This document shows, one piece after another, positions 1 through 64,000 of a DNA stretch of 64,000 nucleotides. Positions within the stretch are counted from its first letter, which is position 1. Every line of letters begins with the position of its first letter. Under the pieces are notes generated by a model. That model was not told where the DNA came from. It did not search any database and saw only the letters and a list, made by a program, of their open reading frames with translations. The DNA lies in contig CAXTJU010000004.1 of NCBI GenBank assembly GCA_964244655.1, forward strand, positions 2,516 through 66,515, read 5' to 3'. This stretch comes from an uncultured Acetobacteraceae bacterium (lineage in GTDB: Bacteria > Pseudomonadota > Alphaproteobacteria > Acetobacterales > Acetobacteraceae). Both the position numbers and the translations under genes were made by a program.

Positions 1-672
1 GAGGGCGCAATCCCCCACCGTCCGCGTCATCGGCCCGGCAGCGGCCACGTGGGCAAAGGCGCCGAGCGGCCATTGCGGCACCCGGCCGAACGTCGGCTTC
101 AGCCCGACCAGCCCGCACCAGGCCGCCGGGATGCGGACGGAGCCGCCGGCGTCGGTGCCGACGTGCAGCGGCCCGAAGCACGCCGCCCCCGCCGCGCCCG
201 CGCCGCACGAGGAACCGCCGGGGGTGCGGCTGGTGTCCCACGGGTTGCGGGTGATGCCGTGCAGCGGCGAGTCGCCCGGCGTCTTCCAGCCGTATTCCGT
301 GGTGGTGGTCTTGCCGACGATCACCGCGCCGGCATGCTTCAGCGCGGTGGCGACGGGCGCATCCTCCGTCACCGGGGCGGCGCTGGTCAGGCGGCTGCCG
401 CGCCGGGTGGGGAAGCCGGCGAGGTTGATCAGGTCCTTCACCGTGCAGGGTACGCCGTCCAGCGGGCCGAGCGGCCGGCCGGCCCGCCAGCGCGCGGCGC
501 TCTGGCCCGCCGCCTCCAGCGCCTTCGGGTTCAGCACGGCGAAGGCGTTGAGCTGCGGGTTGAACCGCGCGATCCGTTCCGTGACCGCTTGCAGCGCCTC
601 CACCGGGCTTAAGCTGCCGCGCCGGTAGTGCAGCAGCAGTTGCTCCGCCGGCATCAGGGCCGGGTCGGTCAA
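1..672 (-). CDS. Amidase (amidase-signature family), 3' end runs off the window
   Basis: Not in ORF track. Manual minus-strand translation gives VKDL..AGFPTRRGS, GKTTTTEYGW, TPGGSSCGAA, GTDAGGSVRIPAAWCGLVGLKPT. TTG start at 672 overlaps the upstream stop; alternative ATG at 654. Confidence 0.9.
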   Translation of the reverse strand, partial: MTDPALMPAEQLLLHYRRGSLSPVEALQAVTERIARFNPQLNAFAVLNPKALEAAGQSAARWRAGRPLGPLDGVPCTVKDLINLAGFPTRRGSRLTSAAPVTEDAPVATALKHAGAVIVGKTTTTEYGWKTPGDSPLHGITRNPWDTSRTPGGSSCGAGAAGAACFGPLHVGTDAGGSVRIPAAWCGLVGLKPTFGRVPQWPLGAFAHVAAAGPMTRTVGDCAL

Positions 673-917
673 TTGGTGCACACGCTCGGGATGCCGTCGC
701 CGGCCTGGGGCACCTGCACGCCGGGCATGGGGCGGAAGCCGTGCGCCTGGCAGGCGGACAGGCACGCGCGCGACACCAGGAAGCCGCCCGAGCCGGCCAG
801 CGCGTCGGGCAGCTGGCAATCGACCGAGGCCCCGGTGCGCGGGTTGATCATCACCAGCTGGGGCCGGCTGGCGCACCCGGCGGTGGCGAGCAGCAGCAGC
901 AGGGCCGCCCGCCTCAT
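669..917 (-). CDS. Small Cys-rich lipoprotein (82 aa)
   Basis: MRRAALLLLLATAGC lipobox-like signal plus 4 more Cys. ATGA overlap with the ggt stop and overlap with the amidase start place it inside the operon. Confidence 0.75.
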   Translation of the reverse strand: MRRAALLLLLATAGCASRPQLVMINPRTGASVDCQLPDALAGSGGFLVSRACLSACQAHGFRPMPGVQVPQAGDGIPSVCTN

Positions 918-2473
918 GCCTGCGCCACGGCGGCCGACCAAGGGGACATCACGTCGCTGATACCGATGCATTCGCCACTCCGGTGGAGGATCAGGTTGGG
1001 GCAGGCGAAGTTGGCCGGCAGCACGCCGTGCTCCACGGCCTCGACCGGCCCGGCGGCGGCCAGGGCGTCCAGCACCGCGGCCGGCAGGCGGCGGTCCGCG
1101 GTGACGCCGTGCGGGCCGGACACGTCGATACGGGGGTGGTGCACGGCGGCGGCCGGGTCCATGCCGAAGTCGAGCACGAAGGCGAGCGCCTGCGCCACGG
1201 CGGCCATGATGCGCCGCCCGCCGGACGCGCCCGCGGCCAGCACCGGCGCGCCCGCCGCATCGCACACGATCACCGGGCACATGTTGGTCAGCGCGCGCTT
1301 GCCGGGCCCTGGCGAGTTCGGCTGGTCCGGCCGGGGATCGAACCACATCGCGCCGTTGTTCATCAGCACGCCGGAGCGCGGCAGCACCACCTGGCTGCCC
1401 ATGGAGGACAGCAGCGTGCTGGTGAGCGCCACCATCGTGCCCGCCGCGTCCCGCACCGTCAGGTGGGTGGTGCAGGTCGCCGCCGCCTCCCCCAGCCCGG
1501 CGAGGCGCTCGGCGTAGGCGGCCTGCATGGCGCGGGCCAGGGCAGCGAACCACGGCCCGTCCGGCGCCGCGCCGCGCGGCACGTCCCGCATCACGTCGAG
1601 CACGCGGCTGAAGGTGGGCGCTGCGGTCAGCCCGGCGGCGAGCTGAACGGCGTGGCCACGCCAGGGCACCGCGGCCGCGGGCACGACCCGCGTCTCGCAC
1701 CGCGCCAGGTCGGCTGGCGTGAGCAGGCTGCCGGCGGCCTGGCAATCGGCGGCCAGGGCGGCGGCCACCTCCCCCTCGTAGAAGTCCCGCAGCCCGGCCC
1801 GGGCCAGGCGGTCCAGCGTGTCCGCCAGGCGGCCGAGCGGCAGGTACCTCGGCGCACTGCCGGGCGCCACTGGCGGCAGGCCACCCGGCAGGTAGATTGC
1901 GGCGCTGTCCGGATACAGTCGCAGCAAGGCGGCGCACTGGGCGATCTTGAGCGTGGCGAACCAGTCCAGCGGCAGCCCGCGCCGGGCCAGGGCGAGCGCG
2001 GGCGCCATCACCTCCGACAGCGGCAGCACGCCCCAGCGCCCGTGCATGTGCGCGTAGCCGGCGACGGCGGACGGCACGGCGAAGGAGAGCGGCCCGTGGA
2101 TGTTGGCGTCGTGCTCCACCTCCGGCCAGGTGAACAGGTCCGCCTTGGTGCGCCCGGTGAGGCGGAAGCTGTCCGGGCGCAAGGCGGCGGGCGCCACGGG
2201 GCCGAAATCCACCGTCTCGGCGGCGCGCTGCCCGGCGCGGTGCACCAGGGCGAAGCCGGTCCCGCCCAGCCCGGAGTTCCACGGCTCCACCGCGGCCAGC
2301 GCCAGGGCCGTGCCGACGGCTGCATCCACCGCGTTGCCGCCCGCGTCCAGGATGGCGACCCCGGCCAGCGCGGCGTCCCGCGCCTGGGCCACCGCCATGC
2401 CCCGCGACCCGGCGGCGGCCGGCTTGGCGACGGACCAGTGCTGGGTGAGGTGCGGCTGCGGCTCGAACGGCAT
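914..2473 (-). CDS. ggt: Gamma-glutamyltransferase family protein
   Basis: GGNAVDAAV, SGLGG, nucleophile segment TTHLTVRD, LMNNG, GASGGRRI motifs. Confidence 0.9.
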   Translation of the reverse strand: MPFEPQPHLTQHWSVAKPAAAGSRGMAVAQARDAALAGVAILDAGGNAVDAAVGTALALAAVEPWNSGLGGTGFALVHRAGQRAAETVDFGPVAPAALRPDSFRLTGRTKADLFTWPEVEHDANIHGPLSFAVPSAVAGYAHMHGRWGVLPLSEVMAPALALARRGLPLDWFATLKIAQCAALLRLYPDSAAIYLPGGLPPVAPGSAPRYLPLGRLADTLDRLARAGLRDFYEGEVAAALAADCQAAGSLLTPADLARCETRVVPAAAVPWRGHAVQLAAGLTAAPTFSRVLDVMRDVPRGAAPDGPWFAALARAMQAAYAERLAGLGEAAATCTTHLTVRDAAGTMVALTSTLLSSMGSQVVLPRSGVLMNNGAMWFDPRPDQPNSPGPGKRALTNMCPVIVCDAAGAPVLAAGASGGRRIMAAVAQALAFVLDFGMDPAAAVHHPRIDVSGPHGVTADRRLPAAVLDALAAAGPVEAVEHGVLPANFACPNLILHRSGECIGISDVMSPWSAAVAQA

Positions 2474-2564
2474 GGCCGGAGGCTAGACGGCCTGGCCCGG
2501 CCTTCCTAGCAGGGACGCTGTAAAAGTCCCGGGGGTGGGACGGCCAGGCTCCGCCTTGATCCTC

Positions 2565-2604
2565 ATCTCGGCAGCCGCCTAACGATCTCGGCAGCCGCCT
2601 AACG
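2565..2604. repeat. Perfect 20-bp tandem duplication ATCTCGGCAGCCGCCTAACG x2
   Basis: Read directly at 2565-2584 and 2585-2604; spans the stop codon of the 131-aa gene. Confidence 0.95.
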
Positions 2605-2994
2605 GCGATCCAGCAGCAGCGTGGCTGCCACGATGGACAGCGTGCGGCACGCCGCCACCACCGCCACCAGCCACAACCCGTCCACGATCAGGGACCCGGC
2701 GGAGTAGTACCGCCCGGCGGCATAGATCTCGTGCGGCACCCGGCTGCGCACCGTTTGCAGCAGCTCGGCCGCCGGCCCGTCCAGCGTGAGCGCGTCCAGC
2801 CCGCGGGGGATCGCCCACCATGCGGCGCCGGCCAGCAGCAGCAGCGGGGCGAACAGCTCGGCCAGGTGCTCGGCGAACACCAGGGCCATGTTGGCCACCG
2901 ACCAGGCCGCCAGCCGGGCCAGCTGCGCCGGTTCCGGCAGCGCCCAGGGGTCCGGAGCCGCCGTGTCCTGGGCCTCCACACGGGTGTAGCTCAT
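2599..2994 (-). CDS. Hypothetical membrane protein (131 aa)
   Basis: GGAGG RBS before ATG, hydrophobic helices, coding-like codon use. Confidence 0.7.
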   Translation of the reverse strand: MSYTRVEAQDTAAPDPWALPEPAQLARLAAWSVANMALVFAEHLAELFAPLLLLAGAAWWAIPRGLDALTLDGPAAELLQTVRSRVPHEIYAAGRYYSAGSLIVDGLWLVAVVAACRTLSIVAATLLLDRR

Positions 2995-3207
2995 CCTGTC
3001 CTCCGCAGCAGTGGGCCGGGATTAGCGAGGCCGGGCCGCGAACGCCACCCCGGAGCGCAGGGAGGCGCGGCCAGCCAGTGTCACTTGGGGAACACGATGC
3101 GCCAGCATCTTCGCAGCCGGATCAACATCCGGTTGACCTTCCGCGCATGGCGGAGGTTACCATAAGTTAACGCAACCAGAATGGCCGCAAGCATGAGGAA
3201 AGTCCGG

Positions 3208-4494
3208 ATGCCGCGAGCGAACCCGTCCATGATCGGCCGCAAGGCATGGCTGCTGGCCGGCGGCGCCCTCGCGCTGGTCGCCGCCCGGCCTGCGGCCGCA
3301 GCGCCGCAGTATCAGCTGTCCGGCACGATCGCCATCCCGGTCACAAGCTCCAACCCAGGCACGACGTTCTCCGGCTACGACACCAGCGTGTTCGACCCGA
3401 CCACCCAGCTCGACTACCTGACCGACCGGTCCAACAACGGCATCGACGTGTTCTCCGCCAAGACCAACAGCTTCGTGGAGCAGATCGGCGCCGGCGCCTT
3501 CACCGGCCTCGTGGGCGGCCTCACCAGCGGCGGCCCGAACGGGGTCAGCATCAACACCCTCGCCGATGGCAGCAAGCTGCTGGTGACCGGCAACGGGCCG
3601 AGCAACGTGCTGACCTTCAACCTCGCCGCCAACGGCACCACCGTGACCGGCCCCGCCCGCACCATCTCGACCAACCTGCCCGGCGCCACGCCGACCCGCG
3701 TTGACAGCGTGACCTACTCGCCCACCGCGAACACCATCCTCGCAGCCAACAACGTGGCTAATCCCGGCTACATCTCGCTGATCGACAACGCGACCGGCAC
3801 CGTCCGCCGGACCATCCTGCTGGACGGAACCAACGGCGCGCCGGATGCGGCGGGCACCGGCGTGGAGACGACGCTGTTCAACACCGCGCGGGGCACGTTC
3901 TTCGTCGCCGTGCCAGCGCTGACGGCGGCAGGCACGGATGCGGGCGGCGCCATCGAGGTGGACGCCACGACCGGAGACATCCTCAATACCTACAACTTCG
4001 ACACTCTTGGCCTGGGACCCAACGGCAGCTGCAACCCGACCGGGGCGGCGCAAGGCATGGGCGGCACCGTCATCTTCGGCTGCAGCAACGGCGGCACGCA
4101 GTCGATCATCCTCAACCCGGCCGGCGCCGGGTCGATCACGGTCGTGCCCGTGGTGAGCGGCAGCGACGAGCTGAGCTATGACCCGGCCACGAACCTCGCC
4201 TTCGAGGCGGACCGTGACGCGGCGGGCGGCCCGGTGCTCGGCATCTTCGATGTGGGCACGGCACTGCTCACACAAACGTTGCCTGTCACTTACAACGCCC
4301 ACTCCGTGGCGGTGGATCCCATCTCCGGCGAGGTGTTCGTCCCGTTCGACGCCTCCACCGCGACGAATCCGGACACGGTTTGCGCCTCCGGCTGCATCGC
4401 CGTGTTCACCCCCGTGCCGGAGCCGGCGACGCTGCCGGTGCTGGAAGTCGCCCTGGCCGGGGCCGGCGTGCTGGTGCGCCGCCGCCGCGCCTGA
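3208..4494 (+). CDS. PEP-CTERM-sorted secreted beta-propeller (YncE-like) protein
   Basis: Signal peptide ending ARPAAA; Gly/Thr/Asn-rich beta repeats; C-terminus VPEPATLPVLEVALAGAGVLVRRRRA. GAGGA RBS favours ATG 3208 (ORF open from 3181). Confidence 0.9.
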   Translation: MPRANPSMIGRKAWLLAGGALALVAARPAAAAPQYQLSGTIAIPVTSSNPGTTFSGYDTSVFDPTTQLDYLTDRSNNGIDVFSAKTNSFVEQIGAGAFTGLVGGLTSGGPNGVSINTLADGSKLLVTGNGPSNVLTFNLAANGTTVTGPARTISTNLPGATPTRVDSVTYSPTANTILAANNVANPGYISLIDNATGTVRRTILLDGTNGAPDAAGTGVETTLFNTARGTFFVAVPALTAAGTDAGGAIEVDATTGDILNTYNFDTLGLGPNGSCNPTGAAQGMGGTVIFGCSNGGTQSIILNPAGAGSITVVPVVSGSDELSYDPATNLAFEADRDAAGGPVLGIFDVGTALLTQTLPVTYNAHSVAVDPISGEVFVPFDASTATNPDTVCASGCIAVFTPVPEPATLPVLEVALAGAGVLVRRRRA

Positions 4495-4584
4495 CGAGGG
4501 TCTTGCGTCGGTTCAAGGCAGCTAGCTCGGAAGCGGCTTGCAGAAGGCTTGCGGACTGCCGGTTGTTTATGTTTTGTTCCGCGC

Positions 4585-4902
4585 ATGCCGTTCCCGAAAC
4601 TCGTTGCCAATGCAACAGATGCCGAAGCCCAGCAGGCCAGCGACGGGCGATCTCGCCGCGACGTGCCGCATCGCCTGCCCGACTTGAGCGCGAACCCCAC
4701 TTGTCTTGTCCACAAGCAGACCGATGCCCAGGCTAGGGCCGCCGCGGACAGCATCGAGTGCGAGGCGGAAGATGGCGGGAACGTCGAGGACTTGCTGGCC
4801 GAGCTGCTGAACTCGATAGAGTTCGGACACGACCAGGATCAATCGATCGAAGAGATCATCGCCGGTATCCGTCGGGACTTGGACCAGGGCATCCTGTTCT
4901 GA
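4585..4902 (+). CDS. Hypothetical acidic protein
   Basis: Open frame with an amphipathic acidic C-terminal half (EDLLAELLNSIEF...SIEEIIAGIRRDLDQGILF); start uncertain. Confidence 0.35.
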   Translation: MPFPKLVANATDAEAQQASDGRSRRDVPHRLPDLSANPTCLVHKQTDAQARAAADSIECEAEDGGNVEDLLAELLNSIEFGHDQDQSIEEIIAGIRRDLDQGILF

Positions 4903-5109
4903 TCGCCGCCGGGCAGGCGCCGCGCCTTGGCCAACCTGGCCGCGCCGCCTGAAGGCCTGCCGCTGCCGTTGCCGGCGCTTGCCTGTGCCCTCATCCCGGG
5001 CGGCATTGACGCAAAGGTGCCCCGCCGCGCAAAACCCCTGCACACAGGGGCGGCATGAACCAGTGCATGACAGGCTGGCAGGACTCCGTTCCGGACGGGC
5101 GCCCACGTG

Positions 5110-5571
5110 ATGGCGTATCTGGCCAAGGTGCTGCGCCCGGACGAGCAGGTGCTGTTCCAGGGCCGGCTGCACTGGGTGGTGTATGGGCCGGGTCTCGGCC
5201 TGCTGGCCGCGAGCTTCGCGCTGCTGCTGGCCGCATCCCTCATGATTGACGCCGACGCGCCGCTGATGGGCCTGGCTGCCCTGCTGGCGGCCGTGCTGGC
5301 GCTGTGCAGCCTGCTGTCCGCCGCGGTCCGCCGTGCCACGACGGAGATCGCGGTGACGGACCGCCGGGTCATCTACAAGACCGGCTGGCTGCGCCGCCGC
5401 ACCATGGAGATGAACGTCAGCAAGATCGAGACGGTGGACGTGCTGCAAGGCTTGGCGGCGCGCGCGTTCGGCTTCGGCACCGTGGTGATCCGCGGCACCG
5501 GCAGCAGCTTCGAGCCGCTGAGCCGGGTGGTGGACCCCTTGGGGTTGCGGAACGCGATCATGGTGGGGTGA
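5110..5571 (+). CDS. PH-domain (bPH_2/YdbS-like) membrane protein
   Basis: Two TM helices followed by TEIAVTDRRVIYKTGWLRRRTMEM...KIETVDV..GFGTVVIRGTG. Confidence 0.85.
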   Translation: MAYLAKVLRPDEQVLFQGRLHWVVYGPGLGLLAASFALLLAASLMIDADAPLMGLAALLAAVLALCSLLSAAVRRATTEIAVTDRRVIYKTGWLRRRTMEMNVSKIETVDVLQGLAARAFGFGTVVIRGTGSSFEPLSRVVDPLGLRNAIMVG

Positions 5572-5693
5572 GGGCGGATCACCGCAAAGCCTGCTGGAGC
5601 AGGCTGGCGTAATCAAGCTGGTTGGCTGGCCTCAAGACAATTCGTTGCGGCAGCGACGAACGGCCGTCGCCGCTCCGCGCTCGGTTGGGCCAG

Positions 5694-6089
5694 CTATCGA
5701 TCTGTCGCAGGCCCATGCATTGGCCGTTGCTGGGCTTCGTCCAATCGTTGGGCAAGGTCGGCCAGCTGCGACTGCAATGTCAGGACCATGCCGTTCATGC
5801 CGGTCAAAGTCCTCTGCACCGTGCGGACTTGCACGCTCTCGGCATTGATCCCGGAGCGGATAGCATCTTGCAGCATGGCGAGCTGTGCTTCGCGCGCGGT
5901 CAGTTGGTCCAGGATGCTGCCCACCTGCTCCACGTTCTGCGCCAAGCTGGCCGACAATCCTTCCACCCTGTTTTCCAGCCGCTCAAACTTGGCCATGACC
6001 GCGGTGCGGAAATCCAGCATCTCCCGCCTTTGATCCTGCTGCCCATGCTCCAGCCGATCGAGGATTTCGAGCAATTTGCCGTCGTCCAT
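5694..6089 (-). CDS. Hypothetical coiled-coil protein (131 aa)
   Basis: GAGGAG RBS; heptad L/V periodicity throughout. Confidence 0.7.
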   Translation of the reverse strand: MDDGKLLEILDRLEHGQQDQRREMLDFRTAVMAKFERLENRVEGLSASLAQNVEQVGSILDQLTAREAQLAMLQDAIRSGINAESVQVRTVQRTLTGMNGMVLTLQSQLADLAQRLDEAQQRPMHGPATDR

Positions 6090-6208
6090 GCACTTCTCCT
6101 CGCTCCGTTATACCATGAAACCCGGGCGAACCGCCTTCCCGGCAAACTCGGTTTAGAATCCCTGCCATACCGGCTATCCTGTCCCGTCCTCTGCCCGCGA
6201 GCCGTCCG

Positions 6209-7306
6209 ATGACCAAGCCCACCCGCCGCCCCGCCAACCCCTGCTTCTCCTCCGGCCCCTGCGCCAAGCGCCCCGGCTGGAGCGCCGCCGGGCTCGACAC
6301 CGCCATGCTCGGCCGCAGCCATCGCGCCCCCGCAGCCAAGGCGTTGCTGGCTCAAGTCATCGACCGCTCCGCCGCCCTGCTCGGGATGCCCGCGGAGTGG
6401 CAGCTCGGCATCGTCCCCGCCTCCGACACCGGCGCGGTCGAGATGGCGATGTGGTCGCTGCTCGGCCCCCGCCCGGTCGATGTGCTGGCGTTCGAGAGCT
6501 TCTCCGCGCTGTGGGCTGCCGACATCACCGGGCAGCTGCGCCTGCCCGGCGCCCGCACCCTGTCCGCGGCCTACGGCGCCCTGCCCGACCTCCAGGCCAT
6601 CGACCCGGCGCATGACGTCGTGCTCGCCTGGAACGGCACCACCTCCGGCGTGCGCCTGCTGGACGGACCGTGGCTGCGGCGCGGCGAGGGCCTGGTGATC
6701 TGCGACGCCACCTCCGCCGCCTTTGCCATGGACCTGCCATGGGACCGGCTCGATGTGGTCACCTGGTCCTGGCAGAAGGCGCTCGGCGGCGAGGCGGCGC
6801 ACGGCATGCTGGCGCTCTCCCCCCGCGCGCTGGCCCGGCTGGAGCAGCATGCCCCGGCCTGGCCGATGCCCAAGATTTTCCGCGTGACGCCAGGGCTGTT
6901 CCGCGGCGAGACGATCAACACGCCCTCCATGCTCTGCGTGGCGGACGCGCTGGACGGGCTGGCCTGGGCGGAGCGGCAAGGGGGGCTGCCGGGGCTGGTC
7001 CGCCGGACGGAGGCGAACCTCGCCGCGGTGGCGGCCTGGCAGGCGCGCTCGCCCTGGGCGTCGTTCCTCGCGGACGACCCGGCGCACCGCTCGCCCACCG
7101 CCATCTGCCTGCGCGCCGCGGCCGGCAAGCAGGTCGCGGCCCTGCTGGACGCGGAGGGAGTCGCATTCGACATCGCCAGCTACCGCGACGCGCCGCCGGG
7201 CCTGCGCCTGTGGGGCGGCGCCACGGTCGAGACGGCAGACATCGAGGCGCTGCTGCCCTGGCTGGATTGGGCGCACGCTTCTGTCCAGTCGCCGGCGATG
7301 GCATAA
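6209..7306 (+). CDS. serC: Phosphoserine aminotransferase (alphaproteobacterial type)
   Basis: FSSGPCAKRPGW, GRSHR, SDTGAVEMAMWSLLG, WNGTTSG, DATSAAFA, SWQKALGGE motifs. Confidence 0.93.
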   Translation: MTKPTRRPANPCFSSGPCAKRPGWSAAGLDTAMLGRSHRAPAAKALLAQVIDRSAALLGMPAEWQLGIVPASDTGAVEMAMWSLLGPRPVDVLAFESFSALWAADITGQLRLPGARTLSAAYGALPDLQAIDPAHDVVLAWNGTTSGVRLLDGPWLRRGEGLVICDATSAAFAMDLPWDRLDVVTWSWQKALGGEAAHGMLALSPRALARLEQHAPAWPMPKIFRVTPGLFRGETINTPSMLCVADALDGLAWAERQGGLPGLVRRTEANLAAVAAWQARSPWASFLADDPAHRSPTAICLRAAAGKQVAALLDAEGVAFDIASYRDAPPGLRLWGGATVETADIEALLPWLDWAHASVQSPAMA

Positions 7307-7315
7307 CCCGCTGCG

Positions 7316-8467
7316 ATGCCCGACACCGTCCCCGACGCGATGGCCAACCCCGCCCTGCTGCCCGCCGGGCTGCGCGACCTGCTGCCGCCGGACGCGGACA
7401 CCGAGGCGCTGGCGGTCGAGACCGTGATGGCCGCCTTCGCCGCCCACGGCTACGAGCGCATCAAGCCGCCGCTGATCGAGTTCGAGGACGGGCTGCTCGC
7501 CGGGTCCGGCGCTGCGACGGCGGACCAGATCTTCCGGCTGATGGACCCGGACTCGCACCGCATGATGGGCGTGCGGGCGGACATGACGCCGCAGGTCGCC
7601 CGTATCGCCACCACCCGGCTGTCCGGCGCGCCGCGGCCGCTGCGGCTGAGCTATGCCGGGCAGTGCCTGCGGGTGCGCGGCAGCCAGATCGCGCCCGACC
7701 GCCAGGTGGCGCAGGCCGGCATCGAGCTGATCGGCTGCGACAGCCTGGCCGCGGATGCCGAGATGGTGCTGGTCGGCGCGGAGGCGCTGGCCGCGCTGGG
7801 GCTGGCGCGGGCGAGCTTCGACCTCACCCTGCCCCGCCTGGCGCCGACGCTGCTGGACGAGGCGGGGATCAGCGGCCCGGCCCGGCAGGCGCTGTTGCGC
7901 GCGCTCGACCGCAAGGACGTGGCTTCCGTCCGGCAGCATGGCGGGGAGGCGGCCGGCATGCTCACCGCGCTGCTGCTCGCGGCGGGGCTGGCCGGGCCGG
8001 CGCTGCAACGGCTGGAGGCCCTGGCGCTGCCGCCGGGTTCCGCCGCGCTGTGCCGCCGCCTGGCCGATACGGTGCGGGCGATCGAGGCCCGCGCGCCCGC
8101 CCTCCGCCTGACCATCGACCCGCTGGAGTTCCGCGACCTGCCCTACCACACCGGCGTCTGCACGGGCGTGTATGCGCCGGGGCGGCATGAGGTGCTCGGC
8201 CGCGGCGGGCGCTACCTCTGCGGCGAGGACGAGCCCGCGACCGGGCTGACGCTGTACCCGGACGCCATCCTGCGCGCCTGCGCCGCCCCTTCCCCCCGGC
8301 TGCGGCTGTTCGTGCCGGTGGGCCACGACCACGCGGCCGCCGCCCGGTTGCGCGCGGAGGGCTACGCCACCGTGGCCGCGCTCGACCCGGTGGACGACCC
8401 GGCGGCGGAAGCGGCCCGCCTGCACTGCACGCACATCCTCCGCGGCGGGACCGCCGTCGCACTCTGA
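7316..8467 (+). CDS. hisZ: ATP phosphoribosyltransferase regulatory subunit
   Basis: LLPAGLRDLLP, LRADMTPQVAR-like, QAGIELIG, YHTG; located directly before purA. Confidence 0.92.
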   Translation: MPDTVPDAMANPALLPAGLRDLLPPDADTEALAVETVMAAFAAHGYERIKPPLIEFEDGLLAGSGAATADQIFRLMDPDSHRMMGVRADMTPQVARIATTRLSGAPRPLRLSYAGQCLRVRGSQIAPDRQVAQAGIELIGCDSLAADAEMVLVGAEALAALGLARASFDLTLPRLAPTLLDEAGISGPARQALLRALDRKDVASVRQHGGEAAGMLTALLLAAGLAGPALQRLEALALPPGSAALCRRLADTVRAIEARAPALRLTIDPLEFRDLPYHTGVCTGVYAPGRHEVLGRGGRYLCGEDEPATGLTLYPDAILRACAAPSPRLRLFVPVGHDHAAAARLRAEGYATVAALDPVDDPAAEAARLHCTHILRGGTAVAL

Positions 8468-8478
8468 AAGTCTGAAGC

Positions 8479-9768
<1,290 letters not shown>

Positions 9769-9836
9769 TCCTCGCTGGAAAGGCTTGGTTAACCTGACCC
9801 GGCCAGGATGGCCGGGCAACGCTCAGGTTTGCCAAG

Positions 9837-11771
9837 ATGGCTGCTGCGCCCCCCTTCGCCGTCGATCACGGTCAAAAGCTGGCCGATTGCGGCCTGCCCG
9901 CCTTTGCCGCGACGCGGGACGGCGTGGCCGGCTGCATCGCAATCCCGGTGCTGCGGGGCTGGCCTGCCCGCGCGCGGGTGCTGAATGCCATGGCGGGTGC
10001 GGACACGCGCAACCTGCTGGCGCCGTTGGGGCATGGGCCTGCCGCCTTGCCGGCCGGGGAAATGGGCTACTTCGTGTTCTGCCCCGCTCCGCCCGGGCCG
10101 TCCTTGGCCGCCGCGATGCGCCCTTGGTCCGAGCCGGAATTGATGGAGTACGTGCTCAAGCCGTTGACCGCCGTGCTGGCGGGCCTGCGCGCACGGGACG
10201 TGACGCACCGGGCGATCCGGGCGGACAACGTGTTCCAGGCCGCGCCGGGCTCCCCCGTGACGCTGGGGGCCGCCTGGTCCGCCCCGCCGGCTTGCCATCA
10301 GCCGGGCTGGATGGAGCCGCCCTACGTGTCCGCCTGCATGCCTGCCGGTCGCGGCGACGGCACGGCGGCCGACGACGTGTACGCGCTCGGCGCCTTGCTG
10401 GTGACGCTTTCGCTGGGGGGCAGCCCCGTGGCGGGCGTGCCGGAGGAGGCGGTCCTGCAACGCAAGCTGGACCTTGGCAGCTATGCCGCCCTCGTCGGAA
10501 CGCACCGGCTGCCGATGGCCCTCGCCGAACTGGTGCACGGCATGTTGGCGGACGACCCGGACCACCGGCCATCCCTGGAGCTGCTTGCCAGCCCGGCGGC
10601 GGCCCGGGCACGACGGATTGCGGCACGGCCGCTCCGCCGGGCACAGCGCGCCATCGAGTTGGGCAGCCAGCAAGCCTGGACGGCCCGGGGCCTTGCCTAC
10701 GCCCTGCAGCACGAGGCCGCAGCCGGCATCACGCTGCTGCGAACGGGCAGCATCGACCGCTGGCTGCGCCGCAGCCTGGGGGACTTGGCCATGGCGGCGC
10801 GGGTGGACGAAGCGCTGCGCTCAGGCGCCTCGCGTGCCGTGGGCGACGCCGGGGCCGACGCGATCCTGATCATGCGCGTGGCAGGGATGCTTGACCCGAC
10901 GGCGCCGATCCTGTGGCGGTCCCTCATGCTATGGCCGTCGGGCTTCGGGGCGGCCCTTGACCATGCGCTGCATCACGCCCCGGATATGACCGAGCGGCTC
11001 ACCGAGTTCGTCACGCAAAACATCTCGGGGCTCTGGGCCGAACAACAGGGCCGGCCTGACGCTGCAACGGCCAGGCAGGCCGCGCAGGAGATGAGCGGTT
11101 GGCTCGCGGCGGGGCGGGGCGGCACCGGGCTGATCCGCTTGTGCTACGGCCTGAACCCGCTTGCTCCATGCGACTCGCCAATGGCGGCACGGCATTGGGT
11201 CACCAAGTTGGCTGAGCTGCTGCCGGCGCTGGAAGTGTCCGCTCAGCAGCCCCGGGGCAACCACGTCCTGGTGGATGTCCATGTGGCTGCCTTTGTTGCC
11301 GCGCGGCGAGATGCCCGATTGGACATGGACCTCGCGCACCTTGCCGGAGCGCTGTCGCCAGGCAACCTGCTGTCCCAGCTGCAGCTTCTGGCCATGCTGC
11401 AAGCCAAGACGCATCCTATCTTGCTGCCGGCGTTGAGCGCGTGGGTTGTGGACGCCATGCGGCCGGTCATCCAGCAGTTCAGCAGCCGCTCGCGCCGCGC
11501 CCGCTTGTCTGAGCGGCTGACGAGCCTGGGCCAGGCCGGGCTGCTTGCTCCGATTGCAGAATTGCTGGGGAGCCGAGCGGAGCTTGTGGAGGACAGTGAT
11601 GGCTTGGCTGCCGCACGGGATCGGATCGTCGAGATCGACATGGCTGTCGCCGACATGACCCACTCCCTCGCAAACCGGACAGCTCAGACCCGGCGGGTGG
11701 GGCAGGACGTTGCCTCGGGGCTGGCATTGTTGGCCTGCGTGGCGGCGCTCGCCTGGGCAGCGTTCGCCTGA
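9837..11771 (+). CDS. Ser/Thr-kinase-fold protein with degenerate catalytic motifs (pseudokinase) and C-terminal TM helix
   Basis: HRAIRADN (HRD position), LGA (DFG position), DDVYALG; ~450-aa helical extension; terminal LALLACVAALAWAAFA. Confidence 0.75.
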   Translation: MAAAPPFAVDHGQKLADCGLPAFAATRDGVAGCIAIPVLRGWPARARVLNAMAGADTRNLLAPLGHGPAALPAGEMGYFVFCPAPPGPSLAAAMRPWSEPELMEYVLKPLTAVLAGLRARDVTHRAIRADNVFQAAPGSPVTLGAAWSAPPACHQPGWMEPPYVSACMPAGRGDGTAADDVYALGALLVTLSLGGSPVAGVPEEAVLQRKLDLGSYAALVGTHRLPMALAELVHGMLADDPDHRPSLELLASPAAARARRIAARPLRRAQRAIELGSQQAWTARGLAYALQHEAAAGITLLRTGSIDRWLRRSLGDLAMAARVDEALRSGASRAVGDAGADAILIMRVAGMLDPTAPILWRSLMLWPSGFGAALDHALHHAPDMTERLTEFVTQNISGLWAEQQGRPDAATARQAAQEMSGWLAAGRGGTGLIRLCYGLNPLAPCDSPMAARHWVTKLAELLPALEVSAQQPRGNHVLVDVHVAAFVAARRDARLDMDLAHLAGALSPGNLLSQLQLLAMLQAKTHPILLPALSAWVVDAMRPVIQQFSSRSRRARLSERLTSLGQAGLLAPIAELLGSRAELVEDSDGLAAARDRIVEIDMAVADMTHSLANRTAQTRRVGQDVASGLALLACVAALAWAAFA

Positions 11772-12223
11772 TGGCAAGGTCGGCGGCAACGCGGGCGCCG
11801 CGCTCCTGGTTCTGGCTGCAAGGATTAGTTTGCGGCGGGGTGCTGGCGACTGCTCCAGGAACTGCGTTGATACTGTCGGTTTTGCTGGCGCCAGCGATGG
11901 TCGCCTACCCGATGGACGGCACGTCGGGGAGGCCGCATTTCCGCACGATCGCATTGCTCGGCACCGCATCGGCTTTCTCGCCGCTGCTGCTGCTCTGGGA
12001 ACACGGGGGATCAGTTGACGCTGCGCTGGACTTGCTCAGCGATCCGGCACGACCCCTACTGTCCTGGTTTTGTTGTGGGGCCGGATGGCTACTGACCGAA
12101 CTGGCTCAGATGGTGTCGCAGCTTGCCATCACAGGCCGAAATGCAAGAACTCTCAAGCTTCTGCGGACCGAGCGGACATGGCTGACGGAGGAGTGGCTGG
12201 ATGCCAAACCTCCGTCTTCCTGA
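11771..12223 (+). CDS. Hypothetical membrane protein coupled to the pseudokinase
   Basis: TGATG overlap with the upstream stop; 3-4 hydrophobic segments. Confidence 0.75.
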   Translation: MARSAATRAPRSWFWLQGLVCGGVLATAPGTALILSVLLAPAMVAYPMDGTSGRPHFRTIALLGTASAFSPLLLLWEHGGSVDAALDLLSDPARPLLSWFCCGAGWLLTELAQMVSQLAITGRNARTLKLLRTERTWLTEEWLDAKPPSS

Positions 12224-12250
12224 TGCCGCATCTTTGCTGCGACGAAAACC

Positions 12251-13141
12251 TCAGGCTGCGAGCGGAATTGCCAGACGCTGCTCGACAACCTGCTGCTTCA
12301 TGGACTTCTGCAGCTTCTCGAAGGCACGAACCTCGATCTGCCTCACCCGCTCGCGCGAGATGGAGTACTGCTGCGACAGCTCCTCCAGCGTGGTGGGGTT
12401 ATCCTTGAGGCGGCGCTCGATCAGGATGTGGCGCTCACGCTCGTTCAGGGTCTTGAGCGCGTTTGACAGCAAGGTCTTTCGGCCAGTGAGCTCCTCGCGA
12501 TCCGCAAGCTCGGCTTCCTGGCTCTGCCCCTCATCCACCAGCCAGTCCTGCCACTCGCCTTCGCTGTCCGCACGAACGGGAGCATTCAGGCTATGGTCGG
12601 GCGCAGCCAAGCGGCGGTTCATGCTGACCACGTCCTGCTCGGGAACCTGGAGCACACGGGAAATCTTGGCCACCTGGTCGGGCTTCAGATCGCCGTCCTC
12701 GATCGCCTGCATCTGGCCCTTGAGCCGGCGCAGGTTAAAGAACAGCTTTTTCTGCGCGGCGGTGGTCCCCATCTTTACCAAGGACCAGCTGTGCAGGATG
12801 TATTCCTGGATGGCAGCGCGAATCCACCACATGGCATAGGTCGCAAGACGGAAGCCACGGTCCGGGTCGAACCGCTTGACCGCCTGCATCATGCCCACGT
12901 TGCCTTCGCTGATCAGCTCGCCCACCGGCAAACCGTAGCCGCGGTAGCCCATGGCGATCTTGGCGACCAGCCGAAGGTGGGACGTGACCAGCTTGTGGGC
13001 CGCCTCCATGTCCTCGTTGTCCCGCCATGCCTTGGACAACGCCAACTCCTCCTCTGGAGCGAGCATGGGGAACTTGCGTATCTCTTGCAGGTAGCGTGAG
13101 AGGTTGCCCTCAGGCGCGACATTGATCATAGCAGAGGCCAT
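12251..13141 (-). CDS. rpoH: RNA polymerase sigma-32 factor
   Basis: LVTSHLRLVAKIA, GFRLATYAMWWIRA, RpoH box QKKLFFNLRRLK, SRERVRQIE. GAAGGAG RBS before ATG 13141. Confidence 0.97.
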   Translation of the reverse strand: MASAMINVAPEGNLSRYLQEIRKFPMLAPEEELALSKAWRDNEDMEAAHKLVTSHLRLVAKIAMGYRGYGLPVGELISEGNVGMMQAVKRFDPDRGFRLATYAMWWIRAAIQEYILHSWSLVKMGTTAAQKKLFFNLRRLKGQMQAIEDGDLKPDQVAKISRVLQVPEQDVVSMNRRLAAPDHSLNAPVRADSEGEWQDWLVDEGQSQEAELADREELTGRKTLLSNALKTLNERERHILIERRLKDNPTTLEELSQQYSISRERVRQIEVRAFEKLQKSMKQQVVEQRLAIPLAA

Positions 13142-13353
13142 CGATTGGCTCCTTCTGTCCGGATGACGGACGCCCACCCAATACGGCGAAGGCTGATCCC
13201 GGTTTCAATTCCAGACAAGCGTTGACGCGATTGCGACACCTCACGTCCTGGCGATCGCCCCTGGTTAGGCAGCAAATCGCCGGGATGGCATCTTTCCGCC
13301 GCGCCGGCGGGGTAGTTTGTGAGCGAAGTTAATACAGGACCGCGCTGGTACGG

Positions 13354-14349
13354 TCAAGGCAAATGCGACGAATCAACGGTGTCCAGCCCGTCAAGAAGGG
13401 CCTGGAAATCGGGCGGCAACGGCGTCTCGAATCGCAAGGCTTCCTTGGTGCGCGGGTGAGTGAATCCCAGAACCGCGGCGTGCAATGCCTGGCGCGGGAA
13501 GTCCAGCAGCAGGCTTCGCTGCCCAGCCGGCAGCAGCCGGGCGGCAGCCGGGATACGCCGCAGGTAAACCGGGTCCCCCACGATCGGGTGCCCAGCGGCG
13601 GCGAGATGGACGCGGATTTGATGGGTTCGGCCGGTGGCGAGGCGGCATACCACCAACGCGGCGGCCGTCCCCCACGCGTTGCGCACCCGGTAGCGCGTCA
13701 GCGCCGTCTTGCCGCCCCGGGGCACCACGGCCATCCGCTTGCGGTCCCGAGGGTCGCGCCCGATCGGCCCGTTGATCTCGCCCTCCGAAGGCGACGGGAT
13801 GCCCCAGCACAATGCCAGATAGGAGCGTTCCATCGTCCGGGACGCGAAGGCTGCGGCGAGCGCCGCCATCGCCAGCTCGGACTTCGCCACAACCATGACG
13901 CCCGACGTGTCCTTGTCCAGGCGATGCACGATGCCGGGCCGCCGTTCGCCGCCGATGCCGGGCAGGCTGTCGCCGCAATGGGCGAGCAAGGCGTTCACCA
14001 ACGTGCCATCAAGGTTGCCTGGCGCAGGATGCACGACCAGTCCAGCGGGCTTGTCCAGCACCAGCAGGTCGGCATCCTCGAACAAGATCGGCAACGCCAT
14101 GGATTGCGGGACCGGCGCAGCTGCCACTGGCGCTGGCTCAAACAATGTGTATTCCAGGCCTGCGCGCACGGTGAGCGCCGGGTCGATGGCGGTGCTGCCG
14201 CTGGCGGCGGCGTGCCCGCTTTCAATGAGACCCTTGACTCTGGTGCGTGAAATCGTCCCGATCCTGGCTGCAAGGAAGCGATCGAGCCGAAGCCCCGAAT
14301 CATCGGACCCGGCGATGATGCTCCAGGGGCGGTCCTGCGGACTGCTCAT
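13354..14349 (-). CDS. rluD: RluA-family 23S rRNA pseudouridine synthase with S4 domain
   Basis: RLDRFLA S4 domain, DKPAGLVVHP, HRLDKDTSG, TGRTHQIRVH. Confidence 0.93.
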   Translation of the reverse strand: MSSPQDRPWSIIAGSDDSGLRLDRFLAARIGTISRTRVKGLIESGHAAASGSTAIDPALTVRAGLEYTLFEPAPVAAAPVPQSMALPILFEDADLLVLDKPAGLVVHPAPGNLDGTLVNALLAHCGDSLPGIGGERRPGIVHRLDKDTSGVMVVAKSELAMAALAAAFASRTMERSYLALCWGIPSPSEGEINGPIGRDPRDRKRMAVVPRGGKTALTRYRVRNAWGTAAALVVCRLATGRTHQIRVHLAAAGHPIVGDPVYLRRIPAAARLLPAGQRSLLLDFPRQALHAAVLGFTHPRTKEALRFETPLPPDFQALLDGLDTVDSSHLP

Positions 14350-14391
14350 AGCGCCTCAGATAGCGCGCTTTCACCGGCGAAGGGAGACGGA

Positions 14392-14661
14392 ATGCGCGCC
14401 TTGTTAACGGCCGTGGTCGTAATGGGCGTGCTGATCGTGGCCATGGTCGCCACGCTCGTTGTCGTGATCGTGCGCCGGCTGGCTGTGCCGCCCCCTCTTT
14501 TGGCTCAAGCCATGAAGGAGGCGCCGGGAACCCACATGCAAGCCATTGCACCGGCGGGGGACCGTTTGGCCGTGCTGCTGCAAGGCGGCGGTGCGGACCG
14601 AATCGTGTTGCTCGATCCACATTCGGGCCAGGTGGTTGGGCGGATTGGATTGACGCAATGA
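14392..14661 (+). CDS. Conserved hypothetical single-TM protein
   Basis: N-terminal TM helix then a short beta-rich domain; divergent from rluD. Confidence 0.7.
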   Translation: MRALLTAVVVMGVLIVAMVATLVVVIVRRLAVPPPLLAQAMKEAPGTHMQAIAPAGDRLAVLLQGGGADRIVLLDPHSGQVVGRIGLTQ

Positions 14662-14831
14662 AGAAGTCTGAGTTGCCCGAGAAGATTTGCGCCGCCTGTG
14701 GCCGCCCATTCCAGTGGCGGCGCAAATGGGCGCGGAGCTGGGATGAGGTGCGTTACTGCTCTGACGCCTGCCGAACCGGCCGGCGCGCTTCCGCGGTTGC
14801 GCGCATGCCAACCCGCCAAGGCAAGGCTTGA
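14658..14831 (+). CDS. DUF2256-like small CxxC zinc-ribbon protein (57 aa)
   Basis: Below ORF-track cutoff. Manual translation MKKSELPEKICAACGRPFQWRRKWARSWDEVRYCSDACR...; ATGA overlap with the upstream gene. Confidence 0.85.
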   Translation: MKKSELPEKICAACGRPFQWRRKWARSWDEVRYCSDACRTGRRASAVARMPTRQGKA

Positions 14832-14838
14832 TGCGCCA

Positions 14839-14991
14839 TTACGCTGGTGCGAAGACCGCATCCCACCCGAACATGACAAAAGTTAATGACAGAAAAGCGG
14901 CCAGCAAGACCAAGTATGGTAACAAGGTGGCAGGCGCCGCATTGTTTGGCGAGCTAAGAGACTGAGGCTGTTTCTGGATTGATGCAGACAT
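14839..14991 (-). CDS. Small membrane protein (50 aa)
   Basis: GAGG RBS; MSASIQKQ...LLPYLVLLAAFLSLTFVMFGWDAVFAPA has one TM helix. Confidence 0.5.
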   Translation of the reverse strand: MSASIQKQPQSLSSPNNAAPATLLPYLVLLAAFLSLTFVMFGWDAVFAPA

Positions 14992-15020
14992 GTGGCTGCC
15001 TCGGTTGATCACGACCTGAT

Positions 15021-15036
15021 TTAATGCCAGATTAAC
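15021..15036 (+). promoter_or_regulatory. CtrA-binding consensus TTAA-N7-TTAAC
   Basis: TTAA TGCCAGA TTAAC, 30 bp upstream of the 50-aa gene start. Confidence 0.65.
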
Positions 15037-15120
15037 GCCATGCGATACAGTGAATAAACTGGCTGCCGGCATTTTCCGGTTGGGTTGTGCAGCGGGTGAG
15101 AGAACCTACCATGCCGACCG

Positions 15121-15345
15121 TTAACACCCGATTGCCGCAGGCCATGTGATGTTCTGCACCAGCAGCTCTGACCTGACCTCGGCTAAGTCCCGCGCGAGGA
15201 TGCGGAGCAGAAGCGCCCAGCCAGGCCCAGGATGCATGCGGGAGCGCTGGCCAACAAACACCTCGAGGTCCTCCAAGTGGCGGCAAGCGGCGACCAGGTC
15301 ATCCGGGCCCTCACGTTCCAAGCCGTTTGTCACCTTGCCTCCCAT
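15121..15345 (-). CDS. Possible small hypothetical protein (74 aa)
   Basis: Amphipathic helices (DDLVAACRHLEDLEVFV; ALLLRILARDLAEVRSELL); no family recognised. Confidence 0.3.
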   Translation of the reverse strand: MGGKVTNGLEREGPDDLVAACRHLEDLEVFVGQRSRMHPGPGWALLLRILARDLAEVRSELLVQNITWPAAIGC

Positions 15346-15504
15346 GCAGCCCAGGCAGGCTTGATTGCAGCCTACGTCCGGGTCCGACCACATCCGACGC
15401 TTTCCTGCAACTGGCCGCAGAGCAGCCCGCGCATTGAGGTGGACTGGTGAAATAGGGTTAGGCTTGCGAAGCCGGCCACTTTTGCTTATCCAGCACGAGA
15501 ACAT

Positions 15505-15580
15505 GTCCTGTTCGTCTAGAGGCCTAGGACACCGCCCTCTCACGGCGGTAACAGGGGTTCGAATCCCCTACGGGACGCCA
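15505..15580 (+). tRNA. tRNA-Glu (anticodon CTC)
   Basis: Acceptor stem GTCCTGT/ACGGGAC, anticodon arm CCGCC-CTCTCAC-GGCGG, GGTTCGAATCC T-arm, encoded CCA; 76 nt. Confidence 0.97.
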
Positions 15581-15643
15581 GCTTTGACTGCGGCAGATTA
15601 AGCTGGATTCGCCACCCAAGATGGCAGCTCTATCGCTGCCTGA

Positions 15644-16684
15644 TCAGGTGACCCGGCTGACCGTGTAATCCGCGATGTCATACAGGCAACGCTGCAACTC
15701 ACTGGGCGGGAACGCTCCAAGTGCCTGTTGCGCCGAGTCAGCAAAACGGCGAGCCCGGGCAACAGTGGTGGCTAGCGCGCCGCACCGTTCCATCAGTGCC
15801 AACGCATGGTCGAGATCGGCATCAACCTGCTCGGACTGCTCTATGGTGCGGCGCCAGAAGGCACGTTCGGTGGAGGTGCCGGCCTCATAGGCGGCCAGCA
15901 CTGGCAAGGTGATCTTGCCCTCACGGAAATCGTCGCCGACCGTCTTGCCCAGCACGCGCTGGTCTGCCGCGTAGTCCAGCGCGTCGTCAACCAGCTGGAA
16001 CGCCATGCCGAGATTGGTGCCATACTCCGCCAAGGCCGTGACCTCGGCTGCTGGGCTGCCCGCGACCACCCCGCCCACCTGGCACGCGGCGGCGAACAGG
16101 GCCGCGGTCTTGCCGCCAACCACGTCCAGGTAGCGCGCCTCCGAGGTGGAAAGGTCGTTCTGGGTGGTGAGCTGAAGCACCTCGCCCTCAGCGATCGTGG
16201 CCGCGGCATGGGACAGGATGGCCAGGACTTCGAGCGAGCCATCCTCCACCATGAGCTGGAACGCGCGGGCGAACAGGAAATCGCCCACCAGAACGGAGGC
16301 TTGGTTGCCGAAGATCGCGTTGGCGCTGGCCAGCCCGCGGCGCAGCACGCTTTCATCCACCACGTCGTCGTGCAGCAGGGTGGCAGTGTGGATGAACTCG
16401 ACGCAGGCTGCCAACTGGACGTGACGCTGCCCGCCATAGCCGCACATCCGGGCCGTCGCGAGGGTCAGCATCGGCCGCAGCCGCTTGCCCCCGGCAGCCA
16501 CGATGTGGGCGGCCAGCTGAGGGATGAGCGAGACTGGGCTGTCCATCCGCCCAATGACGGCGCGGTTGCAGGCCAGCATGTCCTCCGAGATCAACCGGGC
16601 CAGGCGGACGAGCGCCCCGGCACTGCCGGATTCGGTCGGATGAGGCGTGTGGCCGATCAAAGGCGGGCTTGCAACAACGCCCAA
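15644..16684 (-). CDS. ispB: Polyprenyl (octa/decaprenyl) diphosphate synthase
   Basis: GGKRLRP, LLHDDVVD (FARM), GKTA, FQLVDDALD (SARM). Confidence 0.93.
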   Translation of the reverse strand: MGVVASPPLIGHTPHPTESGSAGALVRLARLISEDMLACNRAVIGRMDSPVSLIPQLAAHIVAAGGKRLRPMLTLATARMCGYGGQRHVQLAACVEFIHTATLLHDDVVDESVLRRGLASANAIFGNQASVLVGDFLFARAFQLMVEDGSLEVLAILSHAAATIAEGEVLQLTTQNDLSTSEARYLDVVGGKTAALFAAACQVGGVVAGSPAAEVTALAEYGTNLGMAFQLVDDALDYAADQRVLGKTVGDDFREGKITLPVLAAYEAGTSTERAFWRRTIEQSEQVDADLDHALALMERCGALATTVARARRFADSAQQALGAFPPSELQRCLYDIADYTVSRVT

Positions 16685-16804
16685 ACGGGGAAACTCCGGG
16701 TCGTGGAAGGCATGGCATCGGGCGATGTTCGCTGCGATGATATCGGCGGCCCGGAAAACCGGTCAAGGTAAGGCGGTGCTGCCACCTGCCAACGGGGCTA
16801 TTCC

Positions 16805-17014
16805 ATGCACGTCGTCGTGGTCACCAACGATCCTGTCCGCCTCAGCTTCCTCATAGCCTTGCTGGCGGACGCGGGCATTGCCGCCACCGTGCTCGACGGG
16901 CATGTGAGCGCGGTGGAAGGCAGCATCGGCGCCATCCCTCGCCGATTGGCGGTGCTGGCTGAGGACGCCTGGGCCGCATTGCGCGTGCTGCGCCAGGCGG
17001 GCGAAGCGTCATAG
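16805..17014 (+). CDS. DUF2007-like small protein
   Basis: TNDPVRLSFLIALLADAGI...D.HVSAVEGSIGAIPRRL pattern, usual neighbour of ispB in alphaproteobacteria. Confidence 0.8.
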   Translation: MHVVVVTNDPVRLSFLIALLADAGIAATVLDGHVSAVEGSIGAIPRRLAVLAEDAWAALRVLRQAGEAS

Positions 17015-17093
17015 GGCCGACCAGGGGCATTTGCCGAGCACCAGACGGGCGGATCATAGAAGGGAAGGAGCACCCTTGGGCTTGACCGCTGCG

Positions 17094-17360
17094 CTAAACG
17101 TCGATGTCGGGGTTGCGCAAACACCATAGACGCTCGTGTGCCGCGACCAAGCTCTCGATGCTGCGGCGGCGGCCTGCATCCCCGGGCGGCGAGCGTCGCA
17201 TCAACATCAGCTCCAACGTACGAAGCAGACAGTCCGCGACGACGAAATCATCCACGTCGCAAGCATGGTGGAAGGCGACAAGTATCTTGTCGGACAAGCG
17301 ACGGCCCTGGCGAAAGACCCCGCCAACCGTACGGGAGGCAGCTTCGTCCAGTGCAACCAA
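17094..17360 (-). CDS. Conserved Rhodospirillales-type hypothetical helical protein
   Basis: RRLSDKILVAFHHACD...RRRSIESLVAAHERLW motif recalled from related genomes; start uncertain (frame open to 17462). Confidence 0.65.
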   Translation of the reverse strand: MVALDEAASRTVGGVFRQGRRLSDKILVAFHHACDVDDFVVADCLLRTLELMLMRRSPPGDAGRRRSIESLVAAHERLWCLRNPDIDV

Positions 17361-17906
17361 TGCTCCTGCCTTTCGTCTCAATGCCCGGCGACAATATCCG
17401 GTTGCAGATGTACCCCGTCTGAGTGGATATGATATGAGACCCAGACGCCTTAATTCCAGCATGGTTTCACTCGCACGACCGGCTTATTTGGCCGCAGCGC
17501 AATTTCCAAGATCATGCCCGGTGACAGCACCTGAAAGTCAAGGCAAGTAGATCGGTTCTAATTTTGAAAGACATTCAAGCACCGAAGAGGTTACAGCAAG
17601 CCCCCATATGGATACATCCGCCAGCGCAAATACAGCTGGAGCTGCACAGGACGACACTTGCATCACCAGTGTGCTCGCAACTCGACATGCAGCGTCTGTT
17701 CGGCCGCAATGACTGAAAGAGTCACCCAGGCGAGGCGGCTTGCTGGCGAACAATTCTACCCAAGACCGTTCATCGCCTGCAAGTCAACGAGCTTGGGCAT
17801 GAGAGGCCGAGCGGCCAACTCGACCAGCAGGTGCAGTGCCTTGACCCGGGATTGAGGCCGCACCCGCAGCCACCGCGTCTTCCCAGCGATGCAGCCCTGG
17901 CGTGCC

Positions 17907-19085
17907 CTAAGCCGCGTCTGCCAGCCACTCCATCGCTGCATCCACCCCGCCGCGGCCATGCGGCACGCCGTTCAGCCGCAGGCTCATTTCCAGCGCGCCA
18001 AGGGTGCCCAGCACCATCGGCTCGTTCAAGTCGCCAAGATGGCCAATCCGCAGCACTTGGCCGCCCAGCTTGCCCAAGCCGCCGCCGGTGGACACGTTGA
18101 ACCGCTCCAGCGCCGTCTTGCGCACCGCGTCCGCGTTGTGGCCCGGCGGCATCTGCACCGCCGTCACCGAGTCCGAAAGGCGGTCCGGCGGCAGGCAGAA
18201 CAGCTCCGGCCCGCCCTCGTTGCCCGCCCAGGTCCGCACGGCCCGGCGCACGCCTTCCGCCAGCCGGTGGTGGCGCGCGACCACCGCGTCCAGCCCTTCC
18301 AGCTCGATCAGGCGCACCGATTCCGCCAGGCCGTAGAACAGCGCCGTCGGCACGGTGCCCATGAAGGAGCGCTGCGGCCGCTTCAACATCTCGGACCAGT
18401 CGAAGTAGTGCCGCGGCAGCCCCGCCTTCGCGTGCGCCGCCATCGCCTTGGCGGATGCGGCGGTGAAGGAGAAGCCGGTCGGCAGCATCAAGCCCTTCTG
18501 GCTGCCCCCCACCGCGGCGTCGATGCCCCACTCGTCGAAGCGGAACTCCAGCGAGCCGAGCGAGGAGATCGTGTCCACCAGCAGCAGCGCGTCCGACCCG
18601 GCGGCATCGATGGCCGCCCGCACGGAAGGGATGTCCAGCGCCATGCCGGTCGAGGTCTCGTTGTGGACGCACAGCACGCCCTTGGCCGCCGGGTGCTGCC
18701 GCAGCGCCTGGGTGATGGCGTCATACTCCACCCCGCGCCGCCAGTCCGGCCCGGCGACCACCACCGGGTTCAGGCCGAACTTGACCGCCATGGCGGACCA
18801 GCCCTCGCTGAACCAGCCAGTCTCCACCATCAGCACGGTGTCCCCCGGCGAGAACAGGTTGACCAGCGTGGCCTCCCACGAGCCGTGGCCGGAGGCGGTG
18901 TAGAGAAACACCTCGCCTGCCGCCCGCAGCACCCGCTTCAGCCCCGCGACGGACTGGGTGAACACGGCGGTGAACTCCGGGTCCATGAAGTCGATGGTGG
19001 GGCGGTCCATGGCGCGGAGCACGCTGTCCGGGATGTTGGTGGGGCCGGGATTTGCGTAAAATTGGCGGCCGGTCTTGCGCGGCAT
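17907..19085 (-). CDS. Class V PLP aminotransferase (serine-glyoxylate/alanine-glyoxylate type)
   Basis: NPGPTNIP, SGHGSWEA, HNETSTG, VDTISSL, GSQKGLMLPTG, RIGHLG. Confidence 0.92.
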   Translation of the reverse strand: MPRKTGRQFYANPGPTNIPDSVLRAMDRPTIDFMDPEFTAVFTQSVAGLKRVLRAAGEVFLYTASGHGSWEATLVNLFSPGDTVLMVETGWFSEGWSAMAVKFGLNPVVVAGPDWRRGVEYDAITQALRQHPAAKGVLCVHNETSTGMALDIPSVRAAIDAAGSDALLLVDTISSLGSLEFRFDEWGIDAAVGGSQKGLMLPTGFSFTAASAKAMAAHAKAGLPRHYFDWSEMLKRPQRSFMGTVPTALFYGLAESVRLIELEGLDAVVARHHRLAEGVRRAVRTWAGNEGGPELFCLPPDRLSDSVTAVQMPPGHNADAVRKTALERFNVSTGGGLGKLGGQVLRIGHLGDLNEPMVLGTLGALEMSLRLNGVPHGRGGVDAAMEWLADAA

Positions 19086-19387
19086 CGAGGAAGTCCTTTC
19101 GAGGCTGCCATGTAGGTCGGGCGGACCACGGCCGGATCAAGCTCTCCTGCGCCGACTTGCAGCGGCGGGGCGGGCGTCCGAGCGCCAACCTATACGTGCG
19201 GAAGCGAACTGGTTGATCCGCAGCAGCCGGCTGGCGAACGCACACCCGGCAAGCCGCATAGCATGGAGCCACGGCCAGCATGGGCAGAGTCAACGCGAGC
19301 CGGGTGACTCGGCCAAGCCATGCAAGCGCCGCGTGCGCTCCGGGCCGCCGTCGTTTGCCTGAAGGCGTCCGACGGCGGCCAAAGATG

Positions 19388-19912
19388 CTACCGCTTGGAG
19401 AACTGGTAGGACCGCCGCGCCTTGGCCTTGCCGTACTTCTTGCGCTCCACCACCCGGCTGTCCCGCGTCAGGAACCCGGCCAGCTTCAGGATGCCGCGCA
19501 AATCGGGCTCGTAATAGGTCAGCGCCCGGCTGATCCCATGGCGCAGCGCGCCGGCCTGGCCAGACAAGCCACCGCCCGTCACCGTGCAGAACACGTCGAA
19601 CTGGTTGTAGCGGTCGGAAATCAGGAATGGCTGGGTGATGAGCATCCGCAGCACCGGGCGGGCGAAATAGGTTGTCACCGTCTTGCCGTTGACGTTGATG
19701 TCGCCACGGCCGGGCTTGATCCAGACCCGCGCGATCGCATTCTTGCGGCGGCCCGTCGCGTAGGAGCGGCCCAGCTCGTCCCGCTTCGGATCGACCCGGA
19801 TCGCCGCGGTCTCCGGCGTTGGCAGAGCGCCGGAGGCGGCCAAATCCTTGAGGTCGGCGAGCGTGCCGGTGCGGGCGCCGGCGTCCTGGTTGTCTGGGAT
19901 GGTGTCGGACAT
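19388..19912 (-). CDS. rpsI: 30S ribosomal protein S9
   Basis: [47 protein letters not shown]. Confidence 0.98.
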
Positions 19913-20376
19913 CAAACCCTCGCGTTCTTGGCGTTCATGGCAGCCACGTCCAGCTTCTGCGGCTGCTGGCCGTCATGCTTGTGCTCCGGCCCGGCATAGA
20001 CATGCAGATGGCGCATCTGCTCGCGCTGCAACGGGCCGCGGGTGATCATCCGCTCCACCGCCTTCTCAATCACGCGCTCCGGATGCCGCCCGGTCAGGAT
20101 CTGGCGCACCGAACGGCCCTTGATGCCGCCGGGGAACCCGGTGTGGTAGTAGAACACCGACTGGTCCGCCTTGTTGCCGGTCACGCGGACCTTCTCGGCG
20201 TTGACCACCACGATGTTGTCGCCGCAATCGACGTGCGGGGTGAACTGCGGCTTGTGCTTGCCGCGCAGCCGCTGCGCGATGATGGAGGCCAGCCGCCCGA
20301 GCACCAGCCCGTCCGCATCAATCAGCGTCCAGTTCTTGGTGGCATCCGCCGGCTTGAGCGAGATGGTCGTCTTCAT
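19912..20376 (-). CDS. rplM: 50S ribosomal protein L13
   Basis: [34 protein letters not shown]. Confidence 0.98.
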
Positions 20377-20504
20377 GGCCGCATACCCGTCTGCATGAGG
20401 CGGCACCGTATCGCCGCGGAAGCGGCCAAAGTCAAGGGATTGCCTATGTGGTATGATGATACCACAGGCTTTTCCCGCCTCGCGCCGGCCGTATGATGAG
20501 GGTC

Positions 20505-21371
20505 ATGAGCCGTCCTGCGCGCGTCCACGTCATCGGCGCGTCCGGCCGCTCCGGCACCGCCCTCTGCCGGTCCCTGGCGGCGGACGGAATGGATTACGTG
20601 CCGGTCGTGCGCGACCCGGCGAAGTGGTCGGCGGCCGGCCTGCCAGGCGTCCCCGCCGTCGCCGACCTGCAGCACGGCCCGGCGCTGCGCCGTGCGCTGC
20701 AAGGGGCGGAGGTGGTGGCGTCCTGCGCCCATGCCCGGCACGCGGCGGCCATCCTGGACGCAGCCCCGGCCGGCGCGCGCCATTTCGTCTTCCTCGGCAG
20801 CACCCGCAAGTTCACCCGCTGGCCGGACGCCCATGCGGGGGGCGTGCTGGCAGGCGAGGCCGCGTTCCAGCGTTCGGGCCGCCGCGGCGCCATGCTGCAC
20901 CCCACCATGATCTACGGCGCGCAGGGCGAGGACAACGTGCAGCGCCTGGCCCGGCTGCTGCGCCGCCTGCCGGTGGTGCCGCTGCCGGGCGGCGGCCGCG
21001 CTATGGTGCGGCCGATCTACCAGGGAGACGTGACGCAGAGCCTGCGCGCCGCCATCGACGCGGAATGGCAGGGGGTGGAGGCGATCGTGCTCGCCGGGGC
21101 GGACAGCGTGCGCTACGCCGACCTGGTCCGCGCCGTGGCCGCCGCCGCCGGGCTGCCGCGGCCCCGCATCGTGCCGGTGCCGGCCGGCTTGCTGCGCCTC
21201 GCGGCCCCCCTCACCCGGCTGCTGCCAGGCTTGCCCACCATCCGGCAGGCGGAGGTGCAGCGGCTGCTGGAGGACAAGACGTTTGCCATCGACGCCATGC
21301 GCCGCACGTTGGGGGTCGAGCCGGTCGGCCTGGCGGAGGGGCTGGCGCGAACGTTCGGATCCAACGCATGA
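20505..21371 (+). CDS. NAD(P)-dependent epimerase/SDR-like oxidoreductase
   Basis: GASGRSG Rossmann motif, LHPTMIYG, QPI-like RPIYQGDV. Confidence 0.85.
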   Translation: MSRPARVHVIGASGRSGTALCRSLAADGMDYVPVVRDPAKWSAAGLPGVPAVADLQHGPALRRALQGAEVVASCAHARHAAAILDAAPAGARHFVFLGSTRKFTRWPDAHAGGVLAGEAAFQRSGRRGAMLHPTMIYGAQGEDNVQRLARLLRRLPVVPLPGGGRAMVRPIYQGDVTQSLRAAIDAEWQGVEAIVLAGADSVRYADLVRAVAAAAGLPRPRIVPVPAGLLRLAAPLTRLLPGLPTIRQAEVQRLLEDKTFAIDAMRRTLGVEPVGLAEGLARTFGSNA

Positions 21372-22279
21372 AGCCCGGGCCGTTCCTCGGCTGCCTGCTG
21401 CTGGCGGGGTGCGGCATCGCTCCTGCCGCGCCGGAAGCCTGCCGGCTGGCCAAGCTGGCGGAAATCCCGGTCACCTTGGCAGATGGCTTCGTCAGCGTGG
21501 CGGCCACGATCGACGGCAAGCCGGTGACGCTGCTGGTCGATACCGGCGCCGAAAGCTCCTTGGTGACGCCGTCCGCCATGGCGCGGCTCGCGTTGCCGGC
21601 AGACCCGCAGCGCACCAGCGTCATACAGGGCATCGGCGGCACGATCACCACCCGGAATGCGGCGCTGCGATCCCTCGCGATCGGCGGGATGGAGCTGCTG
21701 GACCAGAGCGCCGCAGTGGCGCCGCTTCCCACGCCGCAAGGCGAACCGTTGCAAGCCGCCGGCCTGCTGGGCGCCGACTGGCTCAGCGCGTTCGACGTGG
21801 AGTTCGACCTGCCGCACCAGCGCATGGCGCTCTACCGCGCGGCGGGCTGCCACGGCGGCGACGTGCCGTGGCAGGGGCCCAGGGCCTCGGTCGGGGCGGA
21901 TGTCTCGCCGTCGGGCGCGGTGGTGCTGCCGATGGCCGTCGATGGCCGGCCCGTGGCCGCCCTGCTGGACAGCGGCTCCAACCTGTCCACCCTGGGCCAG
22001 GCCGCCGCCGCACACGCCGGCCTGGACGCGGCGGCCTTGGCGGGGGACGCCGCAAGCCAGTCGGTCGGCGTGGACGGTGCGGTGAACCCGACGCACTATC
22101 ACCAGTTCGCTGAGCTGCGCTTGGGGGCCATCCACTATGTCGCCCCGGTGCTGAGCGTGAGCGGGCTGCGCTGGCCTGGGGCGGACATGCTGCTCGGCAC
22201 GGATTGGCTGCGGCAGAACCGGGTGTGGGTGTCCTACGGCGCGCGCCGGGTCACGGTGCAGCCGGCCGGGGCGGAGTGA
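21368..22279 (+). CDS. Two-domain retropepsin-like aspartyl protease, lipoprotein
   Basis: Lipobox LLLAGC; DTGA and DSGS catalytic motifs each followed by GLLG/MLLG; ATGA coupling. Confidence 0.88.
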   Translation: MKPGPFLGCLLLAGCGIAPAAPEACRLAKLAEIPVTLADGFVSVAATIDGKPVTLLVDTGAESSLVTPSAMARLALPADPQRTSVIQGIGGTITTRNAALRSLAIGGMELLDQSAAVAPLPTPQGEPLQAAGLLGADWLSAFDVEFDLPHQRMALYRAAGCHGGDVPWQGPRASVGADVSPSGAVVLPMAVDGRPVAALLDSGSNLSTLGQAAAAHAGLDAAALAGDAASQSVGVDGAVNPTHYHQFAELRLGAIHYVAPVLSVSGLRWPGADMLLGTDWLRQNRVWVSYGARRVTVQPAGAE

Positions 22280-22847
22280 GGCGCAGTGCGGCATCGAGTG
22301 AGGCGAGGTCGCCCGGGGTGTTGACGTTGACGAACGGGTCGCCCGCGAACGGCACTGGGCGCATGGCCAGCGTGTCCGCGAAGGCGCGCACGCTGCGGGG
22401 GCCGGGCTGCCGCAGGAACGCGCGCAGGGCCTCTCGCGCGCCCACCGGCCAGAGCGCCACCAGATGGTGCCGCCGCCCGCCGCTCTCCGCGACCCCGGGG
22501 GTGGGCGCGAGGCTGCGGCCGAGGCCGGCGGGGATCAGCGGCGTGTCGCCGGGCACGGTCAGCAGGGCAGACGCGCCGAGATCAGCGGCCCAGTCCAGCC
22601 CGGCGAGCACGCCGGCCAGCGGCCCCTGCCCAGGCTTCTGGTCGGCCAGCACGGACAGAGTAGTGGCGAAGCGCGCCGGGTCGCCGTTGGCGCTGACGGC
22701 GATGTGGGCGTGGTCCGGGGAAAGCGTCGCCAGGATGCGGGCCAGCAGGGTCTGGCCGTGTAGGAGGAGCAGCGGCTTGTCCCCGCCGCCCATGCGCCGA
22801 GCTTGGCCACCAGCGAGGATCAGGGCGGGAGGGCCAAGGCGCTGCAC
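22251..22847 (-). CDS. mobA: Molybdenum cofactor guanylyltransferase
   Basis: LILAGGQARRMGGGDK, GPLAG, VPGDTP, NVNTP. GTG 22847 preferred because the upstream part of the frame is a repeat copy. Confidence 0.9.
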   Translation of the reverse strand: MQRLGPPALILAGGQARRMGGGDKPLLLLHGQTLLARILATLSPDHAHIAVSANGDPARFATTLSVLADQKPGQGPLAGVLAGLDWAADLGASALLTVPGDTPLIPAGLGRSLAPTPGVAESGGRRHHLVALWPVGAREALRAFLRQPGPRSVRAFADTLAMRPVPFAGDPFVNVNTPGDLASLDAALRLTPPRPAAP

Positions 22848-22876
22848 GGGACTTGGAAGGGGATCGTTCCCTTTAT
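22836..22876 (+). repeat. Degenerate copy of REP-like palindrome family A
   Basis: AAGGCGCTGCACGGGACTTGGAAGGGGATCGTTCCCTTTATCC aligns with the 57744 copy. Confidence 0.5.
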
Positions 22877-22920
22877 CCTTGGTTGGGGACATGCAAAGCT
22901 ACTTACGGGTTGTAACTGCT

Positions 22921-23490
22921 ATGTCGATGAGCGTCGGCCAAATCTGGCTTGAGCCTCTGAGGATCAGCCACGCGGATGGCATGTTCGCGGGGTTGTCCGA
23001 CCCGGCGGCCTACCTCTTCCTGCCTGATGACCCACCCGCTGATGTCGAGCGGCTGCGGGACCGATATCGCCGCCAGGTCGTTGGGCGGTCCCGCGACGGA
23101 TGGGAGCTGTGGTTCAATTGGATCATCCGGCGGCGGGATGAAGAAGCATTCCTCGGCTACACGCAAGCGACTGTCGTGGGCGGCTCGGCCATGGTCGCCT
23201 ATCATGTGTTCCCACAGCATTGGCGCCGAGGACTTGGATCAAACGCCCTGGCTGCCACGCTTCATGCGGTGTTCGGCCTGGAGGATGTCATGGTGGCGCA
23301 GGCCCTGGTGGACACCCGCAACCACGCATCGCGGCGCTTGCTGGCGTCCCTCGGCTTCACGGCCGTTCGCGTGATCAAGAAAGCGGACTTCTTCAAAGGC
23401 TGCGTGAGCGACGAAGTGCTGTTCGAGTTGCAGAAGCCCGAACCCTCGATGCTTACGCAGCTAGCGCCTTCCCGGCCAGTCCAGCCTTGA
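22921..23490 (+). CDS. GNAT (RimJ/RimL-like) N-acetyltransferase
   Basis: WRRGLGS acetyl-CoA loop, DTRNHASRRLLASLGF. Confidence 0.85.
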   Translation: MSMSVGQIWLEPLRISHADGMFAGLSDPAAYLFLPDDPPADVERLRDRYRRQVVGRSRDGWELWFNWIIRRRDEEAFLGYTQATVVGGSAMVAYHVFPQHWRRGLGSNALAATLHAVFGLEDVMVAQALVDTRNHASRRLLASLGFTAVRVIKKADFFKGCVSDEVLFELQKPEPSMLTQLAPSRPVQP

Positions 23491-24928
23491 TGCGCGCCAG
23501 CTCGTAGCCCTGGCTGACCCGCGGGGCGCAATAGGCTGCCTCCACCCGCGCTGCGTCCGGGTACAGCGCGTCATGCTCCGCCGCGTTGCTGAACCGGCCG
23601 CGGCTGTCGTCGTCCACGAACGTCTCGGCGGCCGCGTCGTTGGCCCAGATCACGTCGTGGGCCGCCAGCTCGATGTGCAGGTAGTCCACCCGCTCCAGCC
23701 CGGCCTGCCGCACGATCGTGGTCCCGTTCACCAGGTCGGCCGCCCGCACCAGCACGCCGGACAGCAGCAGGGCGTGCTCCGGGGACACCAGCAGGTCCCG
23801 GCTCGGCACGCCCGCGGCCAGCGCGCCGGCCCGCACCCGCACCGGATGCAGCGCCGGGCGGCCGCGCAGGAAACGCCCGGCATAGGAGCGGCGGCCGATC
23901 CAGCGCACCGGCTCCGCCATGCCGCCCAGCGTCAGCACGCGGTCGCCGATCGCCAGGTCTTCTACCGCCACGTCGCCGCGCTCCGTCCGGATCAGGGTGC
24001 CGGGGCAGTAGCAGGCCGGCGTGGCCGTGAAGGCCAGCTCCGCGCCGGTGGCGGCATCGGCGTAGCTGCCGACGATCTCGCCGGAGCTGTTGATGCCTTG
24101 CACGATCGTGGAGTCCGACCCCGCCGGGTCGAAGCTGGTGATGATCCCTGCCTGATCCACGAAGCCGTGAAGGTTGCTGTCAGCCCCTAGATAGTAGCCG
24201 ACCACCGTGCCGGCATCGTTCACGCCGGTGACGATGGTGTAGGGGCTGCCTGGCGCCGCGATGCTGCTGAACGTCCCGCCGATGTCCGCATAACCCTCGG
24301 TGTTGCCGGATGGGTCACCGTAAACCCCAACGATCTCGCCGCTGGCGTTCACCCCGGCGATGGAGGTGGCACCCTGCGCGTTCGGCACGTTGATGGTCTG
24401 GAACACGCCTGCCCTGTCCAGGAAGCCGTGGTTCAGCCCGGCGGCATCGGTCTCGTTGCCGAACACCACGCCCGCCGTCGTCACGCCGACCGCCTGCGTG
24501 GCCTGCGCGCCGCTGATGGCCACCGTGGAGTACGCGCCGTTGATGTCGGTGAAGCTGTCAGCACCTGCCGTGCCCACCACCTCGCCGGATGCGTTGATTG
24601 CCGCCGCCCTCACGTCCATCCCCGCTACGGCAATCATCGTGAGGTCGCCGGGCTGGCCGACGAAAGCGACCGTGTTGTCGCTGGTAAAGGAGTAGCCGAC
24701 GATGGCGCCGCTCGCGTTCACCCCCGTGATCGCGGTCGAGGAGGAGCCAGGGACATCGACCGTGGTAATAGCGCCACCGATGTCGGTGAAGCCATTCAAC
24801 GAGTCGAACGAGCCATTGGTGGCGTAGTAGGACCCGACCACCTCGCCAGCGTCGTTGATCGCATCGGCCGCGACCAGGCCACTCGCCGCGGGATCAAACG
24901 TCGTGAACGTGTAATTCGTGCCGCTCAT
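23453..24928 (-). CDS. Seven-repeat (HAF-like) beta-propeller fused to a C-terminal Hint (Hint_2/BIL-like) domain
   Basis: 7 x (A/G)(I/V)N(A/D/S)xG(E/x)(V/I)VG repeats; Hint begins CYCPGT, with SPEH and H.vi.AN...AET motifs. Confidence 0.9.
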   Translation of the reverse strand: MSGTNYTFTTFDPAASGLVAADAINDAGEVVGSYYATNGSFDSLNGFTDIGGAITTVDVPGSSSTAITGVNASGAIVGYSFTSDNTVAFVGQPGDLTMIAVAGMDVRAAAINASGEVVGTAGADSFTDINGAYSTVAISGAQATQAVGVTTAGVVFGNETDAAGLNHGFLDRAGVFQTINVPNAQGATSIAGVNASGEIVGVYGDPSGNTEGYADIGGTFSSIAAPGSPYTIVTGVNDAGTVVGYYLGADSNLHGFVDQAGIITSFDPAGSDSTIVQGINSSGEIVGSYADAATGAELAFTATPACYCPGTLIRTERGDVAVEDLAIGDRVLTLGGMAEPVRWIGRRSYAGRFLRGRPALHPVRVRAGALAAGVPSRDLLVSPEHALLLSGVLVRAADLVNGTTIVRQAGLERVDYLHIELAAHDVIWANDAAAETFVDDDSRGRFSNAAEHDALYPDAARVEAAYCAPRVSQGYELARIKAGLAGKALAA

Positions 24929-24958
24929 GGAAAATGTTCCTGGAACCGAATTGCGGGT

Positions 24959-24974
24959 GTTAATGAGTCGTTAA
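24959..24974 (-). promoter_or_regulatory. CtrA-binding consensus TTAA-N7-TTAAC
   Basis: Minus strand TTAA CGACTCA TTAAC, ~30 bp upstream of the Hint gene start. Confidence 0.65.
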
Positions 24975-25132
24975 AAGCATGGCGTCATCCCGCATTTTCC
25001 GGACTGAGTAAAGTTGCATGTGCTGAACGGATATCGCGGTGTCCGTTGCTGGTGCGCCTGGCCGGCGCCAGCGCGGGAAACGTCCGCGCACGCCAGCCGT
25101 TGGACCGCCGCAGCCATCTACAGGGGAGCAGC

Positions 25133-25243
25133 ATGGCTTCGCACGGCGACTCGACCACCGACCACAAGGTGATCCAGCACTGGATCGAGAGCCGCGGGGG
25201 CAAGCGCGGCCCCGGCATCCTGCGCACGCCACCAAGGGACTGA
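25133..25243 (+). pseudogene. Truncated remnant of a small 'TTDH..I..W.E.RGG..P...PGILR' protein
   Basis: MASHGDSTTDHKVIQHWIESRGGKRGPGILRTPPRD*; GGGGAG RBS. Resembles a widespread small-protein family but lacks its middle and C-terminus. Confidence 0.55.
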
Positions 25244-25282
25244 CCGCATCGCCCTGACCCGCGTGACAGCTTAAGGCAGGAC

Positions 25283-26494
25283 ATGGACCAACCGAACCTG
25301 CCCAGCGCCTTCGCGCGCAGCCTGGATATGCTGACGGCCTTCTTCCGCAGCAACGTGGCGGGCGGGCTGGTGCTCATGGCCTCGGCCTGCGTGGCGCTCG
25401 CCTGGTCGAACTCGCCGGCGGCCCTGTCCTACCAGGCGCTGCTGGCGTTGCCGATCGGGGTCAGCGCCGGGGCCGCCCGCTTCGCCATGCCGCTGCATGG
25501 CTGGGTGAACGAGGGGCTGATGGCCCTGTTCTTCCTGCTGGTCGGGCTGGAAATCCGTCGCGAGGTCACGCAGGGCCAGTTGGCGTCGGTGCGCCTGGCC
25601 GCCGGGCCGCTGGTGGGCGCGCTGGGCGGCATGGTGGCGCCGGCGCTGATCTACACGGCCATCAACCACGCCAACCCGGCGGCGCTGCGCGGCTGGGCGG
25701 TGCCGGTGGCGACCGACATCGCGTTTGCCCTGGCCGCCCTCAGCCTGCTCGGCGCGCGGGTGCCGGTGGCGCTCAAGGTGTTCCTGACCGCGCTCGCCAT
25801 CCTGGACGACCTGGGCGCCATCGTGGTCATCGCGCTGTTCTACAGCCGCGGGCTGGATTGGGCGGCGCTGGGCGTGGCCGCCGCCGTGCTGGCCGGGCTG
25901 GTCGGGTTGCGGCTGGCCGGCGTGCGGGCGCTCGGCCCCTACTTGCTGGGCGGGGCCGTGCTGTGGGCCGCCGTCTACCGCTCCGGCATCCACGCGACCC
26001 TGTCCGGCGTGGCGCTGGCCTTCGTGGTGCCGATGGGCGGCGAGCCCGGCGAGGGCGCCTGCCCGGCGGAACGGCTGGAGCGGGCGCTGGACGGGTGGGA
26101 CGCCTACGCCATCCTGCCGCTGTTCGGACTGATGAATGCCGGCCTGCAATTCAGCAGCGTGTCGCTGCGCACGGCGATCGACCCGGTGTTCCTCGGCATC
26201 GCCGCTGGGCTGGTGCTGGGCAAGCAGGCCGGCGTGTTCGGCGCCACCATGCTCGCCGCCAAGCTGCGCCTGGTGCACCTGCCGCCGGAGCTGACCGCGC
26301 CCGTGCTGTACGGCGGCAGCGTGCTGTGCGGCATCGGCTTCACCATGAGCCTGTTCATCGGCGACCTGGCCTTTCCCGGCCCGGGGCGCGAGACGGAGGT
26401 CAAGCTCGCGATCTTCGGCGGCTCGCTGCTGTCAGCCCTGCTGGGCCTGCTCGTCCTGCGCCGCGCCACGCGCCGCGCCGCGCCGGGGCCCTGA
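25283..26494 (+). CDS. nhaA: Na+/H+ antiporter
   Basis: WVNEGLMALFF, GLEIRRE, GWAVPVATDIAFAL, LAILDDLGAI, CGIGFTMSLFI. Confidence 0.96.
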   Translation: MDQPNLPSAFARSLDMLTAFFRSNVAGGLVLMASACVALAWSNSPAALSYQALLALPIGVSAGAARFAMPLHGWVNEGLMALFFLLVGLEIRREVTQGQLASVRLAAGPLVGALGGMVAPALIYTAINHANPAALRGWAVPVATDIAFALAALSLLGARVPVALKVFLTALAILDDLGAIVVIALFYSRGLDWAALGVAAAVLAGLVGLRLAGVRALGPYLLGGAVLWAAVYRSGIHATLSGVALAFVVPMGGEPGEGACPAERLERALDGWDAYAILPLFGLMNAGLQFSSVSLRTAIDPVFLGIAAGLVLGKQAGVFGATMLAAKLRLVHLPPELTAPVLYGGSVLCGIGFTMSLFIGDLAFPGPGRETEVKLAIFGGSLLSALLGLLVLRRATRRAAPGP

Positions 26495-26558
26495 CGCCCT
26501 TGCACCGCCGCGTGCCGCGATGGCAGACACGTTGCCAGATGCGCCAGCCCCGCCCCGC

Positions 26559-27623
26559 ATGAGGATCGTGATCTTCGGCCTCGCCGTCAGCTCCTCCTGG
26601 GGCAACGGCCACGCGGCCCTGTGGCGCGGCCTGATCAACGGCCTGCTGGCGGACGGCCACCCGGTGACGTTCTTCGAGCGCGACCAACCCTACTACGCGC
26701 AGAACCGCGACCTCGTGGCGCTGCCCGGCGGCGGCGAGCTGGTCCTCTACCCGGACTGGCCCGCGGCCCTTGCCCCCGCCCGCCGCGCCCTGGCCGGCGC
26801 GGACGTGGCCGTCGTCACCTCCTACTGCCCGGACGCGCTGGAGGCCGCGGCCCTGGTCGGCGACGCCGGCGCCGCGCTGTCCTGCTTCTACGACCTGGAC
26901 ACGCCCGTGACCCTCGCCCGCCAGGCCGCCGGCGAGTCCATCGGCTACATCGGGCCGGACGGGCTGCGCGGCTACGACCTCGTGCTGAGCTACACCGGCG
27001 GCGCCGCGCTGGACGCCCTGCGCCACACCTTCGGGGCGCGCCGGGTCGCGCCGCTCTACGGCTCCGTGGACCCGGCGATGCACCATCCCGTCGCCGGCGC
27101 GGCTCCTCGCGCCCTGCTTTCCTATCTCGGCACCTACGCCGAGGACCGGCAGGCGGCGCTGGAGGCGCTGTTCGTGGAACCCGCCCGCCGCCGCCCCGCC
27201 GACCGGTTCGTCATCGGCGGCGCGCAGTACCCGGCGCAGTTCCCCTGGACGGCCAACACCTGGTTCGTGCAGCACCTGCCGCCCGCCCGGCACCCGGCGT
27301 TTTACTGCTCCTCCCGGCTGACGCTGAACGTGACGCGCGCGGCGATGGCGCGGATGGGCCATTGCCCGTCCGGCCGGCTGTTCGAGGCCGCCGCCTGCGC
27401 CACCCCCATCCTGACCGACAGCTGGGACGGGCTGGAGCAGTTCTTCACCCCGGGCGAGGAAATCCTGGTGGCGCGGAACACGGCGGAGGCCATGGCGGCG
27501 CTCGACGTGTCGGATGCCGAGCTGGACGCCCTCGCCCGGCGTGCGCGGGAGCGCACGCTGGCCGAGCACACCGCCCAGCGCCGGGCGCGGCAGATGGTGG
27601 CGGCGTTCGAGGATGCGGCCTGA
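26559..27623 (+). CDS. CgeB-family glycosyltransferase
   Basis: FGLAVSSSWGNGHA..WRGL, YDLDTPVT, LNVTR, SGRLFEAAAC. Confidence 0.88.
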   Translation: MRIVIFGLAVSSSWGNGHAALWRGLINGLLADGHPVTFFERDQPYYAQNRDLVALPGGGELVLYPDWPAALAPARRALAGADVAVVTSYCPDALEAAALVGDAGAALSCFYDLDTPVTLARQAAGESIGYIGPDGLRGYDLVLSYTGGAALDALRHTFGARRVAPLYGSVDPAMHHPVAGAAPRALLSYLGTYAEDRQAALEALFVEPARRRPADRFVIGGAQYPAQFPWTANTWFVQHLPPARHPAFYCSSRLTLNVTRAAMARMGHCPSGRLFEAAACATPILTDSWDGLEQFFTPGEEILVARNTAEAMAALDVSDAELDALARRARERTLAEHTAQRRARQMVAAFEDAA

Positions 27624-28381
27624 TGTGGGGCATCATCCCCGCCGCTGGCCAGGGCACGCGCATCCAGCCGCTCGCGTTCAGCAAGGAGCTGCTGCCGATC
27701 GGCAGCCGGGTGGACGAGCGCGGCGTCGAGCGGCCCCGCGCGGTCAGCGAGTTCCTGGTCGAGCGCATGGTGCGCGGCGGGGCGGACAAGATCTGCTTCG
27801 TCATCTCGCCCTGGAAGTCCGACATCCTGCAATACTACGGCGGCAGCCTGGGCGACACCGCCTTCGCCTACGTGGTGCAGAACCACGCCGCCGGGCTGTG
27901 CGACGCGATCTTCCGCGCCCTGCCGCTGGTCGGCCCGGACGAGCCGGTGCTGCTCGGGCTGCCGGACACGGTCTGGTTCCCGGTGGATGCGCTGGCTGGC
28001 CTGCCGGACGGCCGGTTGAGCTTCCTGCTGTTCCCGGTGCGCCAGCCGGAGCTGTTCGACGCGGTGCTGCTGGACGCGGCGGGCCGGGTGACGGAGATCG
28101 AGGTGAAGGCCGCCGCCCCGCGCTCGCCCTGGATCTGGGGGGCGTTCAAGCTGCCCGGCGCGCTGCTGCACCAATTGCACGCGCTGTGGCTGCGGCGGGA
28201 GCGGCAGGACGAGTTCATCGGCACGCTGGTCAACGCCTATTTGCGCGAGGGCGGCGAGGCCTGGGGCGTGCGGGGTGGCGAGAGCTACGTCGACGTCGGC
28301 ACGCTGCACGGCTACCGCGAGGCGATGCGCGCGCTGGTGGGACCGCACGAAGGCGCACTCTTGCAGAGGACGGAACCGTGA
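27623..28381 (+). CDS. Sugar-phosphate nucleotidyltransferase (RfbA-like)
   Basis: GIIPAAGQGTR..P...KELLP, GLCDAIF, LPDTVWFP, DVGT; TGATG coupling. Confidence 0.88.
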   Translation: MWGIIPAAGQGTRIQPLAFSKELLPIGSRVDERGVERPRAVSEFLVERMVRGGADKICFVISPWKSDILQYYGGSLGDTAFAYVVQNHAAGLCDAIFRALPLVGPDEPVLLGLPDTVWFPVDALAGLPDGRLSFLLFPVRQPELFDAVLLDAAGRVTEIEVKAAAPRSPWIWGAFKLPGALLHQLHALWLRRERQDEFIGTLVNAYLREGGEAWGVRGGESYVDVGTLHGYREAMRALVGPHEGALLQRTEP

Positions 28382-28383
28382 GC

Positions 28384-29142
28384 ATGGATGCAGGCTGGAC
28401 GGCGGAGCGGGTGCGGCAGCGGGCGGCCGAACTCGGCCCGTGGTTCCACAACATGGAGCTGAAAGGCGTACCGACCGCGCCGGACCACTTCCTGGGGGAT
28501 TTCCCCGCCGTGAAATGGCGCAGCTTCCAGCACGCCGTGCCCGCGGACCTCACGGGCAAGACCGTGCTCGACATCGGCTGCAACGGCGGTTTCTACTCGC
28601 TGGAGATGAAGCGGCGCGGTGCTGCGCGCGTGGTCGGCATCGACTTCGACGCCGACTACCTGGCGCAGGCCCGCTTCGCCGCCGAGGTGGAGCAGCTCGA
28701 CATCGAGTTCCGCGAGATGTCGGTGTACGACGTGGCCGCCCTGGGCGAACGGTTCGACGTCGTGTTCTTCATCGGCGTACTGTACCACCTGCGCCACCCG
28801 CTGCTGGCGCTGGACCTGATCCACGCCCACGTCACACGGGATTTGCTGGTGTTCCAGTCCATGCAGCGCGGCAGCCCGGTGATATCAGCGGTGGCCGAGG
28901 ACTACTCGTTCTGGGAAGCAGAGCATTTCGACGCTCCCGGCTATCCGAAGCTGCACTTCATCGAGCAGAGCTACGCCCACGACAACACCAACTGGTGGGC
29001 GCCCAACCGCGCCTGCTCCGCCGCCATGCTGCGCAGCGCCGGCTACGAGATCGAGGCGGCGCCGGAGGAGGAGATGTTCATCTGCCGCCACCGCGACGGT
29101 GGGCAGGCGCCGGCCTATCCCATGCAAGGTCCGCTCGCATGA
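28384..29142 (+). CDS. SAM-dependent methyltransferase, TIGR04290 (Rta_06860)-like
   Basis: LGPWFHN...TAPDHFLGDFP..KW, VLDIGCNGGFYS, GVLYHLRHP, TNWWAPN. Confidence 0.88.
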   Translation: MDAGWTAERVRQRAAELGPWFHNMELKGVPTAPDHFLGDFPAVKWRSFQHAVPADLTGKTVLDIGCNGGFYSLEMKRRGAARVVGIDFDADYLAQARFAAEVEQLDIEFREMSVYDVAALGERFDVVFFIGVLYHLRHPLLALDLIHAHVTRDLLVFQSMQRGSPVISAVAEDYSFWEAEHFDAPGYPKLHFIEQSYAHDNTNWWAPNRACSAAMLRSAGYEIEAAPEEEMFICRHRDGGQAPAYPMQGPLA

Positions 29143-30032
29143 TCGAGGCGGCGATGATCTGGAACGAGCCGAACAACAAGTCCCACTGGGATTTGGAAGC
29201 CGACCCCGGTTGGGCGATCTTCGCCGAGACGGTGAAGCTGGCGGGCCAGGCCATCGCGTCGGAAGCGCCGGGCCTGCCGCGGGTGCTGGGCGGCATCTCG
29301 CCGATCGACCCCGACTTCATCCGCTGCCTCATCGGCCACGGCGCGCTGGACCACGTGGACGCGGTGGCGGTGCACGGCTTCCCGCTCGACTGGAACAACT
29401 GGCTGATCGACGAGTGGCCGGATAAGATCGCCTCCATCCAGGCCGTGACGGACCTGCCGGTGTGGGTGTCCGAGGTGGGCGTCTCGACCTTCGGCGCGGA
29501 GGAGGTGCAGGAGTTCGGCGTCAGGCGCACCGCCGAGCTGCTGCGCGGCCGGGCGCCGCGCATCCATTGGTACAGCCTGTACGACCTGCCGGCCGCCTGG
29601 CCCGCCACCACCCGGCACCGCGAGGCCGAAGGTTCATCCTACTACCGCCACTTCCACATGGGGCTGTATGACGAGCACGGCCGGGCCAAGCGCGCCGCCA
29701 AGCCGTTCGCGGACTGCACGCCGGAGTTCGGCCTCTGCCAGTGGTTCCACTTCGAGGACCCCCGGCTGGACGACGCGGTGGCCAAGATGCGCGACCTCGG
29801 CGTCACCTACCTGCGCACCGGGCTGAGCTGGGCCGACTTCGACCGGCCGAACGCGCTCGACTGGTTCGACCGGCAGATGCGCGCGCTGGAGGAGTTCGCC
29901 GTCACCGTTACCTTCTGCTTCACGCCAGAGGACAAGGGCACCTGGCCGCACTACACCGCGCCGCCGAAAGACCCGGCCGAGTTCGCCGAGTTCTGCGCGG
30001 CGATGCTGCGGCGCTATGCCGTCCGCGGCTGA
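29139..30032 (+). CDS. Clan GH-A glycoside hydrolase ('beta-xylosidase'/GH39-like), apparently circularly permuted
   Basis: WNEP acid/base at residues 8-11, VHGF, WVSEVG nucleophile, then LRTGLSW and FTP..P.DP.EF..F segments. Confidence 0.85.
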   Translation: MIEAAMIWNEPNNKSHWDLEADPGWAIFAETVKLAGQAIASEAPGLPRVLGGISPIDPDFIRCLIGHGALDHVDAVAVHGFPLDWNNWLIDEWPDKIASIQAVTDLPVWVSEVGVSTFGAEEVQEFGVRRTAELLRGRAPRIHWYSLYDLPAAWPATTRHREAEGSSYYRHFHMGLYDEHGRAKRAAKPFADCTPEFGLCQWFHFEDPRLDDAVAKMRDLGVTYLRTGLSWADFDRPNALDWFDRQMRALEEFAVTVTFCFTPEDKGTWPHYTAPPKDPAEFAEFCAAMLRRYAVRG

Positions 30033-30831
30033 CCTGCTACGCCGCCTGGCCGCGCGCGAGCCGATCGAGCAAGCGGTGGCCCTGGTCGCCGCGCACCCGG
30101 ACGACGAGACCATCGGCGCGGGCGCGGTGCTGCCGCTGTTCCGTCGCCTGCTGCTGGTGCACGTGACGGACGGCGCGCCGCGGAACGGGGCCGATGCCGC
30201 GGCGCACGGCTTCACCGACGTTCCCAGCTACGCCGCCGCGCGGCGGACCGAACTGGCGGCGGCGCTGCACGTGGCCGGCGTCGCCCCGACCTGCGCGGAA
30301 TTAGCCGCGCCGGACCAGGGCGCATCCAGCCGCTTGCCCGAGTTAACGGAAGCGCTGCGGGCGTTGCTGGTGCAGCATGGCATCGAGATAGTACTGACGC
30401 ATCCGTATGAGGGTGGCCACCCGGATCACGACGCCGCCGCCTTCATCACGTCGCAAGCTGCAACGGACCTCACGCGGCTGGAGTTCGCCAGTTACCACGC
30501 GGGCACGGGCGGCCTGATCACCGGGCACTTTCTCGCTGCTCCCTCTCCCGCGCTTGCGGGAGAGGGCCGGGGTGAGGGCGCTTTGCAACGCCATGAAGTG
30601 GCCGTGACGCTCACATCCGCGGAACAGGCCCGCAAGCGCGCGATGCTCGACTGCTTCATCTCGCAACGCGCGACGCTCGCCCCATTCGGCACGGCCTTCG
30701 AACGGTTCCGCCCAGCGCCGAGCTACGACTTCACCCAGCCGCCCCATGCCGGGCCGCTGCATTACGAGCGCTACGAGTGGGGCATGACCGGCGCACGCTG
30801 GCGCAGCCTGGCCGCGCGCGCGATGTGCTGA
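30016..30831 (+). CDS. PIG-L/LmbE-family deacetylase
   Basis: AHPDDETIG and YEGGHPDH metal-binding motifs; contains an in-frame repeat insertion. Confidence 0.88.
   Translation: MPSAADLLRRLAAREPIEQAVALVAAHPDDETIGAGAVLPLFRRLLLVHVTDGAPRNGADAAAHGFTDVPSYAAARRTELAAALHVAGVAPTCAELAAPDQGASSRLPELTEALRALLVQHGIEIVLTHPYEGGHPDHDAAAFITSQAATDLTRLEFASYHAGTGGLITGHFLAAPSPALAGEGRGEGALQRHEVAVTLTSAEQARKRAMLDCFISQRATLAPFGTAFERFRPAPSYDFTQPPHAGPLHYERYEWGMTGARWRSLAARAMC
30541..30578. repeat. Palindromic element family B, in-frame within the PIG-L gene
   Basis: Perfect 11-bp stem CCCTCTCCCGC-GCTT-GCGGGAGAGGG followed by CCGGGGTGAGGG; translated PSPALAGEGRGEG. Confidence 0.8.
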
Positions 30832-31862
30832 CGGTGCTGAGCGTCGCCTACCCGCTGGCGCCCGTGGGGCCGGACGCGGTCGGCGGGGCGGAGCAGGTGC
30901 TGTCCGCCATCGACCGCGCCCTGACGGCGGCAGGCCACCGCTCCGTCGTGGTCGCGTGCGAAGGCTCGCAGGTTGCGGGCGAGCTGGCCGCCATTCCCGC
31001 CATGCCGCCGCCGTTCGACCCGGCGGCGCACGCGCGGGCGCAATCCGCCATCCGCCGCGCCATGGCGCCCTGGCTCGGCCGCGCCGACATGGTGCACCTG
31101 CACGGCCTGGATTTCGACGCCTACCTGCCGCCGCCGGGTCCGCCGGTGCTGGCCACGCTGCATCTGCCGCCGCCGTGGTATGCACCGGCCGCGCTGTCCC
31201 CGGCGCGGCCGCGCACCTGGCTGCATTGCGTGTCGGCCTCGCAGCACCGCGCGTTGCAGGCGCTGCCGCACACGCCGCACCTGCTGCCGCCGATCGGCAA
31301 CGGCGTGGATGTCGCGGCGCTCGCCGCCGTCCGGCACGGCCGCCGCAACTATGCGATCACCCTGGGGCGCATCTGTCCGGAGAAGGGCCAGCACGTGGCC
31401 TTGGGCGCGGCGCACCGCGCCGGCATCGGCTTGCTGATCGGCGGCGTGACGTTCCCCTACCCGGCGCACCAGGCTTATTTCGCCGAGCAGGTGTCGCCGT
31501 TGCTCGATGCGCGCCGCCGCCACCTCGGCGCCCTTGGCTTCACGCGCAAGCGCCGCTTGCTGGCCGGGGCGCGCTGCCTGCTGGCGCCGAGCACCGCGCC
31601 GGAAACCAGCTCCCTCGTCGCCATGGAAGCGATGTCCGCCGGCACGCCGGTGATCGCCTTTCCCTCCGGCGCGCTGGCCGAATTGGTCGAACACGGACGC
31701 ACCGGGTTCCTGGTGCGCACGGTGGCGGAGATGGCGGATGCGATTCGCGAGGCGGGATCGATCGAGGCCGAAACCTGCCGCGCCGTGGCGCGCGAGCGCT
31801 TCACGGCCGCACGCATGACCGCGCAGTACATGCAGGCCTACCAACGGCTCGCCACGGCATGA
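30825..31862 (+). CDS. GT4 family glycosyltransferase
   Basis: GGAEQVL, LGRICPEKG, ETSSLVAMEAMSAGTPVIA; GTG start overlapping the upstream stop. Confidence 0.88.
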   Translation: MLTVLSVAYPLAPVGPDAVGGAEQVLSAIDRALTAAGHRSVVVACEGSQVAGELAAIPAMPPPFDPAAHARAQSAIRRAMAPWLGRADMVHLHGLDFDAYLPPPGPPVLATLHLPPPWYAPAALSPARPRTWLHCVSASQHRALQALPHTPHLLPPIGNGVDVAALAAVRHGRRNYAITLGRICPEKGQHVALGAAHRAGIGLLIGGVTFPYPAHQAYFAEQVSPLLDARRRHLGALGFTRKRRLLAGARCLLAPSTAPETSSLVAMEAMSAGTPVIAFPSGALAELVEHGRTGFLVRTVAEMADAIREAGSIEAETCRAVARERFTAARMTAQYMQAYQRLATA

Positions 31863-32830
31863 TCGCGGCCCTCATCGAGAGCGAGTCCGGCTTTCGCGCG
31901 TTGCTTCCCGAATGGGATGCGCTGTGGCGTCGCGCCGGCCGGCCGCCGTTCCAGTCGCCCGCCTGGCAACTGCCATGGTGGGGCGCCTTCGGCACCGGCC
32001 AGCTGCGCGTGGCGACCCTGCGCGTGGATGGGGCGCTCGTTGGCATGCTGCCGCTCTACGCGCTGCACGAGGGAACGGAGCGCAAGTTACTGCCGGTCGG
32101 CGTGGGACTCAGCGACCACTGCGACGCGCTGCTCGACCCTGGCTTGCCTGCAACGGCCAGCGACGCGCTGCTGCGAACGGCGCTGGCGGATGCGGCCGGC
32201 ATCACTTCCTGCGCGCTGCCCGATTTGCCGCCTGAGTCCGCGCTGCGCCAGGCCGCCTGTCCGCCCGGCTGGCGCGAGGCCGCGATGCCGCAGACGCCCT
32301 GCCCCGTGCTGACGCTGGACGGCGCGCCGCTGCCCGCCGGCGTGCTGCGCAACCTCCGCCAGTCGCGGCACCGAGCGGAGCGGCGCGGCGGGTGGCACGC
32401 CGCGGTGGCGACGGCCGCGCAAGCGCCGCAAGCGTGGCAAGCCCTGGTGCAGATGCACCAGCATCGCTGGACAGCCCTGGGCGAAGCTGGCGTGCTGTCC
32501 GACCCGGCCGTGCTCGCGTTCCACGCCGCCGCGGTGCCGGAGCTGGCCGCATCCGGCATCCTGCGCTTGCAGGTGCTGCATGTCGGCGGACGCCTCTGCG
32601 CCGTCTATCACACCATGACAGCACCCAGCCGCCTGCTGTTCTACCTCAGCGGATTTGCAGCGGCAGAATCGTTCGTCAGTCCCGGAACTTTGCTGCTCGG
32701 CCACATCGTGGAGCAGGCCGCACGCGACGGCGTGCGCGAGTTGCATTTCCTGCGCGGGCGCGAAAGCTACAAATACGCCTGGGGCGCGAAGGACCGCATG
32801 AACGTTGGGCGCCTGCTCCTCCCCGCCTGA
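31859..32830 (+). CDS. GNAT (CelD/BcsL-like, Acetyltransf_6) acyltransferase
   Basis: PFQSPAW..WW, SDHCDAL, YLSGF, SPGTLL, FLRGRESYKYAW. Confidence 0.85.
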   Translation: MIAALIESESGFRALLPEWDALWRRAGRPPFQSPAWQLPWWGAFGTGQLRVATLRVDGALVGMLPLYALHEGTERKLLPVGVGLSDHCDALLDPGLPATASDALLRTALADAAGITSCALPDLPPESALRQAACPPGWREAAMPQTPCPVLTLDGAPLPAGVLRNLRQSRHRAERRGGWHAAVATAAQAPQAWQALVQMHQHRWTALGEAGVLSDPAVLAFHAAAVPELAASGILRLQVLHVGGRLCAVYHTMTAPSRLLFYLSGFAAAESFVSPGTLLLGHIVEQAARDGVRELHFLRGRESYKYAWGAKDRMNVGRLLLPA

Positions 32831-32974
32831 GTTCGCTCGGCGCATGCAGGCTGCCCCTAATTATTCCGATACCGCCGCGAGCAGTCGCCTCCTATCAACA
32901 AAAATTAGTTCTTCGTTGCAGCACAAGCACTATATATGCGACTCGACCAACGACTCACCGGAATCGGAAACCAC

Positions 32975-33364
32975 ATGCTCAAAGCAGAAACTACGGCAGT
33001 CCGTGCGCCCCGCGGCACGAAGCCCGTCAGCCAGGCCTTCTTCACCGCGCTGGAATCCATTCCCGAAGCCTCGCGCTCCGCCGTGGCGAAGGCGGCGCAA
33101 GTGATGATCCGGGACGAACTCAAGACCCGGCGTGAGAAGCTGAAGATGGCCGCGGCCAAGGAGAAAGCCCGCCAGCCGGTCGCGGCGAAGGCGACGGCCG
33201 CGAAGCCGGCCGCCTCGAAGGCGTCCCCCGCCAAGCCTGCGGCCAAGAAGCGCGCCGCTCCGAAGCGCCCCGCCGAAGTCGCCGCGCCGGAAATGGCCGA
33301 AGAGACGTCGGAGCCTGAGCCGAAGCGCCGCGGGCGCAAATCGTCCGCGGCCTCCGCTAGCTGA
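32975..33364 (+). CDS. Lys/Ala-rich histone-H1-like small protein
   Basis: N-terminal helical domain plus AAK/PAAK repeats and KRRGRK. Confidence 0.7.
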   Translation: MLKAETTAVRAPRGTKPVSQAFFTALESIPEASRSAVAKAAQVMIRDELKTRREKLKMAAAKEKARQPVAAKATAAKPAASKASPAKPAAKKRAAPKRPAEVAAPEMAEETSEPEPKRRGRKSSAASAS

Positions 33365-33395
33365 CGCCGTATCGCCGCCGGCGCCCGTCATCCCG

Positions 33396-34733
33396 TCAGG
33401 CGCTGGCGGCACTTTCCGTCGCGGCGTTGCTGCGGCCGATCCCGCTGTAGCGCAGCCCGGCTTCGCGCATCGCCGCCGGGTCGAAGACGTTGCGCAAGTC
33501 CACCACCACGCCATCCTTCAGCAAGGCCGCAAGCCGCTCGGGCGCGATGGCGCGGAACTCGTTCCACTCCGTCACCAGCACCATGGCGTGTGCGCCGTTG
33601 AGCGCGTCGGCAGCATCGCGGCAGAACACCACCGCGTCCGGCAGCAACGGGCGCGCCTGCTCCATGCCTTCGGGATCGAACGCGCGGATGGTCGCACCTT
33701 TCTCCATCAGGCGGTGCACGATCGGCAGGCTGGGCGCATCGCGCATGTCGTCCGTCTCGGGCTTGAACGTCAGCCCCAGCACCGCGATCGTCTTGCCGCG
33801 CACGCTGCCGCCGCACGCGGCGATCACCCTTGCCGCCATCGCCGCCTTGCGCGCCTCGTTCACCGCCACCGTCGCTTCCACCAGGCGGGACGGCGCGCCC
33901 CAATCCTGCGCGATCCGCATCAGCGCCAGCGTGTCCTTGGGAAAGCACGAGCCGCCATAGCCCGGGCCGGGATGCAGGAACTTGCGGCCGATCCGCCCGT
34001 CCAGCCCGATGCCGCGCGCCACGTCGTGCACGTCCGCGCCGACCTTCTCGCAGAGGTCGGCCATCTCGTTGATGAACGTCACCTTCATTGCCAGGAACGA
34101 GTTGGCCGCGTACTTGGTCAGCTCCGCCGTTTCCAGCGCGGTGAACAGGATCGGCGCCTCGATCAGGTACAGCGGACGGTATAGCCGCCGCAGCACCTCG
34201 CGCGCCCGCTCGCTGTCGGTGCCGATCACCACGCGGTCCGGCCGCATGAAGTCCCCGATGGCGCTGCCTTCGCGCAGGAACTCGGGGTTGCTGGCGACGT
34301 CGAACTCCGCGTGCGGCGCGGCCTGCGCCATGATGGCGGCGATGCTGCGGCCCGTGCCCACCGGCACCGTGCTCTTGGTGATGACCACCGCGTAGCCGGT
34401 CAGCGCGCGCGCCACTTGCTCCGCCGCGGCGTTGACGTAGCTGACATCCGCATGGCCGTCGCCGCGCCGGGTCGGCGTGCCGACGGCGATGAACACCGCC
34501 TCCACGCCCGCCACCGCGGCCGCGAGATCGCCGGTGAAGCTCAGCCGGCCGGCCGCGGTGTTCTCGTGCACCAGGCGGTCCAGCCCGGGCTCATAGATCG
34601 GCATGACGCCGTCGAGCAGCAGCGCGAGCTTGGCGGCGTCGCGCTCCACCACGCACACCTCCACGCCGAGGTCGGCGAAGCACGCCCCGGACACGAGGCC
34701 AACGTAGCCGCCGCCGATCATCGCGATCTTCAT
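33396..34733 (-). CDS. ugd: UDP-glucose 6-dehydrogenase
   Basis: GGGYVG, IAVGTP, KSTVP, SNPEFLREG, GYGGSCFPKD. Confidence 0.96.
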   Translation of the reverse strand: MKIAMIGGGYVGLVSGACFADLGVEVCVVERDAAKLALLLDGVMPIYEPGLDRLVHENTAAGRLSFTGDLAAAVAGVEAVFIAVGTPTRRGDGHADVSYVNAAAEQVARALTGYAVVITKSTVPVGTGRSIAAIMAQAAPHAEFDVASNPEFLREGSAIGDFMRPDRVVIGTDSERAREVLRRLYRPLYLIEAPILFTALETAELTKYAANSFLAMKVTFINEMADLCEKVGADVHDVARGIGLDGRIGRKFLHPGPGYGGSCFPKDTLALMRIAQDWGAPSRLVEATVAVNEARKAAMAARVIAACGGSVRGKTIAVLGLTFKPETDDMRDAPSLPIVHRLMEKGATIRAFDPEGMEQARPLLPDAVVFCRDAADALNGAHAMVLVTEWNEFRAIAPERLAALLKDGVVVDLRNVFDPAAMREAGLRYSGIGRSNAATESAASA

Positions 34734-34758
34734 GGGATAATCCTATGCTGGAAAGCCG

Positions 34759-35742
<984 letters not shown>

Positions 35743-35813
35743 GCTTTGGCTCACTTGCTATAAAGACTATTGTCTTAGAAGAAGCTTACCATCGCATCAA
35801 TGCCGACGCCTCA

Positions 35814-38204
35814 GTGACAGACCTCGACCTTCCCGTGCGCGACGCGCTGCCGGCGCTTGAAGCGGCGCTCGCGCGCGGCAACGCCGTGCTGGTGGCGCCT
35901 CCCGGTGCGGGCAAGACCACGCTCGCGCCGCTGCACCTGCTGGGCCGCGTGCCCGGCCGGCCGGCCGGGAAGATCGTCATGCTGGAGCCGCGCCGCCTCG
36001 CCGCCCGCGCCGCCGCCGCCCGCATGGCGTTCCTGCTAGGCGAGGCGGTGGGGCAGACCGCGGGCTACCGCACCCGGCTCGACTCCGCCGTCTCGCCGGC
36101 TACCCGCATCGAGGTGGTGACGGAAGGCCTGCTGGTGCGCCGCCTGCTGTCCGACCCGGGGCTGGACGGCGTGGGCCTGGTCATCCTGGACGAGGTGCAC
36201 GAGCGCGCGCTGGCCGCCGACCTCGCGCTTGCATTGTGCCTGGACCTGCAACGCCAGCTGCGCCCCGAGCTGCGGCTGCTCGCCATGTCCGCCACCGCCG
36301 ACGGCGCGCGCCTGTCCGCGCTGATGGACGCCCCCGTGATCGAGAGCGCCGGCCGCATGTTTCCCGTGGCGGTGGAGCATGCCAAGCGCGACCTCGCCTC
36401 CCCGCGTGACCTGCCAGGCGCCGTGGCGTCCGCGGTGCATGACGCATTGGCGGCGCATGGCGGCGACATCCTGGCCTTCCTGCCCGGCATGGGCGACATC
36501 CGCCGCGCGCAAGCCGGCCTCGAAGGCTGCGGCGCGCTGGTGCTGCCGCTGCACGGCGACCTGCCCGCCGCCGAACAGGACCGCGCCCTGCGCCCCGCCG
36601 AGGAAGGCCGCCGGGTCGTGCTGGCCACCAGCATCGCGGAAACCTCGCTCACCGTGCCCGGCGTGCGCGTGGTGGTGGATGGCGGCTGGCGGCGCGCGCC
36701 GCGGCTGGACCCGGCGACCGGGCTGACCCGGCTGGCCACCGTCCGCATCAGCCGCGCCGCCGCCGACCAGCGCGCCGGGCGGGCGGGGCGGGAAGCGCCG
36801 GGGGTGGCTATCCGCCTGTGGTCCCCGGCGCTGCACCGCGGCCTGCCGCCGTTCGACCGCCCGGAGATCACGGAGGCGGAGCTGAGCGGCCTCGTGCTGG
36901 ACTGCCTCGCCTGGGGCACGCCGCCGGAGGCCCTGCCCTTCCCCGACCCGCCCGCCGCCGGCCCGCTCGCCGCCGCCCGCGCGCTGCTGGCCGACCTGGG
37001 CGCGATGCAGGACGGTGCGCTGACCGCGCAGGGCCGGCGCATGGCGGAGCTGGGCGCGCATCCCCGCCTGGCCGCCATGATGCTGGCCGCGCGCTTGCCG
37101 CCGGAGCAGGCGCTGGCCGCCGACCTGGCCGCGCTGCTGGAGGAACGCGACCCGATGCGCGAGCGCGACGCCCCGGCGGACGTGGCGCTGCGGCTGGAGG
37201 CGCTGGCCGGACGGCGGGACGCCGACCGTGGCGGCCTGGCCCGCATCCGCCAGGCCGCCGGGCAGTACCGCCGCCGCCTGCGCACCACCGCCCCCGCCGC
37301 GGGCGACCCGGCGCCGCTGCTGGCCGCCGCCTTCCCCGACCGCATCGCGCAGCGCCGGGGCGAGGTGGGCAGCTTCCGCCTCTCCGGCGGCGGCGGCGCG
37401 AAGCTGCCCGCCACCGACCCGCTCGCCCGCGCGCCGCTGCTGGCGGTGGGCGCGCTGGAACTCGGCAGCTCCGCCCGCATCCGCCTGGCAGCCCCCCTGG
37501 ACATCGCGGACGTGCCGGAGTGGCGGGTGACGCAGACGGTGGAGAGCGGCTTCGACGCGGTGGCCGGCACCGTGCTGTCCCGCCGCCGCCGCCGCCTGGG
37601 TGCGCTGGTGCTGGAAGACCGCACCGCCCCCGCCGACCCGGCGGAGACCGCGCGCATTCTGGCGGACGTGGCCGGCCGCAAGCTGGACGCGCTGGGCTGG
37701 ACGGAGTCGGGGCGGCAGCTGCAAGCCCGCGTCGCCCTGCTGCGCCAGCTCGACCCGGCGACGCCTGACTTGTCGGACGCAGCACTGGCGGCCAGCGTGC
37801 AGGACTGGCTGGCGCCGCAGCTGTTCGGCACGGCAAAGCTGGCAGACGCGGCCAAGCTCGACCTGCACGCCATCCTGCGCGGGATGTTGGGCTGGAACCA
37901 CGCCGCCCGCCTTGACCGCGACCTGCCGACGCACCTGGCCCTGCCCGGCGGCCGGGCGGCGATCGACTACCTGCAGCCGGTACCGGTAGCGTCCGCCCGG
38001 GCGCAGGCGTTCTACGGCCAGCGCACCACGCCGCTGCTGGCGGGCGGCCGAGTGCCGTTGCAGTTCGCGCTGCTGTCGCCCGCAGGGCGGCCAGTGGCGA
38101 TCACGGCGGATTTGGCAGGGTTTTGGGCGGGGACGTGGGCCGACGTGCGGCGGGACATGCGGGGGCGGTATCCGCGGCACGACTGGCCGGAAGCCCCAGT
38201 TTGA
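35814..38204 (+). CDS. hrpB: ATP-dependent RNA helicase HrpB
   Basis: APPGAGKTT, EPRRLAAR, DEVHER, MSAT, QRAGRAGR, C-terminal RGRYPRHDWP. Confidence 0.96.
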   Translation: MTDLDLPVRDALPALEAALARGNAVLVAPPGAGKTTLAPLHLLGRVPGRPAGKIVMLEPRRLAARAAAARMAFLLGEAVGQTAGYRTRLDSAVSPATRIEVVTEGLLVRRLLSDPGLDGVGLVILDEVHERALAADLALALCLDLQRQLRPELRLLAMSATADGARLSALMDAPVIESAGRMFPVAVEHAKRDLASPRDLPGAVASAVHDALAAHGGDILAFLPGMGDIRRAQAGLEGCGALVLPLHGDLPAAEQDRALRPAEEGRRVVLATSIAETSLTVPGVRVVVDGGWRRAPRLDPATGLTRLATVRISRAAADQRAGRAGREAPGVAIRLWSPALHRGLPPFDRPEITEAELSGLVLDCLAWGTPPEALPFPDPPAAGPLAAARALLADLGAMQDGALTAQGRRMAELGAHPRLAAMMLAARLPPEQALAADLAALLEERDPMRERDAPADVALRLEALAGRRDADRGGLARIRQAAGQYRRRLRTTAPAAGDPAPLLAAAFPDRIAQRRGEVGSFRLSGGGGAKLPATDPLARAPLLAVGALELGSSARIRLAAPLDIADVPEWRVTQTVESGFDAVAGTVLSRRRRRLGALVLEDRTAPADPAETARILADVAGRKLDALGWTESGRQLQARVALLRQLDPATPDLSDAALAASVQDWLAPQLFGTAKLADAAKLDLHAILRGMLGWNHAARLDRDLPTHLALPGGRAAIDYLQPVPVASARAQAFYGQRTTPLLAGGRVPLQFALLSPAGRPVAITADLAGFWAGTWADVRRDMRGRYPRHDWPEAPV

Positions 38205-38226
38205 TCCCACTCAGGAGCTTGATGGA

Positions 38227-38579
38227 ATGATACGATCGACATGCGGCTTCATGTTGGGCGTCACGATCCGTCGGTGGCGACAACAGCTCAGGCGGCAGAA
38301 ACTGGAGACTCGTTCCGTAAGGCATTACTCCATGAATGCCCTGATCGCCGATGGGATTACGCCACCGCGGCCGATTACGAGCAGCCGCTGATCGCAGCAT
38401 CTTCAGAGCTGTCACGCAAACAGAAACAGGCGGAAGACCGGGCGGCAGGACTCGCTTGCGCATACAAGGAAGGCCTTAGCTGCGACAACTCAGGCCGCAT
38501 CCGCTACCTTATGCAGCACAGTCGCTTGAGAAGCTTGATGCAGGCATTCTGCGTCGTGCAGCCGAGCGCGTTCGATTAA
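38227..38579 (+). pseudogene. Probable frameshifted small secreted 4-Cys protein
   Basis: Frame from ATG 38227 (MIRSTCGFMLGVTI) must shift to join SVATTAQA-AETGDSFRKALLHECPD... of the 38241 frame; lower-GC codon use. Confidence 0.4.
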
Positions 38580-38722
38580 AGCGCGATCCGGACTCCTTCT
38601 CCCTCTCACGCGCTTTACGGGATAAATCCGGGGTGAGAGCGCTTGGAGCACTGCTTGTGACATTAGGTATGAACCGCCACCATCGCGCCGTGTTGCATCT
38701 GAGCCCTCCCGGAACCCATCCG

Positions 38723-39838
38723 ATGATCCGCCCCGCCCTTCTCGCAGTCGCCATGCTGCTGTCCGGCTGCACCCACTCCGTCGCCCAAGGCGGCCAAGGG
38801 GATGGCGGCCCCTTGCGGGCGGCGCTGCCCTCTCTCGCCCCCCTGGTCAAGCGCGTGGTGCCCTCCGTCGTGAACATCGCCGTCACCGAGAGCGTGGCCG
38901 CGGACCAGGACGTGCAGCTGCCCTCCGCCCTGCGCGGCACGCCACTGGAGAAGCAGTTCCGCGAGCGGCTGCGCTCGCGGCGGGAGCAGGTGCAGGGCGC
39001 AGGCTCCGGCTTCGTCATCGACCCCTCGGGCGTCATCGTCACCAACAACCACGTGGTCGGCCATGCGGACCGCATCATCGTCTCGCTGTCCAACGGCACC
39101 GAGCTGCCGGCCAAGGTGCTCGGCACGGACGAGCTGACCGACATCGCCGTCATCAAGGTGGACGGCGCCGGGTCGCTGCCCGCCGTCACCTGGGGCGACT
39201 CGCGCAACGTGGAGGTGGGGGACTGGATCGTCGCCGCCGGCAATCCGTTCGGGCTCGGCTCCTCGGTCAGCGCCGGCATCGTCTCGGCACGGGGGCGGGA
39301 CATCGGCGCAGGCCCGTTCGACGACTTCCTGCAAATCGACGCGCCGATCAACCCGGGCAACTCGGGCGGCCCCACCTTTAACCTGGAAGGCCAGGTGATC
39401 GCGGTGAACACGGCCATCGTCTCGCCCACCGGCGGCTCGGTCGGCATTGGCTTCGCCATCCCCAGCGAGATCGCGATGAAGATCGTGGCCGAGCTGCGCG
39501 AGAAGGGCCACGTGGACCGCGGCTGGCTGGGCGTGGGCGTGCAGGACGTGCCGCGCAGCCCGTCCGGCGCGGCCCAAGGCCAGAGCCAAGGCGCTGCCCG
39601 CGGCGGCGTCGCCATCGCCAGCCTGGACCGGGCGGGGCCGGCCGCACACTCCGGCTTGCAGGCGGGGGACATTGTGACGGCGGTGAACGGGGTGACGGTC
39701 GACAGCGCGCACGACCTCATCAAGGTGGTCAGCGCCACGCCGCCCGGCACGGCCCTGCATCTGACGGTGCGCCGCCACGGGCAAACGATGGACATCCCGG
39801 TCACGGTCGGTCTGCGGCCCAACGAAAGCAACGGTTGA
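38723..39838 (+). CDS. DegP/HtrA (Do-family) serine protease, one PDZ, lipoprotein
   Basis: LLSGC lipobox, GSGFVI, TNNHVV, TDIAVIK, INPGNSGGP, RGWLGV. Confidence 0.93.
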   Translation: MIRPALLAVAMLLSGCTHSVAQGGQGDGGPLRAALPSLAPLVKRVVPSVVNIAVTESVAADQDVQLPSALRGTPLEKQFRERLRSRREQVQGAGSGFVIDPSGVIVTNNHVVGHADRIIVSLSNGTELPAKVLGTDELTDIAVIKVDGAGSLPAVTWGDSRNVEVGDWIVAAGNPFGLGSSVSAGIVSARGRDIGAGPFDDFLQIDAPINPGNSGGPTFNLEGQVIAVNTAIVSPTGGSVGIGFAIPSEIAMKIVAELREKGHVDRGWLGVGVQDVPRSPSGAAQGQSQGAARGGVAIASLDRAGPAAHSGLQAGDIVTAVNGVTVDSAHDLIKVVSATPPGTALHLTVRRHGQTMDIPVTVGLRPNESNG

Positions 39839-40515
39839 TGCGCATCCTGGTGGTAGAGGACGACAAGGAGGTGGCCGGCTTCGTGCTGAAGGGCCTGCGC
39901 GAGGCGGGCCACCTGGCCGAGCACGCCGACAACGGCCGCGACGGCCTGTTCATGGCCGCCAGCGAAGGCTTCGACGCCATCATCCTGGACCGCATGCTCC
40001 CTGGCGGCATCGACGGTCTGCGCCTGTTGGAAACCCTGCGTGCGCAGGACAACGCGACGCCCGTGCTGTTCCTCTCGGCGCTGGGCCAGGTGGACGAGCG
40101 GGTGCGCGGCCTCAAGGCCGGCGGCGACGACTACCTGGCCAAGCCGTTCGCCTTCGCCGAGCTGCTGGCCCGGGTCGAGGCGCTGACCCGGCGCGGCAAG
40201 AACGAGGGCCCGCAGACCAAGCTGCAGGTGGGCGACCTGGAGATGGAGCTGCTGTCCCGCACCGTGCGCCGCGCCGGCCAGCGCATCGACCTGCAACCGC
40301 GCGAGTTCCGCCTGCTGGAGTTCATGATGCGCCACGCCGGCCAGGTGGTCACCCGCACCATGCTGCTGGAAGGCGTGTGGGACTACCACTTCGACCCGCA
40401 GACCAACGTAATCGACGTGCACGTCAGCCGCCTGAGGCAGAAGATCGACAAGCCGTTCCCCGCCCCGCTGCTGCACACGGTCCGCAACTCCGGCTACATG
40501 CTGCGGGTGGAGTGA
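39838..40515 (+). CDS. OmpR-family response regulator
   Basis: ILVVEDD, ILDRML, DDYLAKPF, NVIDVHVSRLRQKID. Confidence 0.95.
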   Translation: MRILVVEDDKEVAGFVLKGLREAGHLAEHADNGRDGLFMAASEGFDAIILDRMLPGGIDGLRLLETLRAQDNATPVLFLSALGQVDERVRGLKAGGDDYLAKPFAFAELLARVEALTRRGKNEGPQTKLQVGDLEMELLSRTVRRAGQRIDLQPREFRLLEFMMRHAGQVVTRTMLLEGVWDYHFDPQTNVIDVHVSRLRQKIDKPFPAPLLHTVRNSGYMLRVE

Positions 40516-40530
40516 AGGTGCCGGCGAAAC

Positions 40531-40574
40531 GGGTTCCAAGGGCCAACGGCCTTTGGCGGGTCCGGGCAGAGCCC
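40531..40574 (-). repeat. REP-like palindrome family A copy
   Basis: Minus strand GGGCTCTGCCCGGACCCGCCAAAGGCC-GTT-GGCCCTTGGAACCC, between regulator and kinase. Confidence 0.8.
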
Positions 40575-40582
40575 GGCCCTCC

Positions 40583-41974
40583 TTGAGCTTGACGCTTCCC
40601 CGGGCGCAACCCAGCCTGTGGCGCTCCGCCGGCCTGCGCCTGGCCCTGGTGTACGCCCTGCTGTTCGCGCTGAGCGCCCTGGCCCTGGTGCTGTTCCTGT
40701 GGTGGGCCACCGCCGGGCTGCTGGACCGCCAGGTGGAGGCCGCGATCCACGCCGACGCGCAGGGCCTGTCCGAGCAGTGGGAGGGCGGCGGGCTGGCGGC
40801 GCTGCAATCCACCATCGAGGACCGCCTCGCGGAAAACGTCGATGACGACGCGATCTACCTGCTGACGGACGCGGCCAAGCGTCCGCTGGCCGGCAACCTG
40901 GCGGCCTGGCCGGCCGCGGTGACGCTGGCGGAGACGCCATACGACCTCAACGTGTCCCGTGCCGGAGTGACCAGCATGGCCCGGGTGCAGCGGTTCGACC
41001 TCGCGGATGGCAGTCGGCTGCTGGTGGGACGAGACGTGGAAACCCGGGCGCCGCTGCGCTCGCTGCTGACCTCGGCGCTGCTGTGGTCGCTGGTGCTGCT
41101 GGCCCTGCTCGGCTCGGTCGGCGGGCTGGTGATGCAGCGGCTGTTCCGCCGCATGATCGCCAGCGTGTCCAGCACGGCCGGCGCCATCGCGCAGGGCGAC
41201 CTGAACCGCCGGGTGCGGGTGACCGGGCGGGGCGACGAGTTCGACCGGCTGGCCGAGACCATCAACGACATGCTGGACCGGATCGGCCGGCTGATGGACG
41301 GGGTGCGCGAGGTGTCCAACAGCATCGCGCACGATCTGCGCACCCCGATCGCCCGCGCCCGCGCCCGGCTGGAGGACGCGGCCGAGCACGCGCACGGGCC
41401 CGAGGAACTGCGCGCCGCCGTCTGCCGCGCGGTCACCGACCTGGACGGCGTGGCCGCGGTGTTCGAGGCGCTGCTGCGGATCGCCGAGATCGAGGCGGGG
41501 ACCCGGCGCTCCGCCTTCGCCGCCACTGACCTCGCCCCGGTGCTGGCGGAGCTGGCGGAGCTGTACACCGCGCCGGCGGAGGAGCGCGGCCTGGCCCTGG
41601 TGTACGACGGCCCACCCCGGCTGCCGCTGTATTGCGACCGCAACCTGATCGGCCAGGCGGTGGTCAACCTGCTGGACAACGCGCTGAAGTTCTCCCAGCC
41701 CGGCGGCGCGGTGCAGCTGCTGGCGGCGCACGGCCCCGGCCCCGTCGTGCTGACCGTGCAGGACACCGGGCCCGGCATCCCTGCCGCCGACCGCCCGCGT
41801 GCGGTCAAGCGGTTCTACCGCGGTGAGCAGGCGCGGCAGACGCCGGGCTCTGGACTTGGCCTGGCGCTGGTCGAGGCGGTGGCGGTGCTGCACGGCGGCA
41901 CCCTGGCGCTGGAGGACGCGGCCCCGGGCCTGCGCGCCGTGCTGACGCTGCCGGCGGACCCGGCGGCTCCTTGA
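40583..41974 (+). CDS. HAMP-containing sensor histidine kinase
   Basis: 2 TM, HAMP (GDEFDRLA), H-box IAHDLRTP, NLLDNALKF, DTGPGI, GSGLGL; start uncertain. Confidence 0.93.
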   Translation: MSLTLPRAQPSLWRSAGLRLALVYALLFALSALALVLFLWWATAGLLDRQVEAAIHADAQGLSEQWEGGGLAALQSTIEDRLAENVDDDAIYLLTDAAKRPLAGNLAAWPAAVTLAETPYDLNVSRAGVTSMARVQRFDLADGSRLLVGRDVETRAPLRSLLTSALLWSLVLLALLGSVGGLVMQRLFRRMIASVSSTAGAIAQGDLNRRVRVTGRGDEFDRLAETINDMLDRIGRLMDGVREVSNSIAHDLRTPIARARARLEDAAEHAHGPEELRAAVCRAVTDLDGVAAVFEALLRIAEIEAGTRRSAFAATDLAPVLAELAELYTAPAEERGLALVYDGPPRLPLYCDRNLIGQAVVNLLDNALKFSQPGGAVQLLAAHGPGPVVLTVQDTGPGIPAADRPRAVKRFYRGEQARQTPGSGLGLALVEAVAVLHGGTLALEDAAPGLRAVLTLPADPAAP

Positions 41975-42041
41975 GCAGGTGACGACGACTTCACGCAGTG
42001 CCCATTGCCGCGTGATTTCGCTTGTCCATACTGTGGATGTA

Positions 42042-42326
42042 ATGTGGAAAAAGACGGTCTTGAGCACCGCGGTCGCGGCATGGTTCGCCGGGCAGGCATT
42101 GGCCCAAGCCAATTTCCTGCCGGACCAGGACCCGATGACCGTGACCACCGACACATCCGAGTACTGCCTCGGCCTGGCGGACCGGATGGACACGGATGCG
42201 GACATGCCGCCCCATGCCCGCGTGCTTTGGCGCAGCGGGCGCACCATGTGCGAGCATGGCCATGTGCGCGGCGGCCTGCTGCGGCTGCGGCGGGCGATGC
42301 AGATGCTGCGGGGGGCTGCCGAGTAG
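42042..42326 (+). CDS. Small secreted hypothetical protein
   Basis: Signal peptide ..AGQALA; TTDTSEYC...LWRSGRTMCEHGHVRGGLLRLRRA. Confidence 0.7.
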   Translation: MWKKTVLSTAVAAWFAGQALAQANFLPDQDPMTVTTDTSEYCLGLADRMDTDADMPPHARVLWRSGRTMCEHGHVRGGLLRLRRAMQMLRGAAE

Positions 42327-42380
42327 CTCGCCCTGGCGTCGCCCATCGGGCATAATGCCGGCCCATCAAAGGACAGAACA

Positions 42381-42824
42381 ATGATCTTGTGGAGCCTGGT
42401 GCTGGGCGTTCACCTGCTCGCCATGACGCTGTGGACCGGCGGGATGGCCTACGCGCTGGTGGTGCTGCGGCCCAGCCTGGCGGCGCTGCCCCCGGCGGAG
42501 CGCATGGCGCTGCACGGCGAGACGCTGCGGCGCTTCTTCCGCCTGGTGTATTTCGCCATGCCGCTGGTGCTGCTGACCGGCTGGGGCATGGTGTTCGGCG
42601 TGTACGGCGGCTTCGCCAACCTGCCCTGGCCGGTGAACGTGATGCAGCTGCTCGGGCTGGTGATGGCGGCCGTGTTCCTGGCGCTGGTGTTCGGCCCCTA
42701 CCGCCGGTTCCGCGCGCAGCCGAATGACGCCGCCGCCGCATCCATCCGCAAGCTGATCCACGTCAACCTCGGCCTGGGCGCCATCGTGATCGTGGTGGCG
42801 TCGTTCGCCCAGTGGGGCAGCTGA
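42381..42824 (+). CDS. CopD/DUF4149-like 4-TM membrane protein
   Basis: HLLAMTLWTGGM, four TM helices. Confidence 0.8.
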   Translation: MILWSLVLGVHLLAMTLWTGGMAYALVVLRPSLAALPPAERMALHGETLRRFFRLVYFAMPLVLLTGWGMVFGVYGGFANLPWPVNVMQLLGLVMAAVFLALVFGPYRRFRAQPNDAAAASIRKLIHVNLGLGAIVIVVASFAQWGS

Positions 42825-42852
42825 GGAGGCCGCTCCGGCAAAAGCATCCCCC

Positions 42853-42861
42853 TTATCCACA
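42853..42861 (+). promoter_or_regulatory. Perfect DnaA box TTATCCACA upstream of dnaB
   Basis: Read directly, 45 bp before the dnaB start. Confidence 0.6.
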
Positions 42862-42905
42862 GCCATGCACAGGCTGATCGCGCCCCGCGGCGCTCGGCAT
42901 AGGCT

Positions 42906-44408
42906 ATGGTCACCCTCCTCATGAACACACTCTCCCCGCTCCTCGGCCTGTCGCAACGGATGCCGCCCTCCAACCAGCAGGCGGAGCAGGCGCTGCTCGG
43001 CGCGCTGCTGGCCAACAACCGCGCGTTCGAGCGAGTGGCGGAGTTCCTGGCGCCGGAGCACTTCAATGATCCGATCCACGGCCGCATCTTCGCCGCCATC
43101 CATCGCCGGGTGAACAACGGCCAGCTGGCGGACGCTATCACCCTGCGCGCCGAGTTCGAGCACACCGGCGTGCTGGACGAGGTGGGCGGCACGGCGTACC
43201 TGGCCCAGCTGCTCGGCGCCATGGTCGGCATCATCAACGCCGGGGAGTATGGCCGCGCCATCCACGACGCCTGGCTGCGGCGCCAGCTGATCGAGGTCGG
43301 CGAGGAGGTGGTGAACAACGCGTTCGGCGCCGAGCCGGAGCTGGACGGCCGCAGCCAGGTGGAGGCGGCGGAGCAGAAGCTGTTCGACATCGCGGACAAG
43401 GGCGCCACCAGCGGCGGCTTCATGGTGTTCGAGCAGGCGCTGACGCAGGCGATCCAAGGAGCCGAGCGCGCGTTCCACCGCTCTGGCCATGTCTCCGGCC
43501 TGTCCACCGGGCTGCGCGACCTGGACAAGAAGATGGGCGGGCTGCACCCGTCGGACCTGATGGTGCTGGCCGGCCGCCCCGGCATGGGCAAGACGGCGCT
43601 GGCCACCAAGATCGCCTTCGGCGCCGCCCGCGCGCTGCTGGCGGAGGCGCGCAGCGCCGGGTCGGAGCAGGTGCCGAAGGGCAGCGTCGCGTTCTTCTCG
43701 CTGGAGATGAGCGCCGAGCAGATCGCCCTGCGCCTGCTGGCGGAGGAGGCGCGGGTGTCCGGCGACAAGATACGCCGCGGCGAGATCGGCCAACGCGACT
43801 TCGACCGCTTCGTGCAGGTGAGCCGCGAGGTGGCAGGCCTGCCGCTGCACATCGACGAGACGCCGGGCATCTCCGTGGCGGCGCTCAGGACCCGGTGCCG
43901 CCGGCTCAAGCGCACCAGCGGCCTGAGCCTGGTGATCGTGGACTATTTGCAGCTCATGCGCCCCTCCGCCGGCACCAAGCCGGAGAGCCGGGTGCTGGAG
44001 ATCAGCCAGTTCACCCAGGGGCTCAAGGCGATCGCCAAGGAGATGGCGGTGCCGGTGATCGCGCTCTCCCAGCTGTCCCGCGCGGTGGAGCAGCGCGAGG
44101 ACAAGCGGCCGCAGCTGTCCGACTTGCGCGAGTCCGGCACGATCGAGCAGGACGCGGACTGCGTGATGTTCGTCTATCGCGACGAGTACTACTTGCAGCA
44201 GCGCGGCCCGAAGGAGGGGCATTTCGAGACCAACGACAAGTTCCACAGCGCCATGGACAAGTGGCAGCAGGACATGGAGCGGGTGCACAACCGCGCCGAG
44301 CTGCTGATCGAGAAGCAGCGCCACGGGCCGACGGGCAAGATCGACCTGCTGTTCGAGGGCGAGTTCACCCGGTTCGCGGACCTGGATTTGGTGCACAGCG
44401 GGGGGTGA
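42906..44408 (+). CDS. dnaB: Replicative DNA helicase
   Basis: EQALLGALL, AGRPGMGKT, FSLEMS, VDYLQLM, ALSQLSR, DLRESGTIEQDAD, KQRHGPTG. Confidence 0.98.
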   Translation: MVTLLMNTLSPLLGLSQRMPPSNQQAEQALLGALLANNRAFERVAEFLAPEHFNDPIHGRIFAAIHRRVNNGQLADAITLRAEFEHTGVLDEVGGTAYLAQLLGAMVGIINAGEYGRAIHDAWLRRQLIEVGEEVVNNAFGAEPELDGRSQVEAAEQKLFDIADKGATSGGFMVFEQALTQAIQGAERAFHRSGHVSGLSTGLRDLDKKMGGLHPSDLMVLAGRPGMGKTALATKIAFGAARALLAEARSAGSEQVPKGSVAFFSLEMSAEQIALRLLAEEARVSGDKIRRGEIGQRDFDRFVQVSREVAGLPLHIDETPGISVAALRTRCRRLKRTSGLSLVIVDYLQLMRPSAGTKPESRVLEISQFTQGLKAIAKEMAVPVIALSQLSRAVEQREDKRPQLSDLRESGTIEQDADCVMFVYRDEYYLQQRGPKEGHFETNDKFHSAMDKWQQDMERVHNRAELLIEKQRHGPTGKIDLLFEGEFTRFADLDLVHSGG

Positions 44409-44532
44409 ACTGATCCGAGGGGGCCAGAGTCACGCTCGCCGGCGGAAATAAACTCGGGCGCAACCTCCGCCGCGTAGTGCTAGAGCAGCCGGAGCGGCGT
44501 TGCGCAGGCGTGGCGCTGGAAGGACACGGCCC

Positions 44533-44694
44533 ATGGAAGCCGCCTTGCTGATGTTCGACGTGGCCGGCCTGGTTCTCGTGGCCGTGTGGCTGGGCCGCGG
44601 CAACGGCCGGGCCGGGCTGTTCGCCTGGCGGTCCCGTCCGCCCAAAGCGAACCCACCTGAAGCACATAGGCGCGCGCGAAGGCGGCAGGCCTGA
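44533..44694 (+). CDS. Small membrane protein coupled to the O-ligase
   Basis: MEAALLMFDVAGLVLVAVWL TM helix; TGATG overlap with the downstream gene. Confidence 0.55.
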   Translation: MEAALLMFDVAGLVLVAVWLGRGNGRAGLFAWRSRPPKANPPEAHRRARRRQA

Positions 44695-46067
44695 TGCGCG
44701 ACCTGGCCTTCGTCGCATCCTGGCTCGTGCTGGTGCCGCTCGCGTTCGGCGGCGCCCAGGTCGGCGTCCTGCTCTGGACTTGGACCTCCCTGCTGGCGCC
44801 GAACGACGTGCTGTACGGCTTCGGATCGACGCTGCCCTACGCCAAGGCCGCTGCGGCCCTCACCCTCAGCCTGGCCGTCATGGGCCGGGGCGGCGGCATC
44901 CGGCTGCGGCCGAACGCCACCGTGGCGCTGCTGGGGCTGCTCGCCGTCTGGGGCTTGCTGTCCCAGGGCACCGGGCTTGCGGGCGACTCGGCGCCGGGCT
45001 GGGATTTGTACCAGAAGTTCGTGAAGATCCTGCTGCTGGCAGTGATGGTTGTGGCCGTGATGCGGGACCGGCTGCGGCTGCATGCGCTGATGCTGGCGAT
45101 CTGCCTGGGGATCGGCTTCACCGGCCTGGGCGAGGCGGCCAAGTTCCTGCTCTCCGCCGGCGGCCACAAGGTGCTCGGCACCTCCTCGACCGGGGACAAC
45201 AACCAGATCGCGCTCGACGTGCTGATGATCATGCCGCTGCTGTACTACTTGCAGGCGACGGCGCAGCGTCAGGCGGTGCGGGCGGCGTGCTGGGCCATGG
45301 GCGGCATGTGCGCCGTGTGCGTCATCGCCACGGGCTCGCGCAACGGCTTCGCCGGCCTGGGCTTGCTCGGCGTCGCCTACGTGCTGGCCAGCCGGCGCAA
45401 GGCGCTCGGGCTGCTGCTGGTGCTGATGGTGTTCGGCATCGGCGCGCAGCTGGTCAGCGACAGCTGGAAGGAACGGATCAGCACGATCCAGTCGGCCGAG
45501 AGCGACGACTCGTTCCTGGGCCGGGTCGGCGCCTGGAAGGTCAGCACGGCGGTGGCGCTGCACCGTCCGCTGTTCGGCGGTGGGTTCCATGCGATCCAGC
45601 ACGGCGACGTGTGGGGCCAGCACCTGGAAGCCGCGAGCCACGTTGACATCCTCGGCTCCGCCCCGCCGACGCTCAACATCAAGGCGGCTCACAGCATCTA
45701 CTTCGAGGTGCTGGGCGATCTCGGGTTCGGCGGGCTGGTGCTGTTCCTGGCATTGTTCGCCGTCGCCTGGCGCAACGGCAGCGCGGTGCGCCGGATCGTG
45801 CGCCGCAGCAAACGCGCGGACATCGCCTGGGCGGGGCAGATGGCGGCCGTGCTGCAAGTCAGCGTGCTGCTGTTCCTGGTCAACGGCGCGCTGCTGAGCG
45901 CGGCCTACTACGACATCGACTACCTGCTTGTCGCCATGCTGGCGGCGCTGCACGAGCTGGTCGGCCGCGCCGTGCTGGAGGAGCCCCCAGGTGCGGTGCA
46001 CCAGGCGCCGGATGCCACCTGGCGCAGCCGGGCTGCGGCTGAACAGAGGCTGCTGGTCGGCGGATGA
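44694..46067 (+). CDS. Putative O-glycosylation ligase, exosortase-A-system associated (TIGR03097-like; Wzy_C)
   Basis: Multi-TM; GDNNQIA, ATGSRNGF, SFLGRVGAW, PLFGGGF, AAHSIYFEVLGDLGFGGL. Confidence 0.85.
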   Translation: MRDLAFVASWLVLVPLAFGGAQVGVLLWTWTSLLAPNDVLYGFGSTLPYAKAAAALTLSLAVMGRGGGIRLRPNATVALLGLLAVWGLLSQGTGLAGDSAPGWDLYQKFVKILLLAVMVVAVMRDRLRLHALMLAICLGIGFTGLGEAAKFLLSAGGHKVLGTSSTGDNNQIALDVLMIMPLLYYLQATAQRQAVRAACWAMGGMCAVCVIATGSRNGFAGLGLLGVAYVLASRRKALGLLLVLMVFGIGAQLVSDSWKERISTIQSAESDDSFLGRVGAWKVSTAVALHRPLFGGGFHAIQHGDVWGQHLEAASHVDILGSAPPTLNIKAAHSIYFEVLGDLGFGGLVLFLALFAVAWRNGSAVRRIVRRSKRADIAWAGQMAAVLQVSVLLFLVNGALLSAAYYDIDYLLVAMLAALHELVGRAVLEEPPGAVHQAPDATWRSRAAAEQRLLVGG

Positions 46068-46082
46068 AAAGCCAAGCATAGC

Positions 46083-46248
46083 AGGGCTCTGCCCTGCACC
46101 CGCAAGGGGACGAAGTCCCCTTGACCCCTGTTGCTTATAATTGGGTGTCCAGAGGACCCTGTCCTCTGGCGGAGTGGGCCAAGGTTCCGCTCGCCCCGCT
46201 TCGGGCGAGTGGAATGCGCACGGAGCTGGGGTTCGGGGCAGAGCCCCG
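46083..46248. repeat. Composite of two oppositely oriented family-A REP-like copies; second carries a 57-bp hairpin insert
   Basis: 46083-46128 forward copy; 46143-46248 reverse copy interrupted at 46171-46227. Confidence 0.8.
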
Positions 46249-46319
46249 ATCTTGCTGGCCCACCCCTGGCATCCCCGGAAGGACTGGCAGAAGGTGGCCC
46301 TACTTCAATGGAGCGCCCC

Positions 46320-47318
46320 ATGGCCGACATGAACCATCAGATCCTCCTCGCCAGCCGCCCCCAAGGCGCTGTCAGCACGGACAACTTTCGCCTGACCGAG
46401 GTGCCCCTGGCGCCGCTGGCGGAAGGGCAGGTGCGGGTGCGCAACCACTTCCTCTCGCTCGACCCCTACATGCGCGGCCGCATGAACGACTCCAAATCCT
46501 ACACTGCGCCGCAGAAGCTGGACGAGGTGATGATCGGCGGCACCGTGGGCGCCGTGACCGAGAGCCGCAACCCGAAATGGCAGCCCGGCGACAAAGTGGT
46601 CGGCATGTTCGGCTGGCAGGAGTACGCCACGTCGGACGGCGGCGGCATGCAGAAGGTGGACGACGCGCACGTGCCGCTTTCCGCCTATCTCGGCCCCGTC
46701 GGCATGCCCGGCGTCACCGGATGGTATGGGCTGAACCGCATCTGCAAGCCCAAGGCCGGCGAGACGGTGGCGGTGAGTGCGGCCAGCGGCGCGGTCGGCA
46801 CGGTGGTGGGGCAGCTGGCCAAGCGTCACGGCTGCCGCGTGGTCGGCATCGCGGGCGGAGCGGAGAAGTGCCGCTTCGTGGTGGACGAACTCGGCTTCGA
46901 CGCCTGCGCCGACTACAAGGCCGGCGACCTGCGCGCCCAGCTGAAGGCCGCGGCACCAGACGGCATCGACGGCTACTTTGACAACGTGGGCGGCACAGTG
47001 CTGGACGAGGTGATGCTGCGGATGAACGCGTTCGGCCGCATCGCCGTGTGCGGCGCCATCGCCGGGTATGACGGCGCGCCGCTCACGATGGCGAACCCGG
47101 CGCTGATCCTGGTCTCCCGCCTCACGATGGAAGGCTTCATCGTCTCCGAGCACATGGAGGACTGGCCGGCGGCGCTGGCCGAGCTGGGCGGGCTGGTGGC
47201 AAGCGGCCAGCTGAAATACCGCGAAACCGTCGCCCAAGGCCTGGCCAGCGCGCCCGAGGCGTTCCTGGGGCTGCTGAAAGGCCGCAACTTCGGCAAGCAG
47301 CTGGTCAAGCTTATCTAG
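46320..47318 (+). CDS. NADP-dependent oxidoreductase (MDR, CurA/prostaglandin-reductase type)
   Basis: LASRPQG, SLDPYMRGRM, GMPGVTGWYG, SAASGAVG, FDNVGG, NFGKQLV. Confidence 0.92.
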   Translation: MADMNHQILLASRPQGAVSTDNFRLTEVPLAPLAEGQVRVRNHFLSLDPYMRGRMNDSKSYTAPQKLDEVMIGGTVGAVTESRNPKWQPGDKVVGMFGWQEYATSDGGGMQKVDDAHVPLSAYLGPVGMPGVTGWYGLNRICKPKAGETVAVSAASGAVGTVVGQLAKRHGCRVVGIAGGAEKCRFVVDELGFDACADYKAGDLRAQLKAAAPDGIDGYFDNVGGTVLDEVMLRMNAFGRIAVCGAIAGYDGAPLTMANPALILVSRLTMEGFIVSEHMEDWPAALAELGGLVASGQLKYRETVAQGLASAPEAFLGLLKGRNFGKQLVKLI

Positions 47319-47320
47319 CG

Positions 47321-48415
47321 GTGCACCCTCCCTCCGGCCCACCCCCGGAAGCGGGCGCGTGGCCCGCCCTGCTGGAGATCGACACCGCCGCCATCGTCGC
47401 CAACTGGCGCTCCCTCCGCCGCGGCCCCACCGCCGCCGTGGTGAAGGCCGACGCGTACGGCCTGGGCGCCCGCGCCATCGTGCCTGCGCTGCACGCCGCC
47501 GGGTGCCGCCACTTCTTCACCGCCCACCCGGCGGAGGCGCTCGCCGTGCGGGACCTCGCCCCCGGCGCCATGCTCGCCGTGCTGAACGGCCTGTGGCCCG
47601 GGCTGGAGCCGGAGTTCGCGGCGGGCGGCCTCACCCCCGTGCTCGGCACGCTCGACGAGGTGGACCGCTGGGCCGGCCATGCCCGCGCGCTCGGCCGCCC
47701 GCTGCCCGCCATCCTGCACGTGGACACGGGGATGAACCGGCTCGGCCTGGACACCCCGGCGCTCGACGCCCTGGCGGCGGACCATGGCCGCCTCGCCGGC
47801 CTCGCCCTGCGCTACGTCATGACCCACCTCGTGTCAGCCGAAACCCCGGACGACCCGGTGAACCAGCGCCAGCTCACTCGCTTCGACGCAGCCTGCGCCC
47901 GCCTGCCTCCCGCCCCCCGCTCGGTCGCCAACTCCTCCGGCCTGTTCCTCGGCGCTGGCTTCGCCTCCAACCTCGCCCGTCCCGGCGCTGCGCTGTATGG
48001 CGTGAACCCCACCCCCGGCCGCCCCAACCCGATGCGCCCGGTGGTCCGCCTGCGCGCCCGCGTGCTGCAAGTGCGGGAGGTGCGCCCCGGCGAGAGCGTC
48101 GGCTACAACGGCGTGTGGACCGCCGCCCGCCCCAGCCGCATCGCCACCCTCTCGGTGGGCTACGCCGACGGCTACCTGCGCTCCCTCACCAACCGCGCCA
48201 CCGCCTGCTTTGACGGGGCGCCCGTGCCGCTGGTAGGTCGCGTGTCCATGGACCTCACCACCTTCGACGTGACCGACGCGCCCGGCGTGTCGCCCGGCTG
48301 CTGGCTCGACCTCATCGGACCCGGCGGTGTCGATGCGCTCGCCGCCGAGGCCGGCACCAACGGCTACGAAATCCTGACCTCGCTTGGCCCGCGCTACCCG
48401 CGCCATTACCTGTGA
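47321..48415 (+). CDS. alr: Alanine racemase
   Basis: AVVKADAYGLG, HVDTGMNRLG, RPGAALYG, VGYADG, GRVSMD, YEILT. Confidence 0.96.
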   Translation: MHPPSGPPPEAGAWPALLEIDTAAIVANWRSLRRGPTAAVVKADAYGLGARAIVPALHAAGCRHFFTAHPAEALAVRDLAPGAMLAVLNGLWPGLEPEFAAGGLTPVLGTLDEVDRWAGHARALGRPLPAILHVDTGMNRLGLDTPALDALAADHGRLAGLALRYVMTHLVSAETPDDPVNQRQLTRFDAACARLPPAPRSVANSSGLFLGAGFASNLARPGAALYGVNPTPGRPNPMRPVVRLRARVLQVREVRPGESVGYNGVWTAARPSRIATLSVGYADGYLRSLTNRATACFDGAPVPLVGRVSMDLTTFDVTDAPGVSPGCWLDLIGPGGVDALAAEAGTNGYEILTSLGPRYPRHYL

Positions 48416-49194
48416 ACGCGCTTGATGGGCTGGCCTGGCTCGGGCGGGCGGCGCTCGGCGTGTGCCGCGGCACCGGGTCGGTGGCGCTGTTCGCGGCGTC
48501 CGGCGTGTCCCACATCGTGCGCCCGCCGCTGTACGGCCGCATGTTCGGCCGCGCCTTCATCGAGTTCTCGTATTTCAGCCTGCCCGTGGTGGCGCTGACG
48601 GCGATCTTCTCCGGCATGGTGATCGCGCTGCAATCCTTCACCGGCTTCTCCCGCTTCAACGCCGAGAGCGCGGTGGCCAACATCGTCGTGCTCTCGGTGG
48701 TGCGCGAGCTGGGCCCGGTGCTGGCCGGGCTGATGGTGGCCGGCCGCGTGGGCGCCGCCATGGCGGCCGAGCTTGGCACCATGCGCGTCACCGACCAGAT
48801 CGACGCGCTCGGCACCCTCTCCACCAACCCGATGAAATACCTAGTGGCGCCCCGGCTGCTGGCCGGCACGCTGGCGCTGCCGCTGCTGGTGGTGGTGGCG
48901 GACATCCTGGGCGTCATGGGCGGCTTCATCATCGCCACCGCCAAGATCGGCCTGAACCCGGCGAGCTACCTCAACACCACCCTGGGCTTCATGACGGCGG
49001 CCGACGTGGCCAGCGGCCTGGCCAAGGCGGCGGTGTTCGGCTTCATCATCGCGCTGATGGGCTGCTTCTTCGGCTACAACAGCCGCGGCGGCGCGCAGGG
49101 CGTGGGGGCCGCCACCACCTCGGCCGTGGTGACCGCCTCCATCCTGATTCTCGCCGGCGACTACCTGCTGACGGAGCTGTTCTTTGCCCGATAG
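48412..49194 (+). CDS. mlaE: MlaE-family ABC permease
   Basis: VRELGPVLAGLMVAGRVGAAMAAELGTMRVTDQIDAL, GAQGVGAATT. Confidence 0.94.
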   Translation: MNALDGLAWLGRAALGVCRGTGSVALFAASGVSHIVRPPLYGRMFGRAFIEFSYFSLPVVALTAIFSGMVIALQSFTGFSRFNAESAVANIVVLSVVRELGPVLAGLMVAGRVGAAMAAELGTMRVTDQIDALGTLSTNPMKYLVAPRLLAGTLALPLLVVVADILGVMGGFIIATAKIGLNPASYLNTTLGFMTAADVASGLAKAAVFGFIIALMGCFFGYNSRGGAQGVGAATTSAVVTASILILAGDYLLTELFFAR

Positions 49195-49201
49195 CGCCGG
49201 G

Positions 49202-49972
49202 ATGGCCTTGCCGAAGATCCGCATCCGCGGCCTGCGCAAGCGCTTCGGCGACAAGCAGGTGCTGGACGGCGTGGACCTGGACGTGATGCCCGGCACCTCC
49301 ACCGTGGTGATCGGCGGCTCCGGCACCGGCAAGTCGGTGCTGCTGAAGTCCATCCTGGGCCTGGTGGAGCCCGACGAGGGCACCATCGAGATCGACGGCC
49401 GCGATCTGCTCCGCATGGGCCGCCGCGAGCGCGAGGCCGCCCGCCGCCAGATCGGCATGCTGTTCCAGGCCGCCGCGTTGTTCGACAGCCTGCCGGTGTG
49501 GGAGAACGTGGCTTTCGGCCTGCTGGCGCAAGGCGGCATCACCCGCGAGGCGGCCCGCATCCGGGCGGACGCGGTGATGGGCCAGGTCGGCCTGGCGCCG
49601 AGCGTGGGCGACCTCTCGCCCGCGGAGCTGTCCGGCGGGATGCAAAAGCGCGTCGGCCTCGCCCGGGCCATCGCCGCCCAGCCGCATATCTTGTTCTTTG
49701 ACGAGCCAACCACGGGGTTGGACCCGATCATGGGCGCGGTGATCGACGGATTGATCGTGGATTGCGTCAAGCGCCTGGGCTCGACGGCGATGGCGATCAC
49801 GCACGACATGGCGTCGGCCATGCGGATCGGCGACCGGATCGCGATGCTGTATCGGGGGCGGATCGTGTGGGAGGGGCCGCCGGAGGGGTTGATGGCCAGC
49901 GGAAATGCGGTGGTGGACCAGTTCACGCATGGGCGGCGGGAGGGGCCGATTCAGATGGAGTTGCGGCGGTAA
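49202..49972 (+). CDS. mlaF: MlaF-family ABC ATPase
   Basis: GGSGTGKS, LSGGMQKRVGLARA, DEPTTGLDP. Confidence 0.93.
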   Translation: MALPKIRIRGLRKRFGDKQVLDGVDLDVMPGTSTVVIGGSGTGKSVLLKSILGLVEPDEGTIEIDGRDLLRMGRREREAARRQIGMLFQAAALFDSLPVWENVAFGLLAQGGITREAARIRADAVMGQVGLAPSVGDLSPAELSGGMQKRVGLARAIAAQPHILFFDEPTTGLDPIMGAVIDGLIVDCVKRLGSTAMAITHDMASAMRIGDRIAMLYRGRIVWEGPPEGLMASGNAVVDQFTHGRREGPIQMELRR

Positions 49973-49993
49973 CAAAAAACGCGTCCATTTGAA

Positions 49994-51059
49994 TTATTCC
50001 TTCCAAGATGATAGGGTGGATATTCTATGACCTATTAGCTCTCCCTCCTTTAGAGCTTTATGCAACAACTTCAAGAATTCTGGATTTATACTCCAATCGC
50101 ACTGATATCGGTCAACACGTAACGTTATAGCCAAGTTGCTCTTGTTTAGAATAGTGCACATCGTACGTTTAAGATCTGCATGGTATATCAAGTGAAACTC
50201 TAACTCATGAGGCTGGTCAGGCGAAAACCCATCCCACTTTTGGCGTCCCGATCGTTTGAGGAAATCAGGTATAAAGATTGGCAAAGGTGCACTTTTAGCC
50301 ATCTTGTCGAGGTAGAATATTAATAAATCATGTTCTCGATAACCTGAAACATAGGCAGGACCATCAAAGACGTTATCGCCATTGAGTACCCATACTTTCA
50401 CCGCGTAAGGCGTTTTACTAAATAATGATTGCTCAATGCTTGTAAGCTCGAACCAACCTCCGAAGCTAAAGAAGAAGTTATTTTGAGTGACAATGTCACC
50501 CATCAGCATTAATGTAATCCTATCATAAAATAAACGAATAAAACTTGAGTATTCATCATCAAACAATCTGTCATCTACATCCTCAATGCCGGGAAATGAT
50601 CCTGTGCCATCATAGATTATAGACGCAGAAGATTTACGAAGATGTTTGGTATTTAAAGATTCCTGAACTATTTTACTACCTACATCACGAGAAACTATAA
50701 GGGATATCAAGTCAATCTCAGCCAGCGTTAAACCTGACTGCTCAACTATATCGTCGAGTGTTTTCCACAGACGTAGCTCTGACAATCTTGCAAGTTCTTT
50801 AATAATTTTTTGATTCAAATAAGGGCGAGCCTGCCCAAAGTGCAAATGAGTTTACACCGAAGGACATGGTTTTCTGAATATTTCCTACAAACTGATATTT
50901 TTGAGACTTAACGTTTTTCGGTGGAACAGACCTGGAGAAAGACAACCTAGAAAGCGGTAATTCCAAATCGGCTCTGCCAATCCTTTTTGGCGCTGATAGT
51001 GCAATGTCAGAAATAGTCAGGATTCCATCAAACCGCTGAATAGATGCAATGATGGTCAC
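49994..51059 (-). pseudogene. AT-rich proteasome-beta/HslV-like (Ntn-hydrolase) gene split by a +1 base in an A6 tract at 50806-50811
   Basis: GTG 51059 gives MTIIASIQRFDGILTISD (T1..D17). K..WAG spacing of 14 matches K33/G47. Removing one A joins ESK to IIKELARL of the 49994..50845 ORF, giving ~354 aa. Confidence 0.65.
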
Positions 51060-51265
51060 TGAGGCATACTCGTTGGTTTCCTCAAATCTTTGGTAATAGC
51101 GCACGTGCTTGATGTTGGCTGGAATGGCAGCGGCGCATCAGGGTTCTCACCATCCTCAATCTGGTGACGGCGTATGTCTTCCTCCGTCGTCGCCGCGACC
51201 TTAGCGCGGTCCACTTTGGGGTAGCTCGCCTTAATTTGCTCCAACGTCATTGGCTCGCGTGTCAT
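51056..51265 (-). pseudogene. N-terminal fragment of an XRE/HigA-type antitoxin
   Basis: MTLEQIKASYPKVDRAKVAATTEEDIRRHQIEDGENPD resembles the N-termini of such antitoxins; no HTH follows. Confidence 0.55.
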
Positions 51266-51340
51266 ACGGTTTGATTGTTCCTATCTGCAATCCGGGTCGC
51301 GATGATCCAGCGCACATCTATCCCGAGCCTGTCGAAATGC
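51262..51340 (-). pseudogene. Possible C-terminal remnant of a BrnT-type toxin
   Basis: DVRWIIATRIADRN resembles the BrnT ..RIISARRA.. tail; ATGA overlap with the antitoxin fragment. Confidence 0.35.
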
Positions 51341-51397
51341 CTGCTAGGTGTTACAGCCGATAATCTCGGCCGATCATGCCGATTTCGCAACTTCGGC

Positions 51398-51428
51398 ATG
51401 GGTGGGCGGGTCAAGCCTGGCCATGACG
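51398..51428. repeat. Alphaproteobacterial REP-like element (GTCATGGCC.GGCTTGACCCG type), family C
   Basis: GGGTCAAGCCTGGCCATGACG resembles the common GGCCGGGTCAAGCCCGGCCATGAC repeat. Confidence 0.55.
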
Positions 51429-51544
51429 GTGGGGGCCTAGGGGTAGGCATAAGAACAGCCTGTCCGGTATGAACCTTCGCAGGCTCGGCAGCCACGGCTT
51501 AACCCCGCCTTGACCCGCCCCCTCCCCCGCGCGACCTCTCCCCC

Positions 51545-52948
<1,404 letters not shown>

Positions 52949-53025
52949 GGCGCAGTGGCACCGCCTCATCGCCGTCGCTATGCTCCCCCCATGACGCCAG
53001 GGCCAACCTGGCGCAGGGAGGACTC

Positions 53026-54666
53026 ATGCTCGGATTGATGCAGACGCGCCCGCTGATGATCTCGTCCATCCTGCAGCACGCCGCCCGCAACCACGCGAGC
53101 ACCGAGATCGTATCCAAGACGGTCGAGGGCACCCTCCACCGCACCACCTACGCCGAGACCGAGCGCCGCACCCGGCGGTTGGCCCGCGTGCTGCACCGCC
53201 TCGGCATCAAGCCCGGCGACCGCGTGGGCACGCTGGCCTGGAACGGCTACCGCCACCTGGAGGCCTACTACGCCGCCCCCGGCATGGGCGCCATGTACCA
53301 CACCATCAACCCCCGCCTCGGCGTGGCGGACATCGCCTTCATCGTGAACGACGCAGAGGACGCGGTGCTGTTCGCCGACACGACCTTCGCCCCCCTGCTG
53401 CAAGCCCTGGCGCCGCACATCGCCGTCCGCAACGTGGTCATGATGACGGACGCGGCCCACATGCCGGACGTCCCGCTCGCCCCCGGCATGGCGCTGCACT
53501 GCTACGAGACGCTCATGGCGGAGGCGGACGAGGACTACGCCTGGCCGGAGTTCGACGAGCGGACCGCCGCCGGGCTGTGCTACACCTCCGGCACCACGGG
53601 GCGGCCGAAAGGCGTGCTCTACAGCCACCGCTCCACCGTGCTGCACGCCTACGCCATCAACATGCCGGACGTGATGGGCCTGCGTGCCACCGACCGCACC
53701 ATGCCCGTGGTGCCGATGTTCCACGTCAACGCCTGGGGCGCGCCGTTCGCCGCCCCCATGGCGGGGGCGGCTCTGGTGCTGCCGGGCCGTCACTTGGACG
53801 GCGCCAGCCTCACGGCGCTGATGAACGCCGAGCGCGTCACCACCTCCGCCGGCGTGCCGACCATCTGGATGGGGCTGCTGCAGCACCTGCGCGCGTCGGG
53901 CGAGCGGCTGGACACGGTGCGCTCCCTGGTGATCGGCGGCTCCGCCTGTCCCCCCGTGCTGATCGACGCCTTCGCCCGCGAATACGGCGTGCGGGTGGAC
54001 CACGCTTGGGGCATGACGGAGACCAGCCCGCTCGGCACCTACAACCATCCCAAGGCCGGCGAGGACGCGATGGCGCCCGACGCGGTGGCGCGGCGCCGGC
54101 TGAACCAGGGCCGCGGCATCTACGGCACCGAGATGAAGATCGTGGACGGCGACGGCGCAGCCCTGCCCTGGGACGGCGTGGCGTTCGGCAACCTCATGGT
54201 GCGCGGCCACTGGGTGTGCAGCGGCTACTACGGCGCCAACAACGCGGGCGGCGCGGACGCGGAGGGCTGGTTCGCTACGGGGGACGTGGCAACCATCGAC
54301 CCGGACGGCTACATGACCATCACCGACCGCTCCAAGGACGTGGTGAAGTCCGGCGGCGAGTGGATCAGCTCCATCACCCTGGAAAACATTGCCGTGGCGC
54401 ATCCGGACGTGGCGGAGGCCGCCATCATCGCCGCCCGCCACCCGAAATGGGACGAGCGTCCGCTGCTGCTGGTGGTGCCCAAGGAAGGCCGCACCATCGA
54501 CCCGGCGGCGCTGCTGGCCAGCTACGAAGGCCACGTGCCGAAATGGTGGTTGCCGGACGCGGTGCTGGCCGTGGCCGAATTGCCGCACACGGCGACCGGA
54601 AAGATCAACAAGCTCGCGCTTCGGACACAGTATGGCCTGCATTTGATGCAGAATGACGCCGCGTAA
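53026..54666 (+). CDS. Medium/long-chain fatty-acid-CoA ligase (AlkK/DmdB-like)
   Basis: [45 protein letters not shown]; GGAGG RBS. Confidence 0.92.
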
Positions 54667-54718
54667 GACGAACGCGCCGGCATCTCGGGCGTCCGTTGCC
54701 AAAACCAGGAGCTTAGCC

Positions 54719-54937
54719 ATGAAGACCATGATCGCCGTCGCTGCCGTCCTCGCCGTCTCCTTCGCGGCGCTGCCGCAATCCGCCCACGCCATCGGCTGCG
54801 CGTCAGGCGCCGCCGTGGGCGGGGTCGGCGGCCACATGGCCGGAAATCATGCCGTGCTGGGCGCCGCGGCGGGTTGCGCCGTGGGCCACCATGAGGCCAA
54901 GAAGAAGGCTGCGGCGCAGGCCCAGCCCGCGCAGTAA
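54719..54937 (+). CDS. Small secreted Cys-flanked glycine-zipper protein, copy 1
   Basis: AGGAG RBS; signal peptide ..SAHA; IGCASGAAVGGVGGHMAGNHAVLGAAAGCAVGHH. Confidence 0.8.
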   Translation: MKTMIAVAAVLAVSFAALPQSAHAIGCASGAAVGGVGGHMAGNHAVLGAAAGCAVGHHEAKKKAAAQAQPAQ

Positions 54938-54965
54938 TCCTCCCTCCCAAATCCGGAGCCTATCC

Positions 54966-55220
54966 ATGAAGTCTCTTCTCGCTTTCGCCATGCTGGTCAC
55001 CGCCGGCTCGGCCATGCTGCCGCGCCAGGCCGAGGCGATCGGCTGCCTGTCAGGCGCCGCGGTCGGCGGGGTGGGCGGCCACTATGCCGGCCACCACGCC
55101 ATCCTCGGCGCAGCGGCTGGATGCGCCATCGGCCATCACGCGGCGGTCGTGCGCCGCCGCAACGCGGCGGCCGCGGCGCAGCAGCAGCAGAGCGGCTACC
55201 AGCAAAACACAGCCCAGTAG
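54966..55220 (+). CDS. Small secreted Cys-flanked glycine-zipper protein, copy 2
   Basis: GGAG RBS; signal peptide ..QAEA; IGCLSGAAVGGVGGHYAGHHAILGAAAGCAIGHH. Confidence 0.8.
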   Translation: MKSLLAFAMLVTAGSAMLPRQAEAIGCLSGAAVGGVGGHYAGHHAILGAAAGCAIGHHAAVVRRRNAAAAAQQQQSGYQQNTAQ

Positions 55221-55240
55221 CACCTCAAGGGAAGCAAGGC

Positions 55241-55287
55241 GGGGCTCTGCCCCGAGCCCCGCCAGAGGACGAGGTCCTCTGGACTCC
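55241..55287 (+). repeat. REP-like palindrome family A copy
   Basis: GGGGCTCTGCCCCGAGCCCCGCCAGAGGAC-GAG-GTCCTCTGGACTCC between convergent genes. Confidence 0.85.
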
Positions 55288-55316
55288 TGGCTGTTAGGAT
55301 CAAGGGCTGGAGGCGG

Positions 55317-56459
55317 TTACGCCGCTTCCAGCACCCCTCCCATCTCGGCCAGCTTCTCGAGGTGGCTGTCGGCGTCGCCGAACATCAGCTCGATCATCGA
55401 CATGCGCTTGAAGTGGTGGCCGACCATGTACTCCATGGTCACGCCGATACCGCCGTGAAGCTGGATCGCCTCCTGGCCCAGCTTGCGGCCGGAACGCCCG
55501 ATCTGCACCTTCGCCGCCGCCGCCGCCTTGTGGCGCTCCACCGCGTCGTCCTCATCCGCCATCATCGTCGCCAGCAGCGCCATGGAGCGGGCCTGCTCCA
55601 GCAGCACGTACATGTCCACCGCCCGGTGCTGCAACGCCTGGAAGTCGCCGATGGCGCGGCCGAACTGCTTGCGCTGCTTCATGTAGTCGATGGTGCTGGC
55701 ATGCATGGACTCCATGATCCCGACCGCCTCGGCGGCCAGGAAGGCAAGCGCCTCGTCCACCACGCGCTCCACGACGGGCAGCGCGCCCGCCGGGTCGCCG
55801 AGCGGAACGCCGGTGGCGCCGGCCAGCGACACCTCGGCGGCATGCAGCCCGTCCTGCGTCGGGTAGCCGCGCACGGAGACGCCCTCGCTCGGCACATCGA
55901 CCAGGAACAGGCCGATGCCCGCGCGGTCCCGCGTGCTCCCGGCGGTGCGGGCGGTCACCAGCAGCTTGTTGGCGGTGTCGCCGTGCAGCACAACGCCCTT
56001 CTCGCCTTCCAGCCGCCAGCGCGCTCCCTCCTGCCGCGCGATGGTGGACACGTTGTGCAGCTCGTAGCGGGATTGCCGCTCCACGTGCGCGAAGGCCAGC
56101 AACAGCTCCCCGGCGGCCACCTGGCCCAGCAGTTCCGCTTGCATCGCCGGGTCGGCGGCGCGGCGGATCAGGCCGCCGCCGAGCACGACGGTGGCAAGAT
56201 ACGGCTCCACCACCAGGGCGCGGCCGAACGCCTCGGCCACGATCATGCTCTCGACGGGGCCGCCGCCGAAGCCGCCCAGTTCCTCGGAGAACGGCAGGCC
56301 GAGCAGCCCCAGCTCGGCGAACTGCGCCCACATGGCCCGGCTCCAGCCGCCGGGTTCGGCCATGAAGCCGCGGCGCTGGTCGAAGCCGTACTTGTCGGCG
56401 ATGAGGCGGTCCACGCTGTCCTTGAGCAGGCGCTGGTCGTCGTTCAGGTCGAAATCCAT
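55317..56459 (-). CDS. pimD: Acyl-CoA dehydrogenase small subunit, PimD-like
   Basis: RKQFGRAIGDFQALQHR, QLHGGIGVT; fifth gene in pimFABCD order. Confidence 0.85.
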   Translation of the reverse strand: MDFDLNDDQRLLKDSVDRLIADKYGFDQRRGFMAEPGGWSRAMWAQFAELGLLGLPFSEELGGFGGGPVESMIVAEAFGRALVVEPYLATVVLGGGLIRRAADPAMQAELLGQVAAGELLLAFAHVERQSRYELHNVSTIARQEGARWRLEGEKGVVLHGDTANKLLVTARTAGSTRDRAGIGLFLVDVPSEGVSVRGYPTQDGLHAAEVSLAGATGVPLGDPAGALPVVERVVDEALAFLAAEAVGIMESMHASTIDYMKQRKQFGRAIGDFQALQHRAVDMYVLLEQARSMALLATMMADEDDAVERHKAAAAAKVQIGRSGRKLGQEAIQLHGGIGVTMEYMVGHHFKRMSMIELMFGDADSHLEKLAEMGGVLEAA

Positions 56460-56480
56460 GAGGCCTCGCTCGTTGGGAAG

Positions 56481-56501
56481 CCCTCTCCCACAGGGAGAGG
56501 G
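56481..56501. repeat. Palindromic element family B, intergenic copy
   Basis: CCCTCTCCC-ACA-GGGAGAGGG, same core as the 30541 copy. Confidence 0.7.
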
Positions 56502-56508
56502 AGATGGT

Positions 56509-57717
56509 TCAGAACCCGAGGATCGCCTTGGCCACGATGTTGCGCTGGATCTCGTTCGAGCCGCCGTAGATCGAGACCTTGCGCCAGTTGAAGTAGGTCG
56601 GCGCCGCTTCGGCCGCGTAGTCCGGGCCGATCGACATCGGGTCGTTGTCGCCCTCCGGCCCCACCTCGGCGCTGTACGGCATGGCGTACGGCCCCACCAG
56701 GTCCATCAGCAGCTCGGTCGTCGCCTGCTGAATCTCGGAGCCCTTGATCTTGAGGATCGAGCTGGCCGGGTTCGGCTTGCCGTGCTTGTTGTGCCGGTCG
56801 CTGGCCACCACGCGCAACTGCGTCATCTCCAGCGCGCGCAACTCGATCTCCACGGCGGTCAGCTTCTCGCGGAAGTGGCGGTCCTCGATCATCGGCTTGT
56901 CGCCGACCCGCTCCAGCTTGGCCAGTTCGCGCAGCCGCATCAGCCGCGCCTTGGACACGCCGACGCGGGCGATGCCGACGCGCTCGTTGCCGAGCAGGAA
57001 CTTGGCGTAGTCCCACCCCTTGTTCTCCTCGCCAACCAGGTTCTCCGCCGGCACGCGTACCTCGTCGAACCAGACCTCGTTCACCTCATGGCCGCCGTCG
57101 ATGGTCTGGATCGGGCGCACGGTGATGCCCGGCGTCTTCATGTCGATCAGGATGAAGGAGATGCCCTCCTGCCGCTTGGCCGCCGCCGGGTCGGTGCGGC
57201 ACAGGCAGAAGATCCAGTCGGCATACTGCGCGAGCGTGGTCCAGGTCTTCTGGCCGTTGACCACCCACTCGTCGCCCTCGCGCCGCGCGGTGCAGCGCAG
57301 GCTGGCGAGGTCGGACCCGGCGCCGGGCTCGGAGAAGCCCTGGCACCACCAGATGTCCAGGTTCGCGGTGGCGGGCAGGAAGCGCTGCTTCTGCGCCTCG
57401 CTGCCGAACTGCGCGATCACCGGGCCAACCATCGAGGTGTTGAACGCGAGCGGCGCGGGCACGGAGGCGGTCTGCATCTCGTCCAGCCAGATGTAGGACT
57501 GCACGCTGGTCCAATCCTTGCCGCCCCACGCCACCGGCCAGTGCGGCACGGCGATGCCGGCCTTGTTCATGGCCTGCTGGGTGATCACCAGGTCCTGCTT
57601 GGAGACGTGCTCACCCTTGCCGGCCTTGTGGCGGATGTCGGCGGGAATCTCGTTGCGGAAGAAGTCGCGCATCTCCTGGCGGAAGCTGCGCTCTTCAGCG
57701 GTGAAGCTCAGGTCCAT
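56509..57717 (-). CDS. pimC: Acyl-CoA dehydrogenase large subunit, PimC-like
   Basis: WCQGFSEPGAGSDLASL, NGQKTWTT, GISFILIDM, IYGGSNEIQRNI. Confidence 0.87.
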   Translation of the reverse strand: MDLSFTAEERSFRQEMRDFFRNEIPADIRHKAGKGEHVSKQDLVITQQAMNKAGIAVPHWPVAWGGKDWTSVQSYIWLDEMQTASVPAPLAFNTSMVGPVIAQFGSEAQKQRFLPATANLDIWWCQGFSEPGAGSDLASLRCTARREGDEWVVNGQKTWTTLAQYADWIFCLCRTDPAAAKRQEGISFILIDMKTPGITVRPIQTIDGGHEVNEVWFDEVRVPAENLVGEENKGWDYAKFLLGNERVGIARVGVSKARLMRLRELAKLERVGDKPMIEDRHFREKLTAVEIELRALEMTQLRVVASDRHNKHGKPNPASSILKIKGSEIQQATTELLMDLVGPYAMPYSAEVGPEGDNDPMSIGPDYAAEAAPTYFNWRKVSIYGGSNEIQRNIVAKAILGF

Positions 57718-57743
57718 GGTGTCGGCTCCCTTCCTTGAAGGCC

Positions 57744-57790
57744 AGGGCGCTGCCCCGGACCCGGGAGGGGACGGTCGTCCCCTCCACCCC
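57744..57790 (+). repeat. REP-like palindrome family A copy
   Basis: AGGGCGCTGCCCCGGACCCGGGAGGGGAC-GGTC-GTCCCCTCCACCCC between pimB and pimC. Confidence 0.8.
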
Positions 57791-57791
57791 T

Positions 57792-58976
57792 TTAGTTGAT
57801 GATCTCGAACAGGCCGGCCGCCCCCTGGCCGCCGCCGATGCACATGGTCACGACAGCGTGCTTGACACCCCGCCGCCGCCCTTCGATCAACGCATGGCCC
57901 GCCATCCGCGCCCCGCTCATGCCGTACGGGTGGCCGATCGAGATCGAGCCGCCATCCACGTTCAGCTTGTCGTTTGGGATGCCCAGCCGGTCGCGGCAAT
58001 ACAGCACCTGGCTGGCGAACGCCTCGTTCAGCTCCCACAGGTCGATGTCCTCGACCGTGAGCCCCTTGCGCTCCAGCAGCCGCGGGATGGCATAGACCGG
58101 GCCGATGCCCATCTCGTCCGGGTCGCACCCCGCGGTCGCATAGCCGCGGAAGATGCCGAGCGGGGTCAGCCCCAGCCGCTGCGCCGCTTCCATGGACATC
58201 ATCACGCAGGCGGACGCGCCGTCGCTCAGCTGGCTGGCGTTGCCGGCGGTGATGAACTGGTCTTCGCCGCGCACCGGCTTCAGCTTGGCCAACCCCTCCA
58301 GCGTCGTCTCCGGCCGGTTGCACTCGTCGGAGGTGAGCGTCACCTGCTCCTGGCTCACCGCCTTGGTCGCCTTGTCCACCACCTCCTTGGTGACGGTCAT
58401 CGGCACGATCTCCTCGGACAGCCGGCCGGCCTGCTGCGCGGCGGCGGTGCGGCGCTGGCTTTCCAGCGAGTACTCGTCCTGCGCCTGCCGGCTGATGCCG
58501 TAGCGGGACGCCACGATGTCCGCTGTCTCGATCATCGGCATGTACACGTCGGGATGGTGCTCCAGCAGCCATTCGTCGCGGTAGTGGAACTGGTTCATGT
58601 GCATCTGCACCAGGCTGATCGATTCCAGCCCGCCCGCCACCGCCACCGGCGCGCCGTCGTTCAGGATGCGCCCGGCGGCCAGCGCCATCGCCTGCAAGCC
58701 GGAGGAGCAGAACCGGTTGACCGTCATGGCGGAGGCGGTGGTTGGGATGCCGGCGCGGATCGCGGCCTGGCGGGCGATGTTGCCGCCGGTGGCGCCCTCC
58801 GGGTTGGCGCAGCCCATCACCACGTCCTCCACGGTCGCCGGGTCGATGCCGGCGCGGTCCAGCGCGGCGCGGATGGCGTGGCCGCCGAGGTCCGCGCCGT
58901 GGGTGAGGTTGAACGCGCCGCGCTGCGCCTTGCCGATCGGCGTGCGGGCGGTGGAGACGATCACGGCTTCGGTCAT
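57792..58976 (-). CDS. pimB: Acetyl-CoA C-acyltransferase (thiolase), PimB-like
   Basis: STARTPIGK, NRFCSSG, NEAFA, GHPYGMSG, MCIGGGQG. Confidence 0.9.
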   Translation of the reverse strand: MTEAVIVSTARTPIGKAQRGAFNLTHGADLGGHAIRAALDRAGIDPATVEDVVMGCANPEGATGGNIARQAAIRAGIPTTASAMTVNRFCSSGLQAMALAAGRILNDGAPVAVAGGLESISLVQMHMNQFHYRDEWLLEHHPDVYMPMIETADIVASRYGISRQAQDEYSLESQRRTAAAQQAGRLSEEIVPMTVTKEVVDKATKAVSQEQVTLTSDECNRPETTLEGLAKLKPVRGEDQFITAGNASQLSDGASACVMMSMEAAQRLGLTPLGIFRGYATAGCDPDEMGIGPVYAIPRLLERKGLTVEDIDLWELNEAFASQVLYCRDRLGIPNDKLNVDGGSISIGHPYGMSGARMAGHALIEGRRRGVKHAVVTMCIGGGQGAAGLFEIIN

Positions 58977-60651
58977 GCGGTCGCGGCCTTCATCTGTTCG
59001 GGCGGGCGGGTGCGCTCCTCGTCGGCCAGCTCCTTGCGGGACAGCTTGCCGACGGCGGTGCGGGGCAGGGATTCGCGGAACTCCACGGCGGCCGGCAACT
59101 CGTGGCGGCCCAGCTTGTCGGCCAGGAAGCCGCGCAGCTCCTCCAGCGTGAACGGCTCGGCGCCATCCCGCAACTTGATGAACACCTTGGCCGACTGGCC
59201 GCGATAGGCGTCCGGGATGCCGATGGCGGTGCACTCCTCGACGGCGGCGTGCTCGTACACCGCGTCCTCGATCATGCGGGGATACACGTTGAAGCCGCCG
59301 GAGATGATCATGTCCTTCTTGCGGTCCACGATCGAGAAGCTGCCGGCCGCGTCCATCACGCCCACGTCGCCGGTGAGCAGGAAGCCATCGACGATCGCCG
59401 TCGCGGTCTCCTCCGGACGGTTCCAGTAGCCCGCGGTGACGTTGGGGCCGCGGATGGCCAGCTCCCCCACCTCGCCCTGCGCCAGGCGGCGGCGCGGGTC
59501 CGCCAGGTCCACGACGATGATCTCGATGCCGGGCAGCGGCACGCCGATCAGCCCCGGGCTCATCGCCGCCCCCGGGCTGAGATGCGTGCCGGAGGAGCAG
59601 GTCTCAGTCATGCCCCAGCCGCCGCCCACCCGCCGCCCGGTCAGCCCCTCGAACCGGCGCGCCACCTCCACGGGCAGCGTGGCCCCGCCGCAGCTGGCGC
59701 TGCGCAGGGAGGCCAGGTTGCGGCGGTCGAGGTCGGGCTGCGCGGCCAAGGCGATGAACATCGTGGGCACGCCGGGCAGGCTGGTGGCGCCGTGGCGCTC
59801 GATGTCGTTCAGCACCTGCGCCGCGTCAAAGCGCAGCCGCAGCAGGATGGCGACGCCTTCGGCCAGGCAGCGCAGCATCACCGCGACCAGCGCGTAGATG
59901 TGGAACAGCGGCAGGATGCCGATCACCCGGTCGCCCTCGCGCGACTTCAGCCCGATCCCGTCGAACCAGGCGGCATAGATGGCGGCCGCCGCCGTCAGGT
60001 TCGCGTGGGTCAGCATGGCGGCGCGCGGCAGCCCCGTGGTGCCGCCGGTGTATTGCAGCACCGCCAGGTCGCCGGGCTCCGCCGGGGGCCACGCACCGGA
60101 CGGCGGGCCGGCCGATAGGGCGGCGAAGGTCACCGCCCGCGCATCCGCCGGCAGCGGCGCCGTGGGCGGCCCGGCGCCGAACGCCGCGTCCTCACCCACG
60201 ATCAGGTGGTCCAGCAACCCGTCGGCCAGCAGAACGGCGGCCTGGGGCAGCATGGCGGCCAGGTCGGTCGCCACCATCACCCGGGCGCCGCTGTCCGCCA
60301 GCTTGCGGGCCAGGGCGCGCGGCGGGTCGAGCGGGCTGAGGTGCACCACCCGCGCGCCGGCCCGCAGCACGGCGAAGAAGCTGATCGGGTGATACGGCGT
60401 GTTCGGCAGGAACAGCGCCACCGACTGCCCCGGCCCCACGCCCAGCCGCTGCAACCCGGCGGCGGCGGCATCCACCCGCGCGCCGAACTCCTGGAAGCTG
60501 ATCTCCTGGCCGCGGAACTCGATGTAGGTCCGCCCGGCATGCTGCGCCACCGCCCGGTCCAGCAGCTGCGGCAGGGTCGAGACGGGGATCGGCGCGTCCC
60601 AGGCCAGGCCCGGCGGGTAGGATCCCTCCCAGGCGAACGGGCGCGCGTCCA

Positions 60652-60652
<1 letters not shown>
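58973..60652 (-). CDS. pimA: Dicarboxylate-CoA ligase, PimA-like
   Basis: YTGGTTGLPRAA, GWGMTET, DRKKDMIISGGFNVYP; AW..SYP N-terminus. Confidence 0.85.
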
Positions 60653-62721
<2,069 letters not shown>

Positions 62722-62723
62722 CG

Positions 62724-63416
62724 TCAAACCTCCAACCATTCGCGCCGCACGCCGGCGTCCGCGGCCAGCTCGGCGGGCGTGCCCTCGAACACCACCCGGC
62801 CGTGCCCCATCACATAAACCCGCTGCGAGATGGCCAGCGCAATCGCCAGCTTCTGCTCCACCAGCAGGATCGTCGTGCCGCGCGCCGCCACCGCCTGCAA
62901 CAGCTCGCGCACCCGGTCCACCATCATGGGCGCCAGGCCCTCGGTCGGCTCGTCCACCATCAGCAGCGCGGGACTGCCCATCAGGGTGCGGCACATCGCC
63001 AGCATCTGCTGCTCGCCGCCGGACAGCGCCCCGGCGGGAGCGGCGGCGCGCTCCTCCAGCCGGGGGAACAGCGCGTAGGCGTCCGCCAAGCCGAACGGCT
63101 GGCCCGGGCCCTTCTTCTCGCCCAGCAGCAGGTTCTGCAGCGTGGAGAGGTCCGGAAAGATCGCGCGGTCCTCCGGCACGAAGCCCAGGCCGCGCCGCGC
63201 GATCAGGTGCGGCGGCAGCCGGCCGATGTCCTGCCCGTCGAACGCCACCCGCCCGCTGCGGACGACGCCGCCCATGATCGCCTTCAGCGTGGTGGACCGC
63301 CCCGCCCCGTTGCGCCCGAGCACCGCCACGATCTCGCCGCGGCCGACATGCAGGTCCACGCCGCGCAGCACCTGGCTCTTGCCGTACCAGGCGTCCAGGT
63401 CGTGCACGTCCAGCAT
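62724..63416 (-). CDS. livF: Branched-chain-type ABC transporter ATPase (LivF-like)
   Basis: GRNGAGRST, LSGGEQQML, DEPTEGLAP, LLVEQ. Confidence 0.9.
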   Translation of the reverse strand: MLDVHDLDAWYGKSQVLRGVDLHVGRGEIVAVLGRNGAGRSTTLKAIMGGVVRSGRVAFDGQDIGRLPPHLIARRGLGFVPEDRAIFPDLSTLQNLLLGEKKGPGQPFGLADAYALFPRLEERAAAPAGALSGGEQQMLAMCRTLMGSPALLMVDEPTEGLAPMMVDRVRELLQAVAARGTTILLVEQKLAIALAISQRVYVMGHGRVVFEGTPAELAADAGVRREWLEV

Positions 63417-63427
63417 CGGCGCCACGC

Positions 63428-64000
63428 TCAGCACAGCGCGTCCGCCGCGGTGCCCAAATACGCGGCCCGCACCGCCGGGTGCCCCCGCACCGCGTCCGGC
63501 GGGCCGGAGGCGATCACCTGGCCGTCCGCCAGCACCGTGATGCGGTCCGCCAGGCCGAACACCACGCCGAGGTCGTGCTCGATCATCACCAGCGTGCGCC
63601 CCTCCGTGACCCGGCGGATCAACGCCACCGCCCGCTCGGTCTCGGCGTGGCTCATGCCGGCGGTGGGCTCGTCCAGCAGCACGGTCGCTGCCCCGCCCGC
63701 CACCGCCACGCCGATCTCCAGCGCGCGCTGGTCGGCGTAGGCCAGCGCGCCTGCCAGCGCGTCCCGCCGCGGCGCGAGCCCGGTCAGCTCCAGCATCTCC
63801 TCCGCCCGCGCGGTCAGCGGGCCGTAGCCGCCCACCGTGCGCCAGAACGTGCACCCGGCGCCCATCACCTGCATCGCCGCGTTGCGCAGGTTCTCGAACA
63901 CCGTCATGCGCGGGAACAGCGAGGTGACCTGGAACGAGCGCGACAGCCCGCGCCGGCTGATGACGTGGGACGGCAGCCCGGTGATGTCCTGCCCGTGCAG
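63428..64000 (-). CDS. livG: Branched-chain-type ABC transporter ATPase (LivG-like), 5' end outside the window
   Basis: RSFQVTSLFP, LAYADQRALE, DEPTAGMS, EHD, V..AYLG. Confidence 0.9.
   Translation of the reverse strand: MHGQDITGLPSHVISRRGLSRSFQVTSLFPRMTVFENLRNAAMQVMGAGCTFWRTVGGYGPLTARAEEMLELTGLAPRRDALAGALAYADQRALEIGVAVAGGAATVLLDEPTAGMSHAETERAVALIRRVTEGRTLVMIEHDLGVVFGLADRITVLADGQVIASGPPDAVRGHPAVRAAYLGTAADALC

Follow-up and report, generated by a model that had tools for sequence, protein, structure and literature searches.

Proteasome-type threonine proteases are usually viewed as housekeeping degradation machines coupled to unfoldases. HslV (ClpQ), a compact subunit of ~175 amino acids, is encoded by a near-universal housekeeping gene. 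The conserved operon of Anbu also encodes ATP-grasp, alpha-E and transglutaminase-like proteins, and connectase, an archaeal ligase of the DUF2121/MJ0548 type, is already in use as a biotechnology tool. BPH is described as forming double heptameric rings of a compact ~200-aa subunit (PMC5777263). Fuchs, Alva and Lupas (2021; PMC8665760) catalogued 22 families of proteasome homologs, all too divergent to be covered by curated sequence models. According to this survey, connectase is without the helices H1 and H2 and carries its signature lid at the S3/S4 site, and additional C-terminal domains occur in connectase variants and in several of the catalogued homologs, with a beta domain in some connectases (PMC8665760). 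Of the bacterial families, RPC, DPH and PMI-5 are confined to Proteobacteria, have retained the catalytic residues and are made without a propeptide; H2 is absent from RPC, whose C-terminal domain resembles no known structure, and the S3/S4 site of PMI-5 holds an unstructured insertion (PMC8665760).

We analysed a 64,000-nucleotide stretch (hereafter the window) from the genome of a lichen-associated member of the Acetobacteraceae. Two overlapping ORFs in different frames were listed on its minus strand, at 50799..51104 and 49994..50845. Deletion of one base from a T6/A6 run within the overlap yields a single repaired frame of 354 codons, the GTG start of which (51059-51057) overlaps the TGA of an upstream ORF (51058-51056) as GTGA. 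Judged by a structural model of its intact ortholog, the disrupted gene is predicted to encode a proteasome-like Thr1 Ntn hydrolase with an extra C-terminal domain. The elements of the locus are:

49994..51059, minus strand: whole disrupted gene, 354 codons and a stop once one base of the A6 run is removed
51054..51059, minus strand: start and Thr codons, GTG (51059-51057) followed by ACC (51056-51054)
50799..51059, minus strand: 5' fragment, 86 codons followed by TAA (50799-50801)
50806..50811, minus strand: A6 homopolymer (T6 on the plus strand), a one-base insertion relative to A5 in the ortholog
49994..50845, minus strand: 3' ORF fragment, 283 aa from a TTG
51056..51265, minus strand: upstream ORF of 69 codons, N-terminal remnant of a helix-turn-helix (HTH) antitoxin such as accompanies BrnT toxins

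The 5' fragment retains the residues equivalent to Thr1, Asp17, the catalytic Lys and Gly47, and the remainder of the fold is absent from it. The 3' fragment carries a G-T-G loop, an FGGWFE motif and the C-terminal domain and could not be an Ntn hydrolase by itself because it is without Thr1. The repaired protein begins V/M-T-I-I-A-S-I-Q-R-F-D-G-I-L-T-I-S-D18 and continues with Q62-K63, W75-A76-G77 (14 positions from Lys to Gly), G151-T-G153 and F199-G-G-W-F-E204. The gene is located in an AT-rich region, with a GC content of 0.40 against 0.70 across the remaining window. An intact ortholog (P0001), 96% identical to the repaired protein over 100% of its length, occupies the same site (radA/mlaF) in another Acetobacteraceae genome. 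In the surroundings of the island, no flanking repeats, att sites, promoters or terminators stood out from chance. The HTH half is missing from the 69-codon upstream ORF, and its tblastn match (46% identity over residues 4-53 of 109) is a plasmid gene of Acetobacter pomorum, annotated as 'helix-turn-helix domain-containing protein', that adjoins one for a 'BrnT family toxin'; no remnant of a BrnT toxin was detected upstream of the antitoxin fragment. These results agree with the preliminary description of the locus, which had joined the two fragments by removal of one A into ~354 aa starting at a GTG overlapping a TGA, had listed Thr1, Asp17, QK..WAG with a spacing of 14, a GTG loop and FGGWFE as the motif string, and had placed the gene beside a toxin-antitoxin remnant.

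The family to which the gene belongs is rare and patchy. A search of 5.8e9 clusters yielded only 8 close homologs, and a profile search of the same database with the wide alignment, run through a word index, also returned 8 proteins only and added one named member. At E<=1e-3, 191 representative proteins were collected from 1.84e9, with one representative per 50%-identity cluster; all six of the named members are from Proteobacteria. We calculated conservation from an alignment of 113 full-length members that share ~20% identity; the wide alignments contained no stretch conserved enough for pattern scans. The following segments of the repaired gene correspond to the conserved positions and added regions:

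51006..51008, minus strand: Asp18 codon, equivalent to proteasome Asp17, present in 113/113 members, at the end of strand 12-18 of the model
50898..50987, minus strand: insertion, residues 25-54, family-specific, between the Asp17 equivalent and the catalytic Lys
50829..50873, minus strand: Lys63-Gly77 (Q-K ... W-A-G), equivalents of Lys33 and of the oxyanion-hole Gly47, 14 positions apart as is canonical
50600..50608, minus strand: G151-T152-G153 loop, equivalent to proteasome Gly128-Ser129-Gly130
50444..50464, minus strand: F199-G-G-W-F-E-L205, the late 'GG' of proteasome-type subunits followed by the family-specific Glu204
49997..50407, minus strand: beta-rich C-terminal domain in the model, residues ~218-354 (~135 aa), with conserved Trp223, Tyr240, Leu245 and His289

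The start residue (M, V or L) stands directly before Thr or Ser in all 113 members, and Thr2 is found in 112 of them, with Ser in the remaining one, so that a nucleophile at residue 1 is predicted family-wide after loss of the Met. Lys63 is invariant (113/113) and Gly77 nearly so (108/113), with 12 or 13 residues between the two in every member (spacing 13-14). Both glycines of the 151-153 loop are invariant (113/113 each) around a middle Ser or Thr (109/113), and Gly200, Gly201 and Glu204 are present in 113, 102 and 111 members, respectively. Conservation of Thr1, Asp17, Lys and Gly among homologs, on which the preliminary description had made its reading depend, is what the alignment displays: 112/113, 113/113, 113/113 and 108/113. 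The gap between Asp and Lys spans 32-44 residues in 113/113 members compared with 15 in the proteasome, which corresponds to 17-29 extra residues at the S3/S4 site; this insertion is predicted to be mostly unstructured and contains a Pro (Pro35) in 110/113 members.

Curated sequence models miss the family because it is too divergent. None of the models in Pfam, NCBIfam, PADLOC and PHROGs matched the scanned members, and the match to Pfam PF00227 (Proteasome) was absent for the repaired protein and below the cut-off for a single one of the 113 members (E = 0.079). A profile search against PDB sequences gave nothing at E<=10, and the C-terminal domain had no sequence match in Pfam or PDB. None of the 113 members matched any of the 5027 defence models in PADLOC-DB 2.0. 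The initial statement, which set the protein apart from HslV, Anbu and typical beta subunits on overall sequence, holds: no significant match to Pfam, NCBIfam or PDB sequences was obtained.

The predicted fold is that of a proteasome subunit. An AlphaFold2 model of the intact ortholog, based on the 113-sequence alignment, had a mean pLDDT of 93.0 and a pTM of 0.92. The alignment of 8 homologs alone gave a poor model (pLDDT 43.8), which was not used for the fold search; the confidence therefore came with the evolutionary information and not by default. A Foldseek search of the PDB with the deep-alignment model yielded 432 matches at E<=1e-3, and the 50 listed were without exception 20S proteasome subunits (mostly beta, some alpha) at a probability of 1.00, as expected if the protein has the Ntn fold suggested for it at the outset. 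Within these best 50 of 432, target-normalised TM scores were moderate at 0.40-0.63, rmsd values 4.6-9.5 A and identities 8-17%. Phage proteins annotated as proteasome beta or HslV headed the list of matches in BFVD. The model displays the alpha-beta-beta-alpha sandwich of proteasome subunits and places the motifs at canonical positions: the Asp ends S2, the Lys starts a strand, the Gly ends a strand just before H1, and the G151-153 loop connects strand 145-150 to helix 154-159. The set of Asp17, Lys33, Gly47 and Gly-Ser-Gly(129) is in order in the family and in place in the model. H1 spans residues 79-94, the H2 region is shortened to two short helices, there is no large H3/H4 insertion, and the Asp-Lys insertion is the region of lowest confidence (block pLDDT 64-88) and mostly unstructured.

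We also compared the family profile with individual proteins using hhalign. It was set against a single E. coli HslV (99% identical to a database entry), a T. acidophilum beta subunit and an alignment of 20 HslV sequences, the mean identity of which (86%) makes it too uniform for a fair test. All three gave short, non-significant matches that were in register; for HslV, P was about 0.005 and the probability 6-10%, which is not significant alone. The path against the HslV alignment was collinear, with Thr1, Asp17, Lys33, A-G and G-S-G in register; the global mode gave nothing. Since the sequence-only comparison with HslV was not significant, the homology rests on the predicted fold together with the motifs.

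Of the known systems, HslV shares with the family the Met-Thr start, the lack of a real propeptide and the proteasome-type Ntn fold. Its N-terminal 18 residues could be aligned in register in a non-significant hhalign match (MTTIVSVRRNGHVVIAGD versus MTIIASIQRFDGILTISD), and its Lys, A-G and G-S-G were collinear with those of the family. On the other hand, no member significantly matches the HslV/ClpQ or Proteasome models of NCBIfam and Pfam, and at 354 aa the family protein is twice as long, with an insertion of ~29 aa, a shortened H2 region and a C-terminal domain of ~135 aa. No hslU adjoins the family gene in 12 loci, and the distribution is patchy and mobile as opposed to near-universal. 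The 20S beta subunits (archaeal PsmB, actinobacterial PrcB, eukaryotic beta1-7) provide the best structural matches among the 50 listed and have the full Thr1/Asp17/Lys33/Gly47/Gly-Ser-Gly set with the same Lys-Gly spacing of 14. In contrast to these, the family has no propeptide and no alpha-subunit gene, carries the extra insertion and the C-terminal domain, and is only 8-17% identical; accessory genes of the Pup/Mpa type were absent from the Pfam annotations of neighbouring genes. Anbu and BPH resemble the family in the Thr1 Ntn fold, the lack of a propeptide and the lack of an AAA+ partner gene, but the insertion and the C-terminal domain are absent from both, and the sequence searches matched neither. 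No ATP-grasp, alpha-E or transglutaminase-like neighbours were annotated by Pfam in any family locus.

Connectase is likewise a stand-alone proteasome homolog without an unfoldase, and the hairpin that precedes its catalytic Lys likewise carries the insertion (PMC8665760). It differs from the family in that this insertion is a two-helix, substrate-selecting lid, as opposed to a mostly unstructured segment in a model that has H1, in its restriction to methanogenic archaea, as opposed to named members that are all Proteobacteria, and in its dedicated substrate, MtrA, which does not apply here. The bacterial families resemble ours in several respects: RPC, DPH and PMI-5 in their exclusively proteobacterial occurrence, as in the six named members here, and in the absence of a propeptide and the retained catalytic residues; RPC in its C-terminal domain of no known structure, where ours had no sequence match, and in its lack of H2, which is shortened in our model; and PMI-5 in its unstructured S3/S4 insertion (PMC8665760). 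PMI-5 has an additional insertion between H3 and H4 that is not seen in the family model. By their written descriptions, none of the catalogued families combines an S3/S4 insertion with a C-terminal domain, and in this comparison, made by description, the family fits none of them fully. The accessions of RPC, DPH and PMI-5 (WP_140207863, WP_074989469.1 and WP_179179973.1) were carried by none of the 30 family representatives looked up.

The surroundings of the gene are variable. Its GC content was below that of the flanks in 13 of 13 loci, which supports the horizontal acquisition assumed in the preliminary description. The settings include defence islands, prophage ends, plasmids, integrative elements and single-gene low-GC islands, with restriction systems, NTPase conflict systems, toxin-antitoxin pairs and prophage lysis cassettes among the neighbours; about half of the examined loci sit between ordinary housekeeping genes. 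An all-against-all BLAST of neighbours from 12 loci revealed no conserved partner gene, and no AAA+ unfoldase or ATPase adjoins the gene in the window or in the 12 related loci, as had been noted for the window at the start. A defensive or toxic role is plausible from these neighbourhoods, by guilt by association. A possible HEPN-like protein (R-x4-H) is encoded directly upstream in two loci; the signal is weak (z = 3.4), with no Pfam match, and was given no weight.

We examined the lesion in the window copy by DNA alignment with a syntenic, 97%-identical locus (L001) that encodes an intact 354-aa protein. The sole gap within the gene falls in the homopolymer, A6 in the window and A5 in L001, so that one base has to be removed to restore the frame, in the +1 sense that had been proposed. 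In the lichen-metagenome run from which the genome was derived (X1), 100% of the sampled words of window positions 50300-51300 were present, and the A6 was reproduced in Logan contigs at a word depth of 14.8; the A5 allele, without the gap, was found in runs from three other samples (X6 at a depth of 41, X3 and X5). The alleles were read from assembled contigs, in which a minority in-frame subpopulation would be invisible. The ratio dN/dS between the window copy and the intact ortholog was 0.16, and the gene was therefore under constraint during most of the divergence. The window lineage has derived changes at conserved sites, namely V65M, Ser66 in a hydrophobic strand, A82E (Ala in 105/113 members) and F123S. 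Decay was also found in other copies, with two frameshifts and a stop in one (L015) and a single frameshift in another (L018). The extra A in the A5 run truncates the protein after residue 86, which makes the locus, as assembled, a pseudogene; the derived changes, the decayed copies and the dN/dS ratio speak for a pseudogene over a switch. Programmed frameshifting was rejected as a candidate, the orthologs being in frame with A5.

Taken together, we consider it likely, with a probability of about 0.8, that the locus is one copy of a horizontally mobile, single-gene Ntn hydrolase of the proteasome-like (MEROPS T1-type) kind and that its inactivation was recent. The lesion might alternatively not be fixed, being an assembly or sequencing artefact or a phase-variable A-run, with the gene functional in at least part of the population; a little product might also arise through infrequent +1 slippage, or through transcriptional slippage, on A6. 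Homopolymers are classic sites of both artefacts and phase variation, the related strains differ at the run by only A5 versus A6, and contigs drop rare variants and thereby hide heterogeneity. We nevertheless regard this as quite unlikely, since an independent Logan assembly of the source run yields A6 at a depth of ~15, a run of six is short for efficient slippage, and recoding is not conserved, no ortholog being out of frame. The non-conservative changes A82E, F123S and Ser66 at conserved positions are expected after loss of function, and further copies in the family are broken at multiple points. Of the three outcomes envisaged beforehand for the frameshift, the pseudogene is thus retained, and the phase variant and the assembly error are set aside on account of the independent contigs, the derived changes and the decayed relatives. 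A further alternative is that the proteasome resemblance is spurious, produced by chance motifs and an over-confident model of an unrelated protein. The profile comparisons with HslV alone were indeed not significant, and no member reached the threshold of the Pfam Proteasome model. This explanation seems scarcely credible given that 113 sequences of only ~20% identity conserve five independent motifs in the same order, with the canonical spacing and at the canonical places in the secondary structure, given the uniformly proteasomal Foldseek list, and given the rise in pLDDT from 44 to 93 between the shallow and the deep alignment.

Two other explanations accept the fold and concern the nature of the enzyme. 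If the family were a housekeeping self-compartmentalising ring protease of the Anbu, BPH or HslV type, the gene would have a foreign look only and its loss would be incidental. The fold and catalytic residues are the same, Anbu and BPH are likewise without an adjacent AAA+ unfoldase (PMC8665760), and several loci are among housekeeping genes. Against this, which we think very improbable, stand the extreme sparsity of close relatives, the GC below that of the flanks at 13 of 13 loci, the repeated adjacency to mobile-element and defence genes, the frequent pseudogenisation and the lack of both HslU and an Anbu-type operon; moreover, stacked rings may not accommodate large insertions and C-terminal domains (PMC8665760, discussion). 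Intact members might instead be sequence-specific transpeptidases or ligases, or single-substrate processors, acting as monomers or dimers like connectase, in which case the insertion would form a lid and the C-terminal domain would clamp the substrate. Consistent with this are the family-wide insertion at the Asp17-Lys33 hairpin, which is the connectase lid site (PMC8665760), the extra C-terminal domains of connectase and several catalogued homologs, the lack of an unfoldase partner, and the invariant Glu204, Lys215, Tyr240 and His289, which lie outside the canonical set and suggest an enlarged, specific site. The clear H1 at 79-94 argues in the opposite direction, connectase having neither H1 nor H2, as do the archaeal, methanogen-specific occurrence of connectase and the lack of a conserved neighbouring gene as a candidate substrate. 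Nothing in these data distinguishes hydrolysis from transfer, and overall we judge this reading to be rather unlikely.

For an intact copy of the mobile Ntn hydrolase, the Met-Thr start would allow methionine aminopeptidase to remove the Met and expose Thr1, so that no propeptide would be needed. Thr1 would be the nucleophile, aided by Asp17 (Asp18 here) and Lys33 (Lys63 here), with Gly47 (Gly77) forming the oxyanion hole and the G-S/T-G loop at 151-153 holding the N-terminus; enzymatic activity of the intact members is inferred. As neither an ATPase nor any other partner gene is conserved in the neighbourhood, the flexible ~29-residue insertion and the ~135-residue C-terminal domain may stand in for an unfoldase by selecting substrates or regulating the enzyme. 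Plasmids, prophage ends, integrative elements and defence islands carry the gene as cargo, and elsewhere it forms a low-GC island of its own; a role in conflict is therefore the most likely one, although we propose a phage-triggered or toxic protease in inter-genome conflict only tentatively. The complete version of this proposal is doubtful: a new class of mobile, single-gene Thr1 effector outside the 22 catalogued homologs, silenced by a connectase-like lid and a C-terminal sensor domain and activated by phages or plasmids, that would cleave host or invader proteins in abortive infection or as a toxin. If correct, it would be the first proteasome-type protease with a role in bacterial immunity, and the frequent pseudogenisation would reflect its cost.

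The family combines a complete catalytic apparatus with a stand-alone, AT-rich and horizontally moving gene, and is covered neither by the curated libraries (Pfam, NCBIfam, PADLOC, PHROGs) nor by a solved structure. Intact members, if active, would provide either a new scaffold for specific proteases or ligases or a novel type of effector in defence or as a toxin, and the family is directly testable because an intact ortholog 96% identical to the window copy exists. In practice, little changes for the genome itself: the appropriate annotation of the locus is frameshifted pseudogene of a proteasome-like Ntn hydrolase, beside a truncated antitoxin. In further collections, no relative was found among IMG/VR viral contigs (two scans) or PLSDB plasmids, which, like the lack of PADLOC matches and the housekeeping surroundings of about half of the loci, counts against a defence role. 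A scan of GTDB genomes returned only the same Acetobacteraceae MAG. A scan of JGI metagenomes recovered four short loci, two of which were broken.

The hydrolase gene lies between mlaF and radA and is split over two overlapping reading frames, recovered alike in the ORF listing and in the six-frame translation:

49184-49972, mlaF, on one flank of the gene
49994..50845, minus strand, 3' ORF of the hydrolase gene, overlapping the 5' ORF
50799..51104, minus strand, 5' ORF of the hydrolase gene
51056-51265, minus strand, antitoxin remnant, an ORF of 69 codons with 46% identity to an Acetobacter pomorum plasmid protein
51545-52948, radA, on the other flank of the gene

Deletion of one base from the A6 homopolymer of the coding strand at 50806-50811 (T6 on the plus strand) fuses the two ORFs into a single frame of 354 codons, as proposed in the preliminary description, and the motifs claimed there were all found at the claimed spacing (T-I-I-A-S-I-Q-R-F-D-G-I-L-T-I-S-D, Q-K...W-A-G, Y-D-G-T-G and F-G-G-W-F-E). 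The repaired frame starts with a GTG at 51059-51057 that overlaps the stop codon of the upstream ORF as GTGA, and the GC content of the gene is 0.40 compared to 0.70 for the window. In the upstream ORF, ~50 residues match the N-terminal part of an HTH antitoxin such as those encoded with BrnT toxins; the HTH half is absent, and no BrnT remnant was found at the window locus. Since this ORF is a truncated antitoxin, the toxin-antitoxin remnant context suggested earlier was correct, and the radA-mlaF intergenic region appears to be a site where mobile cargo lands repeatedly. One arm of an inverted repeat of 27 nt (81% complementary) is in the hydrolase gene near the frameshift (50816-50842) and the other in the antitoxin remnant (51212-51238); the repeat is probably due to chance and suggests no function.

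The closest homolog of the repaired protein, P0001, is intact, 354 aa in length and 96% identical, and its gene occupies the same site (radA - gene - mlaF/mlaE/alr) in an uncultured Acetobacteraceae MAG, on a contig of 110 kb. DNA identity between the two loci is 97%, and the sole gap inside the gene is at the homopolymer, A6 in the window and A5 in the relative, which confirms that the frame needs a +1 correction. For the source lichen metagenome (X1) and three other runs, we read the allele state at this tract from assembled contigs. X1 contains the full window sequence and its independently built contigs also have A6 (word depth 14.8), which disfavours an assembly error, and the A5 allele spans the tract without gaps in contigs from X6 (lichen, depth 41), X3 and X5. 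A programmed frameshift was rejected because the orthologs are in frame with A5, so that recoding is not conserved. This contig-level evidence, together with the substitutions described below, favours a true and young pseudogene over an assembly error or a programmed shift, with a phase-variable gene as the alternative and a minority of in-frame copies possible in the population.

Beside the frameshift, codon 82 (50814-50816), directly 5' of the A-run, is GAA (Glu) in the window and GCA (Ala) in the intact ortholog. Ala occupies this position in 105 of 113 members of the family and corresponds to the conserved Ala that follows the oxyanion Gly in proteasome subunits, so A82E is probably a second damaging change, as judged from the alignment. 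Where close homologs allowed polarisation, V65M, A82E and F123S were derived states in the window lineage at conserved positions, and this lineage also has Ser66 within a hydrophobic strand. The dN/dS ratio between the two lineages was 0.16 for the gene, 0.04 for radA and 0.06 for mlaF, suggesting that purifying selection has probably acted on the gene during most of the period since the lineages split. Its dS value of 0.12 is of the same order as the values of 0.17-0.20 for the flanks, so the island was probably already present in the common ancestor. In X3, which contains an allele of ~95% identity ('organism A'), the Logan contigs break beside the homopolymer and leave ~35 bases uncovered (window 50772-50807); this could reflect variation in the sample or merely low depth (6-10x).

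The AlphaFold2 model inferred from 8 close homologs was of low quality (pLDDT 44), whereas an alignment of 113 sequences yielded a pLDDT of 93.0 and a pTM of 0.92, with 296 residues >90. Foldseek searches with the model of the intact ortholog gave 432 matches in the PDB at E<=1e-3, the best 50 of which were all 20S proteasome subunits (probability 1.00, target-normalised TM 0.40-0.63). Among predicted viral structures, the top match was a phage 'proteasome beta type-2 subunit', and phage HslV was among the next few. Every conserved motif is at its proteasome-equivalent place in the model: Asp18 (Asp17 in proteasome numbering) ends strand 12-18, Lys63 (Lys33) starts strand 64-68, strand 71-77 ends at Gly77 (Gly47) immediately before helix 79-94 (H1), G-T-G is located between strand 145-150 and helix 154-159, and G200-G201 follows the long helix 170-189 and precedes strand 203-209. 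The sequence-only profile comparison with HslV was weak (P about 0.005), with M1-T2...D18 locally matched on M1-T2...D18, and a permissive collinear alignment placed Thr1, Asp17, Lys33, the oxyanion-strand A-G and G-S-G in register, with a 29-residue insertion gapped. We consider homology to the proteasome-type Ntn hydrolases established by predicted fold and motifs, and the proteasome/HslV-like identity originally recognised from the raw sequence was right.

The family is rare. Only 8 relatives of the repaired protein were found among 5.8 billion clusters (39-48% identity apart from the ortholog), and among 1.84 billion representative proteins searched with a profile, 191 matched at E<=1e-3, most of them ~350 aa long and nearly all starting with M-T-[LIV]-I. 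When 113 full-length members, ~20% identical to the query, were aligned, Asp18, Lys63, Gly151, Gly153 and Gly200 were invariant, Thr2 (the proteasome Thr1) was present in 112 with Ser in the remaining one, and Gly77 in 108, in agreement with the catalytic assignment made from the single sequence. Ile4, Pro35, Ala82, Gly201, Glu204, Lys215 and Tyr240 were nearly invariant, Ser22, Gln62, Trp75, Trp223, Leu245 and His289 strongly conserved, and the middle residue of Gly151-x-Gly153 was Ser or Thr in 109 members. The gap between Lys63 and Gly77 is 12 or 13 residues in all 113, whereas that between Asp18 and Lys63 is 32-44 residues, compared to 15 in proteasome subunits. Pfam, NCBIfam and PADLOC gave no credible match for any of the 113, PHROGs none for the one member scanned, and the family profile none among PDB sequences. 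The few NCBI entries of the family, from an Alphaproteobacteria MAG, Asticcacaulis, Sphingomonas, Mariprofundus and a Pseudomonadota MAG, are all labelled 'hypothetical protein'.

In every member the start codon immediately precedes the Thr, so Met removal would expose the nucleophile without a propeptide, as in HslV. The hairpin linking Asp17 to Lys33 carries the insertion (residues 25-54 in the window protein), which is the part modelled with least confidence (block means 64-88) and contains the nearly invariant Pro35. The H2 region is shrunk to two short predicted helices (101-107 and 112-115), and a beta-rich C-terminal domain of ~135 residues (strands 218-324, helix 326-337) has conserved residues of its own and no detectable relative when searched as part of the whole protein. 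Many divergent, uncharacterised proteasome homologs have been catalogued by Fuchs, Alva and Lupas (2021), with an S3/S4 insertion in only two of the new families, PMI-5 and PMI-6; RPC (with a C-terminal domain of a fold without known match), DPH ('divergent') and PMI-5 (with an unstructured S3/S4 insertion) are restricted to proteobacteria (PMC8665760). Since the member WP_156347849.1 was present in NCBI before that study, the present family may be one of the 22 catalogued; compared by description only, none of these joins an S3/S4 insertion with a C-terminal domain (PMC8665760). That it is an already catalogued, uncharacterised family is a little short of an even chance. The superfamily is well known; the present family is uncurated, and its intact ortholog makes it accessible to experiments.

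No neighbouring gene was conserved across twelve loci surveyed, and none had an adjacent AAA+ unfoldase. In each of 13 loci the gene was 1 to 30 points lower in GC content than the DNA around it. The neighbourhoods were of the following types:

L005 1-16990 (GCA_040384045.1, contig JAWVHH010000075.1), flanking the member P0155: mobilisable element with a dense defence island comprising an MmeI-type restriction-modification enzyme, Schlafen/AlbA2-HATPase, DEAD helicase, T5orf172, GmrSD, RadC, MobA relaxase and Toprim/DUF3631 primase
another locus: IS110 adjoining Mu-like baseplate genes
another locus: gene directly following prophage genes for a tail protein, holin and endolysin
another locus: Rep3 plasmid with BrnT/BrnA
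a further type: relaxase/MobC genes and a DUF4420 PD-(D/E)XK protein
four loci, like the window: among ordinary chromosomal genes, with at most small unannotated ORFs flanking

Broken copies were also observed elsewhere in the close subfamily: two frameshifts plus an in-frame stop interrupt the metagenomic locus L015 (329-1384), and one frameshift interrupts L018 (339-997). In protein alignments, the N-terminus of P0007 appears out of frame and P0008 has an internal deletion of ~32 residues that includes the G-T-G loop. The family seems to undergo pseudogenisation unusually often, and decay is common within the close subfamily.

The locus is best read as a stand-alone, mobile Thr1 Ntn hydrolase gene that has been inactivated in this genome, where the copy itself is dead. 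Judging from the conserved catalytic set, Thr1 would attack with assistance from Lys and Asp in intact members, Gly77 would supply the oxyanion hole and the G-S/T-G loop would be part of the mechanism, while the positions of the insertion and the C-terminal domain and the absent partner suggest that these may gate or choose substrates. The mobility, low GC, neighbours and frequent decay agree with a role in conflict (defence, abortive infection or toxin); this role, being guilt by association, is a tentative proposal with the odds clearly against it. Roughly half of the loci are unremarkable, the PADLOC models had no match, searches of IMG/VR and PLSDB yielded no copy, and the literature searched contained no later paper linking such proteins to phage defence. 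The alternatives are a connectase-like specific ligase or processing enzyme, the insertion being at the same S3/S4 site as the specificity-giving lid of connectase (PMC8665760), and a housekeeping ring protease.

The gene directly upstream in L011 (1773-2378, abutting) and in L003 (1543-2235) encodes a protein of 200-230 aa with the motif R-N-x-[IL]-A-H-G, reminiscent of the HEPN R-x4-H signature. Neither protein has a Pfam match, and their similarity is weak (local score z = 3.4, reached by 2 of 300 shuffles); they may represent an occasional partner or a coincidence.
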